A stretch of DNA of 64,000 nt from Octopus sinensis (lineage: Eukaryota): positions 42,284,001 to 42,348,000 of the forward strand of contig NC_043013.1 of assembly GCF_006345805.1 (NCBI RefSeq), in the 5' to 3' direction. Positions 1 to 64,000 of this stretch are shown piece by piece (the stretch's first letter is position 1; every line of letters starts with the position of its first letter). Under the pieces are notes generated by a model. The model saw only the letters and a list, made by a program, of their open reading frames with translations, made no database searches and was not told the origin of the DNA. The position numbers were made by a program, and so were the translations under genes.

Positions 1-576
1 ACATACAGCTGTTTACCTACACAAATGAAGATCTATCAGTATACTGTGGTAGGGAACATCTACACCTGTGGTCCACGGACCCCTGGTGTTCCACAAAGGT
101 AGTACTGGGGGTCCATGAACTAAATTCAAAATTTCATATATATATATATATATATATAATAGACCTTTATATAAATAAATAACGTGAAATACACGAAGGG
201 ACGAACAAAAAGACAAACGGGTCATTCAAAGCCTTCATTCTTCAGTCAGAAACTGATCCCTCATCGCAGATTTCGGCTGTTTAATTCTGAGATCCGCTCT
301 GAATCAGCCAGCCACAGAAGGAAAGAATGAAACGCAACAGAGACGAACATGAAACGAAAAATCTTTTTTGGGGACAGTAACGGTTAAAAACATGGATGAC
401 ATAGGCGCCCTACGGCTTTGAGACAAACAGAGAGACACAAAAACAATATCAACAGCGTGGAAAAAATTACCTTTTCGGTGATGAGACACATGTTGTTAAG
501 GTTAAGCATATTAAAAGGGGGTCTGTCTAGTTGCTGAATTGAGCATTTTTACAATTCTTTTGTTTTAATATTGCAG

Positions 577-682
577 AACATGGATGAAAAACCAATTTTC
601 TTTGCTCGGAAGTTTGAACCAGTGGTTAACCAGGACATAATCAACAGTGTGGACACGTATCTATTTGGATACAGTAACCAAG
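577..682 (+). CDS. XYLT: Xylosyltransferase (XYLT/oxt family), internal exon; upstream exons lie outside the window
   Basis: ttgcag acceptor at 571-576 and gtatgt donor at 683. Translates NMDEKPIFFARKFEPVVNQDIINSVDTYLFGYSNQ, containing the FFARKFE motif of peptide O-xylosyltransferases. Ends in phase 1, matching the next exon. Confidence 0.9.
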
Positions 683-852
683 GTATGTGAAAGGTGGGGG
701 TGTGGCCAGTTGGGTATTTGAGGGTGGGTATTACAACATGATTGGTGAGACATGCATACAATGAAACAGCTAGATAGATATGGTTATTTCATATATAATG
801 ATGGATCAACAGATGGAGAGATAAAGTCAGACAAACATTATATATATATAAA

Positions 853-1044
853 TAAACAAAAATTTTCATAATTATGAGTATAATTATAATTAGGGTTCAG
901 CAAAAATTTGGTTCTTCCAGATTTTCTTATGGTAGAGAAATAGTTAGTTTTTAACTGCTATTTCTAAATTTCGGTATGTGATGAAGCAAATTTTTGCTGA
1001 ACCCTAATTATAATTATACTCATAATTATAAAAATTTTTGTTTA
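853..1044. repeat. Intronic inverted repeat (~58-bp arms, ~75-bp spacer)
   Basis: aaacaaaaattttcataattatgagtataattataattagggttcagcaaaaatttg at 853-910 is the near-perfect reverse complement of 987-1044. Confidence 0.85.
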
Positions 1045-1319
1045 AGTTTACCACTAATGGTTCTTTAACATACTGAACTACTTGGTAAAATTATTAATTA
1101 TTAATTCATTTTGCCCTTTATTTTTTATATATATATATGTGTGTAGATTTATGTAAATAGCTGTGGCTGTGCAAGTAGACACAGTCATGACTGGGTAGTT
1201 AGGGATTTTGTTTCTCAACCATATAGTCTTGGGTTCAGTCCTACTGCATTGCACCCTGGGCAAGAGTCTTCTGCTGTATCATCATATAATGTCAAGATAA
1301 GAAGATACACACACTTCTT

Positions 1320-2105
1320 CATTGTCATCTTTTAATGGCTGTTTCCCATGCTGGCATGGGCTGGGTGGTTTGACAGGAGCTTGAAAGCTGGAGGGATGCA
1401 CCAAGCCCCAATTATCTGTTTTGGTATAGTTTTTACAACTGGATGCCCTTCCTAAGGCCAACCCCTTTACAGAGTGTGTTGGGTGCTTTTACATGGTGCT
1501 GGCACAGGTGCTTTTTACATGACATCAGCACGGATGCTTTTCTAAATGGCACCAGCACAGGAGCTTTTTATGTAACAAATGAGACCATAACCTTGTGGCC
1601 TATGCCAGGGGTGTAACCAGCCCACTTATGCATACCGTCCCTTCATTGGACACTGCTTGCGAAGACCTGTTGAGGCAAGTGAAATCAAAATCAAATTCAA
1701 TGACTGGCATCCGTGCTAGTGGAGCACTAAGAGCACCATCCGAGTGTGATCATTGCCAGAGTGGCTTTCTGGCATTCGTGCCAGTGGCACATAAAAAGCA
1801 CCATTCGAGTGTGATCGTTACCAGCATCGCCTTACTGGCACTTGTGCCAGTGTACGGGTGGCATGTAAAAAAAACACCATTTGGGTATGGCCATTGCCAG
1901 TACCACCAGACTGGCCCTCATGCCGGTGGCACGTAAAAGCACCCACTACACTCTCAGAGTGGTTGGCATTAGGAAAGGCATCCAGCTGTAGAAACTCTGC
2001 CAGATCAAGATTGGAGCCTGATGCAGCCATCTGGTTCACCAGTCCTCAGTCAAATCGTCCAACCCATGCTAGCATGGAAAGCGGACGTTAAACGATGATG
2101 ATGAT
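1320..2105. repeat. Oppositely oriented pair of one interspersed retro-repeat family
   Basis: The + copy ends ggcattaggaaaggcatccag...gctagcatggaaagcggacgttaaacgatgatg (~1960-2105). A diverged reverse-complement copy occupies 1320-1520. Confidence 0.6.
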
Positions 2106-2400
2106 AATGACTGGCATATTCTTCATTTGTTGTCCGAAACTAGTGAGATTCTGATAAAAGCCTAAAGGAAAGATACGAACATAGACAAGCCTTCTCTCAC
2201 TAGTGTTAGAGTCCCTGTACAAGGCTTTGCTCATTGTCCATCTTATGACTAACCCATTAAAGAAATAAAAATACACTGCTTCAGATGTTGTATTGAAATG
2301 CCAGCATAGTCTGAGATTGTATTTCCTCATCTCTGCCACCAACATTACCTCTATGTTATTATCAGGAAATAATTGTTTGTTTTTTTATATATATTTCCAG

Positions 2401-2738
2401 CTTTCCCTGGTTTCAACAGCTACTGGCAGAATGAGTTCCATCATCTCGACAGAAATACCAAAGTTGACGATGCCTACCGCACATTCTTTCACTCATTCAT
2501 CCGTCTCTCCTTGCGGCACCTCACCGACTCAAACAGGCGTTGTCGGTTACGCTTCATTGAACTGCTTGAAGTAAACATGTTTTTTGAAACGGACCATTTC
2601 CATGGCCTGCTAGTGAAGTTCACTGCTGAGCAGATGAGTTCAGGTAAAGTCTATACCCTGGAGACACAGCTGCATCCCAAGACCTTCTACATGATGTACA
2701 ACACAGGCAACTCAGTGGACCGTCTGCAAGGTCTCGAG
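2401..2738 (+). CDS. XYLT: Xylosyltransferase, penultimate exon
   Basis: Polypyrimidine tract plus ttccag acceptor ending at 2400; gtaagg donor at 2739. Translates (A)FPGFNSYWQNEFHHLD...RLQGLE, in frame with both neighbouring exons (phase 1 in, phase 0 out). Confidence 0.9.
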
Positions 2739-2819
2739 GTAAGGACCACAGCTGTTTCTTGGTATTTGGGGTTTGTTTTACACATCTGTACATTTTGCCT
2801 TTTCATTGGTACAACAGCA

Positions 2820-3340
2820 TACCAGTCCATCCAGCTATCCCTAAGTCCAGTCAGTCATCAGTCCATCCATTCATCAGTCAGTCCATTAATCAGCCAACCC
2901 CTCCACCAGTCCATCCATCTATCAGTCAATCCATTAATCAATCCATGTCTCTATCCAGCCATCCATCAGTCAATCCACCATTCAATCTATCCATCCATCA
3001 GTCCAACTATCCATTCATCAGTTCAACCACCCATCCATTCATCTATCAAATCTCTCCAGCTGTTAATCTATTCATCTCTCCTACCATCAATCAATCCATC
3101 CTTCGTTCCATCCATCAGTCAATCCCCCATTCAATCCATCCATCCATCAGTCCAGCCATCTATCAATCCATCCCTTGGACGCTCCATTCATCAATCTCTC
3201 TAGCCATTAATCCATTCGTCTCTCCTACATCAATCAGTCCATTCATTTGTCCATTCATCCATCTATCCAGCTGGCCATCCATTACTCCATACATTCATCC
3301 AATCAACCTCACCCCTCACCATCCATCTCTACTTATCCCT
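2820..3340. repeat. Degenerate (TCCA/TCAA)n microsatellite in XYLT intron
   Basis: Recurrent tccatccatcaatcagtc units. Confidence 0.85.
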
Positions 3341-4298
3341 CCATGTTGTTGTGGTTTTGGTTTCCCCCCAACTCAAGTCCAGTGTTGCAATTCCATTTGA
3401 AGTGTCAGAATGACTTCAACTTGAGGGAGGTGGCTTTGTGTCAGGTGATGAGAGACAAGGGTATGATAGCGGAATAGGGAACAGGTGTGTTGCAGTAGAG
3501 GAGATACATGGCTACCATAGCAGGAAAAGCAAAGACAGTAGTAATGAGGTGTCAGGACATACACTTAAGATACAAGAGGGTGAATGGGAGCAGGGGTGGG
3601 ACTGCAATTTTGGTAAGTTTGCAAAACCCATCAGCTGGTACCCTTAGAGGCCAGTGTGGCGGTGAGTGGCTTAGTAGTTTGGGTGTTGGATTCATAATTG
3701 TAAGATTAGGGTTTCAATTCCTGGACTGGGTGATCCATTGTGTTTTTGAGTAAAATACTTCATTTCATGTTACTCCAGTCCACTAACCTGGCAAAAGTGA
3801 GTCATCCTACGATGGACCAACATCCCATCCGGGTGAATTCATATGCCATGGAAAACTGGGAAACCGGCCCTTATGAGTCAGCACAACTTATAAAGGTAAC
3901 TTACTTTTAGAGGCAGGTATTACATAACAAGCAAACTAGGTGATTGCTAGGGATGCTAATAACTTGCACAAAACTTCTGAATCCTGTTAAAAATATGAAA
4001 ACTTTGTAAATAATGAGAGCATGTGAGGTCACTCCTGGAACAAAGAAGAATAAGAGATAAGAATGGGTGGGGATTTAGTTGAGAGACTCATATGGTCTTA
4101 TGACCTGTCACGATTTGGCAGGAAGTATTTCAAATATTGCCCAGTAACAGATTTACTCAGCAATCATAAAACTATAAGATTTATTGTTAATTAGTGGTGG
4201 CAAGAAAAACTCTGAAGAGAGAGCTAAACAGATGGTGTAATGAAGACGATGGCCGAAAGAATGTTGCAGAAAAAAAAAAAATTGAAAAAGATTGTCAC

Positions 4299-4436
4299 TT
4301 ATTTACATTTGACGGATATTTGTCCTCATCTTGTTTGTTAACACGTTTTGGCTGATATACCCTCCAACCTTCATCAGGACAAATATCCATCAAATGTAAA
4401 TAATGCACATAATTCCTGATCCCTTAAATATAGAAC
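4299..4436. mobile_element. Short fold-back non-autonomous retroelement with decayed hammerhead (same family as 56124-56456)
   Basis: 11-bp direct flanks aagattgtcac (4288-4298, 4437-4447). Internal inverted repeat 4299-4326 vs 4377-4403. Minus strand reads CTGATGAaggttg..cagccAAAAC. Confidence 0.7.
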
Positions 4437-4772
4437 AAGATTGTCACCGTATAGGGTTGACCAAAGTGAGTAAACAGCCTAGAGTGTTGAAAAAGTTGAC
4501 ATCTCTCGCTTGTCTTCAACCTAGTCTAGCATTAAAGATTAAATGTCCAGAATGAACTGGCATTCATTAAAATCCCAAGTTTCCAGAGTTGAGAGTCTAC
4601 ACTTATGATATCCATATCAATGCCACATTTCAATGACTCCTGGCCTCCTTCCAGCCACCAGGAGTAGGGTATCACCAACAAATGATAGATGCAGCGACAT
4701 GTTGTTACACCTCATGCTCCATACTGCTACTACTGCTACTACATTTCAATACATTTGCTCTCCAGCAAGCAT

Positions 4773-5030
4773 GAAAATAAATAAACGTGCCCTTTTAAAG
4801 TCTAGCCAGGCTCATGGGCCCGGTTTCCCAGTTTCAATGGCGTATGTTTCCCTAGCTGGACAGGACGCCAGTCCATCGCAGCGTTACTCATTTTTGCCAG
4901 CTGAGTGGACTGGCGCAACGTGAAATGAAGTGTTTTACTCAAGAACACAACGCCTCGCCCAGTCCAGGAATCGAAACCACAATCTTACGATCATGATGCC
5001 GACACCCTAACCACTAAGCCACATGCCTCC
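4773..5030 (-). mobile_element. tRNA-derived SINE (family C); related copies at ~5455-5713(-), ~15850-16168(-), ~41330-41440(-)
   Basis: Minus strand gives A box tggcttagtgg, B box ggtttcgattcc, then tcttgagtaaaacacttcatttcacgttgc. Flanks ctccagcaagcat/ctccaggaagcat resemble a TSD. Confidence 0.75.
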
Positions 5031-5891
5031 ACCTCCAGGAAGCATTAAGAGGCTTATTCCAGTTTTAGATTGGATTCGAACCAGTAACCTTTATTTCTAA
5101 ACTAAGATATTGAAAATATCTCATCCACTAGATTGCTGTATCTTCCATAACACTGAATATTCATTAAGGCAGATGCTAAAAAAACAAACATCTTTACTGT
5201 CTTTATTCAGAACTCTTCTGTTTTTTATTGCTGATATTTGTGAAGGCACTTTGCCCAGTGGTTAGAGCATTCTACTCATAGTCACTTGACTGCGATTTCA
5301 ATTTCTAGACCAAGCAGTGCATTTGTGTCCTGTAGTAAAAGATTTAATTTCCTATTGCTCCAGTGTGGTCAGCTATAAATGAGTAACCCTGCAATGGATT
5401 GGTATCATATTCAGAGACAATATTGTGATCTCGATCACTAATGCGCCATGTAAAGTAAGGTAAAGTTACCTTATCAAGTCATGCCGACTCATAAGGGCTA
5501 GTTTCCCTGGTTTCAACGGCATATATAAATTCCCCACCTGGACAGGACACCAGTCTTTCACAGGGTTTACTCACTTTTGCCAGCTGAGTAGACTGGAGCA
5601 TTGTGAAATGAAGTGTTTTCCTCAAGAACACAATGCGTTGCCCAGCCCAGGAATCAAAACCACAATCTTACGACCACGAGTCCAACACCCTAATCACTAA
5701 ACCACATGCCTCCACTTACACACCAGGTAACCAGCTATATGAATCCTAGGACTCTAAACTGTAATATCCTGGGGACTTTCAGTGATGTTTGTTTTTGCAA
5801 ATTATTTTGACTCTCTTCCATCGCATTTTCTTAGTGTTTTTTCTTCCTTCTTGTTCTTGTTATTGACAATGTTTTTCCTTCTATATTCCAG

Positions 5892-6560
5892 GTTGGCACT
5901 GATTTTGACCCGAAAGAACTGATTTTCAGGAATTATGGTCAGCTGATGGGACCTTACAGCAACATTGCCTTACGTCATTCATGGGGTAATGGCAACGAGG
6001 TAGCTGTCTCAGTTGCCTGGATTGACCCTAGTAATACTGTTGCAGCATCCTTTGATATGAAAATACCATCTGGTGTACATATTGGCGCACACAAACCCCA
6101 ATTTAAAAAGCCTTTGCGCCCAGGTGTCTGGACTATAAAAGTTTTCCATGAATGGGAGACATTTGCTGAAGTGAAGTTTCTGATTCTCCCATTGAGTTTT
6201 TACCAAGAGAGACCCATCCTTGCCCCCGAGATCTATGCAACTCACAACGGACCCAAAGGACATTACCTCGAAAAAGACTTCGACTTCTCAGATTTTCGGA
6301 AACCACTAAAAATCGAGAACATCACCGAAGCCGAAAACCGGGCGACCATCAATGGTCGCAAGGTTGGAAAAGATCTTGAGAGGTGGATCGACACATTAAC
6401 TGCAGAATTTTGGCAGCTTCAGAACTTCTGTGCACACAAGGAGACAGTACCTTTATGTGGGGTACTCGAGAAATGTGAACACTCCACCTGGAGCTCCATG
6501 TCAACAGATACAAAGTCAACAATTACACTGGTCGATGAAAATACAGGATACCTTCGGTAG
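5892..6560 (+). CDS. XYLT: Xylosyltransferase, terminal coding exon (Xylo_C domain)
   Basis: ttccag acceptor ending at 5891. Translates VGTDFDPKELIFRNYGQLMGP...WIDP...KPLRPGVW...C...C...C..STWSSMSTDTKS, the typical XYLT C-terminus, ending at TAG 6558-6560. Confidence 0.92.
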   Translation, partial: VGTDFDPKELIFRNYGQLMGPYSNIALRHSWGNGNEVAVSVAWIDPSNTVAASFDMKIPSGVHIGAHKPQFKKPLRPGVWTIKVFHEWETFAEVKFLILPLSFYQERPILAPEIYATHNGPKGHYLEKDFDFSDFRKPLKIENITEAENRATINGRKVGKDLERWIDTLTAEFWQLQNFCAHKETVPLCGVLEKCEHSTWSSMSTDTKSTITLVDENTGYLR

Positions 6561-7202
6561 CTTTCATTATTGTGAGGATAGTTCTGGGACATGGTACCTC
6601 TCTCCTCCTCGATGGACCTCAGTCACTGTATGGGACAAACTAAAAATAGAACCAACAGTGGCAGCAGAGGAAAGGGGAATATCATGTTCCCAGAATTGGG
6701 ATCTATAATGATTCAATATTTGAATCTCAACTGTGCCATCCTAGTTTTTTTTTTTTTTTTTTTTTTTTTTTTGTAATTCATTCTGTGTTTTTCCATTTTT
6801 TTTTTTTAAAGGAATGATGCAAATTACAACCAAAAGTGGACAAATGCAAATTTGAAATTACTAAAAAAAAATGCAAATATTAATGATGAAAAATGCTAAT
6901 TATGAAATCATATTTTGGAGTATGGTGTGGGTGCAGATTGAAAAATACCATTTCATGTCTTTTTTTTTTTTGTGTCATCTACCAAAATTACTTACAAAAA
7001 AAAATTGTTGCAAAAAGAAAACTAAATCACCTAGACTGTCAGTTTTACTGGAAATACCCAATGGCTATTCAGTAGTGGTGTGTGCGTGTGTGTGCATGTA
7101 TCTGCACATGTGTCAGTGCAGTTTTGGTGCTCTACATGCACACACAACAAAAGGCATAAATATAACTGATATATTTATATTACCATATATGTAGCATATG
7201 TA

Positions 7203-7249
<47 letters not shown>

Positions 7250-7985
7250 ATTTATGTATATGATATGTATGTTTATATATGTAGCTATATACATTTTTAT
7301 GTATATGTGTGTGTGTGTCTGTATATAATTAATAGAAGCCCTAGACAGTATTAGAAGGAATAGATATGTAAGGGATTCTTATGAGTACAGGCCTTTTGGA
7401 AAGTACATATTGTGAAGGTAAATACATATATTTTACTAAAAGCACATGCTGGTAAGTTTAATCCCGTCATATCATGTATATATATATTTTCTATATGTGT
7501 GTATGTGTTTTATATCCTCATTTGTGTGTATGTATGTGTAAGGACAAACTAGAAATGTCCAGTTACATGAGCATAACATTACATTAAACCTAGGGTTAGC
7601 ATTTGATCCAAACATCTTGCCATACTTGTAGTTTTGAGTTCAAACCTACCTAACAGTCAGTATGTTATGCCCACCATCCAAATCAAGGCTCTTCAACTTT
7701 TTGCTCTTGATCTGTTCACCTGACAAGAGGTTGCTCCTCCATGTTGACAGAAGGAGCTGCTGTGTCCATTTTGCTACCCTTCTCTTTCCATCACAGTACT
7801 TGAACTCAGCTGATCTCAGTCTGTGTAACTTCACCATTAAAAGGGTGACATCAACTAAAGGTAGCTGACTATAAATAAAACATGGCTCCAAAACAAGGTA
7901 CTTTAATGTAGCTCCTATGAGGTTACTTATTTGCTCTGCTAGAAAGAGCAGCTAAATGTCCTTGCTTTTACAGCCATGTCTTTAA

Positions 7986-8206
7986 CCCTTTAGTGTTTGC
8001 ATTATTCTGCCCAAATTAATCCTTTTTTATCCACATTGTTTTGAACTAATCATGCATTATCTTGGAGCTATGAGATTTTGATGAGGTAGCTGTTAATTTT
8101 TAAAACGATATTGTAGGGTTGGTGTGAGAGACCAGATCTGGCCAGTTTGAACATAAAACAGGCAGAATACTTTTGGCCGGATATGGCCGGTTTAAATGCT
8201 AAAGGG
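7986..8206. mobile_element. piggyBac-like MITE
   Basis: TTAA|CCCTTTAGTGTTT ... AAATGCTAAAGGG|TTAA: TTAA target duplication and CCC-starting TIRs. Confidence 0.8.
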
Positions 8207-9609
8207 TTAAAAAGCATCGGAGCAGAGTTGACTGTGTATACTTGAATATATATAGTTATACATCCATCCATATGTATGCATCTGTATAGTGTGTGTGTGT
8301 GTGTGTCTATATACATCTATGTAAATGTGTGTGTGTGTATATATACACATACATGAAGGCAAGACAGGGTGGTTCCTAAGTATTACAGAAAATGGTAAAA
8401 ACCAAAATATCTAACTTGTTTATGTAAAGAAAATCTGGTCACATGATTAGTAAGAAAGAGCTAGTGTGCTTGACCCACGGATTGCTGAGGTTATTCAGGA
8501 ATGGAACCACTGGACTGAACAGTTTATCACTTTTGGAGTCCAGATCAGTAAATTCTGACACAAGATTGGAGTTGAGTGGTTTTAGTGCCATTCCTTACCA
8601 TACATACCATCTGTGTATGTATCTTGCCCATCTCTTTTTTGTCTGTTTGTGTGTGTGTGTGTGTGTGTGAACTTATATCTTGTGTATTGGGAAGGTTGTT
8701 ATACAAATAATAATAAACACATGCACAGACAGGCTCAATATCACTTCTTCGTTGTTAGTCAATTGGTGAGATATCAAAGTAATTAATCAATCGTTTGTTT
8801 AATATGTTGCTTAAACAAATGATCAATTATTTATTTGATTAACCCACTTGCTGACAAAGAAGAGATATTGAACCAGTGCATGCGTTTGTTATTATTGGCA
8901 TAATGACCCTCCCAAGACAAGATGTGTTTCAACACACAAACTCAAATCAAGAATCTTGCAAACCAAATACAAAAACCAAGTGTGTGTGTGTGTGTATATG
9001 TATATATTTGTACGTGTGTGTGTATATGTATATATATATATATATATATTCTTGCATTCATACATACATACACACATATATAAACATAGACACACACACA
9101 CATATATATAGCCACATGTTTCCACATGTTCCTGTGAAGTATTTAACCCGTTACTATTGATGTTATTTAATTGATTACCCAAAATATGATTTCAATCAAT
9201 ATCATTTTAATCAATCGTAGCCCGTTGAAAGAGAGAAGACAGAAAAAGAAAAGAAAAAAAAACAGCGCTGTCCCAAAGCAAACAACCAAAAATAAAAAAA
9301 AAAGAACCCTCAATATCCTTAACGTTGCTATCCCCACTTGAACACAAAAGGCAAGTGGCACTCCAAGACCAAGTAATAAGGACTTCTTCACTCAATCTGC
9401 CGTTCTAAGTCATTTGAGGGAAAGAATTCACTCAAATTTTGTTATTTTTATACCAACTTGTATATGCTTTTATGAATTTTTTTTTTCACAGTATGTGTGT
9501 GTGTGTGAGTGTGTTGTGTATACCTGTGTGTGTGTATGTGTGTGAGCCTTTTGTATCCATATGTATGAGTATATGTATGTGAGAATATGTATATGCACAC
9601 ACAAATAGT

Positions 9610-10101
9610 AATATGTCTATATATATATATATGTGTCTATATATATATATATGTGTCTATATATATATATGTGTCTATATATATATATATATATGTGTCT
9701 ATATATATATATATATATGTGTCTATATATATATATATATATGTGTCTATATATATATATGTGTCTATATATATATATATATGTGTCTATATATATATAT
9801 GTGTCTATATATATATATATGTGTCTATATATATATATATATGTCTATATATATATATATATGTCTATATATATATATATATATATGTGTCTATATATAT
9901 ATTATATATGTGTCTATATATATATATATATGTCTATATATATATATATATGTCTATATATATATATGTCTATATATATATATATGTCTATATATATATA
10001 TATGTCTATATATATATATATGTCTATATATATATATGTCTATATATATATATGTCTATATATATAATATGTCTATATATATATATGTCTATATATATGT
10101 C

Positions 10102-10133
<32 letters not shown>

Positions 10134-10342
10134 AATGTTTATATATATATATATATACACATATACTCATTCATATATGTATGTCATATATATATATATA
10201 TACACATATACTCATTCATATATGTATGTCATATATATATATATATATATACATATACTTATTCATATATGTATGTCATATATATACATATGTATATATA
10301 TATACACACATCATAGACATGATGTAAATATATGTAGATGCA

Positions 10343-10380
<38 letters not shown>
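9610..10380. repeat. Compound (TA)n / (TA)n-TGTC micro/minisatellite
   Basis: Repeated gtgtctatatatatatat units. Confidence 0.95.
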
Positions 10381-10383
<3 letters not shown>

Positions 10384-11030
10384 CATTGAATTGTGTGTGC
10401 ATGTATTTGTGTATGCCTCATATGCCTGAAAGTGTGTGTGCATGCGTGTGTATGCTTGCATGTGTCTGATTAATCCAGACTGAGGTTGTGTTTTCTCCCC
10501 ACACACACACTCACACACACACACACACACACACCACAATCAAACCTCTGCCTTCAACACCCCTCCTCCTCCCCTCATCACCCATTGATCTGCTGAAAAA
10601 AAAAATACTAACACCTCTCTAGCCGAGTAACTCCTCCCACCCTTGCAGACCCTCCTCCCACCTCTACCACCGATTTGTTATTCATCCTGTTGTTTTTATT
10701 GTTTGTTTTTCTCCTTTTTTTCTTTTGTTAATATTCTCTCATTAACATTGTTTTTGTTGTCTTTTAGTGTAAAAGAAGCAGCTTGATAACCACCAATGAT
10801 ACATACATTATATATATATGTGTGTGTGTGTATATATATATATGTGTGTGTGTATGTATATACATATTTATGTGTGTATAAAACACATCGTTCATTCATC
10901 TATTCTTTCCATGCTAACATGGATAGACAAAAACACTATTGAAGTATTGTATTTTCTGCCACATGGCCTTCCTCTTGCTACACACGCATGTATATATTTA
11001 TATATATATGTATATATATACACACACACA

Positions 11031-12572
11031 CCCAGAACCATGCTAATAGCTTCGAAGTGAAATTTAGGATTTCTCAGTTTTCCGTGAACTGATTTTGATA
11101 AAACATTTCCCAGCTGGTCTGCACACTAATGGCAACACCATTGTTATGTTTTCATTATTTGGTGTAACGTCCTTTATTTCAAATTCTTCAGTTTTTGGGC
11201 GAACCACGCTAACAGCTTTTGAATGAAAATAGCTAATCTAGATATTTGTTTTTCAGAAAATGAAGGGCAGCGATACATATTAAGCATACACTGAGTATAT
11301 ATTTAATAGAAAAGCATAATAATATTATAACATTCACATTATGAATTATTTAGCCACATGAGCGCCATTTCGACGGATAATTTCAAAAACCCTATTAGTC
11401 ATAGAATCTGTCAGTTTCTTAATAGTATCAAGTTGGATTGCCTCTGCTGCAGCTTTGATGGTCACCCATAAGATATCTTTTGACGTAAATTAACATCCAT
11501 AGGCATAAACATCTTGTTTAATGTGGACCAAAGATTTTCAATAGGGTTGAAATCTGGAGATGCTGACGGCCTCACCATCAACTTTTCACCTTGTATGCCG
11601 TAAGACCCTAGTAATGTTTGGGTGGTCCTAGCAGAGTGGGGGTAGGAGTGTTGTCATGCATGAGTATGAGATTCTAAGGAATCTCGTAGCCATGCATGGT
11701 ATGTCATCTTGCCAGAGAACCAAGATCTCCTTCAAGAGATTGCAGTGAGTAGCTGCAGTCGCTTTAACCCCTTCAGGCACCTTGACTGGACCAACAAGTC
11801 TGTCCCCAATGACACCAGCCCACAACATGGCTCTTCCACCCTGTTGTTGATGTCGTAAACGTTGGTGATGCTCATCTCTAAAATAAACCCAACCATTTTC
11901 CCAACTGTCAGGTCCATCAAGGGTCGCCCTGGTTTTGCCAGTGAACAGAATACAACTTATGTCTAACGTCAAGTACTTTTGGTCCTATTGAAACCTCAAA
12001 CTTCTGTGACGGGGCATTAAAGTTTCATGAGTCCTCACACATAAGCCATGGTTCCAAGGACATGATTTCTGGTGGTTTTCAATACATGAGGAAGTCCAGA
12101 GGTGGTGAAAATGGCTTTGCTTGTTTTTTCAGGTTTCCCACATAACTTTCGGCCAATGTTCCTTAAGTCCCTAGCTGTCACATCTATGGAGGTCCCTCTA
12201 TCGGATCATTTCTTCCTTGACGACAGGTCCTTCGGGAATCATCTAACCGTGTCCACATGACAACCTAACTTCTCCGCAAGGACATGTAAAGAGGTGCCTT
12301 TAGCACTTTCCTTGTCGATGACAGATTTTTCTTCATCGTTAAGGCCTTTTCCATGTCTCATTGTTCTTAGAGAGGAGAGACGCTATTAACATGGTTCACC
12401 CAAAAACTGTTGAATCTGAAATAAAGAAAGGATGTTACACCGAATAAGGAAAACATAACAATGGTGATGCCATTAGTGTGCAGACCAGCTGGGAAATGTT
12501 TTATCAAAATCGATTCACAGAAAACCCGAGAAATCCTAAATTTCACTCCTAAGCTATTAGCATGCTTCTGGG
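11031..12572 (-). mobile_element. Tc1/mariner DNA transposon with decayed transposase
   Basis: ~190-bp imperfect TIRs (11031-11217 vs 12382-12572) followed by TA on the right. Minus-strand fragments: MRHGKGLNDEEKSVI (HTH start, ATG at 12361), RATLDGPD, MLWAGVIG, SPDFNPIENLW. Frameshifts and stops are present. Confidence 0.9.
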
Positions 12573-12574
12573 TA

Positions 12575-12615
<41 letters not shown>

Positions 12616-13994
12616 AGAGAAAGAGAAAGACATACATCCATCTATATACGCGCATGCACATCCAACCCCCACACACACATCAAACCACTATGCACACTTA
12701 AAAGTAACACAATAGAATGTGAGAGGGCTGATGAGGGTTTGTATTGGCAACTGATAGGCCTTGTTAGTTAAGATAAATGCCTGTAATTTAATCTCTCTGT
12801 CAAGTACCTCCTCAATGAATCAGATGTGGTGGGGCCAGGACAGATAATATTCAGGAAAAACAACTTTTAGTTTATATAGCAAGAATAGAGCTGCCCGTTG
12901 TAAGAAAGAATGGCTAACTTATGTTCACTTTGTATGTGTTTGAGACTACAAGAGGTCACTGGAAAGTTCCTGAGTTGAAGGGTATCACAAAAGGCCTGGT
13001 TAGAGGCCCAACCTTCTGAGTTCTTTTACATGGTTTAGAAAAACTGAAGGACTACTGTAATAAGTGTGTGAATCTGAAAGGGGAATATGTTCATTGAAAT
13101 CATTATTTATTTTCCCTCTTGTATTTTCTTTTATCCAAAGCCAGAAACCCCCTTTTAAATGTGTGTGTGTTGCTCTATGACTGAATAAGTGTCTTTGTAT
13201 GGGTGTGTTTAATGTTAAAAATCTTTCAATAGCAGCTCTAAAGCAAGTTCACAAGAAACACAGACAGGAATTTTTTAAAGCGTGTTTACTGATATTGCAA
13301 TGATCCACAATTAAGTTTAATGTTACAAAGGAAAAGATGAAGTTCATTTGAACTGTGAGATTTCAGTCTACACACAGACACACACAATTATGCTATATAT
13401 TGTGTATATGTGTAGTAATACACCAAAAAGAGTCTAGTAGACTAAGTACCAAACTTAAAATATATAAATTTACTGGCAAAACCTTTCAAAGTGGTGCCCC
13501 AGCGTGGTCGCAGCTTACTGACAAACAAATAAAAGAATAAATGGAAGAATATGAATAAAGATGTGTGTGTATATATAACGTATATATATATAGTTAATCA
13601 AATATATTCAATGAGAATACAGTATACTGAATTTCGAATAAGTGTTCTTGGTAGGGAAATGTCTAAAGCCTTAAGGGTTTTTAGAGATTTAATAAGAGTG
13701 ATTGTAAAGTAAGATAAATAATATTGTATTAATAGATCATACCTTGTATATTTATCTATTAATGCAATATTATTTATATTATGGACGGTATATCTTATGT
13801 GATTTTTTGATGTAATTTTTCCAGCTCTTACTTGATAATATATATATATGTTTATGTGTATGTATATATATATATATATGTGTGTGTATACATATTCTTT
13901 TATTTTTTTCAAATAACTGAAACAAGTAAAAGTGTAAACAGTAGTGTGTATATATATATATATATATATAATATATATATATATACACACACAC

Positions 13995-14160
13995 ACAGGA
14001 CTGGCTTCTTTCAGTTTCCATCTACCAAATCCATTCACAAGGCTTTGGTTGGCCCGAGGCTATAGTAAAAGATACTTGCCCAAGGTGCCACGCAGTGGGA
14101 CTGAAACCGGAACCATATGGTCAAGAAGCAAGCTTCTTACCACACAGCCACTCCTACACC
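13995..14160 (-). mobile_element. tRNA-derived SINE (family B), 5' part
   Basis: Reverse complement of ggcgtaggagtggctgtgtggtaag...ggttcagtcccactgcgtggcaccttgggcaag, as also seen at 36815, 56500 and 61300-61655. Confidence 0.75.
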
Positions 14161-14175
14161 CATAAATATTTATAT

Positions 14176-14247
<72 letters not shown>

Positions 14248-14950
14248 ATACATACATGTATATATGCGCTTAGATTCTAACATCAGGTTATTAGCATCGC
14301 AGTGTTCATAGTTGGAACAGTTAGAATTGATCTGTGATTAAAGAGCAACATGAATGAAGGAGTGAATATGTAGTCATTCTATCTGCTAGAAATAGAAGTC
14401 AAATCTCCCTTTAATCATGTCCTGTTGTCTTTAAGAAAAGACACTTTGGATAATGTTGTCCTAGATAGACAGCCCGAATGATAGATGGGATAGTCGCTGA
14501 TGAAGCACCAGTGATCATGGGTCTATGCAAGCAGTGCTTAGTTGGGGTTAAATAACCTCTTCGTTTTTTTGGTTTTCTTTAATAAATTGCACCTAAACCC
14601 CAAAACCGTCACCACCATCATCCCTACAAAGTATCTTTGTTCCTGCTTCAGTGACAAACACAAAGGTTCTGTTTTAGGGGCCTAACTATACAGTCATGTT
14701 ATGTATTGCGTCTTTTAAAAGACACCCAGGTAAATATTTCCATTTTGTATCTGTGATGGAGGTGGCTGGGGTATGGTGTTACTGGCGGGTGCAGCGACAC
14801 AATGTTACAGCACATGTCCCATACTACTACTATTACTACATTTCAATACGCTTGGTCCCCATTAAACATTGGGAGGCTTATTCCAATTTCAGATTGGATT
14901 CGAATCAGTAAGCTTTATTTCTATGTTAAGGTATTAAAAATATCTTTTAG

Positions 14951-15165
14951 GGCGGCGAGCTGGCAGAAACGTTAGCACGCCGGGCGAAACGCGTAGCCGT
15001 ATTTCGTCTGTCGCTACGTTCTGAGTTCAAATTCCGCCGAGGTCGACTTTGCCTTTTATCCTTTCGGGGTCGATAAATTAAGTACTAGTTACACACTGGG
15101 GTCGATGTAATCGACTTAATACCTATGTCTGTCTTTGTTTGTCCCCTTGTGGGTAATAAAGAAAC
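14951..15165 (+). mobile_element. tRNA-derived SINE (family A) with 18-bp TSD
   Basis: Head ggcggcgagctggcagaaacg, B box gagttcaaattcc, body gtcgactttgcc..cctttcggggtcgat. TSD aggtattaaaaatatctt on both sides. Confidence 0.85.
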
Positions 15166-15617
15166 AGGTATTAAAAATATCTTATCCACTAGGCAACTGT
15201 AAAGAGGAGGGGCAATGGGAGTCAAATCGGTGGTGTTGTGTATAGTTTGGAAGGCGAAAAAGAACAGCAACGTGGTGAGAGTGTGTGGTTGTGTTTATAC
15301 GTGAGTGTGAGGGTGTTGGAAAGAACTGATCGATAATCCAGGAACGCTTAAAAACAGTTAATTCAAACGAACGTAAGAAAAATGTCATCGTCGTCATTGG
15401 GATGTTTGATGGCTAAAGGAAGTGTATAAGGCTGGATTTCTCCTCTATACGGGTCAGTCCGTCTAGCAAAGCTCCGTCTGGCCGCTCAGTTATTAATATT
15501 CATTTGAGCCCTGGGGTTAATAAAATCAATTAAGCCCCCACCAGTGCTAAAATTGCTGGCCTTCTGCCAAACATTTGAAGCTACTATTACCACCATCATC
15601 ATTGTTGTTGTTGTTGA

Positions 15618-15818
15618 AGCGATTAGCTGGTTGAATCTTTAATACGTCAGACCAATTGTTTAGCGGCTTTCGCTTTTGAGTTCAAATTCCGTCGCGGTCG
15701 ACTTTGCCTTTCATCTTTTCTGGGACTGACAACGTGAGTACCTATCAATTAATGAGGTCGATGTAATCGACTTAACCCTCTTCCCCACAAGATTTCAGGC
15801 TTTGTGCTTATAGTAGTA

Positions 15819-15850
<32 letters not shown>

Positions 15851-18800
15851 GGAGCACTCCGTCAGTTACGACGACGTGGGTCCCAGCTGATCCGATCAAC
15901 GAAGCAGCTTGCTCGTGAAATTAACTGCAAGTGGCTGAGCACTTCACAAACACATGTACCCTCAACGTAGTTCTCATGGACATTCAGCGTGACACAAAGT
16001 GTGACAAGACTTTGAAATACAGGTACTACTCACTTTTGCCAGTTGAGTGGACTGGGGAGCAACGTGAAATAAAGTGTCTTGCTCAAGGACAAAACGCGTC
16101 GCCGGGAACTGAACTCTCGACCTTACGGTCGTGAGCCGAATGCCCTAGCCACTAAGCCACGCGCCCTCACACATTATTATTATTATTGTAGTTGTTAAAG
16201 GTGACGAACTGGTAGAATCGTTAGCACGCCTAGCAAGATGCTTATTCGTCCGTCTTTACATTCTGAGTTCAAATTCCACCGAGGTCGACTTTGCCTTTCA
16301 TCCTTTCGGGAATCGATAAAAAGAATACCAGTCGCTCACTAGGGTCGATGTAATCGATTTACCCCCACTCCCCCGAAATTGCTGGCCCTGTGCCAAAATT
16401 TGAAATTATTTCTCACTATTTGCAATTTAAACGTTCCCACAACTCTCACTAGACATTCTCATAAACCTCTCTCAGCCTTTATCTTCTATCATAGAGAACC
16501 GCAGCATCCTCATACATATACGCAGACGTGCGTAAACATATATATACTGGCAGCTTTAAGTACAACTGAAAAAGACCCCACCCCACCCCACCCTCTCTTG
16601 TACCCGCGAGGATCAAAAGGTGTTTATTTGACGAGTGGCACAGAAGCGTATCCGCCGATCCGGCCTTTGATCATTCATCGGCGCCAATTAATGGTAACTA
16701 TGGTTTCTAATAGACAAAAAATGATCATAAATTCTGGTAGAGGGAAAACTGTCGGTAATATTTACTACAGTACATTACTGGTACTTTATTTTATCGATCC
16801 TGGAATATTGATAAGCAAAGTTGACCATAACCATTTTAATAATAATAATAATCCTTTCTACAAAAGGCACAAGGCCTGAAATTTGGTAGGAGGGGACTAG
16901 TCGATTACATTGACCCCAGTTTTTTTTTTTTTTTTCTGGTACTTAAGAATAAAAATAATTTTTCAATAGGAACGAGGCCTAAAATTCGGGGGTGGTGAGT
17001 AAGCTAGTTGATTACATGTACCCCCTTGTTCAACTGGTACTTATCTCATTGACCCCCGAAAGAACGAAAGGCAAAGTCGACATCGGTGAAATCGTAAAAA
17101 CGGACAAAATGCCGCTAAGCATTTTGTCCGGCCTGCTAATTATTTGGTCTGTTCGCCGCTACCTTTATTTTTGAATACTTCTTTCTACAATAATAGGCAC
17201 GAGATCAGCAGTTTTGCGGGAGGAACAAGTAGATTATATCGATACCGAAAGGATAAAAGGCTAAGTCGACCTCGGTAGAATTTGAACTCAGAACGTATAT
17301 ACGGAAGAAATGTTGCTAAAAGTTTTATCCGGCATGCTAACGATTCCACCGGTTCGTCAGTAATAATTATGTTTATGCTTGTATTTCATTTTATATATCC
17401 ATTAAACAGCAACTTTCCATACTAATACAATGAAATTTTAAGTTTATACGCGAACCATATTCCAAAAGGCTATTTAATTGTCTTTGATCGTCTCTATAAT
17501 CACGTTTCTTCTATCTCTGGCGCTAAAAATAAAACATTGATAGATTTTCATAAGGGTAGTTATGAGGATTATCTCCCTTAGACAAAGTGTAAAATAAAAA
17601 ATTTACTATAATTCAAGGGAAATAACTATCATTAATTTAAAAAGAATTTTCAAGGGAGATAACTATTCGGGAAACGCCGTCTAGTTGTGGTTCTTCAAAC
17701 TGGATTGAGTACGGAAGTCACAAAAAAAAAAAATTACGAGAAATAAAATTAATGCATTCTCTAAATTCATAATACAGGATAATTTTAAAGTATTCTTACA
17801 GATCAGTTGTACTAGAGGATTGTGTGTATAAATACGTATTAATTGAAATATAGATTAAATTTCCCGTTTAACGCTATTTACAAGCAAATACACTATTTCT
17901 GAAATAAATTACCGCCGTAAGAATACGAAATAGTCGGCTGGTCTTTATATGATGAAAAATTATGATATACAAATATTTTCTATTGAGAAAATTTGTAATG
18001 AATATAGCTTCATTGAGGCTCTAATCTATTTAGATTAATTGAAGGTGTTTGATTAAGTCAACCATCAACATTTGCTTCCGATCCCTTTTCGGGTATTATG
18101 TACAGCGTCTTCGCAATTTGATGCAACTGTGCTTATTTTCATCGCTTCTGTATTTAGGCTCTTGAACTATAAACCACGGAAGCTGAAGTTGTTGATGGGT
18201 ATCTTGTCCGGACTTGGGATTTGAACAGGTTCTGCTCGCCGCCTTCTTTTTTATTTTTTTAATAATTCTTTCTACAAAAGGCACAAGGCTAGCAATTTTA
18301 TAGGGAGAGGAAAATCTATTACACAGACCCCAGTGGTCGGCTGGTACTTATTGCATCGACCCCGGAGGGATAAAGCACAAAGATGACCTCCGTGGAATTT
18401 GAACTCGGATCGTAAACCCGGAAGAAATATCGTAGCTGATGGCACCGAATACCCACGAAATCATGGCGGTTACCACTATACTGAAAGAATTCGAGGTGCG
18501 ACTCTGTTTTTAGCCTTTGTAGAATATCGTTTTGTTGTCCACGATCTGCCTTTAACAGCATTTAACCTTAACTTCGTCTTTGATGCTGTGTAAGAACATC
18601 ATAAACATAGCAGCTTCAGTGTTGCATTCATATTACTTTAAGTTAATAGAAGCCATTACACATTGAATAAAAGACGCTGACCTCTAGTGACCGACTCTGA
18701 TTTCATCACAGTTTACTTCATAACCAGACGGTTCTGGTAATCGATATCGATTATGATTGATCAGCTACTCAGTTATTTTTCTCCTCTCCGTTAAAACAGC

Positions 18801-19160
18801 CAATACCTGATCAAATTGTCCCCATCCCCCCACCATTCTCTTTTATCCACCCTGGGTGAAGTTGGTCAGATGCACGTCACACGTATCTTAAGGTGTTGAG
18901 TCATGTTTTAAATTATTAGAAATTATAGTTATTAATCTCATGGCAGTGGATTGGTAGACTCGCTAGAACGTCAAGAAAACCTGCCTTGTAGTATTTGTGA
19001 TGGATCTTAACACTGAGTTCGAATTCTACCGAGGTCAACGTTTCCTTTTATCCTTTCGGAGTCAATAAAATAAGGTACCAGTCATATATTGAGGTTGATG
19101 TCATCGATTTGTCCCTTTCCCCTCAAAATTGCTGCCTTTCAGCCAAAATTTGAAAGAATT
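15618..19160. mobile_element. Cluster of diverged family A SINE copies (~15618+, ~16199+, ~16855-, ~17180-, ~18280-, ~18940+)
   Basis: Recurrent gagttcaaattc/gaatttgaactc and gtcgactttgcc/ggcaaagtcgac motifs. Boundaries are approximate. Confidence 0.65.
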
Positions 19161-21425
19161 TTTAGTATCTAGTATCAGGGTCATGGGATTGATAAAATCT
19201 TTAGATTGTCGGACGAAATGTTTTGCGGTGTTTGTTCCAGTTCCTTAACGCCTGTGTTCGAATCCCATCGCCTGTGATCCTTTGTAGTAAATTACCAGTC
19301 AAATAGTAATGTTAGTTTAATAAAACATCCTATATATAGAAGAAGACATAACCATCCTCCGACAGAAAAGACCTACAAGGTTACTCGTCGAAGGGCGGTT
19401 ATAGCGCTTTCTGTGTGACAGTACCACACGGGACGGCATCGGTGAACCAGTTTTGAAATGCACGATACTCTAAGAAAAGTAACATAGGAACTCTTTAATA
19501 TAAGGGGAGAAAAACTAATCCCTTTTTCTGTGATTGATTTGTGATCTGTAGCACAATCATTACAGAACTGAGCTTTTAGCTTAGAAAATTTCCAACATCG
19601 TTTTATGTTGAAAATCTTTGCAGCTACTGCATTAATTCCCATTCAATGTTCTTGCAAATATATAAATAATATTAATTCTTAATTTCCCAAAAGCCACCAG
19701 CGAGACCGCACGCGATTAATATATGATAGACCCATGTATGAGAAAACCTCATCGTGATCGCTCAGTTTGCTAATAGTAGCAAACAAATCGCCTTCAAATA
19801 ACTCTTCCTTTTCGAAACGGAATGAGAAGCGCATTGAATAATAGAGGAAAGCGTGAAGTGCTTATGGCTAGAATGGTTTTGATCATCATTTTTTTCTCCC
19901 TGTTAGTAACCTTCAAATCTAGCCAGTCTCCATTTCCTTCACACGATGGGAGAAACCACCTGATTGGTTAGTTGAGAAATAGTGTGTGTTTTGTGACAAA
20001 CATTTTCTCTCTCTGATTCCCAGTAGTATAAACTTACAGTCCATCAGATAGAAATCAAGCGACATTCTACTCATTTCCTGCTTACATTTTGTTTATTAAT
20101 GTATGTGTGTATGTGAATATTATATATATATATATATATACACACACATATCTACTTGTGTGCGTGTATATATATATATATACACACACACACATATCTG
20201 CTTGTGTGCGTATACATATATACATACATACATATATATATATACACACACGCATATCTGCTTATGTGCGCGCGTGTGTGTGTATATATATATATACACA
20301 CGCGCGCATATCTGCTTGTGTGCGTATACATATATATATACACACACGCACGTGTGTATATATATACACATACACATTTACGTGCTCACATACCTATTTG
20401 GTTATTCAGACACGCGCGTATGAGTGCATACGTTTGGATGTTCGAACGAGAGGGCAAAAGTATTGAATAAATGTAGTAGTTATACCATTATTCGATGTTT
20501 CAAGAACAAGAAACTCGGAATGGCGACGGGATGAAACTTCAGCTTATAGTAAATGAATACACACGAACACGAATGATATTAAGTGAACTATCAAAAGATT
20601 GTACATTTTTTTTTTTATTCAGTCATTCCCTTTTTCCCTTTGTAAATATTTTTCACGCCCTTCACCCCAACTCGGTGTCCTAAACATTAGATAGAAAGCT
20701 AGCACACACAGAAATACAAACGCTAGTTTAATCTTATTTGTACTCATTCACATGCACATAGACACATTCGCATAAACTCACAAAACTCAAGAATATTTAC
20801 TATTATATAACTAAGGATTTTTTTTAAACCTGATCAGAAATAGTCATCCACTGTCGCAATATCTTCAGACACACATATCTAAACTCACATGCAAAAGCAA
20901 GCTCACACACATAAATGCAGATGTCTTTCCTCTCCCTTCATCTCATCAATCTATCTCTATTTCTATCACACGCAAATTTTTCCTACCAATTCCCTTTAAC
21001 CCACCGAAATCATACACCCAACACCCCCATTCCATCCCAGAAATGTCCTTCAAGTCCCCCCAGAAAATCTATTTTTTAACATGTCTTACAGTCTTCCATT
21101 GCTGATAATACGTGAGATGAATAAAAATGAAGCGAACTCCAAGAAAGGAAAACAAAGCAAAAAAAAAAAAGAAGAAAAATGAAAGAAAGAAGTATTATAA
21201 TATAAAACTAACGAAATGATTGAACAAATGAATGATTTTTAAAAATGAATAAAGGAAAGATTTTATTGAAATGTCTTGATAAAAATAACTGAAATTAAAT
21301 AAAATCTTAACGTAATAAATTCTAAGAGTTTTGTTTTTGTTGTCTGCAAATTAAGAAATGGATGGGGGCAGACGATATGCAACTTACTCTTGATGTGGCA
21401 TGCGACTTTAGAAGATGATCTAAGA

Positions 21426-21459
<34 letters not shown>

Positions 21460-21469
<10 letters not shown>

Positions 21470-22670
21470 TAAAACCTGAAATATGAGGACACTGGTGATT
21501 ATCTGCCTCGGTTACAGTAAATCTACAAAAGAGGGTGAGGAAAAGAAAGGTGATATTAGCACTTAAATAGTGGGTAAGTACAATCGTGTGTATATATATA
21601 AACACTTCAAACGATCACACTTTCAACAGTACAACCTAAGGGTCTCTTTTAGCTGCGCCCCCAATATTAAGAGCATTCCAATTAACACCCCTAGGCCACG
21701 AACGGTGGTAGGATGTTCATGCAGGGTTTACAACAGATGCCCAGTGGGAGACCATTGCGAAACTGAGGGAGTCGTATATGAAGCTAAAGTGGTAATCGAC
21801 CCTGGTAGTAACAGCAGCAGCTTTGCCAATGACTATTACAGCAGCAGGAACCCGAGAAGAAGACATAGCATCACCATCGTCAATGATAGCAATATTAACA
21901 ATGACAGCATCCCGAACAGAAATAGTAGCAGCAACATCGCTAATGATGACAATATCAACAGCGATATCAGCCACCTCGATAGCGCCGATAACTGCTCCAA
22001 CAACAGCAATAACACCACCACCGATTATGTCCCCTACGCTAGCACTAACAGCACCAATATCAGCGTCAAGAGCGGAAGCAGCGGCATCAACGTCAACAAA
22101 AACAGCGTCGTAAACAAAGGAACACGAAAATACACCGGCTGTTCCGGAAACACGTTCAAGCAGCGCCTCGCCAACCACAGATCCTCTTTCAGGATCTGTG
22201 AGACGAGATTTCCTACGTCCTTAGCTAGCCATGTATAGTGGCTGGAAGACGAAGGAACTCCACACGTAATATCATGAAAGATCTTAGAAATTCCAGGCCC
22301 CTACATCTGTGAGACTAAACGTTGTAAGCTGTGCCTTGCCGAAAGAACGAGGCTTTAAAGGACTCCCTCGACCCGGGGAACATCCTTAACTCCAGAACAG
22401 AAGTTTCTGGACCCTGCTTGCACTTCAAAAAATTACTGCTGACGTTCTGGGATCCAGAAACTAAGAGGGTCAATTATGAATACCAATCAAAGGGAGACAA
22501 TAACTTGGTGTTGACAAATAGTAACGAAGTTTTTTTCTCCTCCATTTCTAGAGAGGCCATAGGCCAACGGGTTTAGGGTCTGAAGAAACGCTGTAAAGCT
22601 AAGCGCTTTATGGACGTGAAACCCCGAGTAACCCCATAAACCGGCTATATCTATATTTATCTTTCTACAT
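21460..22670 (+). mobile_element. Penelope-like element 3' remnant (Penelope/Poseidon-type GIY-YIG endonuclease plus pLTR)
   Basis: Translates LRVSFSCAPNIKSI...CSCR...CP..DHC...GVVY...YTG.SGNTFKQRLANHRSSF...TSLASHV*W..., C.LCLAE, NILNSRTEV...C.H. Stops and frameshifts present; (TA)n at both flanks. Confidence 0.85.
22570..22642 (+). ncRNA. Type I hammerhead ribozyme in Penelope pLTR
   Basis: Stem I ggttta-gggt / accc-ca-taaacc. Core CTGAAGA at 22580-22586. Stem II acg-ctgtaaagc / gctttatgg-a-cgt. GAAAC at 22618; cleavage triplet GTA at 22628-22630. Confidence 0.8.
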
Positions 22671-22682
22671 ATATATATATAT

Positions 22683-24900
22683 CCGTGATGATGTCACGCC
22701 TATGGTATTCTTGCCGCACTCCAACACTGTATGTGATACTCTGGTAGTACACATTAAACAGATGAGGATGGTAATATGTACCACATATCGCCCACCAGAT
22801 GCCCCAGATCATGAGAACTCATTTGAAGAGTGCCTCCAAAAAACGAGACAATGATCTGCACATACTTCTCTTAGGGGATTTCAACCTCCCTCATGTAAAA
22901 TGGCCAGAGGGTTGTCCCCTTTCAAGTATGTCACTTTAAAATCGGAAGCATGCAGAGTCTTTGCTTGACTTCACTGACGCACTCTTTATGGAGCAGATGG
23001 TGCATCACCCCTGAAAGAATATCCTGGACCTATGTTTCGCAAACATCTCGGCACTCATACATGTTGTGAGAGTGACAACGACGCTCTTTTCGGACCATAA
23101 TTTAATAGAGTTAGTGATGTATGAACCACAAAAGACCACGGACATACGAAATACTAGAAACACTCATCTCACATCTAGCCTGAATTTCCACAAAGCTGAC
23201 TGGAAGGGCATTGAGAAAGAGTTCCTGAAATGTAACTGGTCCACCATCCTCCCAGGGGAAAACGTCGACATGAAACTACAGACCTTCATGGCGACCATGT
23301 ATGATATCTGCAGTAAGTTTACCCCAAAGAGAACAACAAATCAACGGGCGAAGAAAAATATAATACCCAGGTACTAATGACACGAAGAGCAAAAATCTCA
23401 AACCATCTAAATCGACATCTAAAAGATTTCAGACGAATCCACCTCGAATGCACCTTGCTTGAGATTGAAAACGCACTGAAACTTTCCCATAAAAAAGAAA
23501 GGGCAGAAAAGGAAGCCAGGGCTATCAAAAACATTAAAGCGGACCCCTAAGGCCTTCTATAGATATGCTTCTGTGCGCTACAAAATAGGACCGCTACTAG
23601 ATGAAAATGGCTCACCAACTGCGGACCCCCAGAGAATCAGTGAATTACTGAATGCACAATAGAAGAGTGCTTTCAACATACCGCTGGGGAAGCTACGAGT
23701 GAATGTGTCGGATAGGTTATTTGACCCCGATGACACGGATTGTGAAATGGCAACTATTGATAACATCATAGAGGAACCAGATGTGATATCAGCCATTGAA
23801 GAGCTGAACTCGAACTCGACAACGGGCCCTGATGGGTTCCTTGCAATCCTCCTAAAGAAATGTAAAAAAGAGCTCTAGCTAGACCGCTTCAAATCCTTTT
23901 CCAGGAGTCCCTCAGGATGGGGAAACTCCCCAAAAAACTAAAAGAGAGAATAATATACCCTATCCATAAGGGAGGAAGCAGGACAGAGGCTAGGAATTAT
24001 AGATCTGTCTCCCTGACCTCCCACGTCAGTAAAGTCATGGAGCGCATTGTCAGGAAGAGACTGAGTGCCTTGAGGATAATGACCTGCTCTCTGACATCCA
24101 ACATGGCTTTCGCCCGTCTTACACAGCTTCTGCGACACTATGACTGGGTACTGAAGCAATTAATGAACTGCTCAAAGGTGGATGTGGTATACCTCGATTT
24201 TGTGAAGGTATTTGACAAGGTCGACCATGGAATGATATGCCACAAAATACGGGTACTCGGCATCACAGGTAAAGTCGGAGAGTGGCTGCATGATTTCCTA
24301 AAGAACAAGAGCCAAATTGTAGCAGTCAACGGAGCTCTCTCCACAGAGATACCAATAGTGAGTGGGGTGCCCCAGGGCACTGTGCTGGGGCCAATGCTTT
24401 TCATGGTAGCCCTATCGGATATGCCATCAGTGACAGAGGCAGTCATACTTACTAGCTATGCCGACGACACCAAAGTCGGACAGTTAGTCAAGGAAACCTC
24501 TGATGCTACGCTGTCACAGAAAGATCTAAATGTCATCTATACATGGGCTGAGGATAACAACAAACAATTTAATGCAAGTAAATTCCAGGCCCTCCGCTAC
24601 CAGTCAAGCACTGCTCAGGAATCAGAACAGTACGTTTAACCAAGTGGAGCAACGATCCCAGGATCAAATACGGTGCGTGATCTTGAAATAGAAATAAGCA
24701 ACAATGCCTCATTTCACACACATATCAACAAAATAGTAGCAGCATCCAGAAGACTGGCCGGTTGGATTCTGAGAACCTTCCGGACAAGAGATCAAGAAAC
24801 TATGATGACACTATGGAAGTCATGTATCCTCAGCCGACTGGACTACTGCTCTCAGCTATGGTCACCCTTATACTACAAGGACGATAGTAGAGCTTGAAGC
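22683..24900 (+). mobile_element. CR1/L2-group LINE ORF2 pseudogene (APE + RT)
   Basis: APE motifs YRPPD, LLGDFNLPHVKW, NILDLCF, SDHNLI. RT motifs RNYRSVSLTS, YLDFVKVFDKVDH, SGVPQGTVLGP, YADDTK, SRLDYCSQLWSP. Many stops and frameshifts. Confidence 0.9.
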
Positions 24901-25829
24901 AGTGTGTGTGTATGTATGTATATATATATATATTATATATATATATATATATATATTGACGAGATAGTTTCCTCGAAAGGGATTGTTAATAACAATCCAG
25001 ATGCCAGTTGGCTTTATCAAATATATTGAAAGAAAGTTCCTGAATATAGATGTATAAACAGTCTAATAAATTATAAAGAAAATAGAGAAGAAAATATATA
25101 ATAGATACTTGGTTCATTTTATTTGTATCACAAAGGAAAAGTGATGCAAAGTAAAAACGATACCTATCAGAAACATGTGTAGGATTTTTCTCGGATATAT
25201 TTTGGTTGTTTTGTTAATCCGCTTCCTTTTAGCTTTATTCTTCTGGGTATCACTTTTACATTTCCTTTGTGATACAAATAAAATGAACCAAGTATATATT
25301 ATATTTTTTCCTCTCCATTTTCTTTTATTAACTTTATACATACATGGTGGCTGCCCCCTCGTTATCGAGTATGGCCATTGCACGAAGCTTAGTCAATGTT
25401 GTTATCGTGCAATGCCTGTGCAAGAAGATTTTTTTAAAGTGAGGAAAGGCTGTGCATACATACACACACACACACACACACATACATACATACATATAAA
25501 CAAACAAACACTGTATTTTATTTTGCTCGAGTCAGTCTCTTGCTACTTTGGATATCAGATATGAGAGCATAGGATCTTTAGGCAAGGCACCTACAGATGA
25601 AACTCAAGGTAGCAAGAGAGTGACTCTACTAAAATAAAATATATTAGTCTCTTCTATAGTATTGAGTACTACCTTTTTATAAATGTAGATAATCTACATG
25701 TTATTGGAGCTGAAAATAAGAGTTTCCCAGAGCTGTTAGCCAGACAGTCGTAAGTATTAAGAATACGTTTAATCTTTCTCCTTTGATATTCGAGTATTAT
25801 TCTCTCCATCTTGTTCTGCACTTAGGTAC

Positions 25830-26600
25830 TTATATATATATATATATATACAATACATACATACATACATATATATATACATACATATATACATATATAT
25901 ACATATATATACATTATATATACATATATATACATACATACATACATATATACATACATATATACATACATATATATTACATATATATATACATATATAT
26001 ACATATATATACATAATATATCTATATATATACATATATATATACATACATATATATATATATACATATATATATATACATATACACATATATATATATA
26101 TATATATATACATTATATATATACATATAATATATACATATATATATACATATATATACACAACATACATATATATACATATATACATATATATATATAT
26201 ATACTATAATACACATACATATATATATACAATATATATATACATATACATAATACATATATATATACATATATATACATTATATATATACATATTACAT
26301 ATATACATATATATATACATATATATACATATATATATACATATATATATATACATATATATATACATATTACATATATATACATATATATATATACATA
26401 TATACATATATATACGTATATATACTATATACATATATATACGTATATATACATATACATATATATACGTATATATACATATATATACTATATATACAAT
26501 ATATACATATATATACATATATATACATATATATACATAATATACATATATATACATATATATATATATACACATATATATATATATATACATACATATA
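25830..26600. repeat. (TA/CA)n microsatellite tract
   Basis: Direct inspection. Confidence 0.95.
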
Positions 26601-27302
26601 TTCTACTCTGGGCACAAGGCTCGAAATTTCTGGGGAAAGGACCAGTCGATTAGATCGACCCCAGTACGCAACTGGTTCTTAATTTATCGACCCCGAAAGG
26701 AATGGAAAGCAAAGTCCACCCCGGCGGAATTTGAACTCAAAACGTAAACTCAGAAGAAATGCAGATAAGTATTTTGCCCAGCGTGCGAAACGATTCTTCC
26801 TGCTCACCGTCCTATATATGACTAGTAATGCTGGTTTCTATTTCTCCGGCGTGCTAACGATTCTGCCAGCTCGCCACCTTCATATGACCAGTAGTATTGA
26901 CTAATAATCCATAGCGGTAATTAGCGCCAATTAACTCAGTCATTAAGGCAAGCACATAAGCACGTGCACATTATTCACTCTATAATGGCGCTTAACGATG
27001 CCTCATTAACTTTCGTCTTCATGATGACTACATTTAACGTATTTATGGAGCTGAACTGATTAATATAGTTCTGAGTTTGTGCATTTGTAGCTTTTATCTT
27101 TTACTTGTTTCAGCCTACTTGTTTCAGACTACGGCCATGCTGGGGCATTGCCATAAAGGGTGGAGAAAATAACACACGAATACCAAAGGAGGTAGATTAA
27201 AATATTCTGAATAATACTCACGAGTGTTTGGCGAACGGTTTCGTGAAACTGAGTAACGGTTTGTGAAGTATTTTCAGCTCCAATAAAAATGAAAATTGTA
27301 TA

Positions 27303-27787
27303 CCGTAAATCCTTGAGTATAATACGCAGAGGATTTTTAAGGGGCTGTACCTCTGAAAAACCTAAACCTTGTGTATAATACGCACCCCTTTTCTAACTTG
27401 AGTTGTGCATAATTAAACCAGCAGCACCTAGTCGAACAAACACTTCCGCGCATGCGTAATACAACAATGGTGATGTTCTTAACTGTTACATGGGAATGTA
27501 AATATGTTTGCAACTTGTTTTTGTTACATGCTTTTCTTTGTTCTGAATACTTTTATCTTAATAAATGTTACTTACTGCAAGTTATGGATGATTCTTTTAT
27601 GACTTCATTGCTTTCAGGCTTAGCTTAAGGTATTTTCGCGCCCGACATCACAAAATGCGTCTGAATAAACATTACCGGAGAGCAAATGGAGGAGACTCGG
27701 ACATTGCTTAGAAAATATTTTTTTCATTTTTAACCTCGTATATAGTACGCACTAGGGATTTTGACCTTTAAATTTTGGGAAAAACTG
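27303..27787 (-). mobile_element. pogo/Tigger-like MITE (inverted, diverged relative of 57747-58260)
   Basis: TA|CCGTAAATCCTTGAGTATAATACGC terminus. Interior is the reverse complement of the 57.7/58.9-kb MITEs; right TIR is partly deleted. Confidence 0.75.
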
Positions 27788-28087
27788 TAGGATAAAGGAG
27801 TAATCTCTAGTAGAGATTAATAATACATTCTATTTTTGCTGAGTCACTCACTTGCTACCCTGAGTTTCATCTGTAGGTGCTTTGCCTGAAGCTCCTATGT
27901 ACCGACATCTGATACTCAGAGTAACAAGAATACTGACTGGAGCAAAATAAAAGTGTGTGTGTGTACACAAACGAGCAAACTGATCTCAGTGCTTTTTCTA
28001 TCGGTGTCTTTTGCCAAACTGCTAATTTACGGGAACGTAAACAAACTATAACTGGTTGGTGTTGATAAAGTAGTATGTGAGGCGGGG

Positions 28088-28122
<35 letters not shown>

Positions 28123-28479
28123 GTAGTAGAAGTAGTAGTAACAGAAAAGAGGAATTTCGGTTGTCCCCACGTGAACCGGTCGATATATTAAAAACTATAT
28201 TAAAACCATATAAGTGTGCGTGTTTTCCTTTTTTAATTTCTTATATATATATAAGCGGTTCGGCAAAAGAGACCGATAGAATAAGTACTGGGCTTACAAA
28301 AGAATAAGTCCCAGGGTCGAGTTGCTCGACTAAAGGCGGTGCTCCAGCATGGCCACAGTCAAATGACTGAAACAAGTAAAAGAAAAAAGAAAAAGAAAGA
28401 ATATATATATATATATATATATGTATATATGCGTATACAGACATACATACATGTAGCTACGGTTACATACATTATGACC

Positions 28480-31085
28480 GAGCAGCTGAATTGAAGAAAA
28501 TAATTTAAAAACTGGAGAAAATGGAAATTATTCAAAAAGTAGATTATTCTAGGTGGGCAGTACCAACTGTGTGTATTAAAAAAAAATGAGGGTGTCTGGC
28601 GATTTTTCTACTAGCTTGAATGACTATATCTAAAAATGTGCTACTATCCACTGCCTACTCCAGAGAATATTTTTGCATAATTAAATGGTGGCAAAATATT
28701 TTCGAAACTAGATCTGTCTGATGCAAATTAAAGTAGACAAGAAATGCTCGAAGGCTCTAACAGTGAGTACGCACAAAGACTATACAAATACAATATATTT
28801 CCATTTGGTCTGAAGGTTGCACCTGCAATATTTCAACAGGTAATAGATGTGATATTGACGGACTGTCAATTCGCAATTCCATACCTGGATGATGCATTAA
28901 TTAAAAGTGAATCTCGTGATCAGCATATCGGACATGCGAAGTGGGTTTTACAAAGAATAAGAGATTACGGTTTCACACCCAGTGAGTAGAAATGTGAATT
29001 TGTTTTGCCTAAAATGAAATATTTAGGACAGATTATCGATAAAAATGGAAGACGACCTGGCCCGTCGAGGGCAGACGCGATTAAAAATATGCCTCCCCCA
29101 ACTAACATAGCGATGTTACAAGCTTTTCTTGGCCTAGCGAACTATTATCAAAATTACACACCAAACATGGATGAATTGAGGGCTCCACTTAATGATCTGC
29201 TATAGAAAGACGCCAAATGGAATTGGTCAAATAACTGTCAAATAACGTTTCAGGATATCAAAAGAATATTAATTTCGGATTTGTCACTGGCTAATATCGA
29301 TCCTGCAGCGGGGTTTACTATAGCATCTGACGCTTCTGAATATGGCGGAGGAGCGGTTTTGCTACACAAATACAAAGACGGTAATATGAAGGCGGTGGTT
29401 CATGCCTCACGTGCACTGATTGCAGCAGAGAAAAACTACAGTCAGATAGAGAAAGAATCTCTAGCGATTATTTTTACCGTGAAGAAATTTCACAGATTTC
29501 TCCACGGTAGAAGTTTTCAGCTTCAAACGGACTACCGACAATTACTATCAATTTTCGGATCGAAGAAAGGAATACAGCCAACGCTGGGTTACAGTATTGT
29601 TAAATTACAACTTTAAGATGGAGTACATTCCTTCTAATACAATCAAAAAAGGAAATTCTTTACTCTAAGCACAAGGTCCGAAATTTTGAGGGAAGGGGCA
29701 GTCGATTAGATCGACCCCAGTACGCAGCTGGTACTTAATTTATCGACCCCGAAGGATGAAAGGCAAAGTCGATCTCGGCGGAATTTGAACACAGAACATA
29801 AAGAGACGAAATACCTATTTCTTTACTACCCACAAGGGGCTAAACACAGAGAGGACAAACAAGGACAGACAAACGGATTAAGTCGATTATATCGACCCCA
29901 ATGCGTAACTAGTACTTATTTAATCGAACCCGAAAGGATGAAAGGCAAAGTCGACCTTGACGGAATTTGAACTCAGAACGTAACGGCAGACGAAATACCT
30001 ATTTCTTTATTACCCACAAGGGGCTAAACATAGAGGGGACAAACAAGGACAGACATAGGTATTAAGTCGATTACATCGACCCAGTGCGTAACTGGTACTT
30101 AATTTATCGACCCCGAAAGGATGAAAGGTAAAGTCGACCTCGGCGGAATTTGAACTCAGAACGTAACGGCAGACGAAATACCGCTGAGCATTTCGCCCAG
30201 TGTGCTAACGTTTCTGCCAGCTCGCCGCCTTAATCAGAAAAGGAAATTAAGAACGCTATGTGTAATGTCAATCCGGAGTTGCCAGTGACTGTACAAGGTA
30301 TAAAAAGTAAATCAGCGGAGGACAAACACATGATCAAAATGAAAGAAACCTTGAAAAATAAACAAAAGAGAAACACTTTTCATTCTGCGACGATGTACGC
30401 AGAAAGAGTGGTAGGTCCAACTGCACTACAGAAACTGATATTACATGAATTTCATAGTGGACATCAGGGGATGTCAAGAATGAAAGCTTCGGTGAGGAGC
30501 TACGTGTATCGGCAACAATTTACCGGATACGAGTTCAAGAAATTTTGCAAAATGCATGCAAACAAACACAGGTTTACCCCGCCCTACCACCCAATGAGCA
30601 AGCAGAACGATTCGTACTTTCAAGCGAGCGCTAGAATAATCAAGGAACGAGTTAGGAAATGGAGAAGCGCTAACTAAATTCTTAAAGGTGTACAGAATAA
30701 TGCCCAATCCGAATTCCAGTTCAGACAAGTCGCCTGCAGAGCTAATGTTCGCTCGAAAGGATTAAATCGATCTTCGACAAATTGTTACCAAAGGAAAAAA
30801 CGTACAGAGAAAATACAAAAAAATTAACAAAACATTTTGATGTCGGAGACAAAGTTCATTTCAAAGTATACAAGAACGGTAAAGAGAGTTGGCAGGATGG
30901 TGTAGTAACTAAAAGAATGGGAAACCGGATGTATTTAATAAATGACCAACGATGGGAACATAAGCGACACTTAAAACCCAAACATACAGAAGAAAGGAAA
31001 GAAACTCCAATGGAGGTGTTTCACGACATGTTGGATGTGCCAGCACCGAAAGAGATTGAGCCTAGAAAGAGCAGTAAGTGAAAAC
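28480..31085 (+). mobile_element. Ty3/Gypsy LTR-retrotransposon pol remnant (RT-RNase H-integrase), interrupted by a SINE array
   Basis: PFGLKVAPAIFQQ, YLDD, KYLGQII, AFLGLANYY, DASEYG, YSQIEKESLAIIF, LHEFHSGHQGMSRMK, PPYHP. Domain order is RT-RH-IN. No clear LTRs. Confidence 0.9.
29658..30231 (-). mobile_element. Trimeric family A SINE with 17-bp TSD
   Basis: One tRNA head plus three ~170-bp body units. Flanks aatcaaaaaaggaaatt (29641) and aatcagaaaaggaaatt (30232). Confidence 0.85.
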
Positions 31086-31451
31086 ATAAACAGACTGAAC
31101 ATTGTAAATGTTCAGTCTGTGAACATATCTGATCGAAAGTAAACGTTGCAGGTTCTGTTTCGCGGAAAGGAGAATTATTCTAAAATGCTTATACGATCCG
31201 GAAAACGACCCGGATCGTATAAATATTTTAGAATAATTCTCCTTTCCGCGAAACAGAACCTGCAACGTTTACTTTCGATCAAATATGGCCAGACCATTCT
31301 AGTAACTATGTTTTGTTACATTTCTTTTCCTCAACACTGAGCTATCTGGGGGCAATATATTCCTCCAGGGTAAAAGAGGTCATCATATCTGATGCAATAG
31401 TAGACGCGAAACTAGCTGCAATAGTAGACGCGAAACTGACGGTATCATTCT

Positions 31452-32056
31452 TTTCTACTCTAGGCACAAGGCCCGAAATTTTGGGGGAAGGGGCCAGTCG
31501 ATTAGATCGACCCCAGTACGCAGCTGGTACTTAATTTATCGACCCCGAAAGGATTAAAAGCAAAGTCGACCCCGAAAGGATGAAAGACAAAGTCGACCCT
31601 GGCGGAATTTGAACTCAGAACGTAACGGCAGACAAAATACCTATTTCTTTACTACCCACAAGGGGCTAAACACAGAGAGGACAAACAAGGATAGACAAAC
31701 TGATTAAGTCGATTATATCGACCCCAATGCGTAACTGGTACTTAATTTATCGACCCCGAAAGGATGAAAGGCAAAGTCGACCCCGGCGGAATTTGAACTG
31801 AGAACGCAACGGCAGACGAAATACCTATTTCTTTATTACCCACAAGGGGCTAAACACAGAGGAGACAAACAAGGACAGACATAGGTATTAAGTCGATTAC
31901 ATCGACCCCAGTGCGTAACAGGTACTTAATTTATCGACCCCGAAAGGATGAAAGGCAAAGTCGACCTCGGCGGAATTTGAACTCACAACGTAACGCAGAC
32001 GAAATACCGCTAAGCATTTCCCCCGGCGTGCTAACGTTTCTGCCAGCTCGCCGCCT
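31452..32056 (-). mobile_element. Trimeric family A SINE
   Basis: Same architecture. Flanks tgacggtatcattct (31437) and cggcggtaacattct (32059). Confidence 0.85.
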
Positions 32057-32794
32057 TCCGGCGGTAACATTCTGACTAGTCATATGCCATAACCAGTAAT
32101 AACTACTCAACGATACATATCGGTTTAGGTTATTAGATATAAAGGAGAAACAAAGGATTTACAAACGTAATTCCTCGCATCTGGTTAAGCACTGCTTTGT
32201 GGTTCGGCCTGCTAGTACCGACGCTATTGTTTACAAGTTGCGATACCATGCAAGTAAATGAAAACAAAAAAGAAAAAAAATAGCAAATGGATATTTTATA
32301 ATAACTTATACTCTGGAAATAAGAATAGATCAAGCGGAAAAAAAGCTTAACAGGTTTTTACGAAACTAAATTTGCCAACTTAAGAGTCGAGTCGCTTCTT
32401 TTAAAGCTGACAATTTGCTTTCATTGATTTATTTTATTCATTTTTTTTTTCCTGTTCCCGTTCTAGAAATCTAGATTTAAACAGATTACGGAATAACAAA
32501 ACGCTGATAAGCTGATTATATTGTCTTATTTCGATTATAGTCTTCTGTCAGCTTGCTTTCCATGCAATGGAGTTAACGACCATCTTTCCCGCTGTTTGTT
32601 TCAACTCCATTTCTGTCAAGTCAACAAGGGAGTCTTTATATAGTCGCTCGATGTGCTAGAAATAGCAATCAATGTTACTTTAAATGAACACCTCTCTCCC
32701 ATGTTCTTAAAAATATATAATGCATTAGATAATGTAGTCTCCGATACTCTCTCCTAAAATTGGATCAGATGACCACAGATATATATATATATAT

Positions 32795-32829
<35 letters not shown>

Positions 32830-33390
32830 AAGCATAGTGTTTACTGATTTTAACCCACGTGGTGGAAAGGGGAGAGCAGAAATTCTTCGCTTGCATATTT
32901 TGAGTTTGTTGGCACTGTTAGTTTCGAGCAGATCTTCAAAAGCGATAAGAAGCCGAAAGGGTATGCTCCCACTTTCAGTGTTTTCAAATCCAAACCAAGG
33001 AGTTCTGAGCTGATGATAGAAATGTCGAGTTGACTAATCTAGAAACGTACGTTCTCAAATAACCTTTGCATTTGATTTTTTAATGTCTTTACCCCCATAC
33101 TTTCGTGAGTTGAATTGAGCAAACACTATATGAGAGAGATTTTCTTTAAGTATTAGAAATAGTTTTAAAAAAGTTTTTAGCTACTATTTCTAATGAGTTC
33201 AGTATGTGGCAAAGTAATTTATTTTACTAAGCCCTTTTATATAATGTAATAATTTGAATTCGCCTTAAATGGTCCCTTTGCATACTGAATACTTGGTGAA
33301 ATTGATTAATAATTAATTAATTTTACCCTCAATTGTTGAAATTATATATATATATATATATATTTCCTAATATAATAATGAGCGTTGTGT

Positions 33391-33473
<83 letters not shown>

Positions 33474-34046
33474 TAGTTGTCCAAAATCACGCTGGACGGA
33501 GTAGGAGAAAGAGTAGTATAAGTGAAGGGAGAGAAAATAGTAATTCATTGAAGGAGAAGTAGTGAGAGTAATAGCGCTGACTGAGAGGGAGTGAGAGAAA
33601 GTAATTGCAATGAGAGAAAGGAAGTGGCAAAGAGCGCGTCGTGTATCTTCTGTTTTCCTCCGTCACAACATATGAATGAGAAGGGTGATAGATGAATAAC
33701 GAAGGAAGGGGTGAAAAAAATGAATGTATGTGTATGTAAAAGGGAGATGTTTGTGTGTGTGAGTGTGTTTGTGTGTGAGCGTGTTTGTGTGTGAGTGTGT
33801 TTGTGTGTGAGTGTGTTTGTGTGTGAGTGTGTTTGTGTGTGTGTGTGAGTGTGTGTGAGTGTGTGAGTGTGTGTGAGTGTGTGTGAGTGTGTGCGCTCGA
33901 GCGCTCGAAATGGGATGGTGAACGTTTAACGCTGAAGAGAAAAATCAAACAGCATTTCAACAGAGTATATGTGTGTAAATGCAGAAGGGAAGCATGTGAA
34001 TGTATGTGAACATTGACAAGTGTGTTAATTTGATTTACCATCCATA

Positions 34047-34437
34047 TCTTCTACTATAATAATATTCGTGTGTATTTCTCCGTCACGACATATGAATGAG
34101 AAAGGAAGGGGTGATAGAAGAAAAAGGAAGGAAGAGATGATGGCAAACTTGGTAGTGGGAATGATGGAAGTTCTACGGTGAAAAAATCAATCAGCGTTTT
34201 AACTCTTCAGAGTATATGTGTCTATAAAAGGGAGTCATGTGAATGTGTGTGCGCGCGTGCAATGGAAGTGGGATGGGGAACATTCAGCACTGAAAAGAAA
34301 AATCAAACAGCATTTCAACTCTGTGTGAATATATATGTGTCTGCGTGTACAAGGGAAGTATGTGAATTTTTTGTATCTGTGATACAATATACAAAATACA
34401 ATTAGTCATCATTTTCTGACGTCACGGGGTCAGCTCG
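34047..34437 (+). mobile_element. Possible non-autonomous Helitron
   Basis: A|TCTTCTACTATAATA 5' end and gtcacggggtcagCTCG|T 3' end (a CTAG variant). Interior resembles 33640-34010. Confidence 0.4.
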
Positions 34438-35259
34438 TATACTATAATAAAGAAAGCTGTTTATTAATTAATTTGGAATATGTAACTTTTAGTAAAAATA
34501 AAAGCAATTATTGAAGTCTATACTCTCTAGAAAATCCCTATAAATTCCAATTTTGATATATTGCTTTATCAAAACAGGAGTGTCAAATTCTTTTATTATT
34601 GAAAATTTTAACTTCGTGGTTCAATTACAAGACTAATTTTTATTCAAAGCGACAAAGTTATTTAACACTACAAGATAGTATTTTTAAAGTCTCTGTTTAT
34701 ACTTCTTCTGGAAGTATAAAGGTTGCCAAATATTTGCGACGCTACACTCTACCGATATATCAATATCCTAGTTATATCTTTAATCCAGCGTCAGCCAAAT
34801 TGAGTTGATTCCATTATCCTTTCATATTGGGTTTTGTTGAAGAAATTGAATGCCGAATAAAAAACTGCTTTAAATTTACTAACGCCAGTTGGACATAATT
34901 ACAAATACCTACCCACCTCCATGACTGTTTTCACATAACTTTCAGAAAAAAAATGGATATTTTAAAATCAAATTTCCTATAAATTCCGTTTAAATAATGT
35001 AGAACCAGAATCATATCACAATTTAATGTGAAATTGGAGGGTGGTGTGTGGATATTTCAGGCGTCTCGGCTTTGTTTTCTTGTACAGTTCGATGATGTTA
35101 GTTACAATTGAGTTGAAAAATAATATTTTGAGAATTATTCTACCTATTTTACCTTTTGGAATTTCTTAAATGAATATTTTTTAACAAAATGAAATTTTCC
35201 AGATATACCGGCATAATTCGAAAAAAGCAAAAGATAAAAGAATGTTTTAAATTTTTGCA

Positions 35260-35893
35260 CAGGGCCAGCAATTTCTAAGTAATTGACTGGTACTTATTAC
35301 ATCGACCCCGAAAGGATGAAAGGCAAAGTCGACTTCGGCAGCATGTAAACTCAGAACGTAAAAAACAAGAGAAATGCCGCAAAGCATTTTGCCCGGCGTT
35401 CTAAAGAGTTTGTCAGCTCACCGATTTAGACTGCGATAAAATATTCTTTTCTACTCTAGGCACAAGGCTCGAAATTTTGGGGGAGTGGGGCCAGTCGATT
35501 AGACATACCCCAGTACGTAACTGGTACTTAATTTATCGATCCCGAAAGGATGAAAGGCAAAGTCGACCTCGGAGGGATTTGAACTCGGAACATAAAGACA
35601 GATGAAATACCGCTAAAGCATTTCGCCCGACCTGCTAACATTTCTGCCAGCTCACCGATTTAGACTGCGATAAAATATTCTTTTCTACTCTAGGCACAAG
35701 GCTCGAAATTTTGGGGGAGTGGGACCAGTCGATTAGACATACCCCAGTACGTAACTGGTACTTAATTTATCGATCCCGTAAGGATGAAAGGCAAAGTCGA
35801 CCTCGGCGGAATTTGAACTCAGAACGTAAAGACAGACGAAATACCGCTAAAGCATTTCGCCTGGCGTGCTAACGTTTCTGCCAGCTCGCCGTC
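35260..35893 (-). mobile_element. Three tandem family A SINE copies
   Basis: Repeated cgaaaggatgaaaggcaaagtcgac...ctgccagctc units. The spacer gatttagactgcgataaaatatt is duplicated (~35423, ~35657). Confidence 0.8.
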
Positions 35894-36814
35894 TTACTAC
35901 GATAAAATATTGAAAGAAACATTTAGCTTGCGAGTTAGTATTATTAGACGAATAAAAGATACAAGGGAAAATTAGGCGTAACATCCCAGTAAAGCTACAC
36001 GAATTGGGAATATCATTTTGCGACCAGAAGAATGACCGCACAGAAGACGATCTTTGTGCTAGGTATAATAATTCCTTCTAATTCTAGTACAATGCCAGCA
36101 ATTTTGAGGAATAGCGAAATCGATTAACACCGACACCGTGCTCAAATGGTACTTATTTTATCGTCCCCAATCAGCTAGGATGTATTTCTTAGCAAGGGGT
36201 TATCTACTAAAAACATCTCCCCCCAGAACTTACGTAAGATTTGCTCAAACTCAATGTGAACCAGACATTTCGTACACAAAATCACACGACATAGTATCAT
36301 CGTATTTCTTTTTACTCTCGGCACAAGGCCCGAAATTTGGGGGTGAGTGATCAAGTCGATGTGAGTTACTGTTCATTGTGGCAGGATTGGTAGTATGAAT
36401 ACTTAGTAATTTTCAAGAGTTTTATTAGCTGGCAATTCTGATCCTGAAAACATCCTATAGATAAAGGACGACACTTGAGAAGGAAAGATGATTCATGGGT
36501 AGATGTGGGAGATAGAAACACAAGTAAAGACGGAATTTCTGAGCTCCGAAACAAACAAAAAAGTCTAGTGTTCTAAAACGGAGTATGTGCCTTACTCATT
36601 GTAATGTGCCTTATTCATCCTCTATGTTTTACATTGTAATATACACAAAATGCATTTTCTAAATCTTTTATCTGATCCAGTCATTAGATTGCGGCCATAC
36701 TGGAGTACCACCTCGAGGAATGTTTAGTTGAATGAATCGATCCCAGTATATTTTCTAAAGCCTGGTACTCATTCTATCAATAGATGTTTGTGTGTGTGTG
36801 TGTATGTGTGTGTA

Positions 36815-36985
36815 GGCGTAGGAGTGGCTGTGTGGTAAGTAGCTTGCTTACCAACCACATGGTTCTGGGTTCAGTCCCACTGCGTGGCACCTTGCGCAAG
36901 TGTCTTCTACTATAGCCTCGGGCTGACCAAAGCCTTGTGAGTGGATTTGGTAGACGGAAACTGAAAGAAACCCGTTGTGTATATA
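36815..36985 (+). mobile_element. Family B SINE 5' half; its 3' half resumes at ~39610-39660 after the PLE insertion
   Basis: ggcgtaggagtggctgtgtgg...ggaaactgaaagaaacccg, then (TA)n. The continuation tgtgtttgtcccccaacatcgcttgacaaccgatgctggt at 39620 matches the uninterrupted copy at 56500-56750. Confidence 0.8.
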
Positions 36986-37023
36986 TATATGTGTGTATAT
37001 GTATGTATATATATATATATTAT

Positions 37024-37069
<46 letters not shown>

Positions 37070-37074
37070 ATATA

Positions 37075-39585
37075 AGAAGATAAAAACGGAAAATACGCAC
37101 ACTTACATGGTTATAGTATAATTTTTAATGTATCGACCGGTTTCGCAATCGCTATTCATGATACAATGTTTAATTTATATGAAAATGTATTTTTTCTTAA
37201 GAAGAAATTGGGTCCATGTTGTTTGAAATGAAATTCACGAGTGAATGATTTTACAAGTTGACAACTAAAGGGAGGTAATTGGTTGTTATTATTGTTATTG
37301 TTGTGTGTAAGGGAGATAACTGTTTAGGTTTTGGGTGGGAAATAAATGTGTACAGAAAGGAGACAGGTTTAAGAAAAAATTAAAAAAGGGGGCCTTGTTT
37401 AGTACAGTGATGTAATATGTAAAAATATAAAAATTAGTTATGCATGCTTATTAAGACGTGTTTTGTATTTTTCAATGAAAAAAGTTTCTTTATTTAAGCG
37501 TTCTAGTTGAGAGATTGTGTCTTTGCCCTGGTAGAAAAGGAAGACTAAAATTTGGTTTGATGTTACCTGCACATTTTTCTATGTGTTCACTAAGAGGAAT
37601 TTGTCTGTATTGCGGGAAACGGATTTGCTCCTTATGCAGAGTGATTCTCTTCCTCAAAATTAAACTCGTTTGTCCAATGTACTGATGACTGCAACCCGAG
37701 CAGGTTATTACATAAATTAGGTTCTCAGAGGCACAGGTGAAACTAGTTTTAATTGTGAACCTCTGTCCTTGTTTGAAAAGGAAATCCGAGCCTTCAAGAA
37801 GGTGGGGGCAGGTTCCACAGTTCGGGCGTCTACATTTTTCAACCGTTGGTTTCGTGGTTGTTTTGTAAAGCTTCGCATTTGTTAGTAGTCTCTTTAGCGA
37901 TTTGTCTTGTTTTTTGCATTTGATGAGTTTGTGTGTTTTCAGGATGTCGTTCATTTTTGGATATCTAGTTAGTAAAGGGAGAGTTTGCACAATAGTGTTG
38001 AATGCCTCACTGTTTCTGGGGTTGTGTGTTGATATAAAGAGTAATGTTTTGGTTTGAGGTATGGTGCTATTTCTTTTTGTTCTTTGTGTTTTTGTGTCTA
38101 ATTGTTTGGCACGTTTAATTCCCTCGTCGATAAGAGAGGGTGGATATTGTCTTTCAATAAGTGTTGTTTTGAGGTCTTGAAGACGAAGGTCCCGAGTTGT
38201 TCTATCAGACACTATTGTGCAGATCCTTTTTGCTAAGTTAAAAGGGATGTTTATTTTTATGTGTTTCGGGTGGCATGAGTTAAAAAGAAGATATTGTTTT
38301 GCGTCAGTTGGTTTATAATAAATGTCAGTTATGATTTCATTGTTGACTTTTTTTATCATGATGTCTAAAAATGGAAGTTGTTCTTTATTATATTCCATTG
38401 TGAATTGAATGTTACTATTTATGTCATTTAGTGTTATTTTGAAATCCAAAAGTTTGTCGATGTTCTCCTTTCAGATGATAAAGCAGTCATCTAGGTATCT
38501 CTTCCAATTTTCTCTTATGTAGAGGTAAAATGGTTAACCATATTTCTGAAGTGATACTTCATATAAGGTGAATTCAAAATAACCAATTATTAGGTTCGCA
38601 AGAACAGGAGCTGTTTTCGTCCCCATCGCAATTCCGCATTTCTGACGATAGTATGTGTCATCAAATAGGAAATAATTGTTCTGAAGTATAAATTTTAAGG
38701 ATTCAATAATAAAGGTCTGGTTTAATCGTTCCGAGAGCACTTCGGGGTACTTTTCCAACAAGAATTTAATTGCTTTAATTCCATAGTCATGGGGGATGTT
38801 GGTGTAAAGATTGATAACATCGAGGGTGACCAATACTGCTTCTTCATTAATCGTTTTTGGTAGGTGTTCTAACATGTCTAAATCATCCCTAATGAAGCTT
38901 TTGATGTATTTCAGCAAGGGCTTCAGTAGGATGTCTAGAACATTGCTCAGTCGGTGGGTTTCACAGGCTGGCCCAGCTACAATGGGTCTTAAAGTCAAGT
39001 CTTCTGGCGTTTGGATGTTTATATATTTGCCTGGTGATTGTTTGCAGGCTTCATTGATTATCTCGCTCTTGTGTATTTTAGGGAGGCCATAAAAAAGACT
39101 GGGTTTACATTTGAAGCTCGTGATGTAGTCTGTTTCTTTTTCTGTCAGGCCTTTTCCATGTAGGAGAATTAAGGATACAAGATTTTTCATGGTTTTTTGT
39201 TGTTTATAGTTTATAATTTTTTCGTAGAAGGCTTTGTTTTCTAATATGGAAAGTACTAGTTTTTTATAGTGTTCTGTGTCCATCAAAACTACAGCACTTC
39301 CTTTGTCAGCTTCTTTAATTGTCAGATCTGTGTCGTTTTTTAGTTCAGTCAGATTTTTCCATTCTAGATTGTTGAGGTCAGGATTAATTTTTCGTTTAAT
39401 GGATGTGTAGGGGAAATTTTGGATATGGTTGCAGTAGTCATCCAGTGTTTTATTCCTACCCTTATGTGGGAGGTAATTACTTCTGTTTTTGACTAGTGAT
39501 TCATCTTCGTTGTCGTAGTCAGTTAGTGCTTCTGCGAGTCGTAGTTTTCTGCAGAATTCTGAAATATTGTCTTTAATTTCATACA
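37075..39585 (-). mobile_element. Penelope-like element, Neptune-type (RT + Cys linker + GIY-YIG), 5'-truncated and frameshifted
   Basis: IKEADKGSAVV, FYGLPKIHK, LRPIVAG, LDVINLYTNIP, YRQKCGIAMG, RYLDD, LPFLDI, DIYYKPT, SCHPKH, CRRPNCGTCP, FTCASENLIYVITCSGCSHQYIGQT. Flanked by (TA)n. Confidence 0.93.
37129..37165 (-). ncRNA. Minimal hammerhead ribozyme with A3-U8 core variant
   Basis: Minus strand: TGTATC-ATGAATA-GC GATT GC-GAAA-CCGG-TC-GATACA. 6-bp stem I, palindromic stem III, GUC site; located in the PLE 3' end. Confidence 0.75.
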
Positions 39586-40105
39586 TATTATATATATATA
39601 TATATATATGTTTGTGTGTCTGTGTTTGTCCCCCAACATCGCTTGACAACCGATGCTGGTCGATTACTTCGACTTATCGGTGTTCAGCCGGTACCTTATT
39701 TTATGGACCCTGAGAAAACAGAAGGTAAAGTCAGTCTCAGCAAAATTTGAACTCAGAATGTAAAAAGCCGTGAGAAATGCCGCTAAGTATTGTGTCCGAC
39801 GTGTTAACGATTTTGACAGCTCACAATCCTACTACATACAATATTAGCCACATCTTTAATATTAGAACAACAACTAGTACAACAACAAAAATTACAACAT
39901 CAACGGCATCAGCTGCAACAACAATATCGTCACCGTCAACAACAACAAACGCGTGAACTATTAAAATGGCGCCTGTTAGTCTCGTTATCTGCTAAACAAT
40001 CGACTCGTGTTACGACAAATTGACCGGTGTAAAATGATACGATATGAAATTAGGTCCGGATTAGGGTAGACGACACTCAGGAATCATATCTTACTGAAGT
40101 TATGT

Positions 40106-40141
<36 letters not shown>

Positions 40142-40171
40142 TTCATATATACATATCTATCTCTCTCTCTC

Positions 40172-40248
<77 letters not shown>

Positions 40249-40566
40249 TGTATGATGTATGTATGTATGTGTGTGCGTATATGTAGTAGGTGCAGGCACG
40301 TGTATGTATGGTAAGATGGTTTTTTCACAACTCAACTGTGGTAAGATGGTTGTTTCACAGCTCAACTGGTACTTATCATTTCATCGATCCCGAAAGGCCG
40401 AAAGGCAAAGTCGACCTCAGAACGCAAAGACAAATGAAATGTTGCGAAGCATTGTGTTTGGGTTACCAGTTCGCCTTTCCATACGTACAACACATATACG
40501 TACCTATATGTATATGTGTGTGTGTGGGGGGTGTATGTGCGTGTGTGTACTTACATGCACACACGC

Positions 40567-40600
<34 letters not shown>

Positions 40601-41054
40601 GTTGCTATTATGTTAAACTGTTGTATGTCCAAATTTGGCCAAATGCGTTTTTTTTTTTCCATAATTTTGCTTGCAATAGCCGCTTCTTTTGGTCAAGCTA
40701 TCGTATCTCCCAGATGCTTCACATGAAAATTGTCAGAGTGTAGTACAAAGTTTTAGCATTTTTCAAAAGTGCAGTAAGCCCCATATACAACAGTTATGCA
40801 TGGAGTTATGAGTTTATGCACCCAACAAAGTATTATTGTTAAGCTGAGACTGCTGTTAAAGTAAAAAGAAATGGAATGGTGAAACTATTTTTTTCATTTC
40901 CACAAAAAGCAACGTTTTGGGCTTACAACACTTTTGTATAATAGCAACGATATATATGTATGTGTATGCATGTGTGGTGTGTGTGTGTATATATATATAG
41001 ATATATATATATATATATATACATACACACCACACACACATGCATACACATACA

Positions 41055-41212
41055 TAAAACAATGCGAACGCATTGTGACCAGCGATGTGTAACAACATCT
41101 GATGGTCTGGTCGGTCCCGTGATATATATATATATATATATATATCACGGGACCGACCAGACCATCAGATGTTGTTACACATCGCTGGTCACAATGCGTT
41201 CGCATTGTTTTA
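41055..41212. repeat. Perfect 158-bp palindrome centred on (AT)n
   Basis: Left arm 41055-41121 is the exact reverse complement of 41146-41212. Confidence 0.95.
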
Positions 41213-41448
41213 GCCTTCAAATGACGCCACCCCACTGGCTAAGCGAGCAGGCCAACAGAAGAAAGAGTGGGAGAAAGAGTGGTGAAAGAGTACAGCAGAG
41301 ATCACCACCCCTGCCGGAGCCTCCTGGAGCTTTTAGGTGTTTTCGCTCAATAAACACTCACAACGCCCGGTCTGGGAATCGAAACCGCGATCCTGCGACC
41401 GCGAGTCCGCTGCCCTAACCACTAGGCCATTGCGCCTCCACACACACA

Positions 41449-42360
41449 CAGCCGAAATTGCTAAGATGATCTGGTTCTTGACTGATGACTGAGGGCTTCG
41501 AATGTCCCGTCCTGTGGTTCTTGTGTCGTCTCTGTGGTGTTTCATGTTCTTGTCCATGTCTGTATTTAATTTACTGTTTACCTATATAATCGGCGGCTAC
41601 GTATCCACAATTGTCCTTATACGATAAGTATATTTTTTTTCAAGCTTTGATACGACTCTTAATCTGTCTCTTTTTCTCTCTCTCTCCCTCCTCCCTTATT
41701 CCACTTCCGTTCTTTCCCTCTCCATCCGTCCCCCCCCCTTTCTACGTTCTCTATCTCTCTCACCTCCAGCCCCCTCGATCTGTCTCTTTCTTCTCCTCCC
41801 TCGTCCACCTTCTCTCCCTTTTCATCTGTCCCTTTCTCCTGTCTTTTGTTCTCACGTGACAGCTAGCCGCTGTTGAGCGCTCTTTCGTTTTCAGCAGCCT
41901 CAGAAGCAACACGTTTTTTGTTCGTCTCCCCGTGGCCTTTAGGCACAACTTCACAAGCCAGCCCCTACTCAAATCGTCCTGTCGAAAGACCCTTGTCCTA
42001 CGTCCTGGTTTTGTTTTGTTGTTTATTTTTATTTTTACCGTTATTGTTTTTACGTTTTTGTATTCTTATTGGTGTCACGTATTCTGTATTTTTGTTTGTG
42101 TACTTCGATCGTTTTCCGTCCTTCGTTGTATACATTCGAGCTTTCTTCCAGGGATCTAATGCGCTTGGCTTAGATTTCCCTTGGCGGGCTGGCCATATCG
42201 GAGCAATCTCAAGATTAATCAGCCGAAATTGCTAAGATGATCTGGTTCTTGACTGATGACTGAGGGCTTCGAATGTCCCCGTCTGTGGTTCTTGTGTCGT
42301 CTCTGTGGTGTTTCATGTTCTTGTCCATGTCTGTATTTAATTTTACTGTTTACCTATATA
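41449..42360 (+). mobile_element. Non-coding element with ~140-bp direct terminal repeats (PLE pLTR-like)
   Basis: cagccgaaattgctaagatg...tttacctatata occurs at 41449-41588 and 42220-42360, nearly identical. A diverged relative lies on the minus strand at ~165-360. Confidence 0.65.
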
Positions 42361-42474
42361 TATAATATATTATATAGATATATATTTTAATCCAAACGGG
42401 AAACAAAAAAACAACAACAATGGAACAATTACAGTATTATTATTAATAGGCGCTCAGGAAATGGAAGCAGGGAG

Positions 42475-42509
42475 GTATGACGTTTCGAGCGGAGCTCTTC
42501 GTCGGAAAC
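42475..42509 (-). ncRNA. Minimal hammerhead-like motif (C4 variant)
   Basis: Minus strand: gttt-CCGACGA-a-GAGC TCC GCTC-GAAAC-GTC-atac. Stem I has one mismatch. Confidence 0.5.
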
Positions 42510-42679
42510 ATAAAGAAGGAAGAGAGAGGAAAGAAAGATCCCAGAGCGGGCAACAGGGAAAGAGAAAAAAAGGACGACTGGTGTTTACGAGTTGCACATG
42601 TGAAAAGGCGGGATGTTTACGAAAACAGAGCAAAGTGGGTTTTTAAAGGCACAAAGAGTGGAGATAAGGTTGGAACGCA

Positions 42680-45530
42680 ACAGATGTGTGTGTATGTATG
42701 TGTGAGTGTGTGCGTGTGCGTATGTGGTTGTGTGTGAGGCGAGATGAAAAAACACAAAAATATATATGTGTGTGTTAGTGTGTGCGTCTTGTGTAGGCGT
42801 GTGAGGTAGGGCGAGAGACTGTGGTCAGCTTAGCAGACAAGGTCGGTAGTAAGAAAAAGAAGGAAGGAGGAAGGGAGGGAGGGGAAGGGGTGGGGGGCGT
42901 ATGTAGCGTGCCAGAGTGTGTTGAGTAGTAGTGTGTGTGTGTGTCCAGTGTCGTGGGGGTATTAATGGCGCGTAGATTGAATGTGTTGTAAGAGTAATGT
43001 ATATTTAAGCAATGTGTATATGTGTGCGCGTGTGTGTAACGAAAAAGGGGGGGGGGTTAAGGAAAAAGGACTCCAGTGAGGGGAAGATGGAAGAAGTGGT
43101 CCCCGGCGGAGACGGGCGTGGGAAAACCCAACGACACGCGACGAGGTCCCAGGAACGGGCGGGGAGGTCTCGTCGGGTCCAAGAGCGAGGTGCCTGCGGC
43201 GCGTTATGCGTGCGCGAACCGGCGCAAGCGCGTGCGTGGCGCGCGCCTGCGAGTATGTGCGTAAGTATGTATGTGTGTGGATGTGTGAGTGTGTCTGTGT
43301 GTATGTCCGGGTGGCAGTATGTCCGGTGGCAGGTGTCCGATGAATGTATGTGAGTATGTGTGTATGTATGTGTGTGCATAGATGTATGTCCGTTGTGGTT
43401 GTGTATGTGTGTGAGTGGTGTATGTATGTACGTGTGGGTGTGGGGAAGTGTGTGTATGTGCATGTGTGTGAGTGAGTGGGTGTGTGTGATGTATGTGTGA
43501 GTGTGTATGTATGGGTGTGTAGGATGCATGTATGTGTATGGGTGTATGTATGCGTGTGTGTATGTATGTATGGTGCGTACGTGCGGTTGTGTGTGTTGCG
43601 TGGTAGGTGTGTGCGGTGTGCATGCATGCATGTGCGATGTGTGTGGTGTGCATGTGTGTGGGTTATATATGTATGTGCCGTATATGTGTGTGTAGTGCGT
43701 AATGTGTGTGTGTATGCATTGTGTGTGTATGTAGGTGTGTAGGCGTGTGTGTATAGGTGTAATGTATGTAAGTATGTATGGGGTGTCCGTGTATGTGTGT
43801 GAGGTATGTGTGTGTATGTAGGTGTGTGGGCGTGTGTATTGTGTGTTTGTAGGTGTGTGGGTGTGTGGGCGTGTGTATATAGGTGTATGTGTGTATGTCT
43901 GGGTGTGTCCGTGCATGTTTTGTGTGTGGTGTGTGTATGCATGTGTATGTAGGTGGTGTGTACGTGTGCTTGTAATGTATGTGGTGTATGCGTGCGTGTG
44001 GTATGTAGGTGCGTTGGTATGTGTGTGGGAGTGTAGGTGTGTGTGTGCGTGTGCGTGTGCGTGTTTATGTTGGTTGTGTGGTGTTATGTTGGTTGTGTGG
44101 CGTATGTGAGTGGGAGTGTATGGGTGTTTGTCATGCAGGTGTGTGCGCGTGCAGGTGAGGTGTGGTGTGTAAGTATGTGTGTGTGTATGTTTGTGTGAGT
44201 TGGTGTGTATGTCTGTTGTGTATGTATGTGCGTATAGGAGTATGTGGGTATGGTGTGTGTATGTATATGGGTGTATGTATGTATGTGTGTGTGTGTGCAT
44301 GTGTATAAGTATATGTGTGTGTGCGTATGTGTGTATAGTGTATGTGTGTGTGTTTATGTATGTGTGTATGTATGTGTGTAGGCGTCGTGTGTGTGTTAGA
44401 TGGATGTATGATGGGTGTGTGTCCGTGGTGTTTGTGTGTGTTGTGTGTAGGTAGATGTGTGTGTCTGAGTGAGGGTATGGCTGTGTAAGTGTTTGTGTGT
44501 GTATGAATTAAGTGTGTGTGTATACCAGTGTTAATGTATGTATGTAGGTGTGTGTGTGTGTGTATGTGTACGTGTGTGTGTGTATGCGTGGTGAGTGTGA
44601 GTGTATGGGGTATGTCTGTGTGTGTGTATGTCTGAGTAGGTATGTAGGGTATGTAGTTGTGTGTGCTGTGTGCAGGTGTTGTGGTGTATGTGTGGTGTGT
44701 GTGGAGTAGGGTACGTGCATGTTGTGGGTAGGGTTGCGGGATGAATGCGAGTGTGTGGGTATGTATGCCATACATACGCAAGCGCACATCCGAAGCAAGC
44801 CCACACACAGAAGCGCGCGGGCCTCACGCACCAACGCACAAGCAGTACAACGCAAGCCCAAGGGCCGACCAAGCCCCAGCGCGCGCCAAGGCGCGCGAGC
44901 GCAAAGGCCCTCGAAACGCCCCGCTACGCGGGAACCGAGGATCCATCAGCCCAAAACCGGAAAGCAGAAAGAGGGGGGCTGCCTGGATTGCAAAGGTGTA
45001 TGTGTGTGTGCATTCAGTGTAGGGTGTGCATGTGTAGGTATGTATGTATGTATGTGCCTAATGTATGTTTGCATGTGTGTGGTGAAGTATGTACGTGCGG
45101 TGTGTGTGTGTGAGTGTGTGTGTATGTATGTGCGTCTGTATGTGTGTGTGTATGTGTGTATGTATGTCGTGTGTGTGTGTATGTATGTCTGTGTGTGTGT
45201 GTGTGTAAGTATGTATGTGTGTGCGTATGTATGTATGTGTGTGTGGGTATGTGCATGTTTGGTTTGTATGTTAGTGTGTGTTAGTATGTCTGTAAGTGTG
45301 TGTGTGATTAAATGTGTGAATGTATGTACGTAGATGGGTCTACGTATGTGGTGTTGTGTGAACAGGCGTGTGGGTGTGGGAGGTAGGTGGTGTGGGTGGG
45401 TTTGGGAGGTAGGTGGGTTGTGGTTAGGTGGGTGTGTGCGGGTGGGACGGTGGTGGGTGGGTGTTGTGGGTGGTGTGTCCACAAAAAAAAAAAAAAGCCG
45501 ATCTCAAGACACACACACACACACACACAT
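42680..45530. repeat. Irregular (TG/TATG)n low-complexity tract, possibly poorly polished sequence
   Basis: Aperiodic TG-rich sequence with abrupt GC-rich patches at ~43040-43260 and ~44770-44990. Confidence 0.7.
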
Positions 45531-46112
45531 ACATTGGGTCACTGGAGGTCGTTTATTCCTTCCTCCACATAAAAACCCGACTAACCTCTAAATTTCTCTG
45601 ATCTGATTATATCTACATTATTTTGGTAAATCCATTATTTCAACTGAAATAGTAGCAGAATCATTGAAAATGTTTTGCATCATGGATTTAAACTGTTAAA
45701 TCATTTGGAATGTCCTTAATTGTAAAGTTCACATATTCATCTGCAGAAAACGGTTTCTTCATAATGATATAATGTATTTATTAATCAATGAAAAAATTAA
45801 TTAAAAACAGCCGTAATGAATTGACATCTGTCCTTCAATTGTTACCTGTTTATATTTTATTCACCTATCTCGGAACATGCCCTTTGCAAATCCTGATGTA
45901 TATTATGGACTGTATAGTTCATAAAATGTACATGTTTGAATAGCTCAAGAGTGGATTATATACTCAGACGGGTCCAATTGTCTGCATCCACTGCAAGAAT
46001 ATCACTTTGCCAGTACTTCTGAACCATGATAGATATTTACATAATATTGTTGTGTGTGTGTATTATTCTGCCCTAACGAAATGCTTCAACTTAAGTACCC
46101 AATTCAGCTGAA

Positions 46113-46154
<42 letters not shown>

Positions 46155-46796
46155 ACGTATAAAGTCATAAATGACAAATAGTTTGATAAAATTTTATTTT
46201 ACAATAAGAAAATTCAAGTATCACAACAAATTGTTCGTAACTTAATATCTAAATCATTTATATCGTTATATTTAATAATGAATAAATTACTTACATGTCT
46301 GTATTAATGCAAACTGCAAGCAATCTTTCAAAATAATGCAGACATGTAATTTATTTATTATTAGATATAATAATATAAATTATCTACATGCTTTTAAGTT
46401 ACGAAACAATTTGTTGTGATATTTAAATTGTCTTATTGTTAAATAAAATTTCATCAAACTATTTCACTGTCGTTTATGACCTTATGAACTCCTAATGGTC
46501 TTCTCTTGTGTTGTACTATATATTCTATATGTTTTCTAGAATATGTCAAAGATTATTTTTATGAGTACAGCCTGATTACTTGAATCCATATATTGTGACA
46601 AATTTATACATACATACATACATGGTGGCTGCCCCCACGTTATCGAGTATGGCCATTGCACGAAGCTTAATCAATGTTGTTATCGTACAATGCCTGTGCA
46701 AGAAGATTTTTTTCAAAGTGAGGAAAGGCTGTGCAGAGTCAATCCCACTCGCTAAGCAACAGCAGCCATAATCCGAAAAGAAGAACAAGTCAACAT

Positions 46797-47030
46797 CATC
46801 GGTAACCATTGAGCCGCAGGTTTTATGTCAGAGTTATCCCAGTTACCTGAGTTACCTTCTCCTAGAAGGATGCCCTAACAAAGGCTAGGAGTTTTTCACT
46901 CCCAATGGTCTGGGAATCATCGGTAACCATTGAGCCGCAGGTTTTATGTCAGAGTTATCCCAGTTACCTGAGTTACCTTCTCCTAGAAAGATGCCCTAAC
47001 AAAGGCTAGGAGTTTTTCACTCCCAATGGT
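46797..47030 (+). repeat. 120-bp tandem duplication inside an interspersed repeat (46621-47295)
   Basis: catcggtaaccattgagccgcagg...ctcccaatggt occurs twice, near-identical. The start 46621-46735 recurs at 25343-25457. Confidence 0.85.
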
Positions 47031-49589
47031 TTAACCGCGCGATCGGGTATTCAGTCCGATTATTTCTATGATTATTTCTATGATACAGCCTTAAGACATT
47101 TATGGGATGGCCGTTGACTCTCAAGAGTTCCTCCGCCCTTTGACGGGTTTTGTTTTTCATCCCGCAGGGTGTCCAATAAACACCCTCCTCACCAAGCAAG
47201 CTTGGTGGGGTTGCCGGTTTAGTCGCCGACGATCCGACCATGCAACAGGTTGTACTGGGTTACATGTTACCAATAGCACTCAAAAGTGACCTGACATACA
47301 CACACACACACACACACACACGTTCATGTATGTGTGTATGGGGGGTAATCAATTATTAGGGCCAATTGTCCATCACCTTCTCAGACCATCTGGACGTTTG
47401 GCAAATACTTGCGATGAACTTCTGTGAAAGTTGTATCCAATGGAACAGCGACTTTATTGGGCTTCTCAGCTCCCGAGTCCAACTTTTCAAAATTACAAGC
47501 AGATTAAAAGTGGTATGGGAGAAAACGAGAGAAATATGTAAGAAGATATGTAATAAAAACCAACTGAGGAAGATAGATTGGTGGAGAAAGGGAGAGAGGG
47601 AAAAGAACGAGAACGTGAGAATATATGAAAGAAACAAAGTAGAACGAGAGAAAGAGAGAAAGTGATAGAGGAAGAGAGAGAGAGAGAGAGTATACGGAAA
47701 ATAAATACAGTTGCAAGTGAGAGAAAGTAAAAAGAAAGACACAACGAGGACTGAGAGAGAGGAAACAAAGAGAAAAGGAGAGATTTCATCGGGAGGGTGC
47801 GTGAGAGAGGAATAGGGATATAAAGAACGGTAGAAGCAGACGACAATTTGTGTAATAATGACGCCATGTTTAAAAAATAAAATTATAAATGAATATTTTC
47901 CCAGGCAAAGCCTAAAAGTGTATTGTGACCTTTGGTCGATTCCAATTTATAAAATATGTCATTCACGGAATAAACAGTTTTATGCAAATGTTGCGGAAGA
48001 CGGTGGGGGTGCTGTAGAAAGGGGTGTAAAATAAAAAAAAAAACAGTTGAGAGGACGAATGAACTTGGTGTGATTATCATTCTGAAGATGGTGATGACGG
48101 CAATAATAATGATGATACGAAGGAGGAAGGGGTAAGAAAGATGAGCAGGAACCGTTGATCACCACCATCATCATCATGGTCATTATTATCAGCATCATCA
48201 ATGACTATTCTCCACCGCTTTCAGCGCTACTGTAACCACCAATACCCACGTCATCACCATCAGTATGACCATCATCCCCTTCCCTGCACCATACTACTGT
48301 TGCTATCATTTATCACTGACTCCATTAACATCCGCTCCGCCATCGACATTCCTTTACCACCACCACCACCACCATCTGTCACTATCACTACTAACACTAT
48401 CACCATCGCCACCACCACTACCAACAACAATAACAACACCATCGTGTCAACTACACCAATATTTCTAACAGCTGTATCGCTAACAACATCGAAGGTGCCT
48501 CTACGTGGTTATTAAAGACGTTAGAAATAGCAGCCACATTTCCTCAAACCACACCCTATCATATTAGAACAGGAGACATTGGCTAATGTGCTCTTCTACG
48601 CACTGCATCGTTGATCACATATGCATTTGATCAGGCTTGACCTGGGCTTAAACAAGAACAACTGTGCCACTTACACCATCGCTAAAACAACTATTTCCAA
48701 ACGCTATTATTGATATATAATATCCACCACAACTACAATTACGTTAAACAAAACCAGTGACACGCTGCTACCAATATGCGCATATGCTAAAAGTGAGTTA
48801 TTCTTGCCTAGATAGATTGCTGCTTAAGTCGCACACTGCTGTTAAAGAAAGTGTACGCTCATGCAAGCTTTATTCAGTGTGTCTACCTGCAACTACAACA
48901 ATTAATCTAGTTGTCCACTGAGGGGATTCTGCTTTTTCTTAATCTCACCAGATTGTATGCCGAGAAGCAACAGAGAGCTTACAACCAATGCCTTCAAACG
49001 TGGGTTCAGTCAGCATATGTACATCTTCACCTCCAGGGTCCAGGAAAACTCTACCACTATGTCACGTTTCATCTGGAGGTTCTGTCCAACAAAACCCGAA
49101 CAAAACTTAATGCTTCTTCCTTACTCGTTCGGAGCTTGCAATTTTGTTTCCACTGGAAACTGCATATCTTGCGACAGCCTACTGTATGTTTTAACTCCCT
49201 GAACAAGAAGACTGAACTATCATATTTCTACCACCAATAGAAGTCTCTGTTAGCTAATTTTCAGTCACAATAAAATGTTTGTAAACTATTTCATGGACTT
49301 CACTGAAATTTGAATTACACTGAAATTTCTCATGAAAGCCAGAAAGACTACTATTTATCATATTAGAGTTCCCTCATATCCAGCAGCTAGTGTCAATCGC
49401 TGAAACAACGAGCCTACACGTGATTCAAGATGGCCAATAACTGCGAGTTTCATTTATCAGCCAATGACAATCAGTTTCATTTTTATGACTCAACCTAGTG
49501 AAACTATTAATAGAAATATATATAAACTCTATGACATGTGTTGAGTAGACTTTTCTTTCGTATAAATGATGTATACACGCGCACAAACA

Positions 49590-49631
<42 letters not shown>

Positions 49632-49843
49632 GCGCGGAGCCTGGCTGTTAGGGAATTCGGCTCATGATCATAATGTATTTCAAAAAGCCAGCTTTGTCAC
49701 TCTGTGTCACGCTGAATCTCCGAGAACTACGTTAAGGGTACACGTGTCTGTAGAGTGCTCAGCCACTTGCACGTTAATTTCATGTGCAGGCTGTTCCGTT
49801 GATCGGATCAACTGGAACCCTCGTCGTCGTAAACGCGATGGAG

Positions 49844-49917
<74 letters not shown>

Positions 49918-50392
49918 GTGTGTATGTCTGTGTTTGTCACCCCGCCATCGCTTTACAACTGATGCTGGTATGTTTATGTTCCTGTAAGTTAGCAGTTCAG
50001 CAAAAAAGACCGATATAATAAGTACTAGGCTTACAAAGAATAAGTCCAGGAGTCGATTTCTTCGACTATAACCCTTTAAGGCGGCGCTCCAGCATGGCTG
50101 CAGTCAAATGACAAACAAACAAAAAAAATGTGTGTGCGTATATATATATATATATATATGACTGAAACAAGAATACACACATACCATCCACTTTCTGACC
50201 ACAAGTATAAACACCCTCCCCTTCCACCTCATTTTACATTAGATTATTTGTATGTCTCTTTTTTTATCAACAACTTCCTGATCTCAGCTTTCCTCACTTC
50301 AGCAATGTGTGAACTACTCGCAACACACCACCAACATATAACATGGAACGAAAACAAAATGTAAATCTTATAACTTTGGAAGCATGTAACGT

Positions 50393-50494
50393 CACCTGAT
50401 GAGGCCTCCTGCACTGTGCGTTGCATATCATGTCATTACATCGTCCCATACCCACTAGGGAGCAGTGCAGAAGGAAGCCGAAACGATTGTTGTG
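50393..50494 (+). ncRNA. Type I hammerhead ribozyme with long stem II
   Basis: CAC-CTGATGA(50396)-GGC..tgcactg....cagtgca..GCC-GAAAC(50480)-GATT-GTT-GTG. Confidence 0.7.
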
Positions 50495-51446
50495 CTAAAC
50501 AAAGCTTCTAGTTACACACACACACCACACACACACATGTATATATCTGTCATTATTTTCATTTTGTTGTTATTCATCACTTCCACTCTGTACCATTCTC
50601 CATTTTATTTCCCTTAACTGTAGCCCTTTTTCCCCTACCCTCTCTCTCTCGACAAGTGAAACGATCACTTATTTCCCTAATCTATTTGTCTTTTCTATCC
50701 TTTTAAAACCTCTCTTCCTTTTATTGTTCTCAATTCGCTACGTCTTATACTCAATCTTTAGTTTCGCTTTGCATTTTTCATTTTGTTTTTCAACAGCACA
50801 CGTCTATGCTATCGCAACTCTAATATGTGGTTGGCACCGTTGGAATTAAACAATTTTATTGTAAGTGCCGAAATTATGATTTCCAATAGACAACTGCTGA
50901 AGGAATTACACTTGTGCACGCAGTTTTCCTTCTCTTTTTTTTTCTTGTAATTCTCTTTCCCTGTTGTGGTATACACACGTATACACACACTATACACACA
51001 CACACACACACACACACACCACACACACACACACACACACACTAGCTTAAAAACTGCACTCCGTGCGGGCTTTTGGGCTAGCTGCTGCATAGAGTTAATC
51101 GGACCTGCGGCTCAAAACTAGAGAGAGCAACAATAATAAAGCATTATTTGGTACCCTACTAATATAGTATTACCCTTCCGACATATTATTATTTTATATT
51201 CGGTTTAAATGAAAGACTTTTAAGTTCACAAATTTTGGGAGTTTTCAACTGTTACCACATAACAAATCCTCATCCAGACTTGATCCCAACACTGGATGTT
51301 TGAGAACGAAATGAAGGGCAGATTTTCAATCTTGAGATTGTCTTGATTCCAAAAAGGTATAATGTGTCTATGTAGAGCAAATGGAGACTGAAGTACAGAG
51401 GTTGCGGACGAACGGACAGACAGAATTTCTTGTTTATAATGACAAT

Positions 51447-51658
51447 CCTTTCTACTATAGGGACAAGGCCTGAAATTTGAGGGAGCGGTAAGTCAATTAC
51501 ATCGACCCCGGTGTTCAACTGGTACTTATTTTATCGACCCCGACAAGACGAAAGGTAAAGTCGACCTCGGTGGAATTTGAACTCAGAACATAGCGACGGG
51601 CGAAATACCTCTATGCATTTCGTCCCGCGTGCTAACGATTCTGTCAACTCGCCGCCTT
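51447..51658 (-). mobile_element. Family A SINE monomer
   Basis: Full head (ctcgccgcc at ~51648) and tail ctttctactata. Confidence 0.8.
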
Positions 51659-51769
51659 AAATAATGATTTCATTTATTTGCCACAAGGGCGAAGGAAGAG
51701 GGGCACGATACAGAGACAGACAAAGTGTAGGAGTTTACATATAATAATGAAATGGTAAAAAACAATTAA

Positions 51770-52885
51770 AGTATACACGATATACACTGGAAAAGGGACA
51801 TAGGAACAGCATACAAAGGTAAAAAAAAAGTGGAAAGGGTGCTAGAGATGTGGCCCTCCTGATACAGGAACGCCTCTAGGGATAATCGAGGAACCCTACT
51901 GTCCAAGATTTCCCTGAAACCCTGGGAGCAAGTACTCTCTCCAATTCCTCCTCTCCGACTCACAGGTCTACACTCAGAGAGGTGCCATCCACTCTTGCCA
52001 TTTTTTCATCCACCTTTCGATAAACTCACACAAGGTCAGTAGTTCCCTCTCCATTCTCAGTTTCCTTTTCAAGTGAAACTTGTAAAAGTCAATGAGAGCT
52101 CTACCAAAGAGGAATGTATCTGTCGTCATGTCTTTCAGCCTTGTCCTATTTCTTTACTACCCACAAGGGGCTAAACACAGAGAGGACAAACAAGGACAGA
52201 CAAACGGATTAAGTCAATTACATCGACCCAGTGCGTAACTGGTACTTAATTTATCGACCCCCGAAAGGATGAAAGGCAAAGTCGACCTCGGCGGAATTTG
52301 AACTCAGAACGTAACGGCAGACGAAACACGGCTACGCATTTCACCCAGCGTGCTAACGTTTCTGCCAGCTTCAGCCTTGTCCACCAAACAACTTCTTTCG
52401 CCACAGCCACCAGGTAAAGGAAAACTTCCTTCCGTGTCCGACTGAAGGAGGGCGGCGGTGCTATCATCACTACAGACTCGGCCGACAGACAGATCCGTCC
52501 CACACGTGACAGCAGCTGTTCAACATAACCCCACAGATCAGCAATACCCGGACACTGAACGAGGGCGTGCAGAACGGTTTCGTCACTCTGTGCGCACTTC
52601 GGACAAGTCCGTCTGACAGCACATCCATGCCTCTAGAGTTTATCTCGAACCGGTAGCGACCCCCGGTAGCACCACCAGGCCAAGGACATCTAGAAATTAT
52701 CTATGATAGTTTCCAACCGGAAAGTCTTCCGGAACAGACTAGCCAGTTCGTTCTCGTCGGCGCCCAGATTCTTCCCAAGAACGTCGTCGCACTTCACCGA
52801 CACTAATCCTCAATAAATTTCTAAAGCGGAACATCCACCAATCCCATTGCCCGACTGGTAGAGAGTTGTGAGCGGCTGACGACAT
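51770..52885 (-). mobile_element. Tx1/L1-like LINE ORF2 C-terminal remnant, interrupted by a SINE (52147-52370)
   Basis: Minus strand WCYRGSLPVRDKL*...TCPKCAQSDETVLHALVQCP (CCHC zinc finger) and VAKEVVWWTRLK. The SINE is flanked by TSD tcagccttgtcc. Confidence 0.75.
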
Positions 52886-53097
52886 CCTATGTTACGTCCC
52901 AGTAACATAGCGGTTCGGCAAAAAAGAACCTATAAAATAAGGACCCACACTTTAAAAAGAATAAGTACTAGGATCGTTTTGTTCCACTAAACCCTCCAAG
53001 GTCATGCTCCAGTATGGTCAATCTAATGACAAACAAGTATACGAAGAGAGAGGAGAGGAGAGGACAGACATATACATACATACATACATACATACAT

Positions 53098-53500
53098 ACG
53101 CTGAACTACTGAGAAATCTGCAGTTACTCTATCCAGATTACAAGTTCGTGTTTACATCTGTAATTATTGGGGCCCTGGGATATGTAACACACTGCCTAAA
53201 TACCAATCTCGAGAAATTAGGCTTCTCAAAATCAAAAGGGAGAAAGTTGATTCGAAGATTACAAATCCAAGCCATCACTGGAACTGCAAAAATCTGTAAA
53301 ACTTTCCAGAAATTTATCATTTAAGTATATATGAGCATGTCTAGATATGCAAGTATATGCATGAGAAGACATACAAATCTGCACATATACATACAAAATA
53401 TCCTGTTGATGTTGAAATTCCAATGAAGGGGCCTTGGATCTAGGTTAGAAACCGGCTCTTTATTGACAAAAAAAATTGAAATAAAATGAGTAATGACATA
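53098..53500 (+). mobile_element. R4/Dong-like non-LTR retrotransposon 3' end (restriction-like endonuclease C-terminus plus 3' UTR) in (CATA)n
   Basis: YAELLRNLQLLYPDYKF...VIIGALG.V...L...LEKLG...LQIQAITGTAKICK, stop at 53324. A second 3' UTR copy lies at ~53636-53745. Confidence 0.75.
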
Positions 53501-54028
53501 CGTACATGCATACACACATACACATACTCACGCACATACATACACATACATACTTGCATGGATACATGCATACGCACATATACACACATACTTGCATAAA
53601 TACATACATACCTACCTACCTACCTGCATATATACATACAAAATACCCTGTTGATGTTGAAATTTCAATGAAGGGGCCTTGGATCTAGGTTAGAAATCGA
53701 CTCTTTATTGACAAAAAAATTTTGAAATAAAATGAGTAATGACATACATAAACACATACATACATACATACACATATATACATCTAGGAGCATACATACA
53801 TAGAATTAATAACAATAGGACGTTGTATTCTGCTGCATTCAAAACTGCTAGTTTTATAGACTCCACTACAATATAATACAATGGATCAACGATGATGACG
53901 TCAGCAAACACACTTGTCTACAGATTCTCTGGCGTCACGAAACATGGACAAATGAAAATATTTGTTTGCTTCCGTACATTCATCAATGAGTATTTCTATA
54001 CGAATATGTATGTACGTATGTATTTGTG

Positions 54029-54130
<102 letters not shown>

Positions 54131-54408
54131 AAGCACTCCGTCGGTTACGACGATGAGGGTTCCGGTTGATCCGAATCAACGGAACAGCCGGCTCGTGAAA
54201 TTAACGTGTAAGTGGCTGAGCACTCCACAGACACGTGCACCCTTAACGTAGTTCTCGGGGATATTCAGCATGACACAGAGAGTGACAAGGCCGGCCCCTT
54301 GAAATACAGGTACAACAGAAACAGGAAGTAAGAGTGAGAGAAAGTTGTGGTGAAAGAGTACAGCAGGGATCACCACTATCCCCTGCCGGAGCCTTTAGGT
54401 GTTTTCGC

Positions 54409-54460
<52 letters not shown>

Positions 54461-54517
54461 TCAAATGTGTATATACGCGTATATGTGTGTGCGTATGTAT
54501 GTATGTATGTATGTAAA

Positions 54518-54850
54518 GGCGCGTGGCTCAGTGATTAGAGCGTCGAGCTTCCGATCGTGAGGTTGTGAGTTCGAATCCCGGACCGGGCTGCGTGTTGTGT
54601 TCTTGAGCAAGACACTTTATTTCACGTTGCTTCAGTTCACTCAGCTGTAGGAATGAGTTGCGACGTCACAGGTACCAAGCTGTATCGGCCTTTGCCTTTC
54701 CCTTGGATAACATCAGTTGTGTGTAGAGGGGAGACTGGTATACATGGGCGACTTGATGGTCGTCCATAAACAACCTTGCCCAGACTTGTGCCTAGGAGTG
54801 TAACTTTCTAGGTGCAATCCCATGGTCAGTCATAGCCGAAGGGGGTCTCA
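54518..54850 (+). mobile_element. tRNA-derived SINE (family C)
   Basis: A box ggcgcgtggctcagtgattagagc, B box gagttcgaatccc, then tcttgagcaagacactttatttcacgttgc. Confidence 0.8.
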
Positions 54851-54886
<36 letters not shown>

Positions 54887-55146
54887 ATGCATACGTGAAG
54901 GTGCGTGACTTATTAGTTGGGATATTCTGCTTACGATCGTAGAGTCGAAGGTTCGATCACTGGCAGCGTGTTGTGTCCTTGAGCAAGCCGCTTTATTTCA
55001 CGTTTATTTTGAGTGACATGGGTGCTTCACAATCGAAAGAACCTTCCTGGAAGAAGATGAACGATCAGAAAGCCCTGCCACGAGCGTCACATCTGGAAAT
55101 GTGATATTCTCTTTTTGATACCACTTAGTATATATAGACTTTCAGC

Positions 55147-55563
55147 GGATCCTTTCGCTTTGAACGGCAGTTTATTCTAGCGGTGTCATATGAAATTGTC
55201 ACCCATAATTATGACCCTAGTATCGATCTATTGCATTTCAATCTGTTTTAAGGTTAGGGTTAGGGGTGGCGAAAGGGTATCTTTTTTTCTTCAGAAATGT
55301 AAATAAACACAATCTGTTTCTTAAACGAGGGACATATTCATACGGCACATAATGTTTTCATCTCAATAGACGTCATTGATTGGTTGAAATTGCAGAAATT
55401 GAAGAAAAAAGAACAACAAATACCTTACAAACTATAGAATTTTCTCAATAAAGCCAAGAGAAAAAGATGTTTTATAAACACATTCTACCAGTATATGAAG
55501 TTTAAAAGTGTTTAGTTACGTGGAAATTATTTTTAAAAATTGCCGTTCAAACCGAAAAGATCC
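55147..55563. mobile_element. MITE with 8-bp TSD (Merlin- or hAT-like)
   Basis: TIRs ggatcctttcgctttgaacggcagtttt / aaaattgccgttcaaaccgaaaagatcc. TSD ctttcagc at 55139-55146 and 55564-55571. Confidence 0.85.
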
Positions 55564-56123
55564 CTTTCAGCTGTACGACAGAATTAAGACATGTGCGAAT
55601 GTAACAACACTAAAAGAGAAAGTCGTTCTTTCGAAGTTGAAAAATAATATAAGAAAACAAAACAAACCAGGGGCTGAAAGAAATTCTATGATGAGAACCT
55701 TAAAAAGACCCAACCAAGCAACCCAGTAGTCAGGCAGTAAAAGGATGGGTAGTCAAACAAGGAGGATTGTCACGTGGTACCTATAAGGGAGTAGAAAGAG
55801 AAAACTGGTTATAAAGGGTAGAGACGATGGCAGAGAGGGAGGACGAGAGAAGGGTCGTATAAAGAGAAAACAGAGTAGGGATAGACGAAACGAAACGAAA
55901 GAAGTAAGGAATGTTGGGGAATGATAGATATAAAGAAAGGGGGAGTGTGGAGATAGAAAGGGAACATGATGGAGCATTTTTTTTTTACCTATGAATCCCG
56001 CTGATTCCTTATTTTATTCAGACCCTCCTGGCCATTCGATGTCTAAAAATCATATTTTTATAATTAATTAGGAAATGTATAAAATAATTGTTAAAATAAT
56101 TTTTGTTGAAGTATAACCAATTT

Positions 56124-56456
56124 CAGTTCTATATTTAAGAGATGGGAAATTTCGAACCTGCGTTTTCATTCCTAAGGTATTTTTAGATATTATTATTGTC
56201 CAGGTCACTGCTTGGAATCGAACTCAGAATCTTGGGGATTAAGAGCGATTCCAAGCAGTGACCTGAACAACAACAACGACGACGACGACAACAACAACAA
56301 CAACAACAACAACATAACATCGAAAAATACCTTAAGAATGAGAACCCAGGTTCAAAATTTCCCCAAGACACCTGATGAAGGCTGGAGAGCATATCAGCCG
56401 AAACGTTGTGTTAACAACAAACAAGATGAGGACAAATATCTGTCAAATGTAATGTA
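56124..56456. mobile_element. Short fold-back non-autonomous retroelement carrying a hammerhead
   Basis: 12-bp TSD tataaccaattt (56112, 56457). Inverted arms 56144-56220 vs ~56245-56363. HHR at 56367-56412. Confidence 0.8.
56367..56412 (+). ncRNA. Minimal type I hammerhead ribozyme
   Basis: GACAC-CTGATGA-a-GGCTG gagagcatat CAGCC-GAAA-CG-TT-GTGTT. Palindromic ACGT stem III and GUU site. Confidence 0.8.
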
Positions 56457-57188
56457 TATAACCAATTTATTTTACATAAATTTTAAGAAAAATCATACAG
56501 GCGCAGGTGTGACTGTCTCGTAAGAAGCTTGCTTCCCAACCACATGGTTCCGGGTTCAGTCCCACTGCGTGGCACCTTGGGCAAGTGTTCAAAGCCTTGT
56601 GAGTGGATTTGGTAGTCGGAAACTGAAAGAAGCTCTTCGTGTGTATGTGTGTGTGTATATATATTCATGTGTGTGTGTATTTGCCCCCCCCCCATCGCTT
56701 GACAACCGATGTTGGTGTGTTTACGTCCCCATAACTTAGCGGTTCGCTCATGAACTTAACGTGCATTTAGCTGAGTGTTCCACAGACACGTGTACCCTTC
56801 ACGTAGTTCTCAAGGAGATTCAGCATGACATAGAATAGGACAAGGTTGGCCCTTTGAATTACTGGGTACTACTTTTTGTCAGCTAACTGATATACATACA
56901 CCACCTCGTAATATATATACATATATGTATGTATGTATGTAAATATCGAACGAAGAGAATAAGTACTCAAGATCGCATTGATGGATAAAAATTTATTTGT
57001 GCATTAAGGCTACCATTGGTTTCACGGGAAGGAAGTCCTCGAGCCAATATTACATTGAACATTGGTGTTCGTCTCCATAGTGGCTGGAGATGAACACCGA
57101 CACTTGATAGTTAAGAGATGCCATACCATAAAAACAATGGCAGCCTCAATACACAAATTATATTATATATATATATATATATATATTA

Positions 57189-57701
57189 CTAGCAGTATCG
57201 CCCGGCGTTGCTCGGGTTTGTAAGGGAAATAACTATATAAGCATTTTTAGAGAGTTACTTCCCTTATAGATGCCAATTCGGGCTTTCTTAGCCATTTCTG
57301 TTTTGGTGTCTTCATGCCATGAAGTCGTTGTTCTAAAAGAACGCCGGTCTCCTTGACAACGCTTTACGACGTTGATTTCCTTACACTCCCTTCCCCACAG
57401 CTTCACGAGGGAGGGAAGAAGGGGGAGAAGCAAACAGGTGCAGGTGTGACCATGGACGCCAACTCCGCCGCCATCGACACACGAAAAATTATGCATTAAA
57501 ATGGAATAAAAAATGATGTTAAATTATTTTTAAAATCGTAGACTCATCGTAGACGCGCGCTAATACACAGACGGGCTCGATATGAATCACGACTATAAGA
57601 TACCCGAATTTGGTTAAACTGCACCGCAAAATGTGGGAGTAGTTAGGAATCTAAATCGAAGGGGACAGACACTCACACAACTACAGTTTTATATATATAG
57701 A
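57189..57701 (-). mobile_element. Non-autonomous Helitron
   Basis: Minus strand A|TCTATATATATAAAA ... CCCGAGCAACGCCGGG hairpin ... CTAG|T. Confidence 0.8.
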
Positions 57702-57746
57702 TATACATATATATTACATATATATTATATATATATTATATATATA

Positions 57747-58260
57747 CAGTTAATCCTCGAGTATAATCCGCATTTTTCCCCCCAAATTTAAAGGTCAAAA
57801 TCCTTAGTGCGTACTATATACGAGGTTAAAAATGAAAAATATTCCTAAGCAATGCCCGAGTCTCTATTTGCTGTCCGGCAATGTTTATTCAGACGCATTT
57901 TGTGATGTCGGGCGCGAAAATACCTTAAGCTAAGCCTGAAAGCAATGAAGTCATAAAAGAATCATCCATAACTTGCAGTAAGCTACATTTATTAAACGTT
58001 ATTACTGTTATTTATTTACTTTCTGCAAACAAAATGCATAAAAAAGGTACACGTTTGCTTTATGTTATATATACAATAATAAAGGACGTTAGCGTATACA
58101 TTTTTACAAACCAAGGACGTTATATAGACATCCTTGACTCAAGTTAGAGAAGGGGTGCGTATTATACACAAGATTTAGGTTGTTTCAGAGGTACAGCCCC
58201 CGCCCCTAAAAATGCCCTGTGTATTATACTCAAGGGCGGACTATACTCGAGAATTTACGG
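57747..58260. mobile_element. pogo/Tigger-like MITE
   Basis: TA|CAGTTAATCCTCGAGTATAATCCGC ... GCGGACTATACTCGAGAATTTACGG|TA. Confidence 0.85.
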
Positions 58261-58295
<35 letters not shown>

Positions 58296-58301
58296 TATAT
58301 A

Positions 58302-59378
58302 CTAGCAGTATCGCCCGGCGTTGCTCGGGTTTGTAAGGGAAATAACTATATAAGCATTTTTAGAGAGTTACTTCCCTTATAGATGCCAATTCGGGCTTTC
58401 TTAGCCATTTCTGTTTTGGTGTCTTCATGCCATGAAGTCGTTGTTCTAAAAGAACGCTGGTCTCCCTGACAATGCTTTACGACGTTGATTTCCTTACACT
58501 CCCTTCCCCACAGCTTCACGATGGAGGGAAGAAGGGGGAGAAGCAAACAGGTGCAGGTGTGACCATGGACGCCAACTCCGCCGCCATCGACACACGAAAA
58601 ATTATGCATTAAAATGGAATAAAAAATGATGTTAAATTATTTTTAAAATCGTAGACTCATCGTAGACGCGCGCTAATACACAGACGGGCTCGATATGAAT
58701 CACGACTATAAGATACCCGAATTTGGTTAAACTGCACCGCAAAATGTGGGAGTAGTTAGGAATCTAAATCGAAGGGGACAGACACTCACACAACTACAGT
58801 TTTATATATATAGATATACATATATATATTACATATATATTATATATATATATTATATATATACAGTTAATCCTCGAGTATAATCCGCATTTTTCCCCCC
58901 AAATTTAAAGGTCAAAATCCTTAGTGCGTACTATATACGAGGTTAAAAATGAAAAATATTTCCTAAGCAATGCCCGAGTCTCTATTTGCTGTCCGGCAAT
59001 GTTTATTCAGACGCATTTTGTGATGTCGGGCGCGAAAATACCTTAAGCTAAGCCTGAAAGCAATGAAGTCATAAAAGAATCATCCATAACTTGCAGTAAG
59101 CTACATTTATTAAACGTTATTACTGTTATTTATTTACTTTCTGCAAACAAAATGCATAAAAAAGGTACACGTTTGCTTTATGTTATATATACAATAATAA
59201 AGGACGTTAGCGTATACATTTTTACAAACCAAGGACGTTATATAGACATCCTTGACTCAAGTTAGAGAAGGGGTGCGTATTATACACAAGATTTAGGTTG
59301 TTTCAGAGGTACAGCCCCCGCCCCTAAAAATGCCCTGTGTATTATACTCAAGGGCGGACTATACTCGAGAATTTACGG
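58302..59378. repeat. Second copy of the Helitron (58302-58814) + MITE (58864-59378) block
   Basis: Near-identical to 57189-58260 apart from a few substitutions and indels. Confidence 0.95.
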
Positions 59379-59390
59379 TATATATATATA

Positions 59391-59421
<31 letters not shown>

Positions 59422-60018
59422 GGAAGGAAAAATTTTTTTTATTTTTTTTTTTTTTAAATGCAGGAGCATTCTGCATTTTTTAAAAAAAATTTTCCTTACT
59501 TATCATTTCTCCACGTGCGGTCAACACAACCCCACCATTTATTGATCTATATATATATATATAATTATGTTGAACCGTTTTATTCTCTACACATTTTATT
59601 TTAATCTTAATCTTTTCTATCGAAGAGCGTAGGCTCGAATCGTAAAAGATTTTCCTATTCTCCCCGAGCGTTAAACTAATACATTTGCTTGTTGTTCCTA
59701 CACCAGTCTTCGTCTTTTGTTTTCTGTAAATTTGAGCTATATATTTCTTTGATTTGTACATACATACATACATACATACATACATGAAAACGAATGGAGA
59801 AATTTAAGAATAGTCTCTTAAGATAATCTACAGTAAAATGAAAAAAACCCCAACGTATTACTGGTATCTTTTTTTTCTTCCCTTATGTCTGCCAGGTAAA
59901 TTTCTTTAATTTCCGTCCTGACTTCATAAGTATCCTTACGAGATTAAAACCTTAATCGTGTAACTATCTCATCTCTGGTAAGGCAAAACCTTTTCTTGCA
60001 TTGTTATAATTGATAAAC

Positions 60019-60057
<39 letters not shown>

Positions 60058-60127
60058 ATGATTAATTTTTATTTATCTGTCCATAAGCATAGACGTGTTT
60101 ATATGTTCCAATGTATTTATATATGTA

Positions 60128-60508
60128 CTAGCAGTATCGCTGGCGTTGCTCAGGTTTGTAAGGGAAATAACTATAAAGCATTTTTAGAGAGTTATAGCCA
60201 AAAAACAGCAAAAAAATGGAAAGAAATGATGGTAAATTTTTTTTTTAGTTAAAAAGGTGGAGTTGCGTCCCCTAGACAGTTTGTGGTTCGTGTTTCTGAT
60301 TGTCGACCCCATGTCGAATTTATCGATTTTTTTCAGAACTGGGGGAACTTTTCAAAATTTTCGCTGCGTTAGTTTTGAATTATGGCATTGGGCTATGTGT
60401 GTGTCAAGTTTCATCAGAATCGGTTGAAAGCCGTGGTCAGGGTGAGGGTACAAGCAAACAGACACACAGAAACACGCACAGACAAACTGCCGTTTATATA
60501 GAGAGAGA
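60128..60508 (-). mobile_element. Non-autonomous Helitron sharing its 3' end with 57189 but with a different interior
   Basis: Shared ctagcagtatcgc..ggcgttgctc.ggtttgtaagggaaataactataaagcatttttagagagtta; ends tttatatagagagaga|t. Confidence 0.7.
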
Positions 60509-61027
60509 TATATATAGGATTCCCTGCCGTTTATATAGAGAGATATATGACGTGTGGTATATCTACTTGAACCTATTGTTTGTTTTTAATTATGTATTTT
60601 ACGCACGTAAATAGTATATACACTTTGCTTATATATACGAAAACTTATAGATTGAGTATATAAGCTTATCATAGACTCTCCCGTTGAAGACTGTGTGTGA
60701 GTGTCGAATGACTTGCACAAGCGATTTGTTTATAGTGGTCAAGTGTATGTGCTGCACATTCGCTAGCTAGATAGATAGTTAGAGATAATAGACAGATAGA
60801 CAGACAGATAGATAAAAGTACGAGTGTGTATGTGTGTAAGTATGTGTACGTATATACGTGTGTTATATAAACAGCTACACATATTATGCACACCTGCGTT
60901 GATGTGTTTGTTGATGGAGTGAGATAATTATGCTGAAAAAGTAACGCACGAATGATTAAAGAGACAGAGATACACACGCGCACACACACATATATATACC
61001 TATATATATATATATTTATATATATAT

Positions 61028-61111
61028 ACAAGAAAAAAGCAACAAGAATGGATTAGTTTTTCAGTACAATTGTACTGAAAAACTAATCCATTCTTGTTGC
61101 TTTTTTCTTGT
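61028..61111. repeat. Perfect 84-bp palindrome with no spacer
   Basis: acaagaaaaaagcaacaagaatggattagtttttcagtacaa|ttgtactgaaaaactaatccattcttgttgcttttttcttgt. Confidence 0.95.
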
Positions 61112-61299
61112 TTATAATCACCCCATATTATTTTATGGTTAATACCATATAGTTTTCTGGTGCATCTAAGTTAAGTACCGCATTCAAGTGAATTCAATAG
61201 AACTCACTTGAATCTTAATTGCTTTTACTATATATATATATATATACACACACATACAAAGTCACACGCACATATATATACTTATATGTATACACGCAT

Positions 61300-61655
61300 A
61301 TTCTTTCATTTATTTGTTTCAGTCATTTGACTGCGACCATGCTAGACCACCACCTTTAGTCGAATAAATCGACCCCATGTACTTATTCTATGGGTCTCTT
61401 TTTGCCGAACCGCTAAGTTACGGGAACGTAAACACATCAACATCAGTTGTCAAGCGATGGTGGGGGGGGACAAACACACACATACATACATACAACGGGC
61501 TTCTTTCAGTTTCCGTCTACCAAATCCACTCACAAAGCTTTGGTCGGCCCGAGGCTGTAGAACACACTTTTCCAAGGTGCCACGCAGTGGTACTGAACCC
61601 GGGACCATGTGGTTGGTAAGCAAGGTACTTAGTAGCACACAGCCACTTCTGCGCC
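61300..61655 (-). mobile_element. Full-length family B SINE
   Basis: Head at ~61655 and tail cagtcaaatgactgaaacaaataa. Confidence 0.75.
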
Positions 61656-61763
61656 TCTGTGTGTGTGTAGAAGTTTGAAAAGGAACGAGTTAATATATAT
61701 ATGGAAAAAAGAGTCAAGGTATATATATATATATATAGATATAGATATATATAGATATACGTA

Positions 61764-62011
61764 CAGTAATCCCTCGACTATCGCGGGTGTTACGTTCCAA
61801 AAATCCCCCACGATAAGTGAAAAACCGCGAAGTAGAAACAGTACTGCACTGTATATGTATGTATATATATATATATATATATATGTATTTTAATTTTATA
61901 ATTTGTATATATTTATTTTATTATAACTACAAAGAAACATTACGGAGGGATCGACGTAAGCTTAAATAATAAACCGCGATAGGTGAGCCGCGATAAGGCG
62001 AGGGATTACTG
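61764..62011. mobile_element. Tigger/pogo-like MITE
   Basis: TA|CAGTAATCCCTCGACTATCGCGG ... CCGCGATAAGGCGAGGGATTACTG|TA. Confidence 0.88.
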
Positions 62012-63091
62012 TACATACATAAATATATACAAGCATGCCCGATTCCATGTACGTATATAAGCATGTACTATGTGCAATGTGTTTGTATACATGTGTGACT
62101 GTTAGAGAATAAGAGAGCGTGAAGGATGTTAGTGAGCAGGTAAAGTGTGAGTGAGTGAGTGCTTGAGAGTGTGAGTGAGTGCTTGAGTTTGCAAAAAGAC
62201 GAAAGGAAATTCCCAGGGAAGACATGGAGATGTTGAAAAGAGTAAGAACGGAGAGAGGGGAGTTAAATAGATATACAGAGAAATATAGAAGAGAGAGACA
62301 GAGAAAGAGAGAGTGATGGAGAAAATTAATTAGGGAGAAAAAAAATGTCACAAATACACAAACGTACGTATACTGCCTCACACACACACACTTCACATAC
62401 TTATTCTAACACAAACACACAATACACGCGCGCACACACACACAAACTTACAGTGAAACACGTGTGTTATTCCAAGTGTTTACTTAGATATTTCCCGCAG
62501 AACAAGTTCCAATCGCTATGTTATTTTACGAATGTTATCTTTATTATCCTCCTCCTCCATCATTATTATTTGAATGAAGTTTTCCCAACAAATAAGGAGC
62601 CAGTCTCTAACAAAGAAATAAAACTCCATTAATGGAATTTGGATAACAAAAACAGTGACAAGTTATACGATGAACTTCAGAAAATCTTGCATATTATTAC
62701 TGTTGCATTTTGTACTTATTTTCGAATTGTTTTTTGTAGATATCTCCTGTTTCTGTATTGCAAACACATAACCTTCGAACGAAATGTCACGTGGTGCAAC
62801 GACTATAACCCCAAGGACGGCTACAGCTCATCTTAATTTTAGCATCATACACAAGTTTGCGAGAAAAATACCCACGCACAACCCTTTTATTATTATTTTT
62901 TTTGTCTGTGGTAGACAGAGTAGTTCTCTCCTGGGTTTTTAGTGAGGTACACAAGTCTTGGGTTGCATGAAAGGTCAACGGGAAGCAAGTACATCTTGCG
63001 GATTTCACTTCCGACCCACATGATGTTCTCTTCACTTTGTCAATATATTTTTTTATTTGTTGCTGTGGTTCAACAGATGCTGATTGATACC

Positions 63092-63681
63092 TATTCATTT
63101 ACTACCCACAAGGGGCTACACACAGAGGGGACAAACAAGGACAGACAAACGGATTAAGTCGATTATATCGACCCCAGTGCGTAATTGGTACTTATTTAAT
63201 TGACCCCGAAAGGATGAAAGGCAAAGTCGACCTTAGCGGAATTTGAACTCAGAACGTAACGGCAGACGAAATACCTATTTCTTTATTACCCACAAGGAGC
63301 TAAACACAGAGAGGACAAACAAGGACAGACAAACGGATTAAGTCGATTATATCGACCCCAGTGCGTAACTGGTATTTATTTAATCGACCCCGAAAGGATG
63401 AAAGGCAAAGCCGACCTCGGCAGAATTTGAAGCCAGAACGTAGCGGCAGACGAAATACCTATTTCTTTACAACCCACAAGGGGCTACAGACAGAGGAGAC
63501 AAACAAACGGATTAAGTCCATTACATTGACCCCAGTGCGTAACTAGTACTTATTTAATCGACCCCAAAAGGATGAAAGACAAAGCCGACCTCGGCGGAAT
63601 TTGAACTCAGAACGTAACGGCAGACGAAATACCGCTAAGCATCTTGCCCGGCGTACTAACGTTTCTGCCAGCTCGCCGCCC
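63092..63681 (-). mobile_element. Trimeric family A SINE with 14-bp TSD
   Basis: One head plus three body units. Flanks tgctgattgatacc at 63078-63091 and 63686-63699. Confidence 0.88.
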
Positions 63682-64000
63682 TAATTGCTGATTGATACCC
63701 TGTACGACACGCACAAGCTGTTTAACATGATTTTTAAAGAGCTCTCCTCTCCTCTTCAGAGTTAGAAACAACTAATATCCCCATTTCTAAGGAAGCTTCC
63801 AGTAGAGGTCACGATCTTGCTGGAAATAATATGTATAGGTTGCATAGACCAGTTAAGTATCGCAAATGTTTGTTCCAGGACTGGTACCACAAATGCGTTG
63901 CAGGATATTGTTCTCTTGGAAGACAAAAGCTCTGGCAGCTATGTTTTTTATCGTAAAAATATACAAACCAAAAGTGTGGCAAGACCTCCGCCCGTCTTGC

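Follow-up and report, generated by a model that had tools for sequence, protein, structure and literature searches.

Among described Penelope-like elements (PLEs), PAc of Anolis and the Penelope/Poseidon elements come closest to the octopus repeat analysed here. The accessible portions of their descriptions report a single ORF that joins an RT to a C-terminal GIY-YIG domain (PMC11167929, PMC8557442), and the octopus element is built in the same way. As in PAc, its hammerhead overlaps the start of the ORF inside the pLTR (PMC11167929, in the part available), and as in Penelope/Poseidon PLEs an inverted, 5′-truncated copy is present, with a tail of 30–40 nt at one end (PMC8557442, likewise in part). 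The two end points of the octopus family match two internal RT start sites of PAc, and according to the accessible text of PMC11167929 the PAc protein cuts both strands and also extends them. Inverted scraps of pLTR with minimal hammerheads are themselves already known (PMC4209133; PMC8557442, in the part available). Unlike the pLTR of Penelope/Poseidon PLEs, however, the octopus pLTR opens with a tRNA-like head bearing A and B boxes, most copies start at this head, and the sense strand is without runs of four T (T4).

In the Schistosoma repeats Sm-alpha and Sj-alpha, a tRNA-related Pol III promoter and a hammerhead likewise occur together in a short repeat, but these repeats are tandem and non-coding and an efficient ribozyme frees their monomers (available text of PMC6765202 and PMC2770079), whereas in the octopus a coding element carries the unit as its terminal repeat, and the copies are inverted and end off the cut site. 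The TRIMp3 elements Cassandra, Helenus and Ajax resemble the octopus repeat in having a small-RNA-derived Pol III promoter inside a terminal repeat; they differ in being, as far as the accessible part of PMC10886601 describes them, non-autonomous LTR elements of <1.3 kb, whereas the octopus repeat is part of an autonomous PLE whose ORF has ~860 codons. Metazoan non-LTR retrozymes share with it a type I hammerhead and a tie to PLE pLTRs, and the accessible parts of the sources (PMC7761336, bioRxiv 10.64898/2026.07.22.740005) do not mention a tRNA head for animal retrozymes; unlike them, the octopus family is without tandem monomers or cleavage-defined ends. In the literature as far as its text was available, we found no report of a tRNA-headed pLTR or of a Pol III-driven autonomous PLE, and no such detail in work on octopus repeats; Repbase, Dfam, subscription papers and supplements may hold the family.

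The window, by which we mean the whole 64,000-nt stretch of Octopus sinensis DNA that was analysed, carries an insert that a sequence-only reading had proposed to be a self-cleaving SINE or retrozyme moved by PLE machinery. We found that this copy is a dead, head-to-head, internally deleted pLTR, ordinary debris and not a separate SINE. What is unusual is the family and not the window copy: its 5′ ends cluster at the head, and its sense consensus has no T4 runs. We consider it probable that the insert stems from an autonomous Penelope/Poseidon PLE whose tRNA-derived A/B-box head likely acts as a Pol III promoter.

Anatomy of the window insert

The layout that had been read from the letters is present (Table 1): 333 bp lie between two copies of the TSD TATAACCAATTT and contain a large inverted duplication, with arms at 56144–56193/56314–56363 (88%) and 56190–56220/56246–56276 (90%). 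As RNA, the insert folds with −118 kcal/mol, z −12 against 100 shuffles. The minimal hammerhead is also as claimed, with helix I GACAC/GTGTT, core CTGATGA and helix II GGCTG/CAGCC; it has one extra A, and its GAAAC is followed by GTT without a loop III. Only this one hammerhead survives in the copy, and in the inverted arm 108 nt including the hammerhead are deleted between the tail and +148. Other details needed amending. The minus-strand B box GAGTTCGATTCC exists, but it lies partly inside the inner arm of the duplication and not simply in the hairpin loop, and the insert is not purely non-coding, as part of it is the open 5′ end of the element’s ORF. In the forward arm, a deletion of ~30 nt removes most of the B box, and by alignment to the family no A box is kept on either strand of this copy. 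An Rfam search matched neither a hammerhead nor a tRNA, returning only hairpin-type miRNA matches far below cut-off, so the hammerhead and B-box calls rest on consensus matching and alignment. Read from left to right, the copy runs TSD, inverted +277..+257, +148..+105 and +86..+38, junction, forward D-arm remnant, +55..+238, TSD.

Table 1. Features of the insert, in window positions; family coordinates take the start of the head as 0
Feature	Position	Strand	Basis
Left TSD, 12 bp	56112..56123	+	sequence reading
Inverted arm, outer: extreme 3′ tail of the pLTR, family +257..+277	56124..56144	−	21/21 to family reference
Inverted arm: family +105..+148, ORF start region	56145..56188	−	41/44 to family reference
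Inverted arm: 3′ half of tRNA-like head, B box (56214–56225) and start of (AAT)n, family +38..+86; without A box	56189..56237	−	45/49
Junction and forward arm: short D-arm remnant TTAAGAGCG, ~30 nt deleted, family +55..+75; without A box	56238..56266	+	20/21; read against other copies
(AAC/GAC/AAT)n spacer from head to ORF start, variable length	56267..56315	+	sequence and other copies
First 39 codons of the autonomous element’s ORF, hammerhead inside	56338..56454	+	same N-terminus runs into RT-endonuclease ORF in tandem copies
Minimal type I hammerhead, predicted cut after 56407; single copy, no cis partner	56367..56412	+	features per PMC4209133
End of the forward arm, without tail, at the shorter family end point (about +240, one of two)	56413..56456	+	family alignment
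Right TSD, 12 bp	56457..56468	+	sequence reading

The window holds other repeats as well. At 4299–4436 is a second head-to-head copy of the same pLTR family, consisting of hammerhead and tail parts only, with an 11-bp duplication AAGATTGTCAC, the tail on its forward arm and the short end on its inverted arm. At 56499–56760, 30 nt past the right TSD, lies a SINE copy unrelated to the insert, which we assign to a distinct and abundant family of tRNA type. ORF pieces of another Penelope-like family, with ordinary T-run content, are found at about 21570–22240 (+) and 37490–39670 (−), and the two minus-strand pieces at the latter position have 29–36% identity to the tRNA-headed family.

The unit as pLTR of an autonomous Penelope-like element

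The family is large in the genome (G000, 2.72 Gb). A first search with the insert gave 2,639 candidates, and the 22-mer just 3′ of the hammerhead has about 10,900 (10,899) exact genome matches versus 0 for a reversed-pattern control, so the insert is not a product of chance. At one locus (L005), an RT thumb and a GIY-YIG-type region lie directly 5′ of a complete tRNA-like head. Searching with this ORF end, in a query that reached 6 nt into the head, yielded 3,630 candidates, of which 40 were scored and the best 30 loci examined; in 30/30 the ORF end is followed after ~30 nt by the tRNA-like head, and in 23 of these loci, as judged by eye, (AAT)n and some or all of the hammerhead region come next. 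On the other side of the unit, the family’s 3′ tail leads into the ORF in tandem copies, with 170 matches to the tail-to-ORF junction. The ATG of the ORF is at +124 and the hammerhead at +153..+198, thus within the first codons, and a further locus (L265) begins 2 nt before the head and reads spacer, ATG, hammerhead, tail and ORF in succession. Since the ORF adjoins the unit on both sides, head, (AAY)n, ATG, hammerhead and tail together make up the pLTR of an autonomous PLE. The sequence-only reading had proposed to check whether the 3′ part of the insert matches such a pLTR; the whole unit is the pLTR of a Penelope/Poseidon-type element, and the suggestion that PLE machinery mobilises the tRNA-headed unit is borne out. 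A self-cleaving SINE parasitising a PLE is not supported as stated: the consensus enters a PLE ORF on both sides, the outcome that the sequence-only reading had itself named as contrary to its proposal.

The ORF has about 860 codons in the majority sequence, and in the consensus it appears as frames of 139 + 723 codons with one disagreement at an A-run. The RVT_1 profile scores above cut-off on it (E 1e-10), and it shares 42% identity over 548 aa with a related protein, P0064, in an alignment that spans P0064’s Pfam GIY-YIG match; Pfam GIY-YIG gives no score on the tRNA-headed family’s own ORF pieces. By eye, we recognised DKG, a CCHH motif in the endonuclease and a CxC located between GIY and YIG, but no CX2-5CxxC zinc-finger linker between RT and EN, following the criteria of PMC8557442. 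By the motif criteria in the accessible part of that paper, the predicted protein fits an EN+ PLE of the Penelope/Poseidon type. The features expected of a PLE extend to the repeat, with a pLTR that overlaps the ORF start, copies in both tandem and inverted layout, and a one-sided tail of 30–40 nt, and the hammerhead shows the nucleotide between 9 and 10.1, the G10.1-C11.1 pair and the palindromic C15.2-G16.2 that PMC4209133 gives for minimal hammerheads. Our searches recovered no intact full-length master copy.

The complete A-box/B-box head that had been suspected from the window copy exists in the family: an A box TGGCGTAGTGG and a B box GTTCGATTC are spaced as in tRNA, and (AAT/AAC)n and then the PLE-type minimal hammerhead follow. 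ARAGORN at default settings called 0 tRNA genes in 28 loci, and Rfam likewise gave no tRNA; relaxed ARAGORN settings produced 128 calls in 62 loci, which were mostly junk and were discarded. Judged by its sequence, the head is tRNA-related and not a tRNA, as it has no predicted cloverleaf. Its closest match among 27 tRNA sequences of the genome, which represent six isotypes only, is Arg-TCT (z 8.3), with Ala near at 8.0. Genome-wide there are 6,772 matches to the A box and 3,655 to the head core, and because 29/30 sampled A-box matches fall in the tRNA-headed PLE family, this is not a common free SINE head in G000.

Two smaller observations concern the bases upstream of the head and a cluster of tRNA genes. 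The native bases at −16..−1 (e.g. at loci L131 and L058) resemble an inverted copy of the head’s first bases, as if the join between ORF and head had arisen head-to-head. At locus L368, at least six tRNA-Cys genes lie within 3 kb of G000, one of them with anticodon ACA.

Ends of the copies

The positions at which copies begin were scored on the first 93 of 100 matches listed to a 32-nt head-core pattern that carries no upstream information (90 loci, all on contig C1); a first head search was left out of the counts, its query being biased toward the palindromic junction. We found that 75 of the 93 head-bearing arms break at −21..+31 (73/90 when counted per locus), while 18 extend into the ORF and break there at a steady 0.002–0.003 per nt. 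Breaks at the head would be expected in 13% of arms from the upstream rate, and in 22% even from the pLTR-internal rate. A sample chosen 3′ of the hammerhead (29 arms) gave 14 breaks at +65..+192, 12 at the head and 3 upstream, meaning that 12/15 of its head-reaching arms end at the head, and genome-wide counts of exact 22-mer matches are 4,299 within the head versus 777 just upstream. Breakpoints scored at −13..−21 are mostly inverted heads that mimic the native upstream bases, and these were handled in a separate count restricted to distinct arms whose A-box region is intact (87, of which 18 are long and 69 short). Of the short arms, 68/69 retain at most 7 native bases upstream of the head, which places a sharp edge at −7, 14 nt 5′ of the A box. 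Transcription from a type 2 Pol III promoter would be expected to begin at about this distance from the A box. We are fairly confident, from the position of these ends, that the element RNA would start about 7 nt before the head. For 28 head-start arms no inverted partner was detected.

On the 3′ side, family copies end at two sites, 12/30 at +244..258 and 18/30 at +276..283; the two end points are ~30 nt apart, and both lie 50–90 nt downstream of the cut site (+193). Among 31 loci with inverted structure, TSDs (one mismatch allowed) measure 12–16 bp in 17 and 6–9 bp in 3, and 11 have none. When the two arms of a locus were paired, in a sample made up partly of query-selected loci, they carried the same allele at +63 in 32/33 cases where 16 discordant pairs would be expected, which argues that both arms of a locus come from one source. 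At +119, with query-selected loci again included, 11/28 pairs are discordant.

Candidate Pol III transcription and its alternatives

The sense majority sequence of the element (2,839 nt) contains 0 runs of four or more T, and the antisense strand 31. The number of T4 runs expected is 2.6 by synonymous-codon shuffle (P 0.04) and 5.0 by a third-position composition null (P 0.004); the sense strand is A-rich. Among 79 related loci, 50 have an ORF of 350+ codons; together these hold 480 T4 runs where 432 are expected, and 49/50 have at least one, single sequences being set here beside a consensus. The density is 2.9 T4 runs per kb in 21 related ORFs of similar T content, 4.5 per kb in 19 other ORF pieces from G000 (some spurious, two from another PLE) and 0.58 per kb in 34 decayed pieces of the tRNA-headed family, which are not independent of one another. 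Runs of four G are also absent from the sense consensus (2.2 expected, P 0.09).

A point against is locus L277 (2501–4136) from the metagenome set, one of the nearest relatives (47%), whose longest open stretch, 473 codons, is free of T4 although it has no tRNA head; its 3′ UTR is T-rich.

Judging from the head, the clustered 5′ ends and the missing T4 runs, we lean toward Pol III as the polymerase that would make the element RNA. That Pol III would transcribe the whole ORF is a more tentative proposal, and one we rate as rather doubtful; at the same tentative level stands the full picture of an autonomous coding element transcribed by Pol III from end to end, which may have captured a tRNA promoter, purged T4 from its 2.6-kb frame, had its uncapped RNA translated and given off SINE-like copies by the thousand from its 5′ end, so that a proto-SINE would still be joined to the parent element. 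Counting against Pol III are the only mapped PLE promoter, that of D. virilis Penelope, which is of the LINE-like Inr/DPE type (accessible text of PMC2377424), and the view that Pol III is too weakly processive for long elements (PMC10886601, in the part available).

In the mechanism that we propose, the RNA would start ~7 nt before the head, the element protein would nick both strands of AT-rich DNA, and reverse transcription would begin inside the RNA, 245–280 nt from its start, with cDNAs running off the RNA 5′ end to give thousands of SINE-sized copies. Because copying would start inside the RNA, a Pol III transcript would need no defined 3′ end. Two cDNAs, or one folded-back cDNA, might then join by microhomology or a short palindrome at the head to leave mirror-image inserts, and a read-through RNA on which copying begins in the downstream pLTR would yield the ORF-bearing copies. 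The hammerhead would depend on a partner or on the protein, and would not set the copy ends. Contigs of four presumed-RNA sequencing runs (four organism labels) cover the hammerhead, the head and the ORF end, such contigs being blind to starts, strand and circles. Loose contig ends at the head were not counted, as they coincide with a deletion in the locus compared.

Mobile elements known to be driven by Pol III, in the literature compared and as far as its text was available, are short and do not code for protein (SINEs, Cassandra, Helenus, Ajax, Sm-alpha). If our reading is true, a PLE that combines a promoter of tRNA type with an ORF free of terminators would put the assumed unfitness of Pol III for long autonomous elements to a direct test. 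The family would also offer a genomic read-out of the PLE mechanism: were copying to begin within the RNA, solo pLTRs that end where the RNA starts should be the commonest product, and this is what the copies show. Repeat libraries are likely to class these short PLE ends as tRNA-SINEs.

The head could instead be a passenger, an old fragment of a tRNA or SINE that was taken up into the pLTR of an ordinary Pol II-transcribed PLE, with the RT stalling or folding back at a structured, GC-rich head. Such an origin is in keeping with the degenerate state of the head and with a pattern search that found no A/B boxes 5′ of hammerhead motifs in the 79 related loci, which would make the head a late gain. 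Of 191 RNA windows of 60 nt along the element, the one at the head (−19..+41) ranks first in stability, a small hairpin crosses the head start at −16..+9 (whole-region z only −0.39), and 15/69 short arms join head-to-head at the palindrome; part of the 5′ pile-up could therefore come from stalling or fold-back of the RT. The other 54/69 short arms, however, are without such a junction, and the edge at −7 is sharp, whereas a stall would be expected at the 3′ foot of the head’s stem near +30, where only 4/93 arms break. A passenger head also leaves the missing T-runs over 2.8 kb unaccounted for, and we hold this explanation to be unlikely. The preferred reading, a PLE with a Pol III promoter in its pLTR, differs as well from that of an independent SINE lineage, tRNA-headed and hammerhead-tailed, which would transcribe its own short copies and borrow PLE proteins. 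About 80% of head-bearing arms do start at the head, with a length of 250–280 nt, thousands of short copies have intact A and B boxes, and internal RT initiation would spare such RNAs a defined 3′ end. Yet an autonomous element has this very sequence as its pLTR, and for PAc the accessible text of PMC11167929 states that an RNA must reach past the RT start sites to be usable; inserted copies end at those sites. Moreover, none of 25 polymorphic sites separates 75 head-start from 48 ORF-linked arms (lowest p 0.067), the commonest non-CpG variant occurring in 29/73 head-start versus 15/39 ORF-linked arms, so the short copies share masters with the long ones; this comparison left out the mis-anchored locus L239, and a minor SINE contribution would escape it. 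Outside CpG sites, coding and spacer parts alike are ~95% identical to the reference, and the hammerhead core is 96.6% identical, with 77.5% at N7, a free position whose T or A is the only common non-CpG core variant and amounts to a D/E change in the ORF. The SINE reading thus stands insofar as most head-bearing copies begin at the head like a SINE, but not as a distinct lineage, which we judge very unlikely.

Under the preferred reading of a PLE with a Pol III promoter, the ribozyme does not define the copies, as it would in a retrozyme, where hammerhead cleavage frees monomers that are circularised and then copied. The type I hammerhead is present, and animal retrozymes have been proposed to derive from pLTRs (accessible part of bioRxiv 10.64898/2026.07.22.740005). 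The octopus copies, though, are single or head-to-head and never tandem monomers in the loci seen, the window copy holds one hammerhead, and the 3′ ends fall at the two sites given above and not at +193. We regard a retrozyme as barely credible, and this part of the sequence-only reading finds no support in the two end sites. Among the 29 arms chosen 3′ of the ribozyme, 1 starts at the cut site, in agreement with PAc, for which cleavage by the hammerhead is dispensable for insertion (PMC11167929, in the part available).
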